From Lophium mytilinum (lineage: Eukaryota): 64,000 bases of DNA. Numbering within the stretch: position 1 is the stretch's first letter; the number at the start of each line of letters is the position of its first letter. Made by a program: the position numbers and the translations under genes. The stretch spans positions 761,765 through 825,764 of the forward strand of contig MU004186.1 of NCBI GenBank assembly GCA_010093605.1, in the 5' to 3' direction. Below are positions 1 to 64,000 of this stretch, piece by piece. The notes beneath the pieces are model-generated. The model saw only the letters and a list, made by a program, of their open reading frames with translations. It made no database searches and had not been told where the DNA came from.

Positions 1-456
1 TGCCTCATAAACGCCGACCTGCAGCATCGCCGCTCTGGGCTCAACGTGACCGAAGATACAGGCATTTACATGAACCCGTTCGTGCGTGTCGCGTATGACT
101 CAAACACCCTCTCCTGGCTCGCCCTCACCCGTCGCCCCGAGCGCCTTTACTCATTGATTCACAACATCCTGAGTCACATGGTGGGCATGCCACTTTTCAA
201 CCCACGTCGCACGGAGCAGCCTGGCGAGCAAGCGACGGACAAAGTCTGGCAGTATGACAACCCTGATGCCGTCTTCTCCGGGAATTCGACTGTGGAGGGC
301 TTTAAAGGCGCATATCACGACGTTGAGCGCCTAGCGAGCCCAGGCGGCTTCTGTGGTGGCAGGAAGCTGTTGCTTATTAACGAAAACTCAGCGCAAGGGG
401 AGGGGAAATGGGTTAATCTACCTATCCCTATACCTGCTGGAGGACAAGCCACGTAG
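1..456 (+). CDS. 3' end of a glycosyltransferase family 69 (CAP59/CMT1-like alpha-1,3-mannosyltransferase) gene, truncated by the window start
   Basis: Frame is open from base 1: CLINADL...TGIYMNPFVRVAYD...LTRRPERLYSLIHNIL...GGFCGGR. This matches the C-terminal 'ECCLIHAD...IYMNPFVRVAY' pattern of fungal GT69 proteins. Stop TAG at 454-456. Confidence 0.7.
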   Translation, partial: CLINADLQHRRSGLNVTEDTGIYMNPFVRVAYDSNTLSWLALTRRPERLYSLIHNILSHMVGMPLFNPRRTEQPGEQATDKVWQYDNPDAVFSGNSTVEGFKGAYHDVERLASPGGFCGGRKLLLINENSAQGEGKWVNLPIPIPAGGQAT

Positions 457-1105
457 TAACGGATTTTGCTTTGCATGTAAATGGTTGGGCCTCAGGCTTG
501 TACGATACCATGGCGATCTCGGTTACCTTTTGTTTTTAGATGCATAGCGAAGGCGTTTACTGGAATGGATTGGATCGGAGGCATTTGAAGTCGAGACCCT
601 GTTGTATCTTCTCATTGGTGGTTATGACGGTGTTTTAATGCTGGATTCTGTTACTTATAACGAAGTGGAACTCTGGCAATTCGACGATCACTGCCATATA
701 GATACCCAGAGCATAAACATATATCTGCGGCTTGTACCTTGAACTGGAGATGTGACAGAGTGACCAGCTTCAAAATCGACCTTTGTGTAATAAGCGCGCG
801 GTGAATGGCTGCGGTGTTTCCGGCTAGAACAAATGAAGTTAGCGAGCCGAAGGCAAACTTGGCTGAATTGGACATCAAGGTAGGTGCTTTCATGATGCAG
901 CAGCAAGTGGCCATCACGACTCATTCCAACATCCTCGTCTCCCCCAACCTTTACGACGTAACTTCATCAAGCTCTAAGCTGTTTTGTGTTTCATCGGGAT
1001 ATTGGATACCGTTCTCCCAAGCACAGTAGCACCTGCAAGTACCCGTCAGACGAGCCACCTGCTGTTGGTACCCGGACGAGGCGAGCCGCCTCAGTTGGGC
1101 CCACG

Positions 1106-2788
1106 ATGCCGTTAGATAATGACACGCGCGGGTGGATCATGTCTACTATAAGCGGGATAGGTACCGTCGCCCAAGAACCCTTTGATTGTGCCTTGCTAAC
1201 GCTGTGTCTGTCTTGAAGCTTGCATCGCTGGAGGTAACGTGATCTCCAGATCGGCACTTTGTGTACAGCAGGCTAACGGCTACAACAGCGTCGGTAATAT
1301 GCATAGACGTTATAGTACGACAGTTTCCAGGGCAAAAGAACTTCAAGATCCAAAACAGCAACAACTTCCTATCATGTTCGTTAAGCTTGAGCTTTGGCGT
1401 CATGGTATGCAAATACTCTGTCGATGAGTGGATTTCCTCACTGACTGACCCGTGACTAGATTTTCTCATCACTATACAGTATGCTTCCTTCCGCAAAACA
1501 GTATTTAAATAGGTCTGGACTCTCTCCCAAAGCTGCTGCTTGGATCACTATTGGGTGCTTTTTGGCCGGAGTCGTTGGCATCCAACTTATTTCACGTCTC
1601 ATACATCGTTATATTCCTCACGAAACAGTCGACTGCGACCATGCTCACGATGAAGAGGAAGGAGAAGAAATTCAAGAATGTGACGAACACCAGAAGAGCC
1701 CAAAGTGGATGCGGGATCCTGGATTTCGGAAACAACATCATTCCTATATTGGCTCAGAGTCTGCCGTTAGCACAGATCTTGATTCAGAGCATGTAAACGG
1801 CGAACACTCCCACGTCGGCAACGGAACCCATCACAGCGATACAGACCATAGAAGACCATCATTACAACAAATGGTTAGCGGTCTCGTTACTGGATCAAAA
1901 CGGCTCTGTGATGAGGACGGCCAATGTTTTGGCTACTCAGATCCATGCGGTCAGGACTGCTTCAAAATCGTCCAATCCAGAGGAGGCACCAGAGCCCATC
2001 CCCATTTGGCCCGTCCCGCAGGTCTCAGAACCATGTCGACTCCTCATACGTCCACTCTTACCGGTGAACGCCAACCTCTTCTCCAAAGCGTTCACGAAGG
2101 TGCCCCCCTCAATACCGCCGCCACCGCCGACCACTCCCACTCAACCCACATTAGCCAGACGAGCAGCATCGGCAGCACCCTCTCCCCTACCAACCCCTCA
2201 CCCCCTTTCCTTCACACCCACCCTAGCACCAGCACCCTCTCTACCCAATCCTCCTCCTCTTCTACCCACAAACCCCCCCACACCCACCCCTCCCACCACC
2301 ACCACGTCCCCACCAACGCCTTCCTCTCCATCGGCCTCCAAACCTCCATCGCCATCGCCCTGCACAAACTGCCCGAAGGCTTCATCACCTACGCCACCAA
2401 CCACGCCAACCCCTCGCTCGGCGCCGCCGTCTTCCTCGCCCTCTTCATCCACAACCTCACCGAAGGCTTCACCCTCGCGCTGCCCATGTACCTCGCCATC
2501 GGCTCACGCTGGAAAGCTATGTTCTGGTCCTCGCTGCTCGGCGGCGCGTCGCAGCCCCTCGGCGCGGGCGTCGCAGCCCTCTGGATCCGCTTCTCGGGGA
2601 GATCGGGGGATGGTGACGATGCGCGCGTGTATGGGTGTATGTTTGCGGTCACGGCGGGGATTATGGCGAGTGTGGCGGTGCAGTTGCTGAGTGAGAGTTT
2701 GGATCTCACGCATAGTAAGAATGCGTGCTTTGTGTTTGCGTTTGTGGGGATGGCGGTGTTGGGGGTTAGTAGTGCGTTGACGGCTTAG
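1106..2788 (+). CDS. ZRT3: ZIP-family zinc transporter (Zrt3-like, probably vacuolar), 4 exons
   Basis: ATG at 1106 (MPLDNDTRGWIM). Introns at about 1161-1218, 1234-1288 and 1405-1459 give ...FLSCSLSLSFGVMIFSSLYSMLP. Has a His-rich loop, ZIP metal-site motifs ALHKLPEG and FIHNLTEG, and several hydrophobic helices. Confidence 0.88.
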
Positions 2789-3235
2789 AGGGGACAGGGA
2801 GTGGAGATTGGGAGGGTTGGTTAGAAGATGCTTTTTCGTTGAGTCGTTGTTTGGATTCGATGGCGGTTGGGTTGGTAAGGCGCTTTGGTCTAGGGAGGGT
2901 AAGGCAGGCAGGCTAGGGTTTTGGAGGCGTGTTGGTTTGCGATTTGCGTTTCTAGGAGCTATGGCGGTTATTTTTCTTTCTTCCTGTTTATACTGCTTGC
3001 GTTGTTACGAAATGAGTTAGAACTGGGGGTCTGTAGCATTACATTTTTCTACTAGAAACTCTCAATCATGCGTCAATCAGAGCCACACCAACAACGTGAG
3101 CGCTAAACCATACACGTATAGCACACTTCTGAATTAGGTATGTCTAGCTGATACAGCGGGGAATTCCCAGTGCTAATCCCGATTCCGATCCCCTTCAGTT
3201 CAAGCCGGCAGCGAATTGTGGCTTGTCCGCAGCCT

Positions 3236-5454
3236 TTACAGCTCCTGCTCGGTCCTCGCGTCGATATTAGCAACTTCGGCTTTGGCTTCCTCCCATGATG
3301 CTTGGTTGCGTTTCGCCCAGTCAATGTGGCATTTCGCAAAGGCAATCTGCATTGAAAGGTTAGCCATGGTTGCTTAGTGATATAGGGGTATCGTAGGAGA
3401 GCGACTACACATACCATATACCGCTTCAGATCCTCCTCCTTCTCCGTCTGGAACCGCTGCAGGTCCTTTAGCACGCCGCGCGAGGCGTCTTTGGTATCTT
3501 TCTCCGCGACTTCGAGGGCTTGCTGGAGCTGTGGGGGAGTTAGCTACTCCACATTCTTCTAAACACGAGAGGCCGGGTAAGAGAACAAACCTGTACTAAA
3601 CTTTCCCTCGTCTTCCCAATCTGATCTCTCCGCGTCCTCTCCGGATCCACGTCGGCGATGCCCTGGAACGCATGACTGATTCGCCCGAATATCTTCGTCG
3701 TCACAAAATTCCCGCTCGGGCTCTTCTTGTGGCCGCCGGTCGGTGAGCTGGGCGCTGAGTGCGCAGGGGCGCCCTGTGATGCCGATGGAGGCTGGACCTC
3801 GCCGTGGGTAGGCGGGAAGTCCGAGTCTATGGACGCGGTGTCTTCCTCTCGTCGCGGCCGGTCTGTGCTAGCGCGTTGTGAGGCGGATGATATAGAGCGT
3901 CTTGGGCCCGGAGGGCTGCCTTGGGCGGTCAAGTGCTCTTCGAGCCGTCGCGCTTCCATTTCGCTGCGTTCGAGGGTCTCGAGGAGGGCTTTCTTCTTCT
4001 CGAGCTCATCTTTCGTCATGTCTTCCTGTATCCGCTTGAGGATGCGGTACCGGAGTACGCTGCGGACGACGCCTGCGAATTGGGCGCTCTCTCGCATGGG
4101 TTCGGCGAAGCTTGCGCTAAGGGAGGAGGAGAGCTCGGCGGTTGCGATGTAGGTGGAGTCGACGGCCTGGCCGGTTTTCTCGATGGCTGCGGCGAGGGAT
4201 TGTGATTGCTCGGAGAGGGAGAAGGCGTTGAATTTTGCGCCCAGTTCGGCCATGTCTTCGCCCCAGGAGGTCAGGTGTGAGAGAGTCCTGCGATTTACCT
4301 TTTCCATACTCCCCTGGAGCAGAGCCTCTAGGTCTCGAGATGACGTCTCGAAATTCACAAAGTATGGGTCAAGTTGCTCTTCTGAGAGATTTTGCGATGT
4401 TGGAGGGAATCGGCCGAATATCTGCGGCCCAGGAATGGTATGTGAGGCGGATGATGGCTGAGTGGCGTAGCTTGGTGGAGTTGTGGGGATGCCGGCACTT
4501 GTAGTTCCACCGGCTGTCTTGAGTTTCGCTGAAGCCGATGGGACGGGAAGGAAGTTGTGGGCAGGAGTCGGATTTGCAGCGTCAAGAGGTGGTGCTTTCA
4601 GGACGTTCTTGGGGATGTTCTTCACCGGATCTGAGTTTAATACCTCACTCTGTTCAGAGACACCCGGTTAGCTTTGTTACATATACTGGACCTTGTGGGA
4701 GGAGCGTACCCAGCTCGCATTTGGGTCCAGAAACCTCCACCACACGCCGTCTTCCCGGACGTCCTTCATGCGCCTACACCGATTGAGAAAGACAGCCAGC
4801 ATGCGCTTTCTCAGCTCAATAATACCCGCATCCTCTTTTGCTTTAGTCGGCTTCGCGGCATAGTCGGCCATGGTGTGCTTCTCTGGTATCGGGGGTATAA
4901 TCAAGGTAGGGTGCAGGTTGACCATAGTCGCCCTGAGTGACGCAAATTCTGAGTATCTTCGGCGCACTTCGAGATCCTAATGCGACATTAAGCGGGAAGC
5001 TGTAGCTGTAGCCCCTAGATAACCTACGCCAGTTCTGATTGTATACGCAATGTAGCCGCCGCCGCCCTCGAGGTTCTTTCCCGCATATGTAATGAGAATG
5101 GGCAGATCTGGATTCTCATACAGAACCATCTCGACCCGGCTGTCGTAACCCCCCTTCTTCGGCTCGATTTTGGTCCCCTCCCCGTCGTCTTCGTCGTAGT
5201 CAACTTCACTCATATCCCGAGGCTGGTGGACGAACTCTGGAGAGTCATTGCGGGGAGAGGAGACGTCCGATGGAGGGGTGGCCGGTCTGTATGGCACTGG
5301 GGAGCACGATGAAATTAGCTACTAAGCTTCATCGCAGCAGAAGTGCAGCATGGGACTCACAACTGCCGGGAGAGCCCAAAGCAGGAGCATGGGAGGCATC
5401 CGAGTCGTGTCGGACGAAGGAGCCGTAGGGGTTGTTGTCCTCGTCGTCCCACAT
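3236..5454 (-). CDS. SNX41: Sorting nexin 41 (PX-BAR; Snx41/Atg20 family), multi-exon
   Basis: Starts MWDDEDNNPYGSF. PX domain with RRRYSEFASLR and IPPIPEKH, followed by helical BAR region (LRYRILKRIQ; LKDLQRFQTEKEEDLKRYM). Introns near 5.3, 5.0, 4.67, 3.55 and 3.38 kb. Confidence 0.9.
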
Positions 5455-5808
5455 GGTGGAGTGCTATGGGGATAAGGTAGATTATGCGGTGTGGGAATGG
5501 CGAGGCAATACGGCTGCACAGTGTCGGCGGCGCATGGGACTCGGTGGTGTTGTAGTGAGAATGGCAGTGGTTGGATCTGGAGTTAAGCAGGCGGCGTGAC
5601 GTCCGTCACCGCTGATGCCGGCAGGTCAAGCCCCACTGATGTGACAAGCTTCTCTCGACGACGTACACAAACACTGAACACCATCACACGTGCACCATCC
5701 GTAGCAGCATGGAAGAGACATTTGGGGTCCGACTTGCACAGCTCCAGCACCGCTTCACCGCATGCATACAGTTTCATTGTCTCCACAGCTACTGACACCG
5801 ATCATCCT

Positions 5809-7294
5809 TCACCTGCCTCCATACCCATCTAACGACGACATAATCGACGGCGGTCGTCCTATCACCGCTTCCATGCTGCTATTTGGCGGCAAGTCCGGAT
5901 GCATATATGCTTCATTCGGGTCAAGACTATGGCGAAAATTATCGCCGTTCGTCCCAACCGAGGACGCTCCCTCCCTGCCGTCTCGATACACACGAGAGAA
6001 GTCGGAGCTTGGACCTCTCAGGCTACTCGCGTAATGGCAGGTGTGAAAGCTGGATATGAGCGAAGTGGGCGTGGGAGGACTGTGAAGATACCGTGGGTCC
6101 GGCATTGGTGGCATCTCGATCACAGTTTCCGGTATGACAGGCTCGAAAGGATGCTCTATGGCAGCCTCCGAAGGTACTGGTGAAGGTTCGGGCCCTCGAA
6201 CGTCTGCTACGAATGTTGCATTTTCTACACGCTCTGATATTGCCTCTGGGACATCATCGACTTCTGATGCTTCTGGAGGGGGTTTCGCCGGCTGTCCAGT
6301 TTCCTGGCTATTCGTTTGCGGAGGTGCAGGGAGCTCTGCGACTTTCTCGGAGGTCGCAGTGCTTGGAGGCCGTCGAACATCGATCTCTCCCGTTTGTGTC
6401 GGTGTCTCTTCGGGTACTGACTTCACTACGAGCAACATGCAGGTCAGTGAGTGTTCAAATCGTGGGACTAGCGATACAAGGCTGGCCCCACGAGAGCTTT
6501 GTGGGTCACGGAGGAGTATTACTCGGTGCGTTTCGCCATTTCGTCCTATCTGGTTTGTTCAATACGGGTATTCTCCCTCTCGGGCTGGTAGTTCCATACC
6601 TCCATCCCCGGCCCCTCTGGCCGCCCCTGCCCGTATCCTGCGCCATAGGTGGCATGCCGTTGAAATTGAAGCCCCGGGAGACTCGGGGTGGCATCCTGGG
6701 AGGTGGTCGAGGGTTTGGTCGAGGGTTTGGTCGATGATTGCGCATGTAATCTCTTGGACCAACGTCTTCCACATCAGACGTCCGACTGCGTCGAGCAGCC
6801 TCCGAGGACGACGATGATGACGAAGAGTCAGTCGAACAAGACCGACATTCTCGTTCTTGCACTCTTCTACCCTGGAGACCGGCTATTACCTCAGGCAACT
6901 CATCAACCTCCGCGATATAGTCCACGTGAACTGGTTCTGGCATCGTCGGCATCGTCGGCTGCGGTGGCTCCAGTGGCTGCAATGGCTGCGGGGGTAATTC
7001 TTCCAAGGGAGGTTGGGGTATGTAGTCTTCCGGCATTCTGACATCTCGAACAGGTGGTTGCCATTCGGATACATCGCGCTCATCCCGCTTTTCTCTTGGT
7101 CTCCGTTTCCGCTTTCTATCTCTCCCGCGTTCTGCATCCTGCGCCGCCTGCGTCTCTTTAAGATAATCTTCTCGCTCCATGTCAACGTGCCGTTTTTTGA
7201 TCCATCTACGGCAGTAATGCACACCGATCCACGCCACGATGGCTCCTAGAACGCCTGCGATGATGAACGCGACAGTCGTGCCGCCGTCGCCCAT
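5809..7294 (-). CDS. Hypothetical single-pass membrane protein with a long Pro-rich disordered tail, probably 2 exons
   Basis: ORF 6506-7294 has an N-terminal TM helix (VAFIIAGVLGAIVAWIGVHYC) followed by a basic stop-transfer segment. A phase-compatible intron (GTAATA ~6521 ... CTGAC...GTAG 6426) joins it to ORF 5809-6438. Confidence 0.55.
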
Positions 7295-8317
7295 GATTGA
7301 TGAAGCTAGTAAAAGGTAGAAAATCGCCTACGGGAAAGATGCACAGAAACGATGTACGGCAAATAACACAGGCTTTAATTGATGGGAACAACATCACTTA
7401 TTCTTGCAAGCCTGTTTGTTTTGCCGCCCTTGTGTTTGTTATTTCGGGCGTGGTACTCACATGCGACGCAAACTTCGCTTTTGAAAGGGTAGTTTGTCGA
7501 TGTTTGCTCCACCAATACAGTGCCATGAGCTTGCATACACCTATTTGGTACTACCTGGAAAGCTCCGAAGACGCGTAAGAAACCTAAGCGAGATGGAAAC
7601 AGATCATATTGCGCAACTAGTAGAGTGGCACGCCAGGCAGGAAGAAAGTGGCACACTCAACTGGCAACGTCTGAGGTGGCCTGGAGAGCTATCAGACTTC
7701 TCAAAGCTGGTAGTTCATGAATAGCAATAGAGTACTGGGGGACCTCAAGCGGTGCTAAACAAGCGTATGCAAGCAGAGAAAAAGCAGGTATATCTTAGAT
7801 ATTCGTGGATTGCCATTCCTCGTTGCTACTTAGAATAGCCTACCACGCTGATTCAAAGTAGTTACAGCTGTTTGCCACTGCTTGGAGTGCTCCAACAAGT
7901 TTCCACATCACCCAAAGCTAAGAGTTTCTATCTCTTTTATGCTTTTGAAAAGGGCATTGAAGCATCACAAGCAGCGGCAACAGGTGTACGAAAGGTAGGT
8001 AGGGTAGAGTGCCACCTTTTTCATGCCCCGCGTGAGTGGCTAGGTCACCTTAGGCGTCGACAAAAGAGTGTACACAGACCAAATCACGCTATCTTGAAGG
8101 TTTGCAGAGTTGTAGGTTCTCTTCATTGTTTGTGGTCCGTATCCTATCAATCAACAACCCTACGTCGATCAATGCCATGAACAGTGAGTGGCGTCGTGCA
8201 TCGTGAGTCCCGTGAGCTCAGTCCCTTCGCCATCACAAACACCATCCCTAAAGCCCCACAACTCTCAAATTCTAAAGCCCCGCCCAGTCCAGCCTCGGCA
8301 GCCCCCCGTCAAATGGC

Positions 8318-9256
8318 TCAGACATCCCTAATCCCAGCCTTCATTCCGCCATCCACTCCATCCTCCTCCTCCGCGCACCGGTCGAGATACGCCTGCACGT
8401 TGTTGCGGATCACGCTGAGCCAGAACCAAACGGCCGCGAGCACGCCGATGAAGACGCACACCAGGATGATAATGATGACGTTGTTGCGCTGCATGGTTTC
8501 GACGGCCTTGGCGCCGGCGGGATCGGGCGTCTCGGTGTGGGTGGGATGAGCGGTTGTAGAGGCGCTTTTGACGGTGGTGAGGAGTGTAGTAGTGCGCGTG
8601 GTGCTAACGGTCGTGGTGATTTGGAGAGGAGGGTTTCCGAATGCGTTGAAGGGGAGAGAGCTGTAGGCTGTGGGGTGGTCAATTGGCAGAGCGCAGGGCA
8701 GGGGGCGGCGGAGGAGGCGTACAGCTGGTTGTTTGGATAACAGGAGTTGGCGTTGTTATGGGCTGGCCGGTTGAGAGAATGGTGAGATCGAGGACGGGGA
8801 CTGATGAGAGGTCGTCTGCGGGGCCGTCTGTAAAGTGCGTTCAGTTGTTGTCAGGGAACGCGTTGCGCTCGAACCAATGGTGCAGTGACAGGCCACAATT
8901 TTGGGCACACTGCAGATGGTATGCCACTGCTTGGGGTATCCCCACAGTGTTTCGAAGGCTCGAGGGCGATGTCAAGCTTCAGACAGTGCAGATTAGACTG
9001 CCTCTTGACTAATTACCTGCTCAGCAGCCGGGCTACCCCCAACAGTACTGTTGAGTGGGCAAGTTGGAGCCGAGTGTGCCCAGACTTGTGGCCTACCTAG
9101 GACTGTAGAGGGGGAATCGAAGAGCAGTGTGAGGAGAATTTGGTGGGCAAGTGGTTGTTATTTACCTTGAGCTGGAGCGCCGAAACTGTTTCCTTTGATG
9201 CTTGGTTCCGCAGCCATTTTCGAGGTTGTCCTCGTCAGTACTGCAGTCATCGCCAT
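8318..9256 (-). CDS. Hypothetical Thr-rich single-pass membrane protein, 3 exons; not represented in the ORF track
   Basis: Exon 1 MAMTAVL...GAPAQ, intron 9165-8828 (GTAAAT...CTGAC...TACAG), exon 2 DGPADDLSSVPVL...QTTS, intron 8722-8668 (GTACGC...TTGAC...CACAG), exon 3 SYSSLPF...TTTVSTTRTTT...NVIIIILVCVFIGVLAAVWFWLSVI...IRDV*. Both junctions keep frame. An alternative ATG is at 9217. Confidence 0.6.
8883..9105. mobile_element. MITE-like non-autonomous DNA element (~220 bp) with terminal inverted repeats, lying in intron 1 of the 8318-9256 gene
   Basis: AGGCCACAATTTTGGGCACACT (8890-8911) matches the reverse complement of 9073-9094 (AGGCCACAAGTCTGGGCACACT) at 20/22 positions. Ends are CAGT...ACTG, flanked by TG and TA. 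Internal sequence matches the repeats at 36.6-37.4 kb. Confidence 0.7.
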
Positions 9257-9508
9257 GGACGAGAGGAGGTGTGAAGCTGTGAAGGCCACATTAGGTAGAC
9301 TATCATAGCGAAGGCGCGCGATCACGTGACTATGAATCATGTCATGCGTATAGGAGGTGACATTAAAGCACATACGAAGAAAACGTAGATAGTCCTTATC
9401 TCAATGCAACGTAGCCTGTAGGAGAATAGATATGCAACACTCAAAGCCTGTCAAAAAGCCCTGAATCTCGGACTTCTGCAGCTTCTCTTGTTTATCTCTC
9501 ACCTCCCC

Positions 9509-11508
9509 CTACGCTGCAACGATTTTACCACCGACACACTTCGTCCCCGTCGCCACCTTACCCATATCCACCCATTTCGCAAAATTGCATACGCTGAAGC
9601 CGGTCGGTCCATTGCACTTATAGCTACCGTCTGGACTACACGATGTACCTCCGCCATCACCCCCTCCGCCTCCAGTGTTCGTATCAGCGGCGACATACCT
9701 GTCGTCCCGATAGTAGCCTGGTACAACCACAGGACACTGCTTCACAATACCTCCAGTCGGGTCCCGGTCGCCCCAGTCGATAGCCTGGGGATCGTCTGGG
9801 TTCGCGACGAGCGGGATGCGCGTTGGCCGTGGACGGGGATTGGCATTGGCGCTGCCATCGGGCGTGAGATGTGGTTGACATGCCATACCCGCTGCTACGT
9901 CCTGGGGAGCGCCATAGGTCCAGCCAGAGGAGCTCTGAAAACAGGTGAGGAACGATTTTGACGAAGTGCAAAGGAATGTCCCGGGGTGACATGGGAGATA
10001 CAAAGACGGATCGCCGGTAGCGAACGGAGGGTTGTCGATATCGCAATTCGAAGGCGGAACAGGCATGGGGTCTTCACCTTTCGTAGGCTTTACAGGTTGA
10101 AACTCGGCGGGATTAACGGCAGTTCTGATAGGACCAGGGCCTTGCGGAGGTTGATCAGGTCGACCAGGTCGCCCAGGGCGGTTTCTCCGTGGTGACGCAG
10201 TCACAGTGACCGTGACGTCTGGGAGCTGAATGCATTCTCGCAATGGGCCGAAAGGTCGGGGTGGCTGCTCCATACGAATAAGTCCGTCCAGCCCGAGTTC
10301 GTTCCCGGCGAATTCATCTGGAACGCCATTGTCTGGAGGGAATCCATCGTCTACTAAGCTGGGAGCAGCATTTGGTGCTTCAGTGATTAGAGGTTCATCT
10401 GCTGGTATGGCTTCGGAAGTTAGAGGAGGCACATCGACTGGGATAGGTTCTGGAGTAAAAGCAGACGCTTCAGGTAGGACCACCGCCTCGAGAGCAACTG
10501 ATGATTCGACCGGAAGCTGCTCAATAGTACTAGGCTCTTCGCTAGGGACAACTGCTCCGGGAGCGACAGATGTTTGGGCCGGTCCATTTGCAGGAGAAAC
10601 AGTCTCTTCGCTAGCAAGAGGTAATTCCGACGAGATAGATTCTTCTGTCGGCGCTTCAACATTGTGCCGAAGTGCTCCCTTGCCACCCTCGATAGGTTGA
10701 GGTGCCTCCTCGTTCCCAGCTTGTGCTTCGACGGTCCCAGCTTTTCCAAGGCCGTTGCACTGTCCAGTCTCGCTAGAAGCTGTACTTGCTGAGCTCATGT
10801 CGCCGCCGTATTCCACGTCTTTACCCGGGTCCGGAAACACGACGTCGTGCATCTCAACCGTCTTGCAAGAGTTGATATCAGCCAAGTTCGCGACGTAAAT
10901 GCTCGGTAAGCGGGCCAGTGCTGCAGTGGCCGCTCTTTTCGATCTGGACCTTGCATTGCCGGTGATATCAACGACAGCACAGTTCATGTACCTTTTATAT
11001 CATGGGTCAGCAAGCTCTAAATAGATGCACTAAGATAAACCGATTATTACATTTCGCGGTTACCCTCGTGATTGAACCAAGTCCAAGCAAGCAAAGCTTC
11101 ACCACTAGGAGCTGTGGTTGGGATTGTAAAATCGTAGGTCAAGGCAATGGGACAACCTCCAATTATAGACTTGATAACTTTGAACGTTACCCCGTTGTCG
11201 TATGAAAGAGATATCTGGCAAGAGCCGCCGCCATGTGTTGCCCCTCCAACGATGGTGATGTTGTATGTTTCTCCGGGGTTGTACGATGCGGTCGGCCGCC
11301 AGGGTGTGTTGTATTGGTATCCTTTACAGGCGTAGTCGTCCCCGCTGGGATCAAGTGGCGAGATCATGTTGTAATCCTTCATCTCTGGCGGATTGAGTGG
11401 ATCTAACGGACTGCGAAGTGGATAGGGCCAGCTCATCTGCATATGGGCAGATGCGATTGAAAGACATGATGATACTGCTAATAGTGTACAGAGACGCTTG
11501 AAAGACAT
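9509..11508 (-). CDS. Secreted AA11 lytic polysaccharide monooxygenase (chitin-active family) with a long acidic/Pro linker and two C-terminal Cys-rich modules
   Basis: Signal peptide ends SIASA, followed by an N-terminal His (HMQMSWPYP). Contains [15 protein letters not shown] and [19 protein letters not shown] (one intron, ~11050-10992). The C-terminus has two X278/CBM19-like four-Cys modules. Confidence 0.9.
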
Positions 11509-12088
11509 TTTGAAGACTCCGGCGGTCCTGGGGACCGTTGGAAAAGAGAAGCAACCAGTTTGTTGGCTTTGAAAGGGTTATAGCTAAGCAAGGAGGTATT
11601 CTGATCTTTTGTGTACGCGCCTCAATTCCTAGGAATTCGTCTACGCGTCGGGACCCACGCATATCCTATAAAATAAAACAAGTAGTATGGTCTATCGTCA
11701 CTTCTCCTAAAATACATAAGTGCATGTATCATCAAAACATCTGAACACATAGGCAATCTACCAAGCTTTCAGTCCGCATGTAGTGCTCTCGTTGTTGTGC
11801 TATTCGGGCATTCCTGAGATATCGAAGTCCTTCTGGAATGCTGCTAGACTTAGTGTCCTTCTTTCATCAAAGAGACCCGGAGGAGCAGCTAATCGGGGTC
11901 CAGAAGTGTTGACAGTCTTTTGCTATTCCGACAAAATGTTCGTTACAGTGAGGCCTGAGTTCGGGTTGGCGTATAAAATCCATGCAGTCGTTTAATACAT
12001 AATCTTCTTCCGTCTCTTTTACTCTGTACTATACATCCTCGGTCTTACACCACCAACATCCCCCTCTTCCCTTCCCTAATCCACCCAC

Positions 12089-12541
12089 CTAAAAATCCGT
12101 CACCCGCCCATTATAACTCCAATCCCCACTCCCACCCCACCTCAACGGCTCATTCTTCGGCCCCCCCACCTCCCCCGTCTTCGGATTCACATCCCCTTCA
12201 AACTCCGGCTTCGCGCCCCTCCGGATATTCGGATGCAGTTGCTCGCCCTCCTCCTCGGAGATCTTCCCTTCAAGCTTCACCTCCACCTCTGCCCCATCCG
12301 GCGATTGGTTTATGCGTGCCCTCATATCGCTAGCTGTGCTCGACGCAAGCGACTGGTTGACTTTCGGTGTGCTGAACGCCCCATTGCTTTCTTGCTGGAG
12401 TTTCTCGAACAGTTCTTGCTCTTCGCGTGGGAGCTTGGGGGGAGCGGGACCGGGCCGGAATGGAGAACTGAGGGTGCGGGCGGAGGTGGTGAAGGCGCGG
12501 CGGGAGAGGAGGCGGGGGAGGGCTGTTGTGGGGCGCATCAT
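12089..12541 (-). CDS. SDH8: Succinate dehydrogenase assembly factor 4 (Sdh8, DUF1674), mitochondrial
   Basis: Arg-rich mitochondrial presequence and the C-terminal signature GEVGGPKNEPLRWG..GDWSYNGRVTDF. Confidence 0.92.
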   Translation of the reverse strand: MMRPTTALPRLLSRRAFTTSARTLSSPFRPGPAPPKLPREEQELFEKLQQESNGAFSTPKVNQSLASSTASDMRARINQSPDGAEVEVKLEGKISEEEGEQLHPNIRRGAKPEFEGDVNPKTGEVGGPKNEPLRWGGSGDWSYNGRVTDF

Positions 12542-13214
12542 GTTGGTTCAATTAAGATGAATGTTCTTTGTAGCGGGTGTGCCGAATGTTGTGAAGTGAC
12601 AGTTGGAATGTGGGTTGGGCTGATGTTGGAGAAAGGCAGAAGGTGGCGGAAGTTCGAGATGGATGATGTTTCTGGGCCGCGGTTCCGGTAGCCAATCGGA
12701 GAGCCGAGATGTCGGAGCTTCATGATTTACGACGACGTCGAATGGGTGAAGCAGTGCCACTAACTGCTTAAGAGATATAACGTTGATCACGAAGCAGTTC
12801 AAGATCTGCTACATAAAGCGCGACCCTAGGTGCAGTAGGCATAGAGGTCAAATGTTGAAGAATGTAAATGAGCAAATGGGTTATAGTCTCTGACTTCAAA
12901 CACCTAGAACGAACTAGAGACTGCATTCAATGTAGCCAGATTTACTCCCAAACGCCATCGGGGCACAGAGTAATATGCCATAGCCAAAACGCCCACCAAC
13001 GATCAAGAAACTCAGAAATGCCGCTCAGAGCAAATGCCCTCGAACACGAGGCTGCGAGACAAGCCAGTAAGACACTCGCTAGAACGTGACGAGAAAAAGA
13101 TATATCATATGCCACGCATGAGGGTAGCTAGCCAACACCGACATCACTCCTCTCCCCGGTGTAACCAGAAGTGGCGCGCATGAACATTTATTCATCAAAG
13201 AAAACCAGGATGTG

Positions 13215-16200
13215 TTAGTCCTTCGTTTTGGTCTGCTTCTTCGCAGTACCGATGTGAGTGTTATGGACCTTGGTCGCAAATTTGAGACTTGTTATGGTTT
13301 CTTGGAGATGAGCCTGGTCAGGGCTGACCATGACAAACATAAGGGTTTTCGAGTTTCCACCGAGGGAATATTGAAGGAGATAGGTTAACTACATATGAGG
13401 TCAGTATACATGCTCATTTCGATAATCTGGAGCAGGCGCTTCCGCGTGAACGTACCTTGCTATTCCGGTAAGGAATATGTGCGTTCTCCTTTGCACTTCC
13501 TAGCGCGTTGATGACATCTCCAAGACAACTGAGACTCTTGTTGATGCTCTGCGTCTCCTTCAGCCGTTCACCCTGAGCCTGGCTATGTGCGAGCCTCTCG
13601 CTACCCGCCAGATCGACTAGGTTGAGGGTGCCTTCGCTTCGCTCACCAGTGATGCTGTTCACGCCGACCAACTTCAGGATGAAGACGGAGTGACTCCGCG
13701 AAGACCGTTCGTTTGCTTTTGTAGCTGCCACGCTGCGATTGTTGCTGGCTCGCTTGAGCATCTCGTCAACCCTGTCAGGGCCATCCAGCTCGACGGTTGT
13801 GACGTCCGTGATTATCGTTTGTTTCTTAGCGGTGTCATGTCGAATCTCTAGCTTCTTTTTGTCCAAATCCTCGGATTTCCCAAGCAAGTCGTTGATGTTC
13901 TCGTTGTAGACTTCGACAAATGAGCCATCCATCCTGTACTTCCAGCCCTTCTCTTCAAGCCGGGTTGCCTCAGCATAAATCTGCTGAACCGCTCGTGGAA
14001 TCATGCCGTCAGGCGACGACATGGTATAAGTCTTGCCAGAGCCTGTCTGTCCGTAACAAAATATGCAAACATTGTATCCGTCTAGTGCGCTCTGGACCAG
14101 CTGGCTAATCTCCTCAAAAACCTCTGCATTCTGCGACGTTGGGCCAAAGACGCGATCAAACGAGAAAGAATTGTTAGAAGTGGTGACGTTGCCAAGCGCG
14201 GTGCGCTGCTCTGGACCTCGAACCGCCACCTCTTTACTGTCGGTTTCGCAGTCAGGGTACGCAATGTTTGCCGGCTCGATTTCGCTGGATGCCAAGGTGG
14301 GTCGGACACGACAGAAGACTCTGATGTTGCCTTTGAGTTCCTGAACTTGATTGTGTAGCTTGCGACGCAGCGTCTCCTCGACCCGGAGTTTCTCGTTCGC
14401 TTGAGCTGCAGATTCTATTGCTTCCTGCATGCGACGATGAAGCTCCGCAAATGAATTCGACTGAGCCTGGTTATCGGATTCAAGAAAGTCGATCTTGGCC
14501 TTCATTTCCCGATTGGCGGTTTCCAGGGCAATGTTATTACCAGCGGCCTCAGACAACTTTTCTTGTAGTGAGCCCTTGATAAGTCGTTCCCGTTCTAGGT
14601 CAGTGGTGATTATAGAAAGCTCCCCTCTGACTTTCTGTGCCTCTCTTTCCTTGGCATCCAGGTCAATATCAACGCCGTGCAACTTCGAAGCCCATTGTTT
14701 CTGTAGTTCGTCGAATTCTTGTGCCCTCTTACTTTTCTCTTCCGCAACCTCTACTTTGAGTTTACGCTGCAGTTCATCCAACTCGTTTTGATGCAGCTTG
14801 ATGAGCTTCTCGACCTCAGTCTCAAAATCCTTTCGACTTTTATCAGCAGCGTTGTCGTTTTCTTTCTTCATCTTTTCAAGCTCCCGTCGATGCTCGTCGC
14901 GAAGGTCCTCGGTAGTATTGCGATGTTTTCGACGCAAGTCGTCGGCTTCAAAAGAATGGGCTCGTCGACACTCTTCAAGTGCTAGGCTGGCACTCGTGAA
15001 CTTTCCCCGACACTCGTCCAGTTCGCTTTGTAACCGGGTATTGTTGGTGGTGAGTTGTAGCCGGATTGATTCTAATTCGCTGACTGTAGATTCCAAACCA
15101 CACGTCAGTTTCTGCAGATTGGAGAGAGCGTATACATTCGCAATAATAAGCTCTTGAGGGGAGGCTCGAACTTTGGTGATCAACTTACTCTTATTCTTGA
15201 ATTGATTAATGGATTCCTGGAGGCCTTCCTTCTCAGAAATAGTGTTGTCCACTTTCTTTGCCATATTCTGAAATTGACTTTCTATCGTTTGGAACCGACT
15301 CTCGTAATCCCATTGCTCTGTTCTCACGTTAGAATCTTTGGTCAGAAAGAATGACTGTTTGCTTGGAGACACAGATCGTGAAAGGGACCGAGAAATAGAG
15401 CTTCTTGGAGAAGGAGACACACCCAACCCCGGGGAGGGCGCGGCCATGAAGCGAGGAGGGGTCGCAGCGAGAACTGGAATATGAGAAGGGGTTCGTTGGC
15501 CCTGTAGCTCTTTCTCAGGCGACTTGAATTCTCTTGAAGACCTGGTGCTGGAGGCCAGGCTCAAATGTTCGACCATCGTAGTCACGTCTTCTTCCTCCGG
15601 AAATATGGTGATAGAGAGTTGTCGACGATGAGATGAAAGAGAAGTCGAGACGAAACCATGCGACTTATTATTATAATTGCTATGATTATAACCCTTGAAG
15701 TCGTTCTGATTCCGCTGCTTTTTGTTTTGCGGTTGTTGATGAAGGGGAATGGAAAGAAGATATGCACCTTTTTCCTTCAGAGCCGTATTCTCCTCACTAA
15801 CAGAGCGTTGCGCCTGAGCGGTAGCTGGACGTTGCACACCATTGTGAGATGCGCTCCGATGATGTGAATTTGAAGTTTGCGGGCGACCATAGTTCCTCAT
15901 TGCAGCCATAGTAGACGGGGCACGCGAACCGTATGGTACACTGGTTCCAAAGTTTGAGGTCGAGGCAGTGCGCGTCATTGCGGATGGCACACGGGTTGAA
16001 TGGGCGAGACCCTTGCTGACTGAAGCGCTCACGGGTCGAGAGCTGGGAGGTGCTGCTATGCTACGACCGATGGGTTCTCCACCTTTCTCGGCCAACGTCT
16101 TGCGTTGTTTTGGAATTGGTTCCGGGCCTTAGACACTCCAAATCAGCTAGGACGTACTAGAAATTATTCGTTCTCGAGCCATACCTGCGGGGAGTTTGTG

Positions 16201-16464
16201 CTTGAGGCTGCCGTTGAGTTGTACTGGCGCCGGTGGTGGAAGCATTCTTGAGTTGTTCTGCGATTCCGATATCTCGCTGAGGCCTCTGGAGGGGGACTGG
16301 GGCATCTTGATGGGGTTGGGCTTTCGGAGACCCGATGGCCTTATCATCTAGTAGAAGAAATACGTTAGTTGATAGTGCTACAATGCGACGGTTTGATCTC
16401 GGGCAGTGGTGACGGAAGATGGCACGTGGAAGTAGCTTACCGCGTTCTCGTTAGCACCCTCCAT
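13215..16464 (-). CDS. KAR3: Kinesin-14 minus-end motor (Kar3/KlpA)
   Basis: Coiled-coil stalk, then neck ELKGNIRVFCRVRP, P-loop YGQTGSGKT, switch I NERSSRSH, switch II DLAGSE and HIPYRNSK. Last exon LTYLLQYSLGGNSKTLMFV...TKTKD*. Probable ATG at 16464 (MEGANENA). Confidence 0.95.
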
Positions 16465-16879
16465 GACCAATGTGGATACAAATAATCCCTTCGCAATGGC
16501 GCGACAATCATATACGCATAGCTCGGTCCTGCGAAGCGTGGTGGACGGAATTGGGAGATGCGGTGGTTCGTGGTGTTGGTCGTGGTTTCCTAGCGGCTGG
16601 GGACGTAAACACACAAACAATGACCCCTGTTAGATTGCCCGCCTACTCTGCCCGCGCTAAGCCTTGCCTGCGGCGTCACGGCGTCTTCACATGCTACCTC
16701 ATCATCGATTGCCGCGAAAGGCGACGACCGACTTACAAAGACCGATCATTTCTCTGCTACCCTGGTCACCCCACGACAAGCTGCATAATACTGCTGCTCA
16801 CTGTCTCAGGCCATCGCCATAAATCATCCAACGTGCCGTCGCTCATGGACCGGTGCTATTCACCGAGCTGACTTTCACC

Positions 16880-18132
16880 ATGGAGAAATATTCCCAATTT
16901 CGGGATCGAGGTGAGATTGCGTCCATATTCATACTCTGTTTGTACTCAGCCGAGAGAATGCAACTCACAAATTATGATACAGGCACCGCGATTGCGCCCT
17001 TCTTCCCCGTAACCTCCCCGCCATCGGGCCTACTATGGATGCCCGTGCATCTCTTCCTCTTCGCTATCCGAGTGCCAGCTCTCCTCTGTTTCTCGATGTT
17101 CTACTTCACTATATTACGATGGCTACCAGTCGGGTCCTTTGCGAAAAAAGCGGTGCTATGGTGCATGATTGGCATACCAGGCATCTGGTGGATAGATCTC
17201 CAGATAGATCGAGTTAAGAGAGGGTACGATACTCAACTTTCACACCAAGACATTCTATACCTACCTTCCTTTCTCGTATTTCGTCAGATACTCCAAATTT
17301 AACCTCAGAACTCAAGCACTAATACTCCCACAGAAGTCTCAACTCCAAGGCCGCCCTCGCCCGACTCCCCTCCGCAGGCACCATCATCGCCTCCTCTCTC
17401 ACTTCCCCCCTCGATGCTCTCTATCTCGCCGCAATATTTGACCCTATATTCACAGCCTCCTACCCTGGCACCCGCCTCGTACAGCGGATCTCGCTCTTCC
17501 GCGCTATGCAGCTCGCGCTTCTCCCACCGCAGCTCGTGCCTCCACGCTCCTCTGCAGACAAGCTCGTACCCTTGTCTGAGATCCTCGCACGTTACCCGGA
17601 TGCAAGCGTGGTAGTCATGCCAGAATGTACGACCACCAATGGCCGCGGCATCCTCCCTTTCAGTCCTAGTCTTCTGTCTGCGCCGCCGAACGCGAAGATC
17701 TTCCCAGTCAATATGCGCTACACGCCTGGTGACATTACAACACCAGTACCGCAAGAATATTTGCGCTGGCTTTGGCGGCTCTGCTCGAAACCGACGCACT
17801 GCATCCGTGTCCGGGTGGCTGAGTGTGTTTATAACAATCCGATGCTTACGTCGCCAACGCCAGCTTCTTCGTCCACGTCAAGATCGACTGGGTTGGATAC
17901 GGTAGCAAACAACTCGTATGAGACAAACTTCTTCGATACAGCAGACATTGGTGACGGCTCCGACACTCTCATCGGCTCAGACGACGTAGAAGATGGACTT
18001 ACGCCTGATGAGCGGCGTGTACTAGATCGGGTGGCGGAAGATCTGGCCAGGCTGGGTAGAGTGAAAAGAGTTGGGTTGGGAGTACGAGAGAAGATTGATT
18101 TTGTGAAAGTGTGGGGAAGCAGGCGGAGATAG
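16880..18132 (+). CDS. LOA1: Lysophosphatidic acid:oleoyl-CoA acyltransferase (Loa1/Vps66)
   Basis: MEKYSQFRDR-GTAIAPFFP N-terminus, TSPLDALYLAAIFDPIF and MPECTTTNGRGIL acyltransferase motifs, and RVKRVGLGVREKIDF C-terminus. Two introns. Confidence 0.85.
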
Positions 18133-19237
18133 ATATCACGGAATTCAAAATGGATGTACGCAGCATGATCCTATGGATAGAAAATGTGGGCATGGTAGAC
18201 GCGAGAGGACATTTGATCGAAGCGTTTAAGCGAGTACCAATAAGTGTAGGTGATATGAGGATATCTTGATAGCATTTAGATAGACGTGGGCGGGGCATTC
18301 AAAGAGTTTATTCCAACCACATGGTAGATTCAAATCACGATATCAATATCACCGTTTCCCCACCCCCTTCGAGAGAATACAGACTTCGTGGCAAGCACAG
18401 AACAGCACGAGGGTAGTCTCATTTCATCTGGACCGCCTCTGTAAATACATACACTGCGATGACGTCTCTACATACCACCCTTTTGGTGGAACCTTCTTCC
18501 CTTGCGTGCTGTGAAACGACGCCGAGCCGTTGTCAACGGGCTTCACACACTTGAACATAATGGAGGTGTGATTATATAAAAACCTTGAGAGCAGATGATA
18601 TTGAATGGGTAGTAGTGGTCGCGTGACAGCGAATGACAAGCGTGCAGTGCGTTCCCTGGTTCCCGGATAGCCGTCGGATGGGTGTTTCAGATTGAGATTG
18701 AAACAAGCTGGAGCACTCCTAGCGAAAGGAGACTGACAAGCAGCCGATCCTGGAGAAAGGGACGTGTTTCAATAATCAGGAGAACACCATGGCGTGGGAG
18801 TCTGTCGTATTCTAGAGACGTCCTGAATGTCTGTGATGTCTACCACGCAGTGTACAGTACATACCCTTTGTTTTTTCGATACGAGATCGACGTGCGGGTC
18901 GCCACCACCCGCTATAATTACCAGCTGGGCCTGACATATCCGCCAATAACGTTGTCGTGTTCTAGCGTCGTGGCTGCCGCGAATTAGGCGTTGCGCAACG
19001 GCTGCTCTAATTCCTAAACACCACCTGGGGACGTCGACTTTGTTCTCCTACCCCCAACACGCCGACTCATTGATTTTGATACGACTGCAACGCGTGACGG
19101 CCTCCTCCTCCTACCCATTCCACCACCTTCGCTAGAACGGCCCGCATCACTGTCGTTTATCCGCCACGTTTTGTTCCCTGAATCCGACCTCAACGCTACG
19201 TTGAACGTAGCGACGTCTTACCACAGCCACCTTCACC

Positions 19238-22218
19238 ATGGATAACCGGCCGGGAAGCGTGCAAAGCTCCGTTGGTGATGGCGTAAGACTGCCTCCTCGA
19301 AATGTTCTGGAATGGCAGAGCACTTGCTGACCTGGACAATACGCACAGGAAACCTTTGAAGACGCCTCCGACATGACCCCCCGACCTCCCGCCCACTCAG
19401 ACCGCTCTAGGTCGAGATCTTTAACCACGCGACGGCGCTCCTCGACGACAACAACCAAGGAGAGCGGGGAGGAGCCTCCACTGCCCGGAATGCCAGACAG
19501 TGAAGGAGCGAATGGCCATGCCCACGAAACCGACGAGAACTCCCCGCCTTCGAAGTCTCCCCTTCCTACACAACACCGACTGTCAGAAACGTCAGATATG
19601 GACGACGTCAACCTAGAAGAAGGTTCGTATACAGTTTCCGCGTCCTGGACACAACCTAGCGAAGGACTATCCGACACACCGCTTTTCTCTTCACTACCAC
19701 GCTTTGTACTTAGGAAGCACATTACATTGATTGGCGACATGATATCTGTATCCAGCACTGACAATGACCAGATCAGGACTCACCACCGCCAGCCCTGCCC
19801 CCAAAGCTACCCTCACGGAAACCATCAGGACTACAGGGCCTCTCTGGCACAATGGCCCCAGTAAACTTTCCCCCACCGCCTTCAGCCCCCGCCGAAAAGC
19901 CTCATTCTCTGCCTCCTCCACCACCTCCTTCTAGAAAAATTACGAGTCCTTTCTCTTGGCTTTCCCGAGGGAACACCGAGAAAAAGGTCACTTCACCGCC
20001 CTTACCAGCGGTATCTCCTGGTCATGACCGGCGAAACACAAATGCGTCCATGGCAACAATTGGAAGCAATCCCGAACTCATGCTTAGCAAGATCGAAGAT
20101 GAAGGAACCGGAGAAGGATCGAACAACAGGTCTAGCCAAAGTAGTCTCCGTGACCGATTTAAGCTTCTGCGCTTGAGGGAGGAGGCAGGAATAACATCCT
20201 TGGAAGAGGAGCATGAGGGCGCTACAAGCCCGGGAGGAGCTCTTGCTGGACTGATTGGGCGAACAGCGAGTGTAGGCTTAGGAATTGGAAGTCCAAACTC
20301 CGTTGCCGAAGAAAAGGAAGAACATTTTCCACACATGGCCCGAGGCGCATCGAGCCCAGGTCCTGGGTCACTGATCAAGCAACCGACCATCAATCCTAAT
20401 CTGGCACCTGGAACCGCAGCTGGATTCGCCGTCGGCCCTACGGAGTCTGCTGCTCCAGTCGATTGGGACTTGTGGCAATCAGTGGTCTATGAGGGACCAG
20501 CCGCAGTAGCACGAACAAGCTCCGAAGAACTCAACCAGGCCATTGCAAGTGGAATCCCCCAGGCAATAAGGGGTGTGGTATGGCAAGTCCTGGCGCAAAG
20601 CAAAAACGAAGAACTCGAGGGCGTCTATAAAGAGCTCGTCGTGAGAGGCACGGATAAGGAACGCGTCACAATGCATCTTCCAGGATTCGGACGCGGGGAC
20701 CATAACGGGCGCGCCAATGGTACTGCAAAAGAGAAAGACTCGATCGCTTCATCTGCATCCTCGATCCACTCAAACCAATCTACCCCCGCTTCCACTGCTC
20801 CAACGGGATCACCAACAACACTAGGCGACGACCACGAAGCAGTCGCAAAGCTGCACGCAAAATTAACAGCAGAGAAGCAAAAGAAGGCAAAAGAGGAAGC
20901 TGCAGCGATATCAAAGCTGGAAAAGGCTATCAAACGCGATTTGGGGGCCCGCACGAGCTACTCAAAGTATGTCATGGCGAATGGGCTTCAAGACGGACTG
21001 TTCGGTTTGTGCAAAGCATACGCCTTGTTTGACGAGGCTGTGGGCTATGCACAGGGTATGAACTTCATTGTCATGCCACTCTTGTTCAATGTAAGTGTAG
21101 TGGATCATTGAACGATACGTTAGCAAACACTAATCGAGAACGTAGATGCCAGAGGAAGAAGCGTTTTGTCTCTTAGTCCGACTGATGAATAAATACGGCC
21201 TGCGAGACCTGTTCATCAACGGCATGCCAGGTCTTCATCTACATCTCTACCAGTTCGAGCGTCTTCTCGAAGACTTTGAACCGGCACTTTACTGTCATCT
21301 CAACCGCCGCGGCGTCAAGCCGGATCTTTACGCCACACAATGGTTCCTCACTCTCTTTGCTTACCGCTTCCCTCTCCAACTCGTGCTCCGCATCTATGAC
21401 CTCATTCTCAGCGAAGGCCTCGAAGGCGCCATCCTCAAGTTCGGCATCGTCCTCATGCAAAAGAACGCGCAAACGCTCCTCGGTATGCGCGACATGTCCG
21501 CCCTCACTACATTCCTAAAGGAGCGCCTCTTCGACGTCTACATCGACAAAACTCCGTCCGCCTCCTCCCTCCTCGACAGCGGCTTCTTTGGCTCTACCGG
21601 CGGCATCGACAAGGAAGTTTACCGCGCCGACATGCTCGTACAAGATGCGTGCGCGGTCAAAGTCACACCGGAAATGCTAAAGCTCTACGCGACCGAGTGG
21701 CGGGAGAAGCAGCAGATTCAGAAGCAGCGTGAAGAGCACCTCGAATCGCTCGAGGAGAAGTGCCGGACGCTGACGATGAAGGTTCGTTCGCTCGAGGAAC
21801 GCGCTGAGAAGAGCGACACGGAGCACGTACAAATGGCGTCGGAGCTTGTGCGCACGAAGGTCGACAACGAGACGCTGGGCGACGAGAACGAGAGCTTGAA
21901 GACGAGGGTCGAGGAACTCCAGCGCATCGTCGAGAAGCAGCCCGAAGAGGTCGAGGCGAAGCTGCGGAACGAGATGGACACGGTCATGCAGAAGAATATT
22001 GTCGTGCATAACGAGAACCGTGCGCTGGAGGAGCAGTTGGCGGATATGGAGAAGGAGCTTGTGGAGACGAAGATGCAGTGGGCGGAGGTGAGTCAATCCT
22101 TTTCAAACGATCACATCTCAACGGCGGCGGCTAATGATACGCACAGATCAACTCTGAGCACGAGACGCTGAAGCAGAAGTGGAATAACATCACGCACCTC
22201 ATGAACAGCGGCAAGTAG
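19238..22218 (+). CDS. GYP5: Rab GTPase-activating protein with TBC domain and C-terminal coiled coil (Gyp5-like)
   Basis: GIPQAIRGVVWQ, IKRDLGART, VGYAQGMNFI (Gln finger), LYATQWFLTLF, then a long coiled coil. Introns near 19.28, 19.62, 21.09 and 22.09 kb. Stop at 22216-22218. Confidence 0.88.
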
Positions 22219-23927
22219 ACTTCGATTACGCCTCCACCGCCTCATCATCGCCTCGATCTTTCACTTTCGGGAACCTCGCGTCGACCGCAGCTGCAGCTTA
22301 ACCAATGCTTTTTACCTTCAACTGTCTATATTCTCTAGCGGGCCTGGCGTGTTGCGCTGCCTGAGGCACGCATCCTACTCCCTTTTCTGTTTTTGCATGG
22401 GGTGTCGGTGTTTGGATAACCGTATGGCTTTCTTTTTCCTGGGTGGCTGCTGGATTGTGAGCGTTTGCCGCTTTCTATCGTATACCTGGGCGGTACTTGC
22501 AAATGGTGCCTGGGTGGTAGTTTGCCTGTCCTTAAATGTTGGGTCTTTGGAGAAGTGAAGACGGTGTTGGAAATGGGGGGAAGGCAGAGGGTGGAGGGTG
22601 CAGGATGATGCTGTTCCTTACTTCTATCATGGACGAAAGGTTTTTATATACCCTGAACTTTGCGTGTTAACGAGAACGCGAAGGCTATGCTAGCGACACA
22701 AAACAAATGGTTTCTATTTCACACCCAGGTCGCCCTTCTCGGGTTAAAACATGCGAGAAAGCGAGTACCTAATGCTAATTACGTGCGCGACCTCCCGCGT
22801 CTTGAGGTCATGCATTACGAGCCCACGAAAAGTGGGCAGAATTACATCAAGATTTGAGTTTTTTTTTTAAGAGGTTGGATTGATAGATAATACATATACC
22901 TATCCACGCGCTATGCCCATCCCTCCCTATACCCCTCGCCAGAAACCCACACACAAACACTTTCCGGAAAATACACAGTCAGCCCCAATATATATATCTC
23001 TCTTGCGCGCTCCTCTGCTCGCTTTCAGGGTGTCCATGAATAAGGAAAAGGGAGAAAAATGCGGGTTCCGCTGACCCCCGGATACATGAAAAGTCAAATA
23101 GACAAAGTGTTGACGGAAAGGAAATATGGTGTCAGAGAGAGAGGTAGGTATTTGAAATCCGTAGATAGATTTATGATTCTCCATGCGTTCTCGAAGCACT
23201 ACTTCTCGCATCCGCTATCAAAGGAAACACACAGACACACGCACACACACCCGAGCAATGCCAGTAAGAGGGTCCAAGGAAAAAGAAACAAGGAACAGTG
23301 GAATAACAATCAGGCAGAAGGACGTTTCTGGCTAAAGAGCCCGGAGCGCTGGCTTTGCAGGCTGTGTGGCTGGCTAGCTGGCTGGTGGAGAGAGTAAGTC
23401 GCTGAGTACGACGAAGTTTGTGTGAATGAAAGATTATGCAATGGCCCCAGGCCCTTCCCCCCTCCGCTTGTTTCCATGCTCTCCCCCTCCTCTTCAAATC
23501 GAGCCCATCTCCCTCTTCATCGTCGTCTTTCTTTTATGAAAACCCCTGAGCGGCGGAACCCGAGGCGGACTTTTTATGAACAGCAATCTGCAAACAGCCG
23601 AGAGCGCGGTTCCCATTATCCTCCTCCCCACTACCTCACTCACGACCACCGGTCCCGCGCGTGGGCGTCCGTCCCATGCAGACGTACCAATGAAGAAAAA
23701 GAATAATTAAACAGTACAATCTAAAGCGTAAAAGGCTTATGCTTTCAATCGAATAGGGTGCGTGTCCCAGCTCAGGCTCAGTTCAGCCGCAACGCGCAAA
23801 ACCCAGACCCAAGCAAACCCACTTCATCATAATTTTTCGGAATAGTCAACAAGGATTACTATATGATTTTCTCGCAAGGCTTCTCTTCTTCCCGTGTTTT
23901 GGTGTTTGACTTTTGTTTTCGCTTTCT

Positions 23928-25967
23928 TTACAACGCTACGTCGAGCACGAGGCTGACGTCGCTGACCTGCGGGCCAGCGAGGTCTTCGAGGACGGGTATT
24001 AGGTCGAGAAGCTCGTTATCGTGGGCATCAGAGAACCAGCTGCTGATCGGGACGGCGTGCTGTGGGTGGAAGATGTACGAGGTGGGCGAATTGTCGATGA
24101 TGATGGTCTCGCGGAGATCGCGGCCGACTTGAGATAGATCCTGGGCGAAAGTCAGTGGTTGGTTACGGAGATGAGTTGGCGAAACACGGACCTTAACATA
24201 ATTGCCTTGATGGTTGTAACAGCTCTCTCGGAAGAGTCTGTGATGCACAACACCATGGATATCAAGCTGGTCCAAGAGAGGGTCACCATACTGGAATTTG
24301 ATCAGCCTGGGACGACACAAACATGGCAGCAACTCTCACCTTTGATACCGACGCCGTAAACACCACGACTTCGTAAAGCTCGCCAACCCGCTTCATGAAG
24401 GCATCAACCCCGGGGCGTTTGATGACATACACATTGTGGTATTGGCCCTCAATTTCCACTGGGATCGTGAAGTCTGCTTGGTGAAGAATCTATGCATTGT
24501 AAGCTTGTGTGACTGATATCGAGGAGAGCAGGATGATTTACCTTGAAGCTGCTATGCACCAGCGTTTCATCCAAATCCAAGACTAAGCACTTCTTTCCCT
24601 TGAATTCCGACCTGATAGGTGGCAGCAACCACTTCTGAGGTTCTGCGGGAGTCGCTGCTAAGCTCTCCTGACTTTGCGGTGCGGCGCCTATGGAATGCCG
24701 AGTCTGATCTTGGCGTTCGGCGAGCGGTGGGGGTGGTGGCAAGTCGATCTTGACTGGGGCGGCCTCTCTTTGCACCGATGAACCAGCAGCGTCTTCGCCT
24801 TCGGTGTGGGTATCATTAGTGGACAGAGGTAAAGATGGAGCGGCGTCCGTCATCTCAATGTCAGTGTCCCGTTGCTCTTGCTGCGGTGTCCGGTCGTGTA
24901 TTAATTGCTCCTCCTCCTGAGAGACTATGGGCGTTGGTGCTTGGATCATGACTTGGGGATTGGACGCAGAGGCAGTGTCGAGATGATCTGGTTGGGTAGG
25001 TAGCGGTGGAAGCGAGTGGTCCACTGATCTTTTGGAGGATGAGGGAGCTCGGCCAATCGGCGCCGTCGTCGTCACCTGCGGAGCTGGTCTCTCCATGGTT
25101 GCGTCCCCTTGAAGGGGCTTGTCGCTCTCACGTTTGTTTCCGCTATAAACCGGCTCGCCAGCCTTCTCATCAATTGGGTCCTTCGAATCTGCCGTGCTTG
25201 ATTCAGCCGCGCTCGCATCTTGCTTCTTCACCGGCGTCGGCTGCGTGCTCCGACCTGACCGCAGCTTGCTGGCTTGCTTTGCGTTCTCCGTAGTGTCGTC
25301 TTGATCAACCAAATTCCCGCCCTTTGGCACCCCGCAGCAGTTCAAAAACGACAGGAAGCCTCCGCTCTTCTTCTTGCCTTGACTATGCGTCGATCCGTCG
25401 GCCTGCTTTGCGACGGGCAATGGCGGCGCTGCCTTCTCCGACGTGGCGGGCCGCTGCGAGTGTTTGCTGCTTGCTGTGCTTCCAGCCCTCCGCTTTCCCG
25501 TGAACGAGCGTTTCGAGCCGCGCCCTATGCTTTCCGATGAGTCTGCCACAGTTGCTCCGCTCAAGCCAGTACCCGTGGGCGTCGAGTCGTCCTGCTGAGT
25601 CCTCGAGGAACGGCCAGGAATACTCAACAGCGAACGCTTCTTCTTGGGCTCTCCCTCGGGTGTAAGCGCACTGTCAGCGTTTGCGGACTCGGGGCTCGTG
25701 AGCTCGTCTGCGGTCAATTGTTTTCGCGAGGAGGATCGTGACGGAGGAGCGTTGGCGGCCGACCCTGCTAGCATCACATGTCAGCGCGCCCGTGGTCAAC
25801 AAATCAAGAGCAAGCCAATGGAGGCCATCGACTGCACAGGTAGAGAAGGTGGACGTACCGAGCCCGTTGGGCTGAGGAGCAAAGGCGGTGGAGTCGCTGG
25901 TGAGGGCCTTCTCCGCCGCAGGGTGACGAGCCTGATCCGCGGGTGGCTGTAGGGGCTCGTGGCTCAT
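23928..25967 (-). CDS. PSR1: HAD-family CTD small phosphatase (Psr1/Psr2-like; NIF/FCP1 domain)
   Basis: [52 protein letters not shown] and [13 protein letters not shown] motifs. Internal FLNCCG putative palmitoylation site. Multi-exon. Confidence 0.9.
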
Positions 25968-27965
25968 GGTGTGGCAGCTTCAGCCTCAGACGGCGTGCTG
26001 GGCCTCTGGGGCCGCTCGGCGGGCGATGGGTGATGGAAGTCGCTCCTTGCGTTGTCGCGTGGAGTGGTGATCTGCGCAGAGCCCTAGGTGGCAATTGGCG
26101 ACTTAGCGGCGACGGGAGCGAAGGCGCGCGAGAGGGGCAGCGTGCGCAGCGGTCGCAATGCAGATGGCGGGCGCGGTGAGGGCTTGCGAGTTGGGATGGA
26201 GGTGGTGAGCGTGGTGATGGGAGGTGAGGTGAGTTGAGGCTGGCAGGTCGCGGGCCTAAACCCAATCTTGTCGCGGCGGGAAATGAGGAAAGCTTGGGGC
26301 GGGCAGCGCGCTGGGCGGCGTATTGGCGAGAGCACGACGCGGAGGGCGCTGGGGGCGCTGGGGGCGCTGGTGATGGGGGACTGGGGGTGGAGAGGTGCAG
26401 CGGTGCAGCAGTGTAGGAGAGTGTGAGGTGATGATGAAGGTACCCGCGCTGCAGGCTGGAAGGGGCGATGCGATGGCGGTCCTGGTGGCAGCGGCGGCGA
26501 CAGGGGCTGCTGGAGAGCGAGATGCTGTCCGCTGTGGGAGGTCTTGCTTCTTGCCCTCTCACTGTCTAGCCCCATGCAGGCGACTGGACGGCCATGAGCC
26601 TGGGGCCGCTTATTTGAATCGTGTGCCAGCGTCAATTGCGATCAAGCTTCTGCCTTCTGGAGAGACGAGACCAGCCTGTCATCCGCCCTGCCTTCACCAT
26701 GCACAAGATGCCAGACTAGCAGCCGACAGCGTCATCCATCGCCCGGAACCTCCTCATATCACAGCAGTACAGACAGTGCTTCTGATTCCTCATCAGCTTC
26801 ACTCCCATCCCTTTCTGGACCGTGATACAGCCGCAGGCCTCGAAGATCACCTTCTAGCGCGCTGCTTCCCCGGCAAAATACCCATCTCCCCATCCCCGAC
26901 GCCCCTCTAAGCGCAGCATTCACCGACCTCACCCAATCACCCTCCACCATCGCCCTTCTTCACACTGCCCATCAGCGCCCGCAATCCTCCTCTCCTCAGC
27001 CTCTCCTCTCGCCATCCTCTCCCTCATAGCAAGCGCCCTCACCTCGCATTTTCTCCACCCTTCGGCCCTTCAATTGAATCACATCCGAGTCAACACCCCC
27101 CATCCGCAGTTCACCCGCCACACCCACCGTGCTTGTGCGACGGGCGGGCGGCTACCACGCCAGGCCCAACCCTGCCCCAGCCCGCTCCTCGCAGCCTATC
27201 ACCGCCCGCCCTCGCCCATCGGCACACTGTGGCGCGAGCTTGCATGGCCCGCGCGCCCGAGGCGACGACCGCCTTCGAGGCCTGTTACGCGCTCGGGGGA
27301 TTATGCACTGCGCGCCTCTAGCGGAGACCGCGGACGCAGGTCTGCGTTTTTGGAGCTACGGAAGTGCCATAGGAGGGGTTTCGTGAAGGATGGCATAGCA
27401 TCGCGAGGACGCATGGCGGCGGTGTTCTGCGGATAGTGTGGGAGGCTGTCACATGCGCCCGCCCGTCGCTGGTCGCACTGGGTGTGGCTCATGAGCTGGG
27501 GAGGTTGCACCGAGCGTCATGGGCTAATGAGTGGATGGTTGAAGGATGTTTTGGGAGGGGGATCACGAGGTTGGGATTTTACCAAGGGAGCGGTACGATA
27601 AGGGAATTGAGGGGAGCTTGGGAAGGGTGTGGTGATGGATTTACTCAAACTTATATTGTCTAGCTCTTGGGTTGGATAGCGAGGCTTGGGGTTAATAGGT
27701 GTGCCACACCTTTTATACGGTTCAAGGATGGTGAGTCAACAGTGTAGATCGGATTCTTCGAAGTAATCACAGACTACCTAAGCATATTTGATTCTGCCTA
27801 TGCGCAGGACATGGAGGCAGTGTTAGCATAGCTGGAGCGACCGGTGTACAAGATATTATCACATTTCTTGCATTTCATACCAGCAATTCTAAGTCATTTA
27901 AGACTGACTAATACCACGCCGAATTGCTCCAACGCATTTTGCCGTTACTAGTAGCACCCAACCCA

Positions 27966-29549
27966 TCAGAACTCCGCTTTCTTCCTCAAGAAAGACCCAC
28001 CAACGCTCTTTCGCTCCATTGTCTTGGGTTTCTGCGGCTTTCGCTTGCTTTTCGTGTCCGCACCCTTCCCCTTCCCCTTTTCCCGACCCCTTAGCCAGTG
28101 CTCTCTGAGCCCTCGGGAGGCCAGGTTCACCTTCGGCGACAGTAGCTCGTTGGGCTTGGCCAAGACACGCATGTAGACCGGCCCACGCTTGACATCTTTG
28201 ACGTGTCTGTCGGCCTGTTCAAGGAATTTGATATGATGCTTCTTCTGCTCGATTTTGCGGTCCTCGACGCTCGTGTCGATGAACTCGGGCGGTGGTGTCA
28301 CAGGGCGCTTTTCGGGCGCTGCCGCAAGTAGGGATTCCGGGAGCAGGTCAGGGAGATCCGCATCGAACTGAGCCATCTTGGAATCTTTCTTTTGGGCTTT
28401 CTTTGCGAGCTTCTCCTGGCGCCGCTGCTTTTGCTTCTGCTCCTCGGCCCGTCGTTCTGCGCGTACCTGGCGTTTGCGTTCAGAGGCTGCCAAAGCTTCG
28501 TCGATGGCTCTGCTTGCTTCTGCCGCCGAGGCCTTGGTCTGTTGGATGGCGGAAGCATGGGTGATTGCTTCGGGCGCTTCGTCGTCATCGCTGGACTCGT
28601 CCCGGTCTGCGGGAGTGGGACTACCCTCCGTTGCAGCGGGTTGCGATGATGTGGCCATAGGTGCCTCGGGCTCCTCGCTACCAAATCGTATGTGCTTCCG
28701 GCTCGTTGATGCAGCTGGTACAGATTCCAGAGGGGTTGAAGCAGTGTCGATGGCTTCGTCTGTCGTAGAGTTCGCGCTCTTTCTACCCTTTTTCTTTGGT
28801 AGAGATGTGTCAACTATCGAGTCTACTACCGTATCTGGTTTGGAGGATTGGTGGCCATGCTCTTTGGGGTTGCGAGACGGTGTACCGGCTTGTTGGCTTC
28901 CAGCAGGTGTGGCGGAGTTTGATGCTTGGGTGGTAGAAGGAGATGCATTGCTCAGCCTTTGGATAGAGGCTTCTGGGTCCTTATCTGTACGTGGGATACG
29001 CGGCGAGGGCCATACCCGTATAGGCCGTGAAGCCGAAGCTGTGAGTTCGATACTAGGACTAGTAGGAGCAGAGGTTTTGGTTCGTCTGCTGGAGGTCTCT
29101 TTTGCACTTCCAACGCCCTCGACATCCTCCTCGGATAACTCGCGGTGGCTCCGCAAAGGCAAGCGCTCAGCAGGAGTTTTATCTCCTTGAGCAGCCTTCA
29201 AGAGTTGTTCTCCAAGGCCAGCTACGTTGCCCTCTGCATCCCCCTCGTCCTGCCCACGCGCTACAATTGTGTCCAGCAGGTTCTCGGAATCGTTGCTAGC
29301 GCCATCGGTATGGTCTCCGGCTTGTCGTCTCCTTTTAGCATCAGACACTGGCGAAGAGCGTTCATCTAGCAATCTTTTGGAGCGGGTTTGTGCCTTCCCA
29401 GAGTCAACGGCGGGGCGTCTCGTTGCGACCATAGTTTCGTCAGGACCAGTGTCGCAATCCGGCCGCGTTGACTGTATGGTTGGTATATCTTGTCCTGAAG
29501 GCGTCCGGCTGAGGAGACTGCGGGTGCGGCTGTAAAGTTGCGAGAACAT
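27966..29549 (-). CDS. Nucleolar protein with a C-terminal U3 snoRNA-associated (Bud21/Utp16-like) region
   Basis: 527-aa ORF containing RKHIRFGSEE, DDDEAPEAI, a charged helix, LPDLLPESLL and a Lys-rich C-terminus. Confidence 0.6.
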   Translation of the reverse strand: MFSQLYSRTRSLLSRTPSGQDIPTIQSTRPDCDTGPDETMVATRRPAVDSGKAQTRSKRLLDERSSPVSDAKRRRQAGDHTDGASNDSENLLDTIVARGQDEGDAEGNVAGLGEQLLKAAQGDKTPAERLPLRSHRELSEEDVEGVGSAKETSSRRTKTSAPTSPSIELTASASRPIRVWPSPRIPRTDKDPEASIQRLSNASPSTTQASNSATPAGSQQAGTPSRNPKEHGHQSSKPDTVVDSIVDTSLPKKKGRKSANSTTDEAIDTASTPLESVPAASTSRKHIRFGSEEPEAPMATSSQPAATEGSPTPADRDESSDDDEAPEAITHASAIQQTKASAAEASRAIDEALAASERKRQVRAERRAEEQKQKQRRQEKLAKKAQKKDSKMAQFDADLPDLLPESLLAAAPEKRPVTPPPEFIDTSVEDRKIEQKKHHIKFLEQADRHVKDVKRGPVYMRVLAKPNELLSPKVNLASRGLREHWLRGREKGKGKGADTKSKRKPQKPKTMERKSVGGSFLRKKAEF

Positions 29550-29736
29550 GAGGCTATGCGGAGTGTGGTGAATTTATATGTGGAGATCCTGGGAAAATTC
29601 CAGCGAAATCGCGCCAAGAGAAAATATCTCGCCAAGGCCGGCGGAGATGGAAAGAGCTCCTCCGCAACTTCACGGTTTCACAGCTCCAGTGCACTTGGAC
29701 ACGCTTCTATCCAAGACAATACAGCTTCAATGCGCC

Positions 29737-31274
29737 ATGAAACCCCCTCGCCTAGCCCTCCGTCCCCTTCATAACGCGCTTCTGGGCGACAATGTCTGCG
29801 TCTGGTGTCACACCCGCCAATTCCTCGACCGTCCCACGCGCCGCTCCGCCGCAAGAAGACCTTCGAAGGCTCCATCCACGCGGACGCGCGAGGCGGCAAA
29901 TAGACCCAGGGTCTATCTTCCCACAAGGGAGGATTTACTGCAACAGCAAAGTCAAGAATCTGCTCAGATAATGAGAGATCGCTTAGGAAGCGCAAGCGAC
30001 CAACGTATGATATCAATGCCAGCACGGGAGGCCGAAATTCTGATTCAGGAGTATCAGAGCTGCACGCTGCAAGAACTACGGGAACGTATGCACATCCTGT
30101 ACCAGAGCGCTCTTCCTGACTCTACTTTTCTTTGACATATCCTAACTCATGAGAACTGTTAGGATACGAATATCCCCTCGAAGCATACTCACCTCTCGCC
30201 CGTCTACTTCTCCGCATTCCAGACAAGAGTATTAACAACACCGGCCGACGACTGATTCTGGAGTGCTCTGCGGCAAATGATCCTCTTGCCACACTCATCA
30301 TCCTGGGTTCCTTGCGCAGAAAGGATGGATGGGCCCGGGAAATTCCCAAAGCAGAAATCCTTCACGCCAGACAGCATCTTAAAGCCCTTGCCCACCAGGA
30401 AAGCTCCCCAGACGCCATGGTCCTTGTCGGCTTGGACCTAAGGGCTCAGAACCGCGATAAAGAAGCTCGTGTGCTGTTTGAGTCTGCTTTGCGCAAAGTA
30501 TCTGCCGGTGAGATGTTGGATGTCAATTCTGGAGTGACAGGTGATAAGCTGCAATTCAAGGTCGATCAAGTCCGGGGCCATGACCTTCTCCCCATTCCTG
30601 CTCCTTGGATCGCTCTCGGCAAACTTCTCCTTGAGAAGGGTGACCTGGAAGCTGCTAAGGCTGTTCTGCATGACGGAGCTTTGAAAGCCGACGACCCGAT
30701 GGCGTACTTCTACCTCGCTGAGTGTGGGGAGATGTACTCGGACGAGTGGCTCGAGTACATGACCAAGGCAGCTGCATCTGGGCATCCCGATGCCATGTTC
30801 CACATGGGCAACTTCTACGCACAAAGCAAGCAGCAAGCGAAGGAATCGGTGGGACCAACGGGATACCATCACTTGAAGGGGCTAGACGCTTATAGGTCAT
30901 GGAAAGCAGGACCAGGTTGGTTACGCAGCTTACCAGGCCTTCCCAAGGACTTAGCACTCTCTGGGCGAGAAGCAATGGCAGTCGAGTGGTATTTGCTGGC
31001 GTTCGAGGATGCACATAGGCCGGCGGCCGTCGCGTTGGCGCAAATCCTTCGAAGGAAATCCGCGTGGTGGGCTGCAGCTGAAGCTCTAAGGGACGTTCTT
31101 GCCAACAGATGGGATATGTTTGACGTGGACGAGGGGGGCCCGCAAGCGAAAAGAGAGGCCATAGCGTTGAGCAGGATATGGATGGCTGAGGAGAAAGAAC
31201 AAGGGCTGACGTTCACGAAGGACGTAGTAGACGATGCTAAGAAAGGAGTCTCCAGACCTCCACCCGAGGGGTAG
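29737..31274 (+). CDS. Sel1/TPR-like repeat protein with a putative mitochondrial presequence (possibly Mss2-like), 2 exons
   Basis: Basic N-terminus MKPPRLALRPLHNALL. Intron at about 30085-30162. Sel1-like repeats EYMTKAAASGHPDAMFHMGNFY and EWYLLAFEDAHRPAAVALA. Confidence 0.65.
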
Positions 31275-31687
31275 AACATGTTGTCGTGTTGTGCTGTACT
31301 GTATTGGTGTATTGTAATTAGTAGATTATACCTGTAGACTCTAGATGTATCATTAGTCCGACGCCTCATCTGGCAGCTCGTCCTGTAATTGAGACTTGCA
31401 AAGTTATAGCCGCAACAAAGATCTATCTTGAGGCTAACACCCGTCCTCAATAGTGAATGATAAATGAGCTAGGCTTTGTTTGAGAATGCCGCTGCGACCA
31501 GGGTCGTGGTTCGGTGGCCGTCGATCGCTAGCGGGCTATGAAACACCTGCCCAGCAGCTCTGCCTTTCGCAACGCTGACCTCCCCATTCTCTCTCCACCC
31601 AGACCGCCGCCGTGGTTCCATATTCCTACACACTTGAGGTCCTGTTTCTTGTAGCCTCCTGTATTATACCCCTCCAACCGCTTCCCA

Positions 31688-33985
31688 ATGGCCGGCCGCT
31701 TCGTCAGAGCCTCCAAATATCGTAAGTCTCGCGCGTGCCCGCCAGCTGAGCTTACACTGATGCGCTGCCTGCAGGACATGTCTTCGGACGGTCGACAAAG
31801 AAGGCACGCCTAGATGAGTTTCTGCTGCTTCGACTCGACCTTATCTGACGCTCTTTACTTCCAGGAACAATGCTATGACAACCTTCGAATCTCCAAGAAT
31901 GCGTGGGACAGCAACATCATCAAGGTCCGCATATCCCATACGCAGCCCCGTACACGATTACTGAGTCCCGAGCCAGGCAAACCCTGAATACATATCTGTC
32001 AACTGGGAGGCCAGTGGAGGAGGAGCCTTTGCCGTTATCCCTATCAATGAGCGCGGTAGACTGCCTGAACAGCTGCCACTTTTCCGAGGCCACACTGCAG
32101 CAGTGCTCGACACCGACTGGTAAGGACGAGTCGCTATAGCATTGGCAAGACTGGAGTGCTGAATAATTTGCAGGAGTCCCTTCAACGACTCTCTAGTCGC
32201 ATCAGGCTCTGACGACGCAAAGGTGCGTGCACCCCATGCAGGTATAGACACTGGGCGCTGAACTACGCATAGGTCTTCATCTGGGAAGTCCCGAAAGATT
32301 TCACTCTATACTCGGATGCAGAGGAACCAGCAGACGTCGCTCCGGTAGCCAAACTGACTGGACACACCCGGTGCGTCCAAGCTAAATACCTTCTATTATA
32401 ACGGCACTGACTCCGTGTAGGAAAGTAGGACATGTGCTCTTCAATCCTGCTGCTGAAAACGTCCTCGCTAGTTCTTCGGGTGACTGCACTGTCAGGCTGT
32501 GGGATGTGGAGGCTGGCGCCACCAAGCTGAGCCTGAAACATGCCGACATCCTGCAGTCAATGTCGTGGAATGCCGACGGATCTCTACTCGTTACCACCAG
32601 CCGCGACAAGAAGATGCGCATTTGGGATACCCGACAAGAAAAACCTGCGCACGAAGTGCCTGGTCACCCTGGCGCAAAGAACAGCCGTGCCGTCTGGATG
32701 GGTGAACATGACAGGATTGCCACTACCGGCTTCTCGAGGATGAGCGATCGCCAATTGGGTCTTTGGGACTCGAGATCGCCAAAAGAGCCCATTGGCGGGT
32801 TCACTATCTTGGACTCTATTTCAGGTGTCTGCATGCCTTTCTGGGATGAGGGCACTCAATGCTTGTATCTCGCTGGGAAAGGGTCAGTACACGCCCACTC
32901 ATACCGAGAAGTCAGCTAACTCGTCAAAAGCGATGGAAACATCCGGTACTACGAATACGAGCACGACAAGTTCGAGTATCTGTCTGAGTATAAATCAGCA
33001 GATCCGCAGCGAGGCATTGCTTTCATGCCGAAGCGAGGCATCAACGTATGTCATCCGCTCCGTTTCCCTCATGAACCCTACTGATAGGTCACAGCTACAC
33101 GACAATGAGGTGCTCCGTTGTTTCAAGACGGTTAGCGATTCTTACATTGAACCGATCTCATTCATTGTTCCTCGGAGAGCCGAAGTCTTCCAGAGTGACA
33201 TCTATCCTCCGACCACAGGTAGTAAGCCTGCAGTATCTGCTTCTGAATGGTTTGGTGGCAAGACTGGTTTACCCCCAAAGATTTCACTGGAGAGTGTCTA
33301 CGAAGGCGATGTACCCGCGGACATACCATCCGAGTACAAGCCATCGGCATCAACTGCACCTGTCGTCAGCCCACCAGCCGCGAAGGCCGAACCTGAGACT
33401 CCTAAGCCAACCCCAGCTCCGACATCGACGGTGGCAGCGCGAGGTCCAGCCCCGACCATGAAGGACAACAAAGCTTCTATTGCCACAATGGCATCCAAGT
33501 TTGCCGACAAGGACGACGAGGATGACGACGAGGAAGATGAAACATCCAGCTTTGAGGAAATCCCCAAACCGATCGAGCGCCCTACAGTTGCTGCTTCTCG
33601 GGTAGAAGAGAAGGCCAAAGAGCCCGAGCCACCGAAAGCAGCTGCAGGCACAACGGTGCCAAAGGCTACCCCTGTTTCTACTTCTCCAGCTCCCCAAGTG
33701 GCTCCATCAACACAAGACACACCGGTCCCAACCCCCGCCCCGACAACTGCCCATCATGGCCCTACCCCTAGTGGCGCTGCTGCGGGTATCAAGGACTACC
33801 TGACAGACATCAAGTCCCTGTTAGAGCAACAAGCCCACGCCATGACGACCCAGAGTGAGCAAATCGCGAACCTGACTCAAGAAGTCAACACCCTGAAATC
33901 CAAGGTCGGTGACCAGGGCAACACAAGGGCGAAGGACGAACGTATTCGGCAGCTCGAGCTGGAACTCGAAGAGGCGAGATCTTGA
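31688..33985 (+). CDS. CRN1: Coronin (WD40 actin-binding protein), about 9 exons
   Basis: MAGRFVRASKYRHVFG, EQCYDNLRISKNAWD, WD repeats, YLAGKGDGNIRYYE, EPISFIVPRRAEVFQSDIYP and a C-terminal coiled coil. Confidence 0.95.
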
Positions 33986-34842
33986 GCATCTCGTCGTGAC
34001 AGAAGTTGAGTGTTTCCCAATTTCACATTATCATAAGCGGAGAAGTTGGGGTGGTATCGGGTCTAATACGATACGGTTCGCTTCCTGTTGGCTTAGCATT
34101 AGCGTTTGAAAAGCGGGCATGGTCGGCCTATGCGAGTGTATCCTTTATGGGGCGAGACTGTCTCTTGTAGCTGGTTGGGTTTGGTGCAATGATAAACGTT
34201 CATGAATAGAAAGGTCACTCTGGAAGCAGAGGCATTTTTTTAAAGTACAGTGCCTTGTCATAGATTTCTGTACACTCCTTTGCCACTCTTTGGCGCTCTT
34301 CAACGTACTAATTGAAACCGGAGGAAGCAGATACACTTCTAATCTCTCTTTGTACATTAAATACACCCTGCTGACACTGTCTGGGGTAGCCTCGCGAGTA
34401 TAATGGTTGTCCAAAATGCCGAATTTATCTCTCATTCGGATTGCCAGAACTACCATGAGGCTCCTCACGCAGCGGCGAACGAGTGTACGGATATCTATGA
34501 CAAGGCATTCCATGTTTTTACTCCGCGTTAACTTGTGACATTCTCCTTCTTTTCGTCTTTCTTTTACAGACCGATGGTTCGTAATGTTCTTCCTCTCCCG
34601 CCTTCCGCCTCTCGTGTACTCTTTTGAGATTCATCTCTTTCTACCAATGGCTCCTCACTTTGCCATGCAATCCGTTATCAGCGCTCCCTTCTCGATAAAA
34701 CTCCGCACCGTTCCGCTGATATCCTCGCTTCCATCCCTTAACTTCACCCTACAACACCTCACCTTACTTCAACTACCTTCCATGACCTCAAACCCTTCCC
34801 TCGACAACCAACGCCATAAGCTTCTTCTTCTTCCACAATCCA

Positions 34843-36285
34843 ATGCGGTTCGTCGGGAGTCGCGATCCTGAATCCAACAGCATGGCTAACCCGCTTCATC
34901 AGACTACGACAGCAGCTCCAGCTGAAAAGAGCGAAAACGAGCCGGACGGCATGACGCCTGCGCAAACGGCCGAACAGACATTGATACAGGCAGCTGAAGC
35001 TAGTAAGAGCTTCGTACCGAACATGCTAGGTTATATCGCTCAACCGCAGAATCAGCAGCGCGACTCTATGGGCTTGGATAGCACTGAAGCAGGGCCAGGA
35101 AAAGAGATTGAGCAAGTCGACCTGAGCTCGGGTCTCGGAGGCCAGGAGACAGAAATTCAAGAACTTCCCAAGCAAGCTCCGCATTCGGACTACCGCGCGA
35201 CAGTCGAAGATGCTGAAGATGAGGACGACAGTATCATTGCGAATCCGAGTAGTGGTGGTTGGTCAATGGCCCAATCAGTCTGCGAGCAAGCTCGACTCCG
35301 TCGTGAACTACAAGCCCGAGTCGAAGACGCAGAAGATGACGATGGGAGCAGTGCTAGCTCCGCAAACTCTACCGGTATCGATGGCCCACTCATTCGCCCT
35401 GTTGACGAAGTCATGGATGACGGCTTCGACAAGTTTGGTATGGCTAAAGAACCCATCACTGGACGCACCGGCCGCAATGTCGCCTCGCTGTTCACGACCC
35501 CCAATCCAGAAAACCATCTTACCAAGCCCACAGCTCATCACCAGGCCAAGAAGCAGCGCACCAAGCTCTCCTATCGCCATCCACAGGTCGAAGACAACAT
35601 GAGCTATGAAGAAGAGGATATCTCCAAGTGCTTGCAGTCCCAGAACATCAAATCCCAGCCCGAGGCACAAGAGCAAGGCCACAAACAAGTGCTCCAGGAG
35701 ACTGACCAGCAATGCGAGCCCATCCGTCGAAGCATTGAGCCTACCTCCGCCCCGTTCGTCTACCAGAAGCCGCCGGCGACTCCATCCCGTCGCCAACAAT
35801 ACCAGTCGTTGCAGGCGTCCCTCCACCTGAAGCCCACCGCCCCTGGCTCACGCAAGCGTACGCATGACTCAAATCCCACGAACGCAGACCAAGCCTACGG
35901 ATCCAGTCCCCCGACTGCCCACGGTTTGGCGAAGTCCCAGTCATCGTCCAGCTTCAAACCTTCCCTGCTGTCGCGTCCGGTCTTGCAACCGCGCTCCAGG
36001 ATTCCCGCGACGCCCTTGCCCCACCCACCAGCCTCGAAGCACGACAGAGTACAGGTCGTGGTCCGCGGTCCAGACGGCAGCGAGCTGACCTACAACATCA
36101 AGCGCAAGACGCCAATGCGGAAGCTGATGGAGCAGTTCCGCAAGCAGAAGGGCCTGAGCGACGGGGTGGTGTTCAATTTCGAGGGCACCCGCGTGACGGA
36201 GGAGGATACGGCGGAGAGTCTGGAGATTGAGGAAGATGGGGAGGTTATCCAGGTCTTTATGATTGCGATTGGTGGAGGCGATTGA
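34843..36285 (+). CDS. Intronless protein with a ~400-aa low-complexity N-terminus and a C-terminal SUMO-like domain ending IGG-GD
   Basis: Bases 36043-36285 encode DRVQVVVRGPDGSELTYNIKRKTPMRKLMEQFRKQKG...VFNFEGTRVTEEDTAESLEIEEDGEVIQVFMIAIGGGD. This is collinear with the SUMO/Smt3 pattern (FKIK+TTPL++LM+AF; F.++G.RI....TP..L++E+.D.I.....QIGG). Start codon is uncertain (34843 or 34882). Confidence 0.75.
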   Translation: MRFVGSRDPESNSMANPLHQTTTAAPAEKSENEPDGMTPAQTAEQTLIQAAEASKSFVPNMLGYIAQPQNQQRDSMGLDSTEAGPGKEIEQVDLSSGLGGQETEIQELPKQAPHSDYRATVEDAEDEDDSIIANPSSGGWSMAQSVCEQARLRRELQARVEDAEDDDGSSASSANSTGIDGPLIRPVDEVMDDGFDKFGMAKEPITGRTGRNVASLFTTPNPENHLTKPTAHHQAKKQRTKLSYRHPQVEDNMSYEEEDISKCLQSQNIKSQPEAQEQGHKQVLQETDQQCEPIRRSIEPTSAPFVYQKPPATPSRRQQYQSLQASLHLKPTAPGSRKRTHDSNPTNADQAYGSSPPTAHGLAKSQSSSSFKPSLLSRPVLQPRSRIPATPLPHPPASKHDRVQVVVRGPDGSELTYNIKRKTPMRKLMEQFRKQKGLSDGVVFNFEGTRVTEEDTAESLEIEEDGEVIQVFMIAIGGGD

Positions 36286-36643
36286 GGGGTGGGGAGGGTG
36301 GTGGCGACTCAAGGGTATGTTGCAGCATCTTTTCTGGATGGTTGTGATTGAAGGGTCTATTGGCTGGAGGAGAGAGGGTTTGGGCTATTTCTCTTTCGTT
36401 TGTCGAGGCTATTTCTTAGTCGTGAGGACACTGTGAGTAGCTTCACATAGCCTTGATAAGTTATCATTTCTCATCACTTTTAAGCATGATTTGAAGGCAG
36501 TGAGCTTTCATATGCTCCTTTTTCAGGCATTCGGTATGCGTCTCGACGCGAGGTAGTCTAAAATGAGCACATCACCCTCAACACTGATCTAACCCTTCGT
36601 GATGTTGTAAAAACCATTGCAGAACTCCAGAACCAAAACAGTA

Positions 36644-37410
36644 CAGCACTAGACCAGAAAGCTAGGCATGCAGATCCGTTACTGTTTAGCTTCAGCTTTT
36701 GCTCACTCAACACCACTGTAGGGAGTAGCCTGGCTGCTGAGCAGCTAAATAGTCAAGAAGCAGTCTAATATGCACTGCTTGAAACTTGATATAGGAAAAA
36801 ACCGTGCAGTACTAGGCCATAAGTCTGGGCACACAGATTAATTACCATTTAGATCCATCTTGCTTACTTGATACCACAGTAAGGAGTAGCCCAGCTAATT
36901 AATAGAAGGTGGGTTAAGTAGCAGTCTGATCTGCAGTGCTTGGAATTTAATATCGCGGCTAGAGGTTTATAACCTTATAGGGGGACCCCAAGCAGTGGTG
37001 AAATAGTGTACTCAGACTTCTAGCTTAACGCTGATTACTGGACTATAAGTCTAAGCACACATTCTAGCACTATTTAGTTCTAATGTTGATTACTTGATTT
37101 TACTGTAGGGGGTACCCTGGCTACTTGGTAGGTAGTAAGCTAAGAGGTTGTCTAATTTGCACTGCTTAGATTAAGGCACTTGTAGAGATAGACCATAAAT
37201 CTAGATACACGGATTCATTACTGCTTGGCTTCAATCTTGCTCACTTAACATCACTGTAGGGGGTAGCTTGGCTGCTGAACAGCCAATCAGTCCAGAGGCA
37301 GTCCAAACTACACCGCTTGAAACTCAACATCGGCCTCGAATCTTCAAGATCCTGTCAAGGTACCCCAAACAGTGGTATATGGGTGTATACATGCTTATAG
37401 CCAGTCACTG
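36644..37410. mobile_element. Head-to-tail cluster of four decayed copies of the MITE-like element (about 36644-36795, 36807-37033, 37034-37175 and 37183-37410)
   Basis: Recurring blocks TAGGCCATAAGTCTGGGCACAC, ACTGTAGGGGGTAGC, GCAGTCTAAT.TGCACTGCTT and CCCCAAGCAGTGG. Units 2 and 4 end in the inverted TIR; unit 4 ends CCAGTCACTG-TA. The region is AT-rich and has no ORFs in the track until 37268. Confidence 0.75.
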
Positions 37411-37496
37411 TATCACACACTACGCGCATCCCCAACTCCTTCCACCACCCTAACCCTCCACCCAACGTTCTCCTCTACTCTACCCACCTCCCAAGC

Positions 37497-38666
37497 CTAC
37501 AATTCCCGCGGCCTCTCACACCCACACTCCACCCCTTTCCCCTCCCACATCCGCTTCACCTCCCCCGGCACCTCCCGCCAATGCTCCTCCCCCTCTTCCA
37601 CCCTCCACCCCCCTCCTGTCTGCCACCCCAAATCCCGCCGCGGAAACACCTCCTCCCCCAAATGCATATTCCTAAAATTCTTCCACACCTCAATGCGAAC
37701 CTGCCGCCGATTCCGCCCTTCCTCGCTAACCTCGATCAGGAAATCCGTGTCGCAGTACGCGCACCCGTAGAGCTGCGCCGGGCAGCACGTGTAGAGCTCC
37801 GCGCTGGGGCGCTTACTGGGGTAATAGGGCCAGATGGGGTTTTCCCTGGGGTGTGCGGCGATAAAGGGGGATAGTGGCGCGTGGGCATATGCGCCGTTTG
37901 GGAGTTTTGGGACGCGGGAGGGGACGAGGAGGCGGGTTTGGACGAGGGCGTCGTGGGAGCAGAGGAGGAAGGGGGTGCATCGGAAGATAGTGGGGTGGGC
38001 GAGGTGGTGAAGGTATGGGATGCGCCAGATGAGGTGGAAGACGCCGTGCCAGAGGAGGTGGCAGGAGGAGATGGTCGCGCTGGTGCGGGAGGCGAGGGTT
38101 AGGCGGTGGCTGCGGTAGGGGTTGGAGGTGGTGTAGCAGTCCAGGATGGAGGGGCACAGGCCGGTTTTGGGGTTGAGGTGGTGGCTGCGGATGCTGAGGA
38201 GGGAGGAGAGGGGGATGCGGAGGAGGAGGTAGGGGTGGTGGAGGCCGATGGAGATTCTAAGGTCGGAGAAGCTTTGAGGTGCGAGGTGAGTGATACGTTT
38301 ATGGTGGAGGATTTGGCAATTTGCGCAGTGCTAGTACTCTTGGTGGTCTTTTTGGAGGAGGATGAGGAAGTCGTTCTTGGGGGTGGTTGAAGCCGTGAGG
38401 GTTGCACCGGCTACGATCCTGGCCTGGCGGGTTTGCTTCTTCAAGGACTCGCAGACTGTGATACTCAGGCACTCGTATGTATAGCGACTAGTGAGTGCGA
38501 AACATACGGCGTTAGAGGGGGGTAGAAAGGATGCAATTTTATCGATAAGTTCGACAGGGAGCTCCAGGATTTTGGCCAGGGAGGTTCCATTTCGAAAGCT
38601 TCTTGGTAAACATTGACTTCCAAGCTCTTGCAATCACTCCTTTCTACTTCGGAAGATTGTGGACAT
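37497..38666 (-). pseudogene. F-box domain protein pseudogene
   Basis: One reading frame of ~390 codons: MSTIFRSRKE*LQELGS...ILELPVELIDKIASFLP (F-box)...LLQKDHQEY*HCANCQILH...GCAYCDTDFLIE...VWKNF...REL*. In-frame stops are TGA 38634-38636 and TAG 38331-38333. Confidence 0.75.
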
Positions 38667-39254
38667 CGTATCGAGGCCAGTGACGACGTGTATTCCGAGC
38701 CATGATTTGAGAATTTGGAAAAGTTAAGATGAATCGAAGACGTATTGAAAAGAATGATACGGATGAGTGCTACCCATTAGATCATCTTGAACCCAAGATC
38801 GCTGAAAAGAACTAATAGGCTGCGTCAAGTACTCTGACAGCGTAGTATAGATGGTTTCCGTACAAGCCGTACAGATAAGGCTGATGAGAAGCAAGAGGCT
38901 TCACCACCGAATAATTTAATCACAATGGCAGCTAAACCTTTCCCAAATTTCGTTGGACTACCATCAGAGAAGTGGTCAGCTCAACGGAGAGATGTAGAAG
39001 AGCAGAGTGTCAGCGCGGGTCAGCAGCGTTCTTCACCTTTGTACGTATGTGGGATAAGGTGACCTCGCTGGCCCAGCCTCGCTGTTCTTGCTCGACCCCA
39101 CGTTCGTCGTGATCGTCGCTGCAGCCAATCGATCACCCAACCACCTCCCACCGCTGCTTGAACCTTTTTATATTCCGTGGCAGATGCCCGCCAGCAACCA
39201 CATCCTCCACCAAACCTCACAGACTGTTTGGACAGTCCGGGCAACATTCTCACC

Positions 39255-40643
39255 ATGACCGACGGCAATCCGACCCCGCTTCACGTCGAGTTGCCCCCCA
39301 CCAGCACCAACGGTGACGGCCCCTCCGAACCTGGCCGTACCACGCCGAAGGATAGCAAGGGCTGGGATGGGAAGCTGAGGATAGAACGACATCCTGTCAT
39401 CACGAATCCGGAGGCCTTGAGCGATCCCGAATACTCGGACGAAGATGCCCCGCCTGTGGAGCAGATCAACGCCGACGAGGGTGGGTTGAAGAAGTCTAGC
39501 TTGATAATTTACAATGGAGCTGACTCTGGGTCCTATAGATCTTTTGGACGATGTAGAAGAGGATGAGGAGGTTAGTAGCTCACATCCTTTAGGCAGTGAG
39601 GCGCAGAGACTAACTGGGTTGTAGGATATCAACCTCGTGCATTTCAGAATCTCAAGTATACCAGCACTACGACTCGAGCGGTTCAAGAAGATAGTGGTAC
39701 GTCGTGCGAAGAATCTAGCACTATCAAATACTGACAATTTCCTCGCCAGCGTCTCTGCCTCCGCCAAAACCAAATATCTGTTATCGACCTACCCGACACG
39801 GTCTCATCGACTCTTCAAGAGATCGACCTCTACGATAATCTGATCTCGCACATCAAAGGTCTCGACAACCTTCACGCTCTCACCTCGCTCGATCTTTCTT
39901 TCAACAAGATCAAGCACATCAAGCGTGTCAACCACCTCACCAAGCTCAAGGATCTATACTTCGTGCAGAACAAGATCGGAGCCATAGAAGGCCTAGATGG
40001 ACTGGAAAACCTGCGTATGCTAGAGCTAGGAGCAAACAGGATACGGGTACATCTACCTCCACACAAAAAAAAGCACAGCATACTAACGCGTCGCCAGGTC
40101 ATCGAGAATCTCGAAACCCTCACCGCACTTGAAGAGCTCTGGTTAGGCAAGAACAAGATCACAGAGATCAAAGTACGATAATTCCCACCTACTTCGGAGG
40201 ACACATGCTAACCAAACCGCAAGGGTGTCGACACCCTCACCAACCTCAAAATCCTCTCCATCCAATCCAACCGCCTAACCGCCATATCCGGCATCTCCGC
40301 CCTCACCAACCTCGAGGAACTGCACATCTCCCACAACGCCCTCGCCTCCCTCTCCGGCGTCGAGAAGAACACAAATCTCCGCGTCATCGACATCAGCAAC
40401 AACCCCATCAAATCCCTCGCCGGCCTGTCCCCCTTGTCCCACCTCGAGGAACTTTGGGCGAGCTACTGCCAAATCCACGACTTCTCGGAAGTCGAGGCAG
40501 AGCTGGCGGACAAAGACGAGCTGGAGACGGTGTATTTCGAAGGGAACCCGCTACAGCTTCGGCAGCCGGCGCTGTACCGGAACAAGGTAAAGCTGGCGCT
40601 GCCGCGGATCAAGCAGATCGATGCTACATTCGTGCATCTATAA
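39255..40643 (+). CDS. SDS22: Protein phosphatase 1 regulatory subunit Sds22 (leucine-rich repeat), multi-exon
   Basis: KDSKGWDGKLR N-terminal motif, SDS22-type LRRs (LDLSFNKIKHI, LELGANRI, LWLGKNKI) and the LRR cap YFEGNPLQ...YRNKVKLALPRIKQIDATFV. Confidence 0.93.
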
Positions 40644-40827
40644 TGGTTCTTTTGCAATTGGGCTAGATTGTGGCAAAGCATGGATATAGCGGGTTCTTGC
40701 ATTTGATAGGCGCTAGGCAGGGCGTATATAGCTGATATCCAAAATCTCAATATTTTCTCTGATATCAGGCTCTCAAAGCTGTCCGGGTATAGCTACGCAA
40801 CGATCAAACTGTACATGCGCAAGCTGG

Positions 40828-43302
40828 TTAAAGCTTGCTCTCCCTCGCCGCCGTTTCGACCGGCAACGCGCCGCTCATCACGTGCTCGCTCTCCCGCCCG
40901 AACAACACGGCTTCCCGTCCGCCCCTGGTGCCCCACCACGCGACTGCAGCACTGCTCCGCTCCGGGTCCATTTCGCCTGAGATCAACACTTCCCAGAAGC
41001 GGCCTTTGACTACTTCTCGCATCGCGTCGTCGTCGATTAGATTGACCAGATCAGCGCAAAGCGGCAGCCACTCCTCCAGTAACGGAACCGGGAGGTAGGG
41101 CAATGCGTCCAAAAGCGTTAATACGAGGACGGCCTGCTCCGACAGCGGAGGTGGAGGCGCGTCCGAGCCTGCGAGCGCCAGCTGCACAGAGTCGGGCGCG
41201 AGAGCGGCGGTAGGGGCGTGCAGCGCGCGGTGGTGGACGAGCTCGAGCAAGGTCGCGGGGAGGTCTGGCTGGGTAGCTGAAAGGGCCGACGGAGGCGCAG
41301 TGACGCGGAGGAGGGTCCTGAAGGCTAGGCGGAACTGGCGCGGCGAGAGGTCGTCTGGGAAGACCTTGAAAAGAGCGTCGATGTAGAAGGGGAGGTGTTT
41401 CGCAGTGATTTCGGCGGATTGGGGAGCCGAAAGCACGGCAAGGATGACGCTGTGGGCTGCTTCGAAGATGGGAAGCATGTTGTGGTTGCCGCCGGCTGCA
41501 AGGTAGGGGACTGCGGATGCAACGAGGAGATCCTCGTTCGTTGCGGGGGAGAGGACGAGGGTGAAGTGCTCGGCGGTATTGAGGAAATAGAGGTCTAGAG
41601 TACGGTCGAGGGGATGGCCGGGGATGTTTCCTAGTTGAGGAGGGGCGATCGATTTCAGGAACGCGTCGGATTGAATAGGGTAGTGGGTCAAAATATCTAT
41701 GGCGGTGAGATACACAAAGGTGTGTTGGCTGAAGGAGGCGGGCCCTAGGCGGTTGGATATGAAGTATAGATGGCGTAAGGTGTGCAGCGTTTGTGTGGCA
41801 AGCACAGGTGCCACTAGAGCTTGTTAACGGTGGACTAGAATAAAAAATGTGAGATAATGAAACATTCTCAAACTTACCTCCATCAGCGGCGAGAATGCGA
41901 TCGCTGAGGATGCGGCCCAACACACCGCGGAGAACGATGGTCGTAGCAAACAAAGCGGCCTTCAAAAGCTTCCATAAAACGGGTAAAGTGGTTCGTAGTG
42001 CTTCTTCTTCAAGAAATAGCGCCTCCTCTGAAACGTCAATCTCAGATAACTTGTTTTGTCGCCACTGCGTTGTAAGAGCTCTGGAGAAGCCTGCCAGGTC
42101 ATCGACCATGGTCTGAATAAGCCATGGATCTCTAATGTTCTCAACAGCATGCGCCATCAATCGGGATAGCGGGCCCATTGAGGCCACCAGTGGACGTGAG
42201 ACAATACTCTCGACTTGCTTGAAAGATGACGAGTGTGCCTTTTGTCGTATTAGCAATCGAAAAAACGAGTAGATAGGAGTCACTTACAGGCCAGTTAAAT
42301 TTCTTTCCTGCTACCTCCACAACGTCAAGGTCAATCCCGCCTAAGAAATAGGCGGACTGAAAGCCTTCACTAGAAAAGAAAGTGGTTCCGAGAAGGACCG
42401 GGAGTAAGAGCTGTGCCCGTCAGTATCGTTCAATGGAGTGATAGCAGCATACCACACTCACGTCATAATCTAGCCCTGTCCTTTCAAAATCAGAAAGACA
42501 GCCGAAACTATGGTTCAAAACCAGAGCCACCGTCTGACCCCCAAGTCCATCCGCATCACCACTTTCTCGTACCTCGACCAGGGCCAGATTGGTAGCTTTT
42601 ACAAGTGCACTTTCCAGCCTCTTTCTTAGCCCGGCGGCCCATTCCACGTCTATCCCCTGCTCTTCTTGACTTCCCATACCGATCAGGAGGCCTCCCAGTA
42701 CCAACAGGTGCGTCCATCGAGCACTTCTGTCATCGGCACCACTGACAATTGCCCGAGCCCAAGCATCGATTGAGAGGCCTCCACCGATCGGCGGTTGTCC
42801 AGGATGAAGAAGGGGCGCGGGGTGCTCCCGTACAGCATTATGGTGCGTTATGAGTGTAGTGATTGAAGAGTGGAAGACGCCGAGGAGGCGGAGTGAAGTG
42901 CGGAGCCCATCTGGGCGTTCCCAGAATGCGGGGGCTGTGAGGAGATGTGACGTAAGGAGGGAGAGATTATGAGGGTTCGACAGCGTTGTTAGGAGGGATG
43001 CTGCGGTTGCGAGGAGGCTGTAGTTGATTAGTATGAGCGCGATAAAAGTAGCAATGCCCCATTCCGCATCTGTGCACAGAGAATCTGTCACTGCTCGAAG
43101 TGCTTAGTAGAGTCGTCAAGGCTTCGGCCGGCATATTGAACATCTCGTACACTCTTCGAAGCACCACAAGCAGTCGCAGAACAAGGTACACCGGACTACG
43201 AAGAGGTACTGTGTAGGGAAGTAGCTACCGAGGTGTATCTTGCTGATCTGTGTATGTCTGGAGCGAGCGCAAGAGCGTGCTCAACAGGCGATCTGCTGGC
43301 AT
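40828..43302 (-). CDS. PEX8: Peroxin 8, about 4 exons, with C-terminal PTS1
   Basis: Starts MPADRLLSTLLRSLQ. Contains LSNPHNLSLLTSHLL, WRQNKLSEID, FEAAHSVILAV and AVAWWGTRGGRE. Ends in SKL. Confidence 0.9.
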
Positions 43303-43495
43303 TATCGGGTATGTATTCGGGCCACAGGTAAGGGCCCAGGCATGGACAACGTGGTTGTTAGGGATGGAATGGCGCTGAGCGTGGTGTTGATGAAGTCGCG
43401 CGCCAAAGCCGAGGCACGGCCGCACGTTCTTCCACTCGCAAGCCTCACGTCACTCTCGAAACACCATTTCACGGACCAAGAGCAATCGCGATGCA

Positions 43496-44024
43496 ATGAG
43501 GTATGTCCGTCTTCGATTTCAAGTCCATAATGCTCTTCTGACTCATATTAGCTTCATCCAACGCGTCTCTTCGCAGGCGCCCACCGACTACACCACTCCA
43601 CCCTGGCCATCTCTTTACTGGCCCATCCCTTTACTTGGCCCGCAATCCTACTACCTATACCATCCGAGTGACATCTGGCGCTTCACGATCATTTGGACCC
43701 TCCTCCTCTATGCAGCCATTCATTTCGTTGTCGCGGGATGGGCGACCACTATACAGCTGCGAAACTGGAAAGTCGCCTGGATTATACCCCCCATTTATGC
43801 CATCATTGGAGGTATCGAAGGCATTGTTGCCGGTAGTGTTGTCGGAGGACTGTAAGATGAATAATGTGACGCTGAAGCCCTGGCAACACTGACAGGAACT
43901 CAGGCTGGGAGGCGTCTACAATGCCGGATATTACAGAGTGTCTACTTGGATACCGTTCATCTGGGCCCTGATCAATGCATTGGTTCTGATCCTGTCCTCC
44001 TTTGCGATCCAAGGCGGCCTTTGA
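43496..44024 (+). CDS. Small integral membrane protein of the TMEM170/YPR153W-like family, 3 exons
   Basis: ATG-AG, intron, then PPWPSLYWP...YLYHPSDIWRFTIIWTL...GIVAGSVVGGL, intron, then LGGVYNAGYYRVSTWIPFIWALIN...QGGL*. Confidence 0.8.
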
Positions 44025-46309
44025 GCGAATCACAAGAAAGTCCCCCGGGAACCTATTGAGGATCATTTTCCTCCAATGGGGATGAGATACGAAGTTAATT
44101 CTTTCAGCTATGAAATGTAAGTCGCTAGAATTATTCCATCCGGCACGACCTGACAGCGCCGCGGACACTCCAAAAGCACTAGAGCATCTAGCCTAACCAA
44201 GCACTGCAGAAAAACTGGGATCTATAAATACACTGCTAGTCCCGCGCTAAGCTCCCGCTTTTGTGAAACGCGCCAGCTGAAAACCGTTCGTATCGTTAGG
44301 CATCGTAGTGGAGCTTCCGGCAATCCGGCTCCTGAACGCGAAAACCGCAGCCTCAAGAGTAGAAGCCACATGGCAATGTGATCGTAGGTGTCAAGCCGAG
44401 AACGGGTATCGTCTCAAGCGAAACACTGCTCTTTCAGAAGATGGATAGCCTTTGATCCATCTTGGCCCATAGAGCAATATGAAGAGTTAGGAGTAGTTGA
44501 CTGTGGAGGAAATGAGTGTCTCATTCTCCGGCCCCAAGAGTGAGTGACGGAGTCGGTTCCGCAGTCCCAGGGCCGCTGACTTCGTCGAAGGTATTGAAAA
44601 CAGATGCGAATGAATGGGAGAAGTCGGTTGATAAGAATCAGGGTTTTTGGCGGAAAACACTTACTCACAATTGATTTCTCGAGAGGAGTACGGCTTGCAG
44701 CTCATCCACACGGCAATTTTCATCTGCTGCCATTTGGCGACTTACTTTTCAAAAGCAACCCGATCTCATACCGCATGGCCTGATCCAGTTAACTAGGCTC
44801 TATGAAGTTACGACACCCCCTCGGATCGGTCACTACGGGCTGGGTGGCGCAGTCAGACTTCGATTATTTACTTTATGCGGCAGCGTCTCGAGGTCCATGC
44901 GCTGCTATCCCTGAAAATGCGGTCTAGCGAGCCAAGGTGTCAGCCGTTATGGCGTTCCAAGGCTGCGTATTTGGGTTTTTTGGTCACAGTGAGGTGTGGT
45001 GCAAGCTTGCATCCGCTCGCTTTCTGCAACGCGTCTCGTGTTGGTGGAGTAATTAAAATGAACAGGCACCGATCCATCCCATCCTGCTGCAAGTCAGACT
45101 GCGACACATTGGGTTGGTTTGGTCCGGTGTGGGTTGGTTGGTTCGAGTCATTGAAGACATGCTTGCAAACAGCACCAAGAGCGCGACATGCAACCCAAGG
45201 CATCATTCAGGCGTCCACGGGCTATTCCACCATCCTGGGGAGACTATTCGGCTTACTGTGTAGTGATACCACTCTGCTGCCGACTCTGCTGCTTCCGGAG
45301 CCGTGCGGATGTCGCCAAATCATGCCTGCTGTTCATCACCATCACACCAGTCTACGCGCTAAAAGCCAATTCATGTCCACAATACAAGCGCGGAAATCCT
45401 TTCACTGCGCGCAACGGTGCGACAGCGGACGCGATATCGGGACGCTGCACAGATGCAAAAATGTGACGGCTACTATTCTGACCGGAGGAGTGACAATAGA
45501 TAAACAGAGGGGAAGGTCGTTTCAAAAAAGGTGGTTGTGAGGTTTTTTCATGGCCAGCAGCTCTGGGGCCGTTCGCCCTGTGCCCCTGGCGATCATGCCA
45601 TGGGCCCCGACTAGGGCGAGCAAGGCTGTCCTCGCTGTCAGCTTCGTTGGGATGGACTCTGAGCTACTCCGCTTCTGTAAACAGCCCTGCTGTCAGGTCA
45701 CCCAGGAGGTCGGATAGGCAAACCCGGGTAAGAATTACTGGACTGCCGAGCCCTGCACGCAATCACCGTCCCTCTTATCTCGTACCATCAACTCCGACGT
45801 GTGTTGTTCTCGGGGGCCAGCGTCCAACTCCAGTCTCTCCCTGGACCCCAGTGATGGCGCAGGTGGACGTATTCGTGTTTGCAAGATTCGCGCGCGCGAG
45901 CCCCTGACGGGATGCAATTCTTCTGGGCAGACGGACGCTGCGACGGCGGCGAAGCGGCTCTTAGCTCTGATATCGCAGCGAATCATGGGCCTGTGCGTGT
46001 TTCCCGACTCGACATTCCCAGATGGGACTAGACCACACTGGAGATCCCTTTCCTCACTTCGCTCTCCCAATGGCGCTACGGCCCGTTAGGGAACAGGGAT
46101 CCGCATTGCTTGAATACGAGTAGGCCGTTGATCCAGGGCGCTTTCAGCATCGCCTCGAGCAACAAGGGCAAGCTCGGCCGTGAATGGATTGGTGAAGCCG
46201 CCCGGCGGCCCATGTCAGATGCTAATTGGGCCTTCGTCATGGCCGGTGAACGCAGGAGAGCCAACGCCTGTGGGGTTCCCCTGGCCTAAGGCTGGGCTAA
46301 TGCCGACTG

Positions 46310-46317
46310 TATAAGAG
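46310..46317 (+). promoter_or_regulatory. Candidate TATA box of the galactose oxidase gene
   Basis: TATAAGAG about 270 bp upstream of the ATG at 46583, followed by pyrimidine-rich tracts. Confidence 0.3.
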
Positions 46318-46582
46318 CAGTGCGCCTCCTTCGTGTCTTTGAGAACGCCGCCCGGTCAAGCTTTACTGCGGTGCTACACTCGTTTTTCAGCATCTTCATG
46401 CACCCACACTCACTCATTCTTTTAATTTTTGCATAGTTCCAGCCCTTGTGGCTAGTCACTCGTTAATACACCTTTACACTCGCCGTTTGCTGATCCAGTG
46501 TGGTCCAAATACCGCATTAAGCTTTTCCCCAGTCAACAAACAAATCAGCCACCTCCACAAATAGATAACGGCTATCGTCACC

Positions 46583-49123
46583 ATGTTGACTTCTTCGTAT
46601 TCCCTAATTTTTGCTCTGTTCTCGGTTGCGGTCGACTGTTCACCACTTCCTAAGGCACTCGTACCGCGTCTCCAGCAACTAGATGGCGAGACGGTGCCCG
46701 ACCGATTTGCGTTCAACGATGCCGTTCCCCTCGCCAGGACTGGGTGGACCGCTGTAGCCGACAGCACTCAGGGTGGAGATGTAGCCAGCAGAGTCCTCGA
46801 TGGTAACGCGAATACGCTATGGCATTCCGAGTACACTCCCGCGCTCAAGGCCCTTCCCCATACCATCACCATCGACATGAAGAAGAACAACTGGATCAAT
46901 GGATTCTCCTACCTACCCCGTCAAGACACCAGCAACAACGGTAACATTGGCCAGCACACAATCCAAGTGAGCAAGGACAACACCAACTGGCAACAAGTCG
47001 CCCTTGGCACGTACGGAAACACCAAGCTCGAGAAGAAGACCCTGTTCTCCTCTGTTCAGGCACGCTATGTACGAATCACTGCCTACACGGAAGCCCAAGG
47101 AACCAACCTTGCGTACACGAGCGCAGCCGAGATCAACATTCTCAGCGGACCAGACCCAATTCTCCCACGAGACACCTGGAAGGTCAGCGCAGACAGCGCG
47201 CAGGCTGGAAACGCGGCAAGCCTAGCCATTGACGGCGATGTCGACACGAAATGGCACACTCCCTTCACCGGTGGAAACCTCCCTGGCTATCCCCATACCT
47301 TCACTATTGACCAAGGCTCCGTGACCGCTGTTTCTGGCTTCAGCTACCTTCCTCGACCGGACGCGTCAGGCCCCAACGGACGTGTCGGCAAATACATCAT
47401 CCAGTACACCAACAACACGAATACTTGGGCTGATGCTGCCACTGGCACTTGGGTTGACGACCCAAACCCAAAGACCGTCACCTTCCCCGTGCACTGGGCA
47501 CGCTACTGGCGCCTCCGCGCTCTCAGCGAGGCTGGCAACCGGGGCCCCTGGGCGAGTGCCGCAGAGATCAACTTGCACGACGGCAGCTCCAAGGGAGTCA
47601 AGACGCCACTGCCGGCTAGCTTAGGTCAATGGTCTGAGACGATCGACTTCCCCATCGTCCCAGTTGCTGCTGCTGTACTTAGCAATGGTAAGTTGAATAG
47701 CAAAAGAACATGATAATTGAATTACGCTAACAAACTTGCAGGCAAGGTTGTGACATGGTCCGCACAGTGGGCGAACGCATTCGGCGGAGGAACGGGCCAG
47801 ACTCAGACTGCCATCTTCGATCCGGCGACCGGCAAGGTGTCTCAGAAGATTGTCACCAACACCAAGCATGACATGTTCTGCCCGGGTATCTCAATGAGCG
47901 CTGACGGAAAGGTCGTTGTCACTGGCGGCAACGATGCTGCTAAGACCAGCATCTACACCGTTGCCAGCGACGCGTGGGCCTCAGGTGCCAACATGCAGAT
48001 CAAGCGTGGCTACCAAGGTCAGACTACGCTTTCCGATGGTCGCATCTTCACCATCGGTGGCTCCTGGAGCGGCGGATACGGCGGTCAGGACGGTACCCCT
48101 TTCAAGAACGGAGAAATCTACAGCCCGGGCGCGAACACCTGGAAGCTTCTCTCAGGCGCCAATGTCAAGAAGATCCTCACCCAGGACGCTCAAGGACCCT
48201 TCCGCACCGACAACCACGCCTGGCTCTTCGGCTGGAAGGGTGGCTTCGCTTTCCAAGCTGGCCCATCCAAGCAGATGAACTGGTTCGACATGAGGGGCAA
48301 CGGTGTCACGACATCCGCTGGCAACCGCGGCGACGACGCAGACGCGATGAACGGCAACGCCATCATGTACGATGCCGTGGCCGGCAAGATCCTCACCATC
48401 GGTGGTGCAAAGGACTACCAAGAGACGACCGCGACCGCCAACGCTCACATCATCACTCTAGGTGGACAGGGTGGCGCAGTTACCGTCACCAAGCTCACAT
48501 CGATGAAGTACGCTCGCAGCTTTGCCAACAGTGTTGTCCTTCCCGACGGCAAGGTTCTCATCATGGGTGGTCAGCACTTCGCCAAGCCCTTCTCTGACGA
48601 TACCGCCGTCCTGTACCCCGAGCTCTGGGACCCAGCCACTGGCAAGTTTACCGTCATGAACCCGGCCAACAGCCCCCGCAACTACCACAGTGTCGGCGTG
48701 CTGCTGCCCGACGGCACCGTCTTCTCCGGTGGCGGAGGACTCTGCGGCTCCTGCACGGCCAATCACTTCGATGCTGAGGTCTTCAGGCCCCCGTACCTGT
48801 TCACTGCCTCCGGCGCTCTGGCTACCCGCCCAACCATCACCAAGGTCTCGGCTACCACCGTCACCGTCGGTGATAAGATCCAAATCACAACCGGCGGCAC
48901 CGTCACCAGCTTCTCGCTGATCCGCATGGGCTCGGCAACGCACTCGATCAACACCGACCAGCGCCGCATTCCCCTGACTCCTACCAAGACCGCGAGCGGT
49001 TACACCATCACGGTGCCTGGCGATTCGGGTATCGCGCTGCCCGGCTCCTGGATGCTGTTCGCCATCCAGAACGGCGTTCCTAGCGTGGCTAAGACGATTA
49101 TGATCAAGGCAAAGCCGATTTAA
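46583..49123 (+). CDS. gaoA: Secreted galactose oxidase (AA5_2 copper radical oxidase) with two tandem CBM32 (F5/8 type C) domains, 2 exons
   Basis: Signal peptide, then two CBM32 repeats (LDGNANTLWHS...YLPRQD; IDGDVDTKWHT...YLPRPD). Kelch propeller has HDMFCPG (Cys), RGYQ (Tyr), GGSWSGG, RNYHS (Tyr-His) and ATHS (His). Intron at about 47688-47741. Confidence 0.92.
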
Positions 49124-49515
49124 GGGATTTTCCAAGGGGTAAAATTATGGATTGGGGCGGGTTTCGGGAAGGCTTCTTCGAAAGCGTTAATTCTAATGCG
49201 TCTACGTACGCGAGATAAACGGTTGAATGTAAACAATGCTGCTTGGATAAAATAATAAGAAGTAATTAATTCGAGTGTTCGAGATCAACCGTAAGAATTC
49301 GATTGGCTGTCTTTTGTGAGTGATGCGTCGTTGAAGTAAGGTTTAGGTTGGGCGTTTGGTACTACCAAAGTACATGTGCAACCACTATGCCTTGGCAAGA
49401 CTGTCACCATCGCCCATTTCGAAAGTACTTTCTCTGTATCATAACCTCCATCCGCTGAATAGCCCCAAGCACGTCCTCGGCTATCCTCCTCTCCTCTCCT
49501 CCCCTTCCCCGCCCC

Positions 49516-50064
49516 TTACTCCTTCGCAGCTTCCCGTTCCTTCTTCATAATCTTCCAGATGTCGTTCAAGTCCACCTTGCGCTTAGGGACGGTATCCGTT
49601 GTCTCTACGAATCGCGGCTTGAACTCGATCTCAAACCAACCTGGAACGGCCACTCTCCCTCCCTGAACCCAGCCTAGCTGCTCCTTCCAATAAGTGACGA
49701 ATCGAGCGTGAAGAGCTGTAGTCGTGGCAGTTGAGGTTTGGTCAGACTTGATCGCTTCGCTCTGAGCATGGTCATGAAGAAGGTCTGCAAGAATCGCAAC
49801 TCGAGGGGCAGGGCCGCCGTATGGATAACACCGGTACTTGTAAGTAGCAGCATCGTCGAACCACCCACACCCGATGTGCTCAAGCACGAACGTGATCTTT
49901 CTCATCGCCGGAAACTCTCTCAGCAGGACATGCTTCATCCTGCCGGCCCACGGCGGCATCCTTACCCCCTCGACTGCTGGTATCTTCTCAGAGTCCCATA
50001 GAGTTGTGAACTTCAACTTCGTAGCGTAGAGAGCGTAGGATGGAGGCAACGTTCCCATGATCAA
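49516..50064 (-). CDS. Hypothetical protein, possibly 5'-truncated
   Basis: 182-aa ORF with protein-like composition and no recognised motif. A solo MITE TIR lies 7 bp upstream. Confidence 0.4.
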   Translation of the reverse strand: MIMGTLPPSYALYATKLKFTTLWDSEKIPAVEGVRMPPWAGRMKHVLLREFPAMRKITFVLEHIGCGWFDDAATYKYRCYPYGGPAPRVAILADLLHDHAQSEAIKSDQTSTATTTALHARFVTYWKEQLGWVQGGRVAVPGWFEIEFKPRFVETTDTVPKRKVDLNDIWKIMKKEREAAKE

Positions 50065-50070
50065 CCTACC

Positions 50071-50101
50071 AGCGTGCCCAGACTTGTGGTCTGCTACTGT
50101 A
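50071..50101. repeat. Solo terminal inverted repeat of the MITE-like family
   Basis: Reverse complement reads TA-CAGTAGCAGACCACAAGTCTGGGCACGCT, matching the TIRs at 8883, 9105 and 36807. Confidence 0.65.
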
Positions 50102-50914
50102 TAACCAAAGAGTAGATTGCGTGCATGTTAAGACAAAGATTCGCGAGAAGCGCACGGGGAATCCGTCGCCATTGTTCAACTGTACCTTGCAGGGTTGGCG
50201 TAGAGACTACTAGAACCCGTTTTCTAGGGTTATCAGGCCTCAAATATACCTTTTCATACTATGTGGCTTCCGGATACGAAATATGATTCATGCCTTGATG
50301 CCTCTTAAGTATCATGTATAGTGATAGAACAGAAATGTGGTTGAAACGAGATGCAAATGTCCCGAAATGCACCTGATTTCCCGACCTGCAATCAAGTAGA
50401 ATAACACTTTGCTTTCATATCAGGATGGCTTGAGTATCTAATTAGTATAGACGCTTCTGACGTGTGAAATCTGACGTGACGAATGTTCTACAAATGAAGG
50501 ATGAAGAAGGCGGAAATTGAACAACGTGCAATTCGACCGAATCCATTCGGGTGATAATAGTCTTTCTTGGAGCTAAACTGGATGGTTTGACACTGCCTGT
50601 CTTCTAGCTGAACACGATCAGTATCCGAGAACGTCGTCTAGGAGGGGAAGGATCTGCTTTTTGAGCCTTCACGGAAATCATGTGGTCTGTGCTTCGCGCC
50701 CCTGGCCGATGCTAGGGGCAGTCCGCAGCCTGGCAGCACAGCACTTCGTCTTACTCTGCGCTTTCCACGACGATTAGTACTCTGTCTTTCTATCTTTTCC
50801 ATCACTTGAAGACTCTTATAACTGCTTTTGCGAGTGTGTCCTAGAAGCCTGGCTTTCACACACGCTCGGTAATGCTCTGTCGATGAATCTCTCTTCGTAC
50901 AGCCTTGCTTCAAC

Positions 50915-52174
50915 ATGACAGATTGCAAGATTACTGAGGCTGGGGACTTCATCATCAACATCACTCAGCCGCAACAAAAAGCGGTCCTTCAAGCCAAGGA
51001 TTGTTTAAAGCCGCCACAGATCCAGATCGAAAGCCGCTCATTGAACTTGAAGCGGGCTATGCGAGAGCTGGTGTGCCGCGGTGATGAGGTGGAGATGAAA
51101 ACACGATCGCATGCCATCGATCGACAGCTCGAATTAGATGCATGGGAGTTGATTATGGAACGTAGAGTCCTCCTCCTCGGTAGCAAGAGCAGTGGTAAAG
51201 ACGTGATTCTCAAACAGATGAGGATTCTACATCCGAGCGGAGACACTAGGGAAGAGCTGGAATCGCATCGGATCACTATCTACAAGAATCTCATCGACTC
51301 TGCGAAAGCTCTGGTCGGAGCTATGGATCAACTGAACATAATCCCAGACACGGAGAAAACTCGAAAGCATTTAACTTTCTTGAAAAATTTGAAATTCTAC
51401 GCTGATCCACAGAAGCCCTTGGGAACCGAAGTCGGCGAATCTATTAGCGCTCTGTGGAATGATCCGTGTACTGCAAGGTTGATGGAGCACTCGACCGGTT
51501 TCTTTCTCTTAGATTCAGCACCATAGTCAGTCACCAAAGCTTTTCTATGGACATTGCTGTGACTCACAACTTGTAGTCTTTTTCATGAAGCCCGTCGAGT
51601 TGCTAGCCCTTATTACATCCCAAGCGAGGAAGATGTATTCCGCGCTGGAAGAAAAGTAACCGGGTACCATGAGACTCGCATTGCAATGGACCAATTGAGT
51701 ATACGTATTTTCGATCTCGTGGATCCAAGGACAGTCAAAAGAAAGTTGATGCCCTACTTCAAGGACTTCACAGCTGTTATCTTCGTAGTGGACCTGGCAT
51801 GCTATGACCAAAGTATACTCGGAGACTCATCGTATAGCGAGTTGATGAACGACTTGATATATTTCGACTCAGTCGTGAACTCCCGCTGGTTCGATGGCCC
51901 CTCGATGATACTTTTCCTCAATAACGTGGACAAATTCAAGGAGAAGCTGGGGAGAAGTCCACTTTCAAATTACTTTCCGGATTACAACAGTGGAAACGAC
52001 GCAAGCAAAGCCAAAAAATTTATTCTCTCCCGCTTCGACCAAATTAGTCGCGGTCGTCTCAACGTGTACTCCCATTTCACCCAACCTATGGACACATCTA
52101 GCATACGGCAAGTGTTTGCGGCCGTGAGAGAGACCTTGCTTAATCACGTGCCGGTACCTAGTGGGAAACTTTGA
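50915..52174 (+). CDS. Divergent heterotrimeric G-protein alpha subunit (group III Gpa2/GanB/Gna3-derived) with degenerate GTPase motifs, 2 exons
   Basis: VLLLGSKSSGKDVILKQMRILH, TIYKNLIDSAKAL, FFLLDSAP/YLF (intron 51526-51576 keeps frame), FDSVVNSRWF, ILFLNNVDKFKEKLGRSPLSNYFPDY and VFAAVRETLL. Start codon is uncertain. Confidence 0.85.
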
Positions 52175-52802
52175 AAAATATGCCTCTGCTCGAGGTTCTC
52201 CAGAGAGGCTCATTCGACTTCTAATGAGAGCCCCGACTCTTCATTGGTCTATGTGATCTGGACAAACGCTGCTTTCTGACGTACCTGAATATCATCAGAT
52301 CGAGCAATCTATGTTTACTGATATGGGAAGCAAAGCAAAGGACTCTTCGTTTCTTTACTTGAAGCGGACGTCCTTCCAATCTTTTACTCGGCAATCTTGG
52401 TCTATTTGATCACGTGTAAGCCTACACACCTCATAAATTGGATAAAAGACATGGGAAAAATACTGCGTCTCTTCAAACACACAGCATCCATAACTTGATG
52501 AGCGTTGGAGTAGCGCATCACTTGAAAGGCGCGATATGGAGCGAAGTGATGTTTTGCCGCCAGGAGAACTCGGGGGTAAGCCATTCACCTTAGGAGTCCC
52601 TCGGAAAACCACGGCTACCCAATCCATATAAGCCATTACATCATCCATGACTGAACCGCATCATTGATAGGTCGCAAGACTGGCCTGCGAAAACAAATTT
52701 CTCTTACACTTCATGCCATTATACCTCGAGTGGGGCCCCCTATCAAGCTTCCCTGCGCCGCGGACTGTCTACAACTAGAATCGCGGCTGCTGCTCTCGCG
52801 TT

Positions 52803-54691
52803 ATGGACGAAGAGCAGACAATGAGACAGATCATCCGCCGTCTGCAAAGACGTGTCGAAAATTTGGAGCGGGACCAAGACGAAGCATTGGAGCGGCTTGC
52901 TGTTGTTGCAGCCGACCTCCATGAAGTCAAATGGACGCTTAACGTATGTTCAACTCGGAATAATTACTAGTAAATCCATAACTCATCAAGAGAACCTAGG
53001 ACTCCTTCCGAGCTTTAGGAGAGCTCGTCTCCAACCGACCGTCATCCCCACCTGCAATCACTCCAGAGCCCGCCCCGGAGCCCGTTGCTGCGCCTGCGCT
53101 CGAATCCAGCCCTGTAAACCCCGCCAGACCTGCTCATGAAAACACTCCCACTCCGAATGTAGAGGCTACTCAGGTCGAAGGTCCAGTAGCGCCAGAGATT
53201 GTGACCACTGCTCGCTTTGGGATAGACGCGATCGCGACTAGTGGGGTTGCAACGAAGAGCAACGCATCGACTACTTCTTCACCGAGCCCACCTTTCCTTA
53301 AGCAAGAGGAATCGAGCAATGACCAAGCTGCGGAGGCCATCACGATCTCATCGGATGAGGACCTTCCTCAGGAGGCAGAGGCGGTAGTACCTGAGCCTTC
53401 ACGCCGTCGTCGCTTTAGTCTAGCCAAGTTTGGGACCCATAGTCCGTCTTCGCCACGGGATGACTACCATGATTCTCGAGGTCTAGAGGGGGACTATACT
53501 GATTCCATTCACTACGACACCTATGAGGCGACTGCTAAACTTGAGAAGGCTTCCCCTGAAGAACCTCAAGCCGTCGCATCTTCTAGTCGAGTCACTACCA
53601 AAGCGCCAATCCCTCGTAGCACAGGCGGTCTCACTCCGCCTAGAAACAAGCGAGCTTACATGAGTAGGCTGGAGAACTACGAAATAATCATGCAGGTGGA
53701 GCAAGACGACTGGCGCGAGTACCACTGCTTCATGTGCGGAGGAAACGGCCGTAAGACAGCTGCCAGTCCAGACTTCCAGTTTCTCAAGGGCATCATCGGC
53801 ATCCGAAATCACTTGCGGGACGTCCATTCCATTCGGCTCAACACGAAAGAAGCTATGGAACAGTGTCTCCTCCGGAAGTGGCCGCTGCATGAAATAGAGT
53901 CTCTCGTCAAAGGAAGTCCGGATGCTCGTGCAGTGTCTCTTAGGGATTGTGCTGAGTTTGAAGTCCCACTGGCGGACAACCCGTTCCTCGTTCAGCAGTC
54001 TCCTACCAAGACGATCGTCACCGGGTCTACCGCTGGCGTTCGCAATCACGCTGTCGCCACTGAAGCTTCTACCGGACAGAACACATTAGGTGATGACCGC
54101 ATCGAGATTCCAGAGTGGCTGGGCTGCATCATTCCATGCGCAGACGGCACTTACGCCGAGCTTAGATGTGCTATCTGCGGTGCAAATACTAGACCGAAGG
54201 CGGGTCCCAGCGATGAACCCTTCTACTTCAAAGGAATCCATGGCCTCAGGTACCATCTGGAAAAGGAACACCGCCTCTTTGCTCCTACGACTGCGGCGAA
54301 TAACTGGGTCGTTAAGTTGTGTGCAAGACGTGTTGTCCCGGAAGAGCAAGTGATGGAATTGGTTGCAAACGGCAAAGCGGCGGCCGCAAAGACTAGTAAG
54401 AAGCTTGCAGTATCGTGTTGCGACTGTTTGCTAATATATAGAAGTCCCGCATAAGATGATGCCAACGGCGTCAGAGCAGAGGGAACCGGGAAATGTTCGC
54501 GCTGGTGGTAAGTGCCCATCTTAAGTGCAGACTGTACGGTCTGGGGCTAACGACGAGAAGGGCGCGATACGCCTCGGTCGCAGTTGTCCGGTCGCAAGAG
54601 AGCTGTAGGTGAGCAAGAAGGCTTTAGTAATTCTAGGAGCCGTGGCAAACGCCCCCGCGACTACAGGGGAGGAGAAGCTTCCCAGCCATGA
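52803..54691 (+). CDS. Hypothetical nuclear protein: N-terminal coiled coil, two atypical C2H2-like zinc-binding repeats and a basic C-terminal NLS-like segment, 4 exons
   Basis: Exon 1 MDEEQTMRQIIRRLQRRVENLERDQDEALERL, intron ~52944-52999. Repeats CFMCGGN...FLKGIIGIRNHLRDVH and CAICGAN...YFKGIHGLRYHLEKEH. Two further frame-preserving introns, then GRKR...RGKRPR. Confidence 0.65.
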
Positions 54692-55240
54692 TCGTCAATC
54701 TGACGGTCATGTTGCTCCTACGCGTTCAGTATCAAAATCAAGGAACCTACCTCAACCTTGACATTGCTAAAGCACTATCTTTCTGCAGTGGTCAAGACGA
54801 CCACCACGCACACTACCAGCAGTCACATAAACCTTCAAAACAGCATTCCCAAAATGCACAATCTATATTCTTTAACTTCCTCACTTATTCCTTTGCGTCT
54901 TTAGTACTACGCCCCAGCCTAAACCTTAGCTCTCTACACCCCCTTCGCTTTCATCCTCTATCACACCCTAACATAAGCCTATGCACGCTCTCTTATCACT
55001 ACTTGGGCTGTCTCCATAGGCTTCCAAGATCCCAAACGAAACGTAAAATTCAACATCCAGGAAACTAAGCTGCCTCTGTTCCCCCAGTACCCGTAGCTAG
55101 GCTACTGCTACTAGTAGAATCGAGCAAGCAAAAGCTAAACTTGAACACAACGATATAAGAGCCCTCAATTAAACGCCCTGTTATTGTAATCTCTCCACCG
55201 TCAACGTCGACGACGTCGATGCCAACGACACAAACCACAA

Positions 55241-55885
55241 TCATTCCGAACCTCCCATCTCCTCCACTGGCAGTACCGTCGTCATCGGCAACACAGGTGT
55301 CAGTGATACCCGCATCGTCTGTCTCAGCGGTAGTGCCTTTGTTCCGCCCTTCGCCGGTGACGCCGTCACGGTAATCGTCGTCACTCGGCTCGAGTGTGGA
55401 GGCGTGAAGACGATCGGCAGTCCACCGACTCTCTCACTAGTCGCGACCCCGGATCCCGGATCAGGGTCCGCGGAGGGCGGCGGGTCGTGAACTGTTGTTG
55501 TAGAGATTGCCGTGATGGTTGCGGTGGTGATCATCGTTGGATTTGAAGGTGTGGTGAAGGTGGATATGGGTGTAGGCGTGGGCTTGGGCGAGTGCTTTGT
55601 GCGTAGTCCGATTGCAACGCTGGTAATCGTTACGACGGTGAACAAGAGGAAGACGGTTAGTGCGATGTGGGCTTTGCGGCGGCGGGCGTGGATGGCGGGG
55701 ATGGTGGGAATATAGGGGCGGTAGGGAAGAGGTGGGAATGGGGGCGGAGGCGGACCAGGATAGGGCGGTGGTGATTTGTTGTCGTCGGGGATTGTGATAG
55801 TTTCGAAGGTTGAAGTATGGGAGTAAGGGTCTAAATGGTATGAGGGAGTTGGGTAGGCTAGATAAGTTGGTGGGTTGGGACTCAT
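55241..55885 (-). CDS. Hypothetical single-pass membrane protein with a PPxY motif and Thr/Pro-rich tail
   Basis: SPPPYPGPPPPP, then RRRK, a TM helix (IALTVFLLFTVVTITSVAIGL) and a Thr-rich segment. Confidence 0.6.
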   Translation of the reverse strand: MSPNPPTYLAYPTPSYHLDPYSHTSTFETITIPDDNKSPPPYPGPPPPPFPPLPYRPYIPTIPAIHARRRKAHIALTVFLLFTVVTITSVAIGLRTKHSPKPTPTPISTFTTPSNPTMITTATITAISTTTVHDPPPSADPDPGSGVATSERVGGLPIVFTPPHSSRVTTITVTASPAKGGTKALPLRQTMRVSLTPVLPMTTVLPVEEMGGSE

Positions 55886-56186
55886 TTTGATAGGAGAGTG
55901 AGGTATCGCTATAGTTGACTGATTCCCTCTGCTGTTACTAATGAGATATGCGGGGATGTCTGGAGACTGGAGTAGGTTTTTTCTGGATATGAGGATAACA
56001 GAAACTGGTCATACAACGCGAGTAAGGTGGTATATTGTGAAGCCGATAGTAGTGTACTTCCAATCGCAAGAGAAACAAAGAGACAAAGTACCTAAACTTG
56101 CGTCATTGGTTCAAGCTAGATACCTTCAAACAAAGAGAAAATTTGACACCCAGAAAAAAGCTTACTGGGCCTTAGGCTGTACTAAG

Positions 56187-56762
56187 CTAAAGTCTAACAA
56201 ACTGCCAGGCAGTCGAATCAGACTCCCAGTCTTCAACCACGGCCAGCTTCTCTGAACCATTCTCCACCTTGATTCCAACCGGACGAAGGTCGTTCCAAAG
56301 TAGCATAATCCAGTTGTCATAATGCGTCATGAGCAGGAGGTATCCTCCCTCCGGCTTCTGTCTTACGGAGAAGTTCTCCCAGATATTTTGCCCGCTGGCT
56401 GTGCAGCAAAGCTCCTCGTTCTTATCGTAACCCAAGAACATGCCCGACGCAGGATCCTGAAATCCAAGCCAACCTTTGTTTTCAACACACCGCCAGCGAG
56501 TCATGCTGTGACTGCCCAGTGGACCCAATACAATCCGTCCCTGCTGAAATGTAATCACCTTTCCTGTCGCTACTGACTGGATGAGGAAGGACGAGCCAGG
56601 ACTCGGGACTGAGGAGTCAAGCGGCGATTGAACATTGTCCCCCTTGTCCAATCTGTCACTAGCGCTCCGGGATGTCGTGGAAGGCGTATAGACTGTCGCA
56701 TACTCGGAGTCGGGAGAGGACGCGGCGTCGACTTGGTTCAGGGCCATGATTCGTATGCCCAC
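56187..56762 (-). CDS. Hypothetical fungal protein, possibly beta-trefoil (fascin/ricin-like)
   Basis: Repeating beta-strand pattern FLIQSVATGKVI...WRCVENKGWLGFQDPASGMFLGYD...WENFSVRQKPEGGYLL. Probable ATG at MALNQ. Confidence 0.55.
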   Translation of the reverse strand: MGIRIMALNQVDAASSPDSEYATVYTPSTTSRSASDRLDKGDNVQSPLDSSVPSPGSSFLIQSVATGKVITFQQGRIVLGPLGSHSMTRWRCVENKGWLGFQDPASGMFLGYDKNEELCCTASGQNIWENFSVRQKPEGGYLLLMTHYDNWIMLLWNDLRPVGIKVENGSEKLAVVEDWESDSTAWQFVRL

Positions 56763-57449
56763 TTGTTCAACGACCGCAGGATCGTGAGTTGTAGTGGTTC
56801 GTCGATAAGTGCTGCTTTGTTAGTGCGCTCTTCTAAACAATAATAGGGAGACAAGACTGACAAGGTAGTAGTTTCGGGCTCGATAAGGCCACTTTCCAAG
56901 CGTAGAAAAGTGCGGGGAAAGAGGATGCCAGCTGCTGATTGTTCTTGTGGCACGGGGGTGCTGTGCCACCCAAGGGTGGACGTTAGTCTGCTCTACTTCA
57001 GCCTTCACCTAAGCTAGATCAACCCAACGAAAAATAGCGAATCTCAAAATCTCCTTTTGAGTAGCCTTAGAATATGTACTAGTCCATATTTATGACATGT
57101 ACTGAATCATTGCGCAGCCTTGATCATTCGAAATCTTCAGCAAAGATACTGATACGTCGTGGCGCCCTGAACCTTTATAGATTGACTCAGCTATCATAGA
57201 TAGCACGAAACATCCTCTTCTCTGCTCTCATTATCTCTAAGAACTTTCCATCCATCAAGCCATGGATATAGCCTTCGCCAATATATCGAAACCTTTCTTG
57301 CAGAGCTCGATCGTGTTCTATGATGAGACTCTAGAAGTGTCGTCGGGTTTCGTTTGTGCTGGAATGGACGTGAGGCTCTGGGAAGACTACTTTAGATGAT
57401 GTTTCTTCGAGTTTCCTTGTGCTATCGTCTTCGGGGACTTTTTTTTCTT

Positions 57450-59115
57450 CACATGTACACTTGAGGCCAAGTTCGAAGCAGGTCGCAGGACACGAAATAC
57501 CTGCGAACCCGCCCGGGAGTACACCTAGTCACCAGGACGGGCGCTTTCTGGTACTAACCCCATAAATCCGCTCTTAGTGATGGCAAGTTCTCGTCCCACA
57601 CAAGCTACATTGAGTGCAATGAGATGTTGGTCATCGTCGGCGATAGTGCTTTGGTTATCCGGCTAGATCATAGAGAAACCTCGCCCCACTGGATCTCCAT
57701 TCTCGTGCCTCAAGTCGGCGACGATGGTTCTCATGAATGCTTCCTTGATTGTATCGCCGGTAAAGTAGGCTGCGGAGCCGTTTTTCGAGGTCCAAGAAGT
57801 CTTGACGATCGAAATCAGCGTCGGCTCTGTGGCGACTGAGGATACGTCTTCAATGCGATCGAATTCCGCGCCCTGTAGTACGAGAACATCGTCTGCCGAT
57901 GAATATAAGAATCGACTGGAGAGTGGACCAGCGATGTCTTGGAGACTCTTGCCGCTGGCTAAATAAGCTGTTCCTGCTAAGGTTTCTCCTCCTGCTTGCA
58001 TAATAGGTAAAATTTTTGATGAAAGGGATTTGTACGCTGTCTTTCCGAAGTCCGAAACCCAAGATGGTAAATTCAGGGTCTCCAGACTGGCAGCAAAGCC
58101 CTAAGACGTCGAGTAGATTGACCCAGAAGCTATCATTGTCGAGGCAAGCGCTACGACCTCCCTATAGAGTTCGGCCACCGTTTTAGTATAATCAGGCTTC
58201 AATTCCCGAGCTAAAGATTGATCGGCCGCAAGATGTAGAACCGCATAAACCCTGTCTCGTGGGTCTGTAGCATTATAGTAGCGGAAATTCTGGAGTAGAT
58301 CTATGAGCCCCATCTTGTAGGTAGCATGGTTGGTCCGACGGGTTTTGATGACATAGAATTTGAAAACGCTGTTCAGCTCGTTTCTGAAGTTGATGAGCTC
58401 CTCGGAATGTCTGAAGGCAGGCCCGAGAATAACGGCCCCAAGAAACATAGCATCTCAGATCATCCATGTATCGCCGCACATGAATGGTATCTTTTGTCGT
58501 CGTAGCCTCCTGGACAACCCATAGTCTGCTCCACCAATGTCGTCTGAAAAGAGCTACGAGAGCTTTCAGCGCTCTATCAGATGCAAGAATACCCGGAAGA
58601 CAACTTTGCGCAGTTGCAGAGATGGCATCTTCCCAAGATTGCTCTTGGTTGTAGTACTCTTTGAAGAGATTGATAATTTCTAGAAGTTTAGCCATCGGAA
58701 ATCCGCCGTCGTCGTCATGAAAGCCGAGCCAGAGCACGACTCTCTCTGCGTTTTCGTATATGCTCTTCATTCAACGAACCTGACGTCCACGTTCAGTAAC
58801 ATCGTCTTGATTGATGGCGATAGCGTCCATCTATAAAGTCTTTGTCTCGCCTGGGTGTCGGACATGCTTCAATGCGGAGTACAAATTCCGGATAACACTA
58901 AAGGGTCGTCCATTGAGAGTGATTGGTATCTTAATGGACGGGTCGCCCCATGTGTGAGAATAAGCCCAATAGGCCAGAAGCATATCACCGTTGATTAGCT
59001 CTATCGTGCAAGATATATCTTCATTTTGCCCAGGCAGGATAGTGATAACGCGTATGTCCCATGCATGCTCTAGGCGAAGGTATTGGAATGGTCTAGATAG
59101 AGTGTGAGGATCCAA
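57450..59115 (-). pseudogene. HET-domain (HET-6-like heterokaryon incompatibility) pseudogene
   Basis: IRVITILPG, YWAYSHTWGD, NLYSALKHVR, L*MDAIAINQDD..ERGRQVR*MKSIYENAERVVLWLG, WWSRLWVVQE, ATDPRDRVYAVL, LPSWVSDF and GFMGLVP...PGD*. Multiple stops (e.g. 58831, 58771) and frameshifts. Ends are approximate. Confidence 0.88.
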
Positions 59116-60066
59116 GTCGAGCAGAGCAGTTTAAGGGTAATTTAGTGCTGAACACAGAGTGCAAGATGCCATCGAGGCGCTCGAGAACGAAACATCCATG
59201 AACGGACAGAGATTGCTGGAGCAAAGTTGGACTCACAGGAGATCGTCCATGATGCTGTCCTAGAGCGACCCAGCACATCGCCAAATCATAATAGACTATG
59301 GCTGAGACATCTGCAGGTGTGGAGGCAAGGAGTCCGTTGATGGAGGTGAGACGGACGAATGGTTGAACAGGCGGAAACGCGAATTCGCCATTGGCGTGGG
59401 GGCCCAGTGGGCATCAATCACGTGATCAAGTCAATAGTCTTCATTAATAAAATCGCTATATGTATATTTTTCTTCATTACATATATTGTTTCACGAGAGA
59501 TAAATCTGCTGTAGCTAGCAAGAAGGTCAACACTTCTGATCACGTGAGCAGAGCCGCTCCTCAGCAGCAAATAAGCTGAAATCGAATATACATGGTGAGC
59601 CGTAACACTTTAGGCCTCTTCATTTTTAGGTGCCAAATGGCAAACAATACACATCCAACGCCGAACCGAATGCAGCGCTATGCTATACCACCCACGCTAA
59701 ACGCTGAACCGCTAGCTCATATGCATGCTGACAAAAGAAAAGCAACGATCGGTACACTGTACAATATGTACCAGGAGGGTATTTGCAGGTAATGTGTTGC
59801 TGTGGCGGTTCTGTGAATAATAAGTCAGCTCATCCTTCATCCGAGTAGCACGGAGTATCTCAGAGCGCATATTGTCACGTGGAGAAGAGGATGAATCAAA
59901 TATGACTGAAAGGAAGGAAAGCGCCAGGCTTGTATTTTAGATTGAATTTCAGATAGCATGAATTTAACAAAGATATGAGGGAAAGCCGTAAGGCGTGAGA
60001 GTTGACGAAGTAAAATGACCAGAATAGAGAAAAGAAGGAATGAAAAATAAAAGAAAAAGACATGAC

Positions 60067-61770
60067 TTACTGCACTAGAGTTATGCCAATCGAGTCGATC
60101 AAAGCACATTTCTGCTTCTCAATGGCTGGCACATCCTCCATCTTAACCACTGCATTATCGAATAGGATCCTTTGGCCGTAAGCACCCTTCGACTGTTCCC
60201 ACGTAAAGGTCTGTTTCTTCTGATTCTTGTAGACGTATCCAGAGTAGTTGTTTGGATTGTACGTGCGGATGAAACTAGCCCAGTACTGGTGAATATACTG
60301 TCCTGGCTCTGTCTTGCCGGCTATTGTCTTATCGCCCCAGAAAAGGGGGCCTATTTCAGAGACATGCCCCGCAGTACCGACATTCCAGTGATAGTTCCAG
60401 GCATTCTGATTGGCTTTCGCGTATGCACTAGTCATGTTGAGGCCCGGACATAGATAACGAATCGACCCATACAGATCACCTGCTTGTTCCCTCCACCCAT
60501 TTGTTCCAGTGAAGACTGTACGCAGCTTGTCGAGGTCTTTATCAGTCAAGGACGGGAACTGAGATCTAACAAAATCATCAGACTCTGTTTGAGTGGTTAT
60601 CGTCTTGGGGGTGAAGCTGAGTCCGTCATTCGTGTCGTCGCCAAAAATGGTGGGCACTTTGACGAAATGACCGTTCGCAATCTCGTTGTAGGTGTAGTCC
60701 TTGACGAAATCATAGTCGAGAGTGGGTCCCCACAAGTAGATGGGAGGGTTTCGGCCACCAGGAAATGCTATTTTAACCTTTTTGACGGCTTGCTGGAATG
60801 CTGGGGCGTCCATAGTCTGAAGGCAGGCAAGGGTTTTGCAATGGGCTTGCTTGAGGAGCTCTCGGTACATGAACTCGCTGTCCTTTACATCTCTCAGTGC
60901 CGGGAACGATTGCGATTCACCTGCTGCGGCATGGAATAGGTTTGCGTCCGATCCTCCATAAGCGGTGAGCTGAAGAACAACCGAGCCTGCTCCAGCGCTA
61001 GCTCCACCAAGGACAACGTGGTTGGGATCTCCCCCGAACTAAACATTCCTGATTAGACAGCTATTCAAAGGCACTCTGATCAGGAGGAACAGAGAAGGGA
61101 GCACAATGCGAAGATAGGGGATGAGACGTACCTTGCTGATATGGTCCTGGACCCACTTCAACAACTGCCTTTGGTCTTTCAGCCCATTGTTGAGACTGAG
61201 AGATTTGTTTCCGGCAATCTTTTGACTTGCAAGAAATCCATATGGACCGACACGGTAGTTGAAATTGACGAATACCATGCCCATATCTGCCGCTCGGATA
61301 AGTTCAGACCCGTTGTAATTCGAATTGGCATTTGCATTGAATCCGCCTCCTTGAATGAAGACATACACAGGTAGGAGGTTCGAGGTGGATGCGTTGGTGG
61401 GGGCGAATACGTTGGCAAAGAGGCAGTCTTCGGACTCTTTATCAGTGTTTTGGTCCGTCAAATTGAACGACGTGCCAAGACAAACAGGTCCGTACTGAAA
61501 ACAGGTTAGCTATCTCACTTGATTTGGAGGATAGCCAAACAGTACCTTATTAGCATCGACAATGCCCTTAGTAGAGGGAGGATCTCGAGGAGCGGCGAAC
61601 CGGAGGCCGTTTTCACCGGTCACCTGATCGGCGTAGCGTAGGCCGATCCAATGTGTGATGCCATCGTCTTGCTCTTCGCCTTTGTATTTAGAATACCCGA
61701 GGTCAACAAGAGTGTCTACACCGAGTGCCCCCGAAGCTGCAAATGCTGCGAGAAGCAGAAGCGAGCGCAT
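60067..61770 (-). CDS. Secreted type-B carboxylesterase/lipase, 3 exons
   Basis: Signal peptide, VDLGYSKY, SEDCLF, FIQGGG oxyanion loop, NYRVGPYGFL, GLKDQ, FGGDPNHVVLGGASAGA (catalytic Ser), GDDTNDG and AGHVSEI. Confidence 0.9.
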
Positions 61771-62463
61771 GGCCTTGCCAAATCTAGGAGCTATCGGAAA
61801 AGATAAATAGGTGAGGGAAGACGGGAGAGCAATGAAAGTTGAGGGCGTGGAGGTCTAGGATAATGGTGCTTTATCATGAAACTGAGACTGAATGAGGAGA
61901 AAGGATGAACGATGGTAACCTAGGGTTGACGCAGTACTGCATGGCTAAGTATGGTGCGTTGGTTAGAGCTTCACCATATCTATACTTGGCTGTAAGAGAA
62001 CAGATGTCCAACAAAGGCGACAAAGAAAGAAAGCCGAAAGGAAGCCGAAAGGAAGTCGAAGGAGGAGACACGTTTGGTGAAAGAGACAGCGACGCCGCAG
62101 AGGCGTTGCACAAGGAAACAAAGACGGCGAAGAACAGGAAGGGGCACAGCGGCAGTTGAGGCTTATCAGGCGCTTAGGCAGGGATGGGTGTTGGCGAGAC
62201 AGGTCGATTTTGCTGGGCCGGCATGACATGTGCATGCCGTGGGATTGGCCAGGAGAATGCTGGATCGGCGGGTTGAAATTGGGCGTTTCGGGGGCGCAGC
62301 GCTCCTCCAACGGCAGAGGGCAGCGGTGACGCGGACAGCAGTAGCAACACCGGCTGGACCGCAAATACGACGTTAGTGAAGTTTCGCGGGCATGAGCACG
62401 AATTGGCGCGTGAAGATGAGCAAATGCGCCCACGTGCTGGGCCAAGCAGCTAATTTGTGAAAA

Positions 62464-62498
62464 GCCAAGATGACCAAGATGGCCAAGATGGCCAAGGC
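62464..62498. repeat. Short 9-bp tandem repeat (GGCCAAGAT, about 4 copies)
   Basis: gccaagat gaccaagat ggccaagat ggccaagg, in the divergent intergenic region between the esterase and flavoprotein genes. Confidence 0.7.
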
Positions 62499-63045
62499 AG
62501 ATCTCCCGCCCTTGGCATGAACGGCTCCGTCAACTTTAACTTCATCATCACGCTCAAGGGTCCAGCCACGCAGACCGAGTCCCAGGGTCTGCTTGATGAG
62601 CCCTGGGAAAGCGCCTGACAAACGCCTGGCACCTGGATACGAGGGCGTGTTTCGACCCTGGACCACAACGGCGGAATGGGCCGAAAATAGGATCAGCCTC
62701 CCATCCTGGCAGGTAAAATATCCAGGCAGGGACCTCGAGGTGGTATTGTCTTTGCTTGTATTTCTTCTGTTGGATGACCGCCCCTTCCTGAATTATCTTC
62801 CTGCGTATCTATTCAAGTCTCATTCGTCACGCGTTTCTCTCCATGGAACCCCGTTGTGCCGTTACCGTTTTACCCTTGCAGAATACAGAGTTTCGGCTCT
62901 CGTCCGACGTCCCACCGAGCAACTTTGCCAACTCCCGTCCGAACACTGTCTAAATGACATCACGACGTCAACACTCCCCAAATGTCCTAAATCTTGAACC
63001 GCCTACTTTCTTCCAAGCCGCGGCTTCTTTCCCCTCTCTTTCGTC

Positions 63046-64000
63046 ATGTCTGCTTTAGTCTACGACGTCGTAATCGTCGGCAGCGGGAATGCAGGTTTCT
63101 GTGCCGCCGCGTCCGCAGTTGAGAGCGGTGCATCCCGCGTGCTCCTCCTCGAAAAAGCCCCCTTAGCGTGGGCAGGAGGCAATTCCACATTTACGGCCGG
63201 CGCATATCGCACAGTCTTTCGCAGCCTCGCCGACGTGCTGCCGCTGGTCAACAATGTGCCGCCAAATCTCACCCCTCAGATCGACATGGCGCCGTACACA
63301 GAAACAGACTTCTTGCACGACCTGCAACGCGTGACGAACGGGCGCTGCGACCCCCAGCTCGCAGCAGCACTTGTTGGCGAGTCGAGGGTCACGACGAAGT
63401 GGCTGGCGCAGAACGGCATCAAGTTCCAATTGAGTTTCAAACGCCAGGCGTACGAGATCGAGGGACGGTGGAAGTTTTGGGGCGGGATGGTGCTGATGGT
63501 GCAGGATGGAGGCAAGGGGCTGACGAGGCAGCACCAAGAGAATGCGAGGAGGAAAGGGGTGGAGGTGAGGTATGAGAGTCCCGTGGTGGGTCTACTCTGC
63601 AATGACGGCGGCCAAGTCACGGGCGTGAGTGTCAAAGGGGAGAACGGGAAGACTTATAGTGTGTTGGCCCGCGGCGGTGTTGTGCTTTGTGCGGGTGGCT
63701 TCGAGGCGAATCCAAGCATGAGAGCGCAATATCTCGGTCCGGGGTGGGATCTGGCATATGTACGTGGCAGCCCTTACAACACCGGTGAGTGCTTGAATAT
63801 GGCGATTAGTGAGGTGAGTGCAAAGTCGGCAGGGAATTGGTCTGGGTGCCATTCTACCTGCTGGGACGCTAATGCTCCGACGGACGCTGGTGATCAAAAC
63901 CTCACGAACCAGTTCACGAAAAGTGGATACCCTCTAGGACTGATGTTCAACGTCAATGGAAGACGCTTTGTAGATGAAGGATTAGATCTACGCAACTACA
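63046..64000 (+). CDS. FAD-dependent oxidoreductase, tricarballylate dehydrogenase TcuA/CobZ-like; runs off the window end
   Basis: Uninterrupted frame MSALVYDVVIVGSGNAGFCAA (GxGxxG), LLEKAP..AGGNSTFTAGA, VVLCAGGFEAN, VRGSPYNTGE, GCHSTCWDANAP and YPLGLMFNVNGRRFVDEG. It is absent from the ORF track because it has no stop in the window. Confidence 0.85.
   Translation, partial: MSALVYDVVIVGSGNAGFCAAASAVESGASRVLLLEKAPLAWAGGNSTFTAGAYRTVFRSLADVLPLVNNVPPNLTPQIDMAPYTETDFLHDLQRVTNGRCDPQLAAALVGESRVTTKWLAQNGIKFQLSFKRQAYEIEGRWKFWGGMVLMVQDGGKGLTRQHQENARRKGVEVRYESPVVGLLCNDGGQVTGVSVKGENGKTYSVLARGGVVLCAGGFEANPSMRAQYLGPGWDLAYVRGSPYNTGECLNMAISEVSAKSAGNWSGCHSTCWDANAPTDAGDQNLTNQFTKSGYPLGLMFNVNGRRFVDEGLDLRNY

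Follow-up and report, generated by a model that had tools for sequence, protein, structure and literature searches.

The forward strand of a 64,000-nucleotide stretch of Lophium mytilinum contig MU004186.1 (the window) carries, at positions 50915-52174, a two-exon G-alpha gene (Pfam PF00503) whose nucleotide-handling residues, as read from the translation, are incompatible with a normal GTP switch. The predicted fold is nevertheless that of a complete G-alpha, with a Ras-like domain and an inserted all-helical domain. The best reading of this gene, to which we would give about an even chance, is that it encodes a retained, nucleotide-independent pseudo-GTPase. Judged by its residues, the gene resembles a wider, apparently undescribed group of G-alpha-like proteins with a dead switch.

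All features described here lie on the + strand. The coding sequence extends from an ATG at 50915-50917 to a TGA stop at 52172-52174. The coding part of exon 1 (50915..51525) comprises the N-terminal helix, the P-loop and the helical domain, and that of exon 2 (51577..52174, including the TGA) comprises the Ras-like domain, from linker 2 to the C-terminus. They are separated by the only intron of the gene, 51 nt long (51526..51576, GTCAGT...TAG), which is in phase 2 and splits the Tyr codon following DSAP into TA and T. An earlier note, made from the letters of this stretch, had described an intact spliced frame and had proposed to check this junction. The frame is indeed open, with 402 codons from ATG 50915, no disruption and a single GT..AG intron, and splicing is seen directly in one transcript contig, which spans 50756-55696 and joins 51525 to 51577, skipping exactly 51526-51576. 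This contig is record 3 of run X1, presumed by guess to be RNA and used solely for what its contigs bridge; six GT..AG joints are found among these contigs across 10 kb. The contig depth is 26.9 versus thousands at neighbouring genes, contig depth being no measure of expression level. The 5′ untranslated leader occupies 50756..50914, as far as the transcript contig extends. Two tiny upstream ORFs can be read in this leader, at ATG 50872 (4 codons) and at ATG 50883 (11 codons), and the TGA of the second one, at 50916-50918, overlaps the main ATG at 50915. At its other end, the transcript contig continues into the next gene. The long ORF begins at 50915 and the database model at ATG 51059. The latter ATG is aligned with the start of canonical G-alpha subunits (MRELVC versus MGxCMS), and the 354 residues of the model are identical in the window protein and in the annotated L. 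mytilinum protein. The 48-residue in-frame leader of the long ORF has no Pfam match. A tblastn search found no second G-alpha locus in the 64-kb window.

Membership of the G-alpha family is clear at the level of both profile and fold. The 354-residue form scores 275.9 bits against the Pfam G-alpha profile (cut-off 48.8) and covers positions 2-332 of 333; taken separately, the two exons reach 83.8 bits (exon 1) and 171.9 bits (exon 2). The AF2 model has a mean pLDDT of 89.7 and a pTM of 0.78, with the full set of secondary-structure elements. When this model was compared with the PDB using Foldseek, all the matches listed were G-alpha chains or complexes, with E about 1e-27, the alignment to the solved G-alphas being loose (TM about 0.6, rmsd about 6 Å).

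The departures from a canonical G-alpha affect each of the five nucleotide-handling boxes. In G1, the P-loop (51179..51202) reads GSKSSGKD in place of GSGESGKS. Its Lys is kept, the Mg-binding Ser is replaced by Asp, the second Gly by Lys and the Glu by Ser. In G2, or switch I (51641..51664), RAGRKVTG replaces RARTKTTG, with the loss of the catalytic Arg to Gly and of the Mg-binding Thr to Val. The G3/switch II segment (51713..51748), DLVDPRTVKRKL in place of canonical DVGGQRSERKKW, is the most eroded of the protein. Its core, at 51713-51727, reads DLVDP instead of DVGGQ; the segment has lost the two Gly, the catalytic Gln and the Trp. Strand beta4, FVVDL for canonical FCVAL, carries Asp228 (51791..51793) instead of Ala. 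G4 (51920..51931) reads NNVD for NKVD, with Asn272 in place of the Lys. G5 (52079..52096) reads TQPMDT for TQATDT, its Ala being changed to Pro and the Gln of the group III type being kept. Taken together, G4 and G5 have lost the Lys and the Ala and have kept Asn, Asp, Thr and Asp. Overall, 11 of the 22 near-invariant G-box and switch II positions, defined as those at which at least 90% of 57 diverse canonical G-alphas have the top residue, are changed in the window protein. Both ends of the protein are altered as well. At neither possible start (MTDCKI... at 50915; MRELVC... at 51059) is position 2 a Gly, and the lipidation signal MGxCxS is absent. The C-terminal tail reads VPVPSGKL, where the canonical group III tail ends in KDSGIL (LKDSGIL). 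The five altered boxes and the tail NHVPVPSGKL had been reported in the earlier note, and every motif quoted there is present as written. The replacements claimed for the nucleotide-handling residues (P-loop Ser to Asp, Arg to Gly, Thr to Val, DLVDP and NNVD) hold, as does the absence of MGxCxS, Gly2 missing with both candidate starts.

Could these residues still support a working nucleotide switch with an unusual chemistry? Asp would then take the role of Ser at the Mg site, and Arg181, one residue after the lost catalytic Arg, would replace it. Such a mechanism could draw on what has been kept, namely the Gly-Lys of the P-loop, the Asp of G3, Asn and Asp of G4, and Thr and Asp of G5. It appears, however, highly improbable. 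Both phosphate-sensing Gly and the Gln of DxxGQ are lost, together with the Mg-binding Thr, the guanine-stacking Lys and the Ala of G5. Furthermore, in some degenerate relatives belonging to the same group, the P-loop itself has been deleted.

G-alpha subunits are textbook molecular switches, and those of fungi are treated as three conserved groups. A group III origin of the window gene is borne out by both protein matches and gene structure. The best canonical group III matches align over the full length with 49-52% identity. When exon 2 is used alone, 120 matches are listed of 649 with E<=1e-3, and the 119 of them other than the protein itself show 52-56% identity. Wherever the source name specifies a type, these listed matches are canonical group III (GNA-3, GpaB, Gpa2), and an unnamed 588-residue protein among them (P0086) is a degenerate, N-terminally extended form. 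The site and phase of the intron (phase 2, in the Tyr codon following DSAP) are identical in the three canonical group III loci inspected base by base (L018, L025 and L073), and tblastn matches break at the same residue in two more of the 14 genomic loci examined. Since its intron matches that of the canonical group III genes in position and in phase, the gene is a DNA-level duplicate. A processed retrocopy is ruled out by the retention of this ancestral intron. Repeat-induced point mutation (RIP) was also considered as the cause of the divergence and rejected, the indices (TpA/ApT 0.63; (CpA+TpG)/(ApC+GpT) 1.22) being far from the RIP thresholds. Compared with the fungal group III G-alphas (GNA-3 of Neurospora, GanB/GpaB of Aspergillus, Gpa2-type), the window gene has in common the Pfam family, the intron site and phase, the Gln of G5 and long identical blocks, FDSVVNSRWF and RSPLSNYFPDY. 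It differs from them by the five altered G boxes, the missing MGxC signal and the VPVPSGKL tail instead of LKDSGIL. In addition, it keeps just one of the introns of the canonical group III genes, and its protein shows a far higher rate of evolution than the canonical group III proteins, which hardly vary.

The window protein is not unique. An ortholog (P0124), with about 60-61% identity, occurs in Mytilinidion resinicola, and L. mytilinum itself has a second degenerate G-alpha copy (P0330). Outside the Mytilinidiaceae, no ortholog nearer than the canonical copies was found among the matches listed. The two orthologs have 64 derived residues in common, including GS.SSGKD, D.VD, NN.D and T.P.D. 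Because these derived residues, with the degenerate motifs among them, are common to both genera, the altered state predates the split between Lophium and Mytilinidion. The M. resinicola ortholog likewise carries Asn at the Lys of NKxD and Asp at the Ala of beta4.

These two marks extend well beyond the family. Thirty degenerate G-alpha-like proteins, from at least four classes of Pezizomycotina, were compared. Each of the two marks is present in 28 of the 30 members, and the P-loop Ser is lost in 29; in a smaller comparison set, Asn272 is present in 18/18 members. Carriers are found in Monosporascus, Ilyonectria, Fusarium, Xylariales, Phialocephala, Cudoniella, Venustampulla, Pseudogymnoascus, Glutinoglossum and Pseudovirgaria. 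Most members of this group have an N-terminal extension of 230-300 residues with weak PigL_N (PF17111) matches, which is absent from the window gene; many carry fused PigL_N/HeLo-like domains, and a patatin domain is present in one. The possibility that the window gene has lost such an upstream N-terminal domain was rejected, no remnant being found in the window: with five N-terminal regions as queries, tblastn gave no PigL_N-type match in the window below E=0.5. In trees, the window protein (P0003) and P0124 group with the extended members (SH-aLRT 80-90, FastTree support 89-92), long branches being involved. In AU tests, an independent origin next to the canonical Pezizomycotina copies gave p=0.085, and a placement with the Dothideomycete canonical copies only gave p=0.029. 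The descent of the window protein from an old degenerate clade, as judged from these alignments, is not statistically secure. In the open-access literature, no description of a fungal G-alpha group of this degenerate type was found, and nothing linking a pseudoGTPase to G-alpha, or HeLo-like or PF17111 to G-alpha/PF00503; no G-protein work on Lophium mytilinum was among the matches listed.

Considering these distributions, a joint scenario may be envisaged, though only tentatively. The window gene would be a free-standing member of an undescribed, Pezizomycotina-wide pseudo-GTPase clade, in which the co-conserved Asn/Asp pair re-wires the former guanine pocket and in most lineages the domain is fused to N-terminal modules of the cell-death type. 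In this scenario, the copies in Lophium and Mytilinidion would belong to that system, or to GNA-3/cAMP signalling, as detached regulatory subunits or as decoys. In the fused forms (PigL_N/HeLo-like, once patatin), the G-alpha fold might form, within an MLKL-like or NLR-like protein, the regulatory half.

Retention of the gene has to be weighed against slow decay. A duplicate that has lost its function may drift under little or no selection while still being transcribed, its frame remaining open by chance or under very weak selection. We consider such a history, the main alternative to retention, possible, if somewhat doubtful. The extent of the divergence agrees with it, since changes affect 94 of the 228 columns (41%) in which the canonical group III proteins are at least 95% invariant. 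The full 41% divergence was, however, reached without a stop in 0/300 runs of neutral simulations. When the simulations are restricted to the Lophium branch, a frame free of stops has a chance of 0.10 with the 33 certain replacements and of 0.023 with 55, which is non-negligible and leaves room for decay on this terminal branch. The distribution of the changes can also be read in both directions. Substitutions are near-uniform: a runs test detects no clustering of changes along the protein (p=0.74), and within the invariant columns retention shows no relation to how conserved a position is across the family (p=0.71 with all columns, p=0.21 with the G boxes left aside). The G boxes do not hold significantly more changes than the other near-invariant positions (11/22 versus 6/24, Fisher p=0.13). 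Moreover, the window protein and P0124 differ at 40% of sites irrespective of conservation, their identity showing no relation with it (p=0.13). On the other hand, outside the G boxes, the better conserved a position is in the family, the more often it is retained, with retention going from 41% to 83% over the bins (p=0.006). A 20-column scan gives p about 0.02 both for a cold spot, located at switch II, and for a hot spot, located at 267-291; these values hold at one of the four window sizes and are uncorrected for these four sizes. The nature of the replacements argues against decay: their mean BLOSUM62 score is -0.11 versus -0.59 under neutrality (sd 0.13; z about 3.7), and hydrophobic-to-hydrophobic replacements amount to 0.67 versus 0.53 (sd 0.06). 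On the Lophium branch alone, this conservativeness signal is about 1.5-1.8 sd.

Other features of the gene and of its relatives divide in the same way. The G+C content of the gene is 47% versus 53% for the window, and the P0124 gene model of the sister genus is without about 40 residues around the intron site, a gap that could hide a disruption; both would fit with decay. Conversely, the 402-codon open frame, its intact and used splice junction, the 64 derived residues common to a second genus, where the copy, like that of Lophium, is still annotated as coding, and the two diagnostic residues in 28/30 distant degenerate relatives are not what is expected of a drifting duplicate. In all, the sequence evidence for present-day purifying selection on the window gene is modest, and selection would be much relaxed compared with that on the canonical gene. 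If the gene is merely decaying, it would provide a useful example of slow frame loss in an expressed duplicate.

On the preferred reading, that of a retained pseudo-GTPase, the window gene would have arisen by DNA-level duplication of a group III gene (GNA-3/GanB/GpaB type), and GTP-driven switching would have been lost. The protein would be nucleotide-free or weakly nucleotide-bound at best, and locked in a single conformation. An Asn/Asp pair on neighbouring strands, at the former guanine pocket, might stabilise the empty site. Because the N-terminal lipidation signal is gone, membrane anchoring is unlikely and the protein may be soluble. Its action would be exerted through the surfaces that have remained near-canonical: alphaA of the helical domain, the end of alpha3 (FDSVVNSRWF), beta5-alphaG (ILFLNNVDKFKEKLGRSPLSNYFPDY) and beta6-alpha5. 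The protein could thereby be a nucleotide-independent partner of, or competitor for, a protein that normally recognises GNA-3, rather than acting through switch II-dependent Gbeta-gamma binding.

The latter point bears on a more specific proposal. In solved heterotrimers and in the RGS4 complex (1GP2/1GOT/1AGR), switch II is the main contact surface for Gbeta and RGS. The earlier note had suggested that the protein could, for example, sequester Gbeta-gamma or RGS proteins, and its degenerate switch stands, whereas this sequestration does not agree with a switch II in which 3 of 15 residues are identical to the invariant canonical segment. A decoy sequestering Gbeta-gamma or RGS independently of nucleotide has been proposed for plant XLG2. 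Arabidopsis XLG2 is reported to bind GTPgammaS 100-1000x more weakly than canonical G-alpha and yet to bind both Gbeta-gamma and the RGS domain, which would provide a precedent (bioRxiv 10.1101/795088). An N-terminal helix is also predicted in the window protein (residues 3-33), and the part KxRSxAIDRxLE of this helix is kept. However, the erosion of switch II, stronger than in any other segment of the protein, speaks against such a decoy, which we regard as unlikely. The switch II Trp is replaced by Leu, and the His-Cys that follows the Trp by Pro-Tyr. Some of these losses are private to Lophium, since the Mytilinidion ortholog keeps the Trp and the His. Finally, a lipid anchor for co-localising with Gbeta-gamma is missing. 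Action through the near-canonical surfaces, as described above for a retained pseudo-GTPase, would be independent of switch II.

These considerations have several consequences. A gene that is transcribed and spliced, and that keeps the G-alpha fold without any element of the switch, would parallel, in fungi, the decoy idea put forward for the plant XLG proteins. Members of the degenerate group are annotated as "G protein alpha subunit" or "GNA-3", which inflates and confuses the counts of G-alphas in surveys of fungal genomes. If the fusions with HeLo-like or patatin domains are real and functional, they would point to a new regulatory module in fungal cell-death or allorecognition proteins. 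The co-conserved Asn/Asp pair, for its part, offers a testable structural hypothesis for a stabilised empty guanine pocket.

PseudoGTPases have a GTPase fold with degenerate G motifs and are presumed to be scaffolds or regulators. The window protein resembles them in that it has a GTPase fold, as predicted, with degenerate G motifs. Among G-alphas, the likeness is with XLG2, which has a G-alpha fold without the residues for nucleotide binding and hydrolysis and for which a nucleotide-independent role is proposed (bioRxiv 10.1101/795088). The two proteins would nevertheless be of independent origin: XLG2 belongs to a plant lineage, whereas the window protein would derive from fungal group III and has no long N-terminal extension. 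They also differ at their partner-binding surface. XLG2 is reported to retain the binding of Gbeta-gamma and RGS, whereas the window protein has a heavily eroded switch II.

The gene at 50915-52174 (+) of the window is a two-exon open reading frame of 402 codons. Exon 1 (50915-51525, +), read from ATG 50915, and exon 2 (51577-52174, +), closed by a TGA at 52172-52174, match the Pfam G-alpha family with 83.8 and 171.9 bits, respectively. Between them lies a 51-nt intron (51526-51576, +; GTCAGT...TAG) in phase 2, placed within a Tyr codon. Exon 2, used as a protein query, retrieved an identical 354-residue protein (P0003, used here for residue numbering). Its model takes the next in-frame ATG, 51059, as start and opens with MRELVC, which lines up with the canonical start MGxCMS. 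Transcript contigs were obtained from X1, a public sequencing run labelled "RNA? (a guess)" that contains 93% of the sampled words. In the 10 kb examined, they skip six GT..AG introns and thus derive from spliced RNA. A 4732-nt contig spanning 50756-55696 connects 51525 directly with 51577 and so confirms the predicted splice, which the earlier note had proposed to check in RNA. Because this contig begins 159 nt upstream of ATG 50915, the 402-codon frame lies inside the transcript. Two short upstream ORFs were read from the sequence of the leader (50872-50918, +), and the TGA of the second shares bases with the main start codon (ATGA), which would be compatible with termination-reinitiation. 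The contig also extends through 52175-55696 (+) into the next gene, where it skips three further GT..AG introns (52944-52999, 54396-54444, 54507-54559) and carries a same-strand ORF (53000-54454, +) with no Pfam match. This continuity could reflect overlapping UTRs, read-through or assembly chaining. On the other side, a galactose-oxidase-like gene occupies 46565-49123 (+). Its product has two F5/8 type C domains and kelch repeats, together with a GO-like E-set domain and a match to the glyoxal oxidase N-terminal family. The sole intron of this gene (47687-47740) is spliced out in a transcript contig with very high depth, a quantity that in X1 cannot rank expression levels.

The earlier note had read this paralog as a candidate pseudo-GTPase, and all the motifs it quoted are present in the protein. 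Compared with canonical group III forms, taken from Parastagonospora, Tothia, Microthyrium, Pyricularia and Aspergillus, G1 reads GSKSSGKD instead of GSGESGKS, G2 RAGRKVTG instead of RARTKTTG, G3/switch II DLVDPRTVKRKL instead of DVGGQRSERKKW, G4 NNVD instead of NKVD and G5 TQPMDT instead of TQATDT, while the C-terminal tail is VPVPSGKL in place of KDSGIL. Among the 22 G-box and switch II positions that are near-invariant (commonest residue in at least 90% of 57 diverse canonical G-alphas), 11 are altered. Gly2 is absent from both candidate starts, which excludes N-myristoylation. The pseudo-GTPase reading is supported at the residue level, as well as by an ortholog with common derived motifs. 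This ortholog, P0124 of Mytilinidion resinicola, a member of the same family as Lophium, was among the best matches in a search of 1.84 billion representatives (61% identity). It carries the derived motifs GSESSGKD, DIVDL, NNYD and TRPTDA and has 64 derived residues in common with P0003, so that the degenerate state was in place before the two genera diverged. Elsewhere in its genome, L. mytilinum encodes another degenerate G-alpha-like protein (P0330, 40% identical to P0003), whose M. resinicola ortholog is P0327 (67% identity). This second pair is even more degenerate, with GADHKGKK as P-loop and DSGSA as G3. At the intron site, the P0124 model is short of about 40 residues, and both M. resinicola models lack 20-40 residues around this conserved position; either a gene-prediction artefact at the intron or real damage could account for it.

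In three canonical group III loci, retrieved from metagenomes with the canonical protein P0105 as query (L018, L025, L073), an intron occurs at the same site and in the same phase (...DSAP TA|GT...AG|C). The paralog is therefore a DNA-level duplicate that inherited its intron. The other introns of the canonical genes, near P0105 residues 42, 243 and 323, are missing from it. Its dinucleotide indices do not come near those expected after RIP (TpA/ApT 0.63; (CpA+TpG)/(ApC+GpT) 1.22).

Related degenerate proteins are found in Monosporascus, Ilyonectria, four Fusarium species, a Xylariales species, Phialocephala, Cudoniella, Venustampulla, Pseudogymnoascus, Glutinoglossum and Pseudovirgaria. Of 30 such proteins, 28 have Asn in place of the NKxD Lys, 28 have Asp in place of the beta4 Ala in FCVALSEYDQ, and only one keeps the P-loop Ser. 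Both marks occur in P0003, as Asn272 and Asp228. The relatives mostly have 560-650 residues, with an N-terminal extension of 230-300 residues in which sub-threshold matches to PF17111 (PigL_N) were detected for 7 of the 12 extended proteins scanned. Fungal STAND proteins, too, carry PigL_N at their N-terminal end. One protein of 1046 residues combines patatin, PigL_N-like and G-alpha-like parts. Fusions of this kind occur in many Pezizomycotina (P0125, P0086, P0310, P0344-P0351 including P0346, P0380, P0388, P0395-P0399), and several of them are labelled "GNA-3" in databases despite missing switch residues. The window gene has no N-terminal domain of the PigL_N/patatin type, nor any remnant of one upstream within the window. 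It is possible that pseudo-GTPase modules of this G-alpha-derived kind, some of them joined to cell-death-type domains, form an undescribed clade.

The tree called for in the earlier note was built with FastTree (148 rows) and IQ-TREE (PMSF, 45 rows). P0003 and P0124 are sisters (support 97-99), the pair is placed with the extended degenerate members (SH-aLRT 80-90), and one branch (support 86) separates off all degenerate rows. AU tests spoke against placement of the pair with Dothideomycete canonical copies at p=0.029, and against placement with all Pezizomycotina canonical copies at only p=0.085. Together with the two diagnostic residues, the tree suggests that P0003 may belong to an old degenerate clade, a membership that the second AU value leaves short of secured; long-branch attraction or convergence is a possible cause of the grouping. 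In other parts of the tree, P0178, P0257 and P0201 also have SGKD P-loops or NNxD; such substitutions may arise repeatedly, or these proteins may be misplaced.

The pattern of change bears on whether the gene is maintained or is slowly decaying. In favor of selection, the reading frame is open. In neutral simulations, the probability of meeting no stop is 0.10 for the 33 replacements certain on the Lophium branch and 0.023 for 55, and none of 300 runs is stop-free at the whole 41% divergence; indels, left out of these simulations, would lower the values further. Replacements are milder than neutral ones (mean BLOSUM62 -0.11 versus -0.59, sd 0.13) and more often hydrophobic-to-hydrophobic (0.67 versus 0.53, sd 0.06). 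Outside the G boxes, the better conserved a position is in the family, the more often it is retained (41% rising to 83%, p=0.006). A 20-column scan finds a cold spot at switch II (4/20 columns retained, p=0.02), with 267-291 as a hot spot (19/20, p=0.02); four window sizes were tried, and the p-values are not corrected for this. Against selection, changes affect 94 of the 228 columns that do not vary in canonical group III, and retention within these columns is unrelated to family conservation (p=0.2-0.7). G-box changes are not significantly enriched (11/22 versus 6/24 other near-invariant sites, p=0.13), P0003-P0124 identity does not track conservation (p=0.13), a runs test on the changes is flat (p=0.74), and the gap of about 40 residues in P0124 also counts on this side. 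Considered together, these sequence comparisons indicate that constraint is greatly relaxed, with some residual purifying selection. We regard the chances that the protein is functional as about even; a slowly decaying copy is a possible but less probable reading.

An AF2 model of P0003 (m3e1fa1d18952; 56-sequence alignment) has a mean pLDDT of 89.7 and a pTM of 0.78. Every Ras-like and helical-domain element is predicted, with confidence dropping to 78-79 around the switch regions. The PDB matches listed by Foldseek are all G-alpha chains or complexes (E ~1e-27). Superposition gives a TM of only ~0.6 and an rmsd of ~6 A, so that the model may represent a different (open) arrangement of the two domains from that of solved structures. 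The gene is transcribed and spliced, and its product has a complete predicted G-alpha fold without Mg/phosphate-binding, catalytic or guanine-stacking residues and without a lipid anchor. Such a protein would be soluble and nucleotide-independent. Asn272, at the end of strand beta5, and Asp228, at the end of the adjacent strand beta4, would lie at the site of the guanine base and probably stabilise the empty pocket. Four surfaces are kept best: helical-domain alphaA (residues 71-91), the end of alpha3 (FDSVVNSRWF), beta5 to alphaG (267-297) and beta6 to alpha5 (328-342). The worst-kept segment is switch II, with Trp to Leu and His to Pro among the losses private to Lophium. Since Gbeta and RGS contacts centre on switch II in solved complexes, the Gbeta-gamma/RGS decoy mechanism imagined in the earlier note is unsupported and appears unlikely. 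A partner recognising the alpha3 to alphaG face would be favoured, which is the weakest step of the proposal.

In the open-access literature, to which the search was confined, no paper was found on fungal G-alpha pseudoGTPases or on fusions of G-alpha with HeLo-like/PigL_N domains. Among known families, fungal group III G-alpha comes closest, and the window gene has in common with it the fold, the Pfam match, the nearest hits and the intron. Unlike these proteins, however, P0003 lacks every switch-defining feature examined. The nearest parallel in concept is XLG2, an extra-large G protein of plants, described as a decoy G-alpha that binds GTPgammaS 100-1000-fold more weakly and retains Gbeta-gamma and RGS binding (bioRxiv 10.1101/795088).
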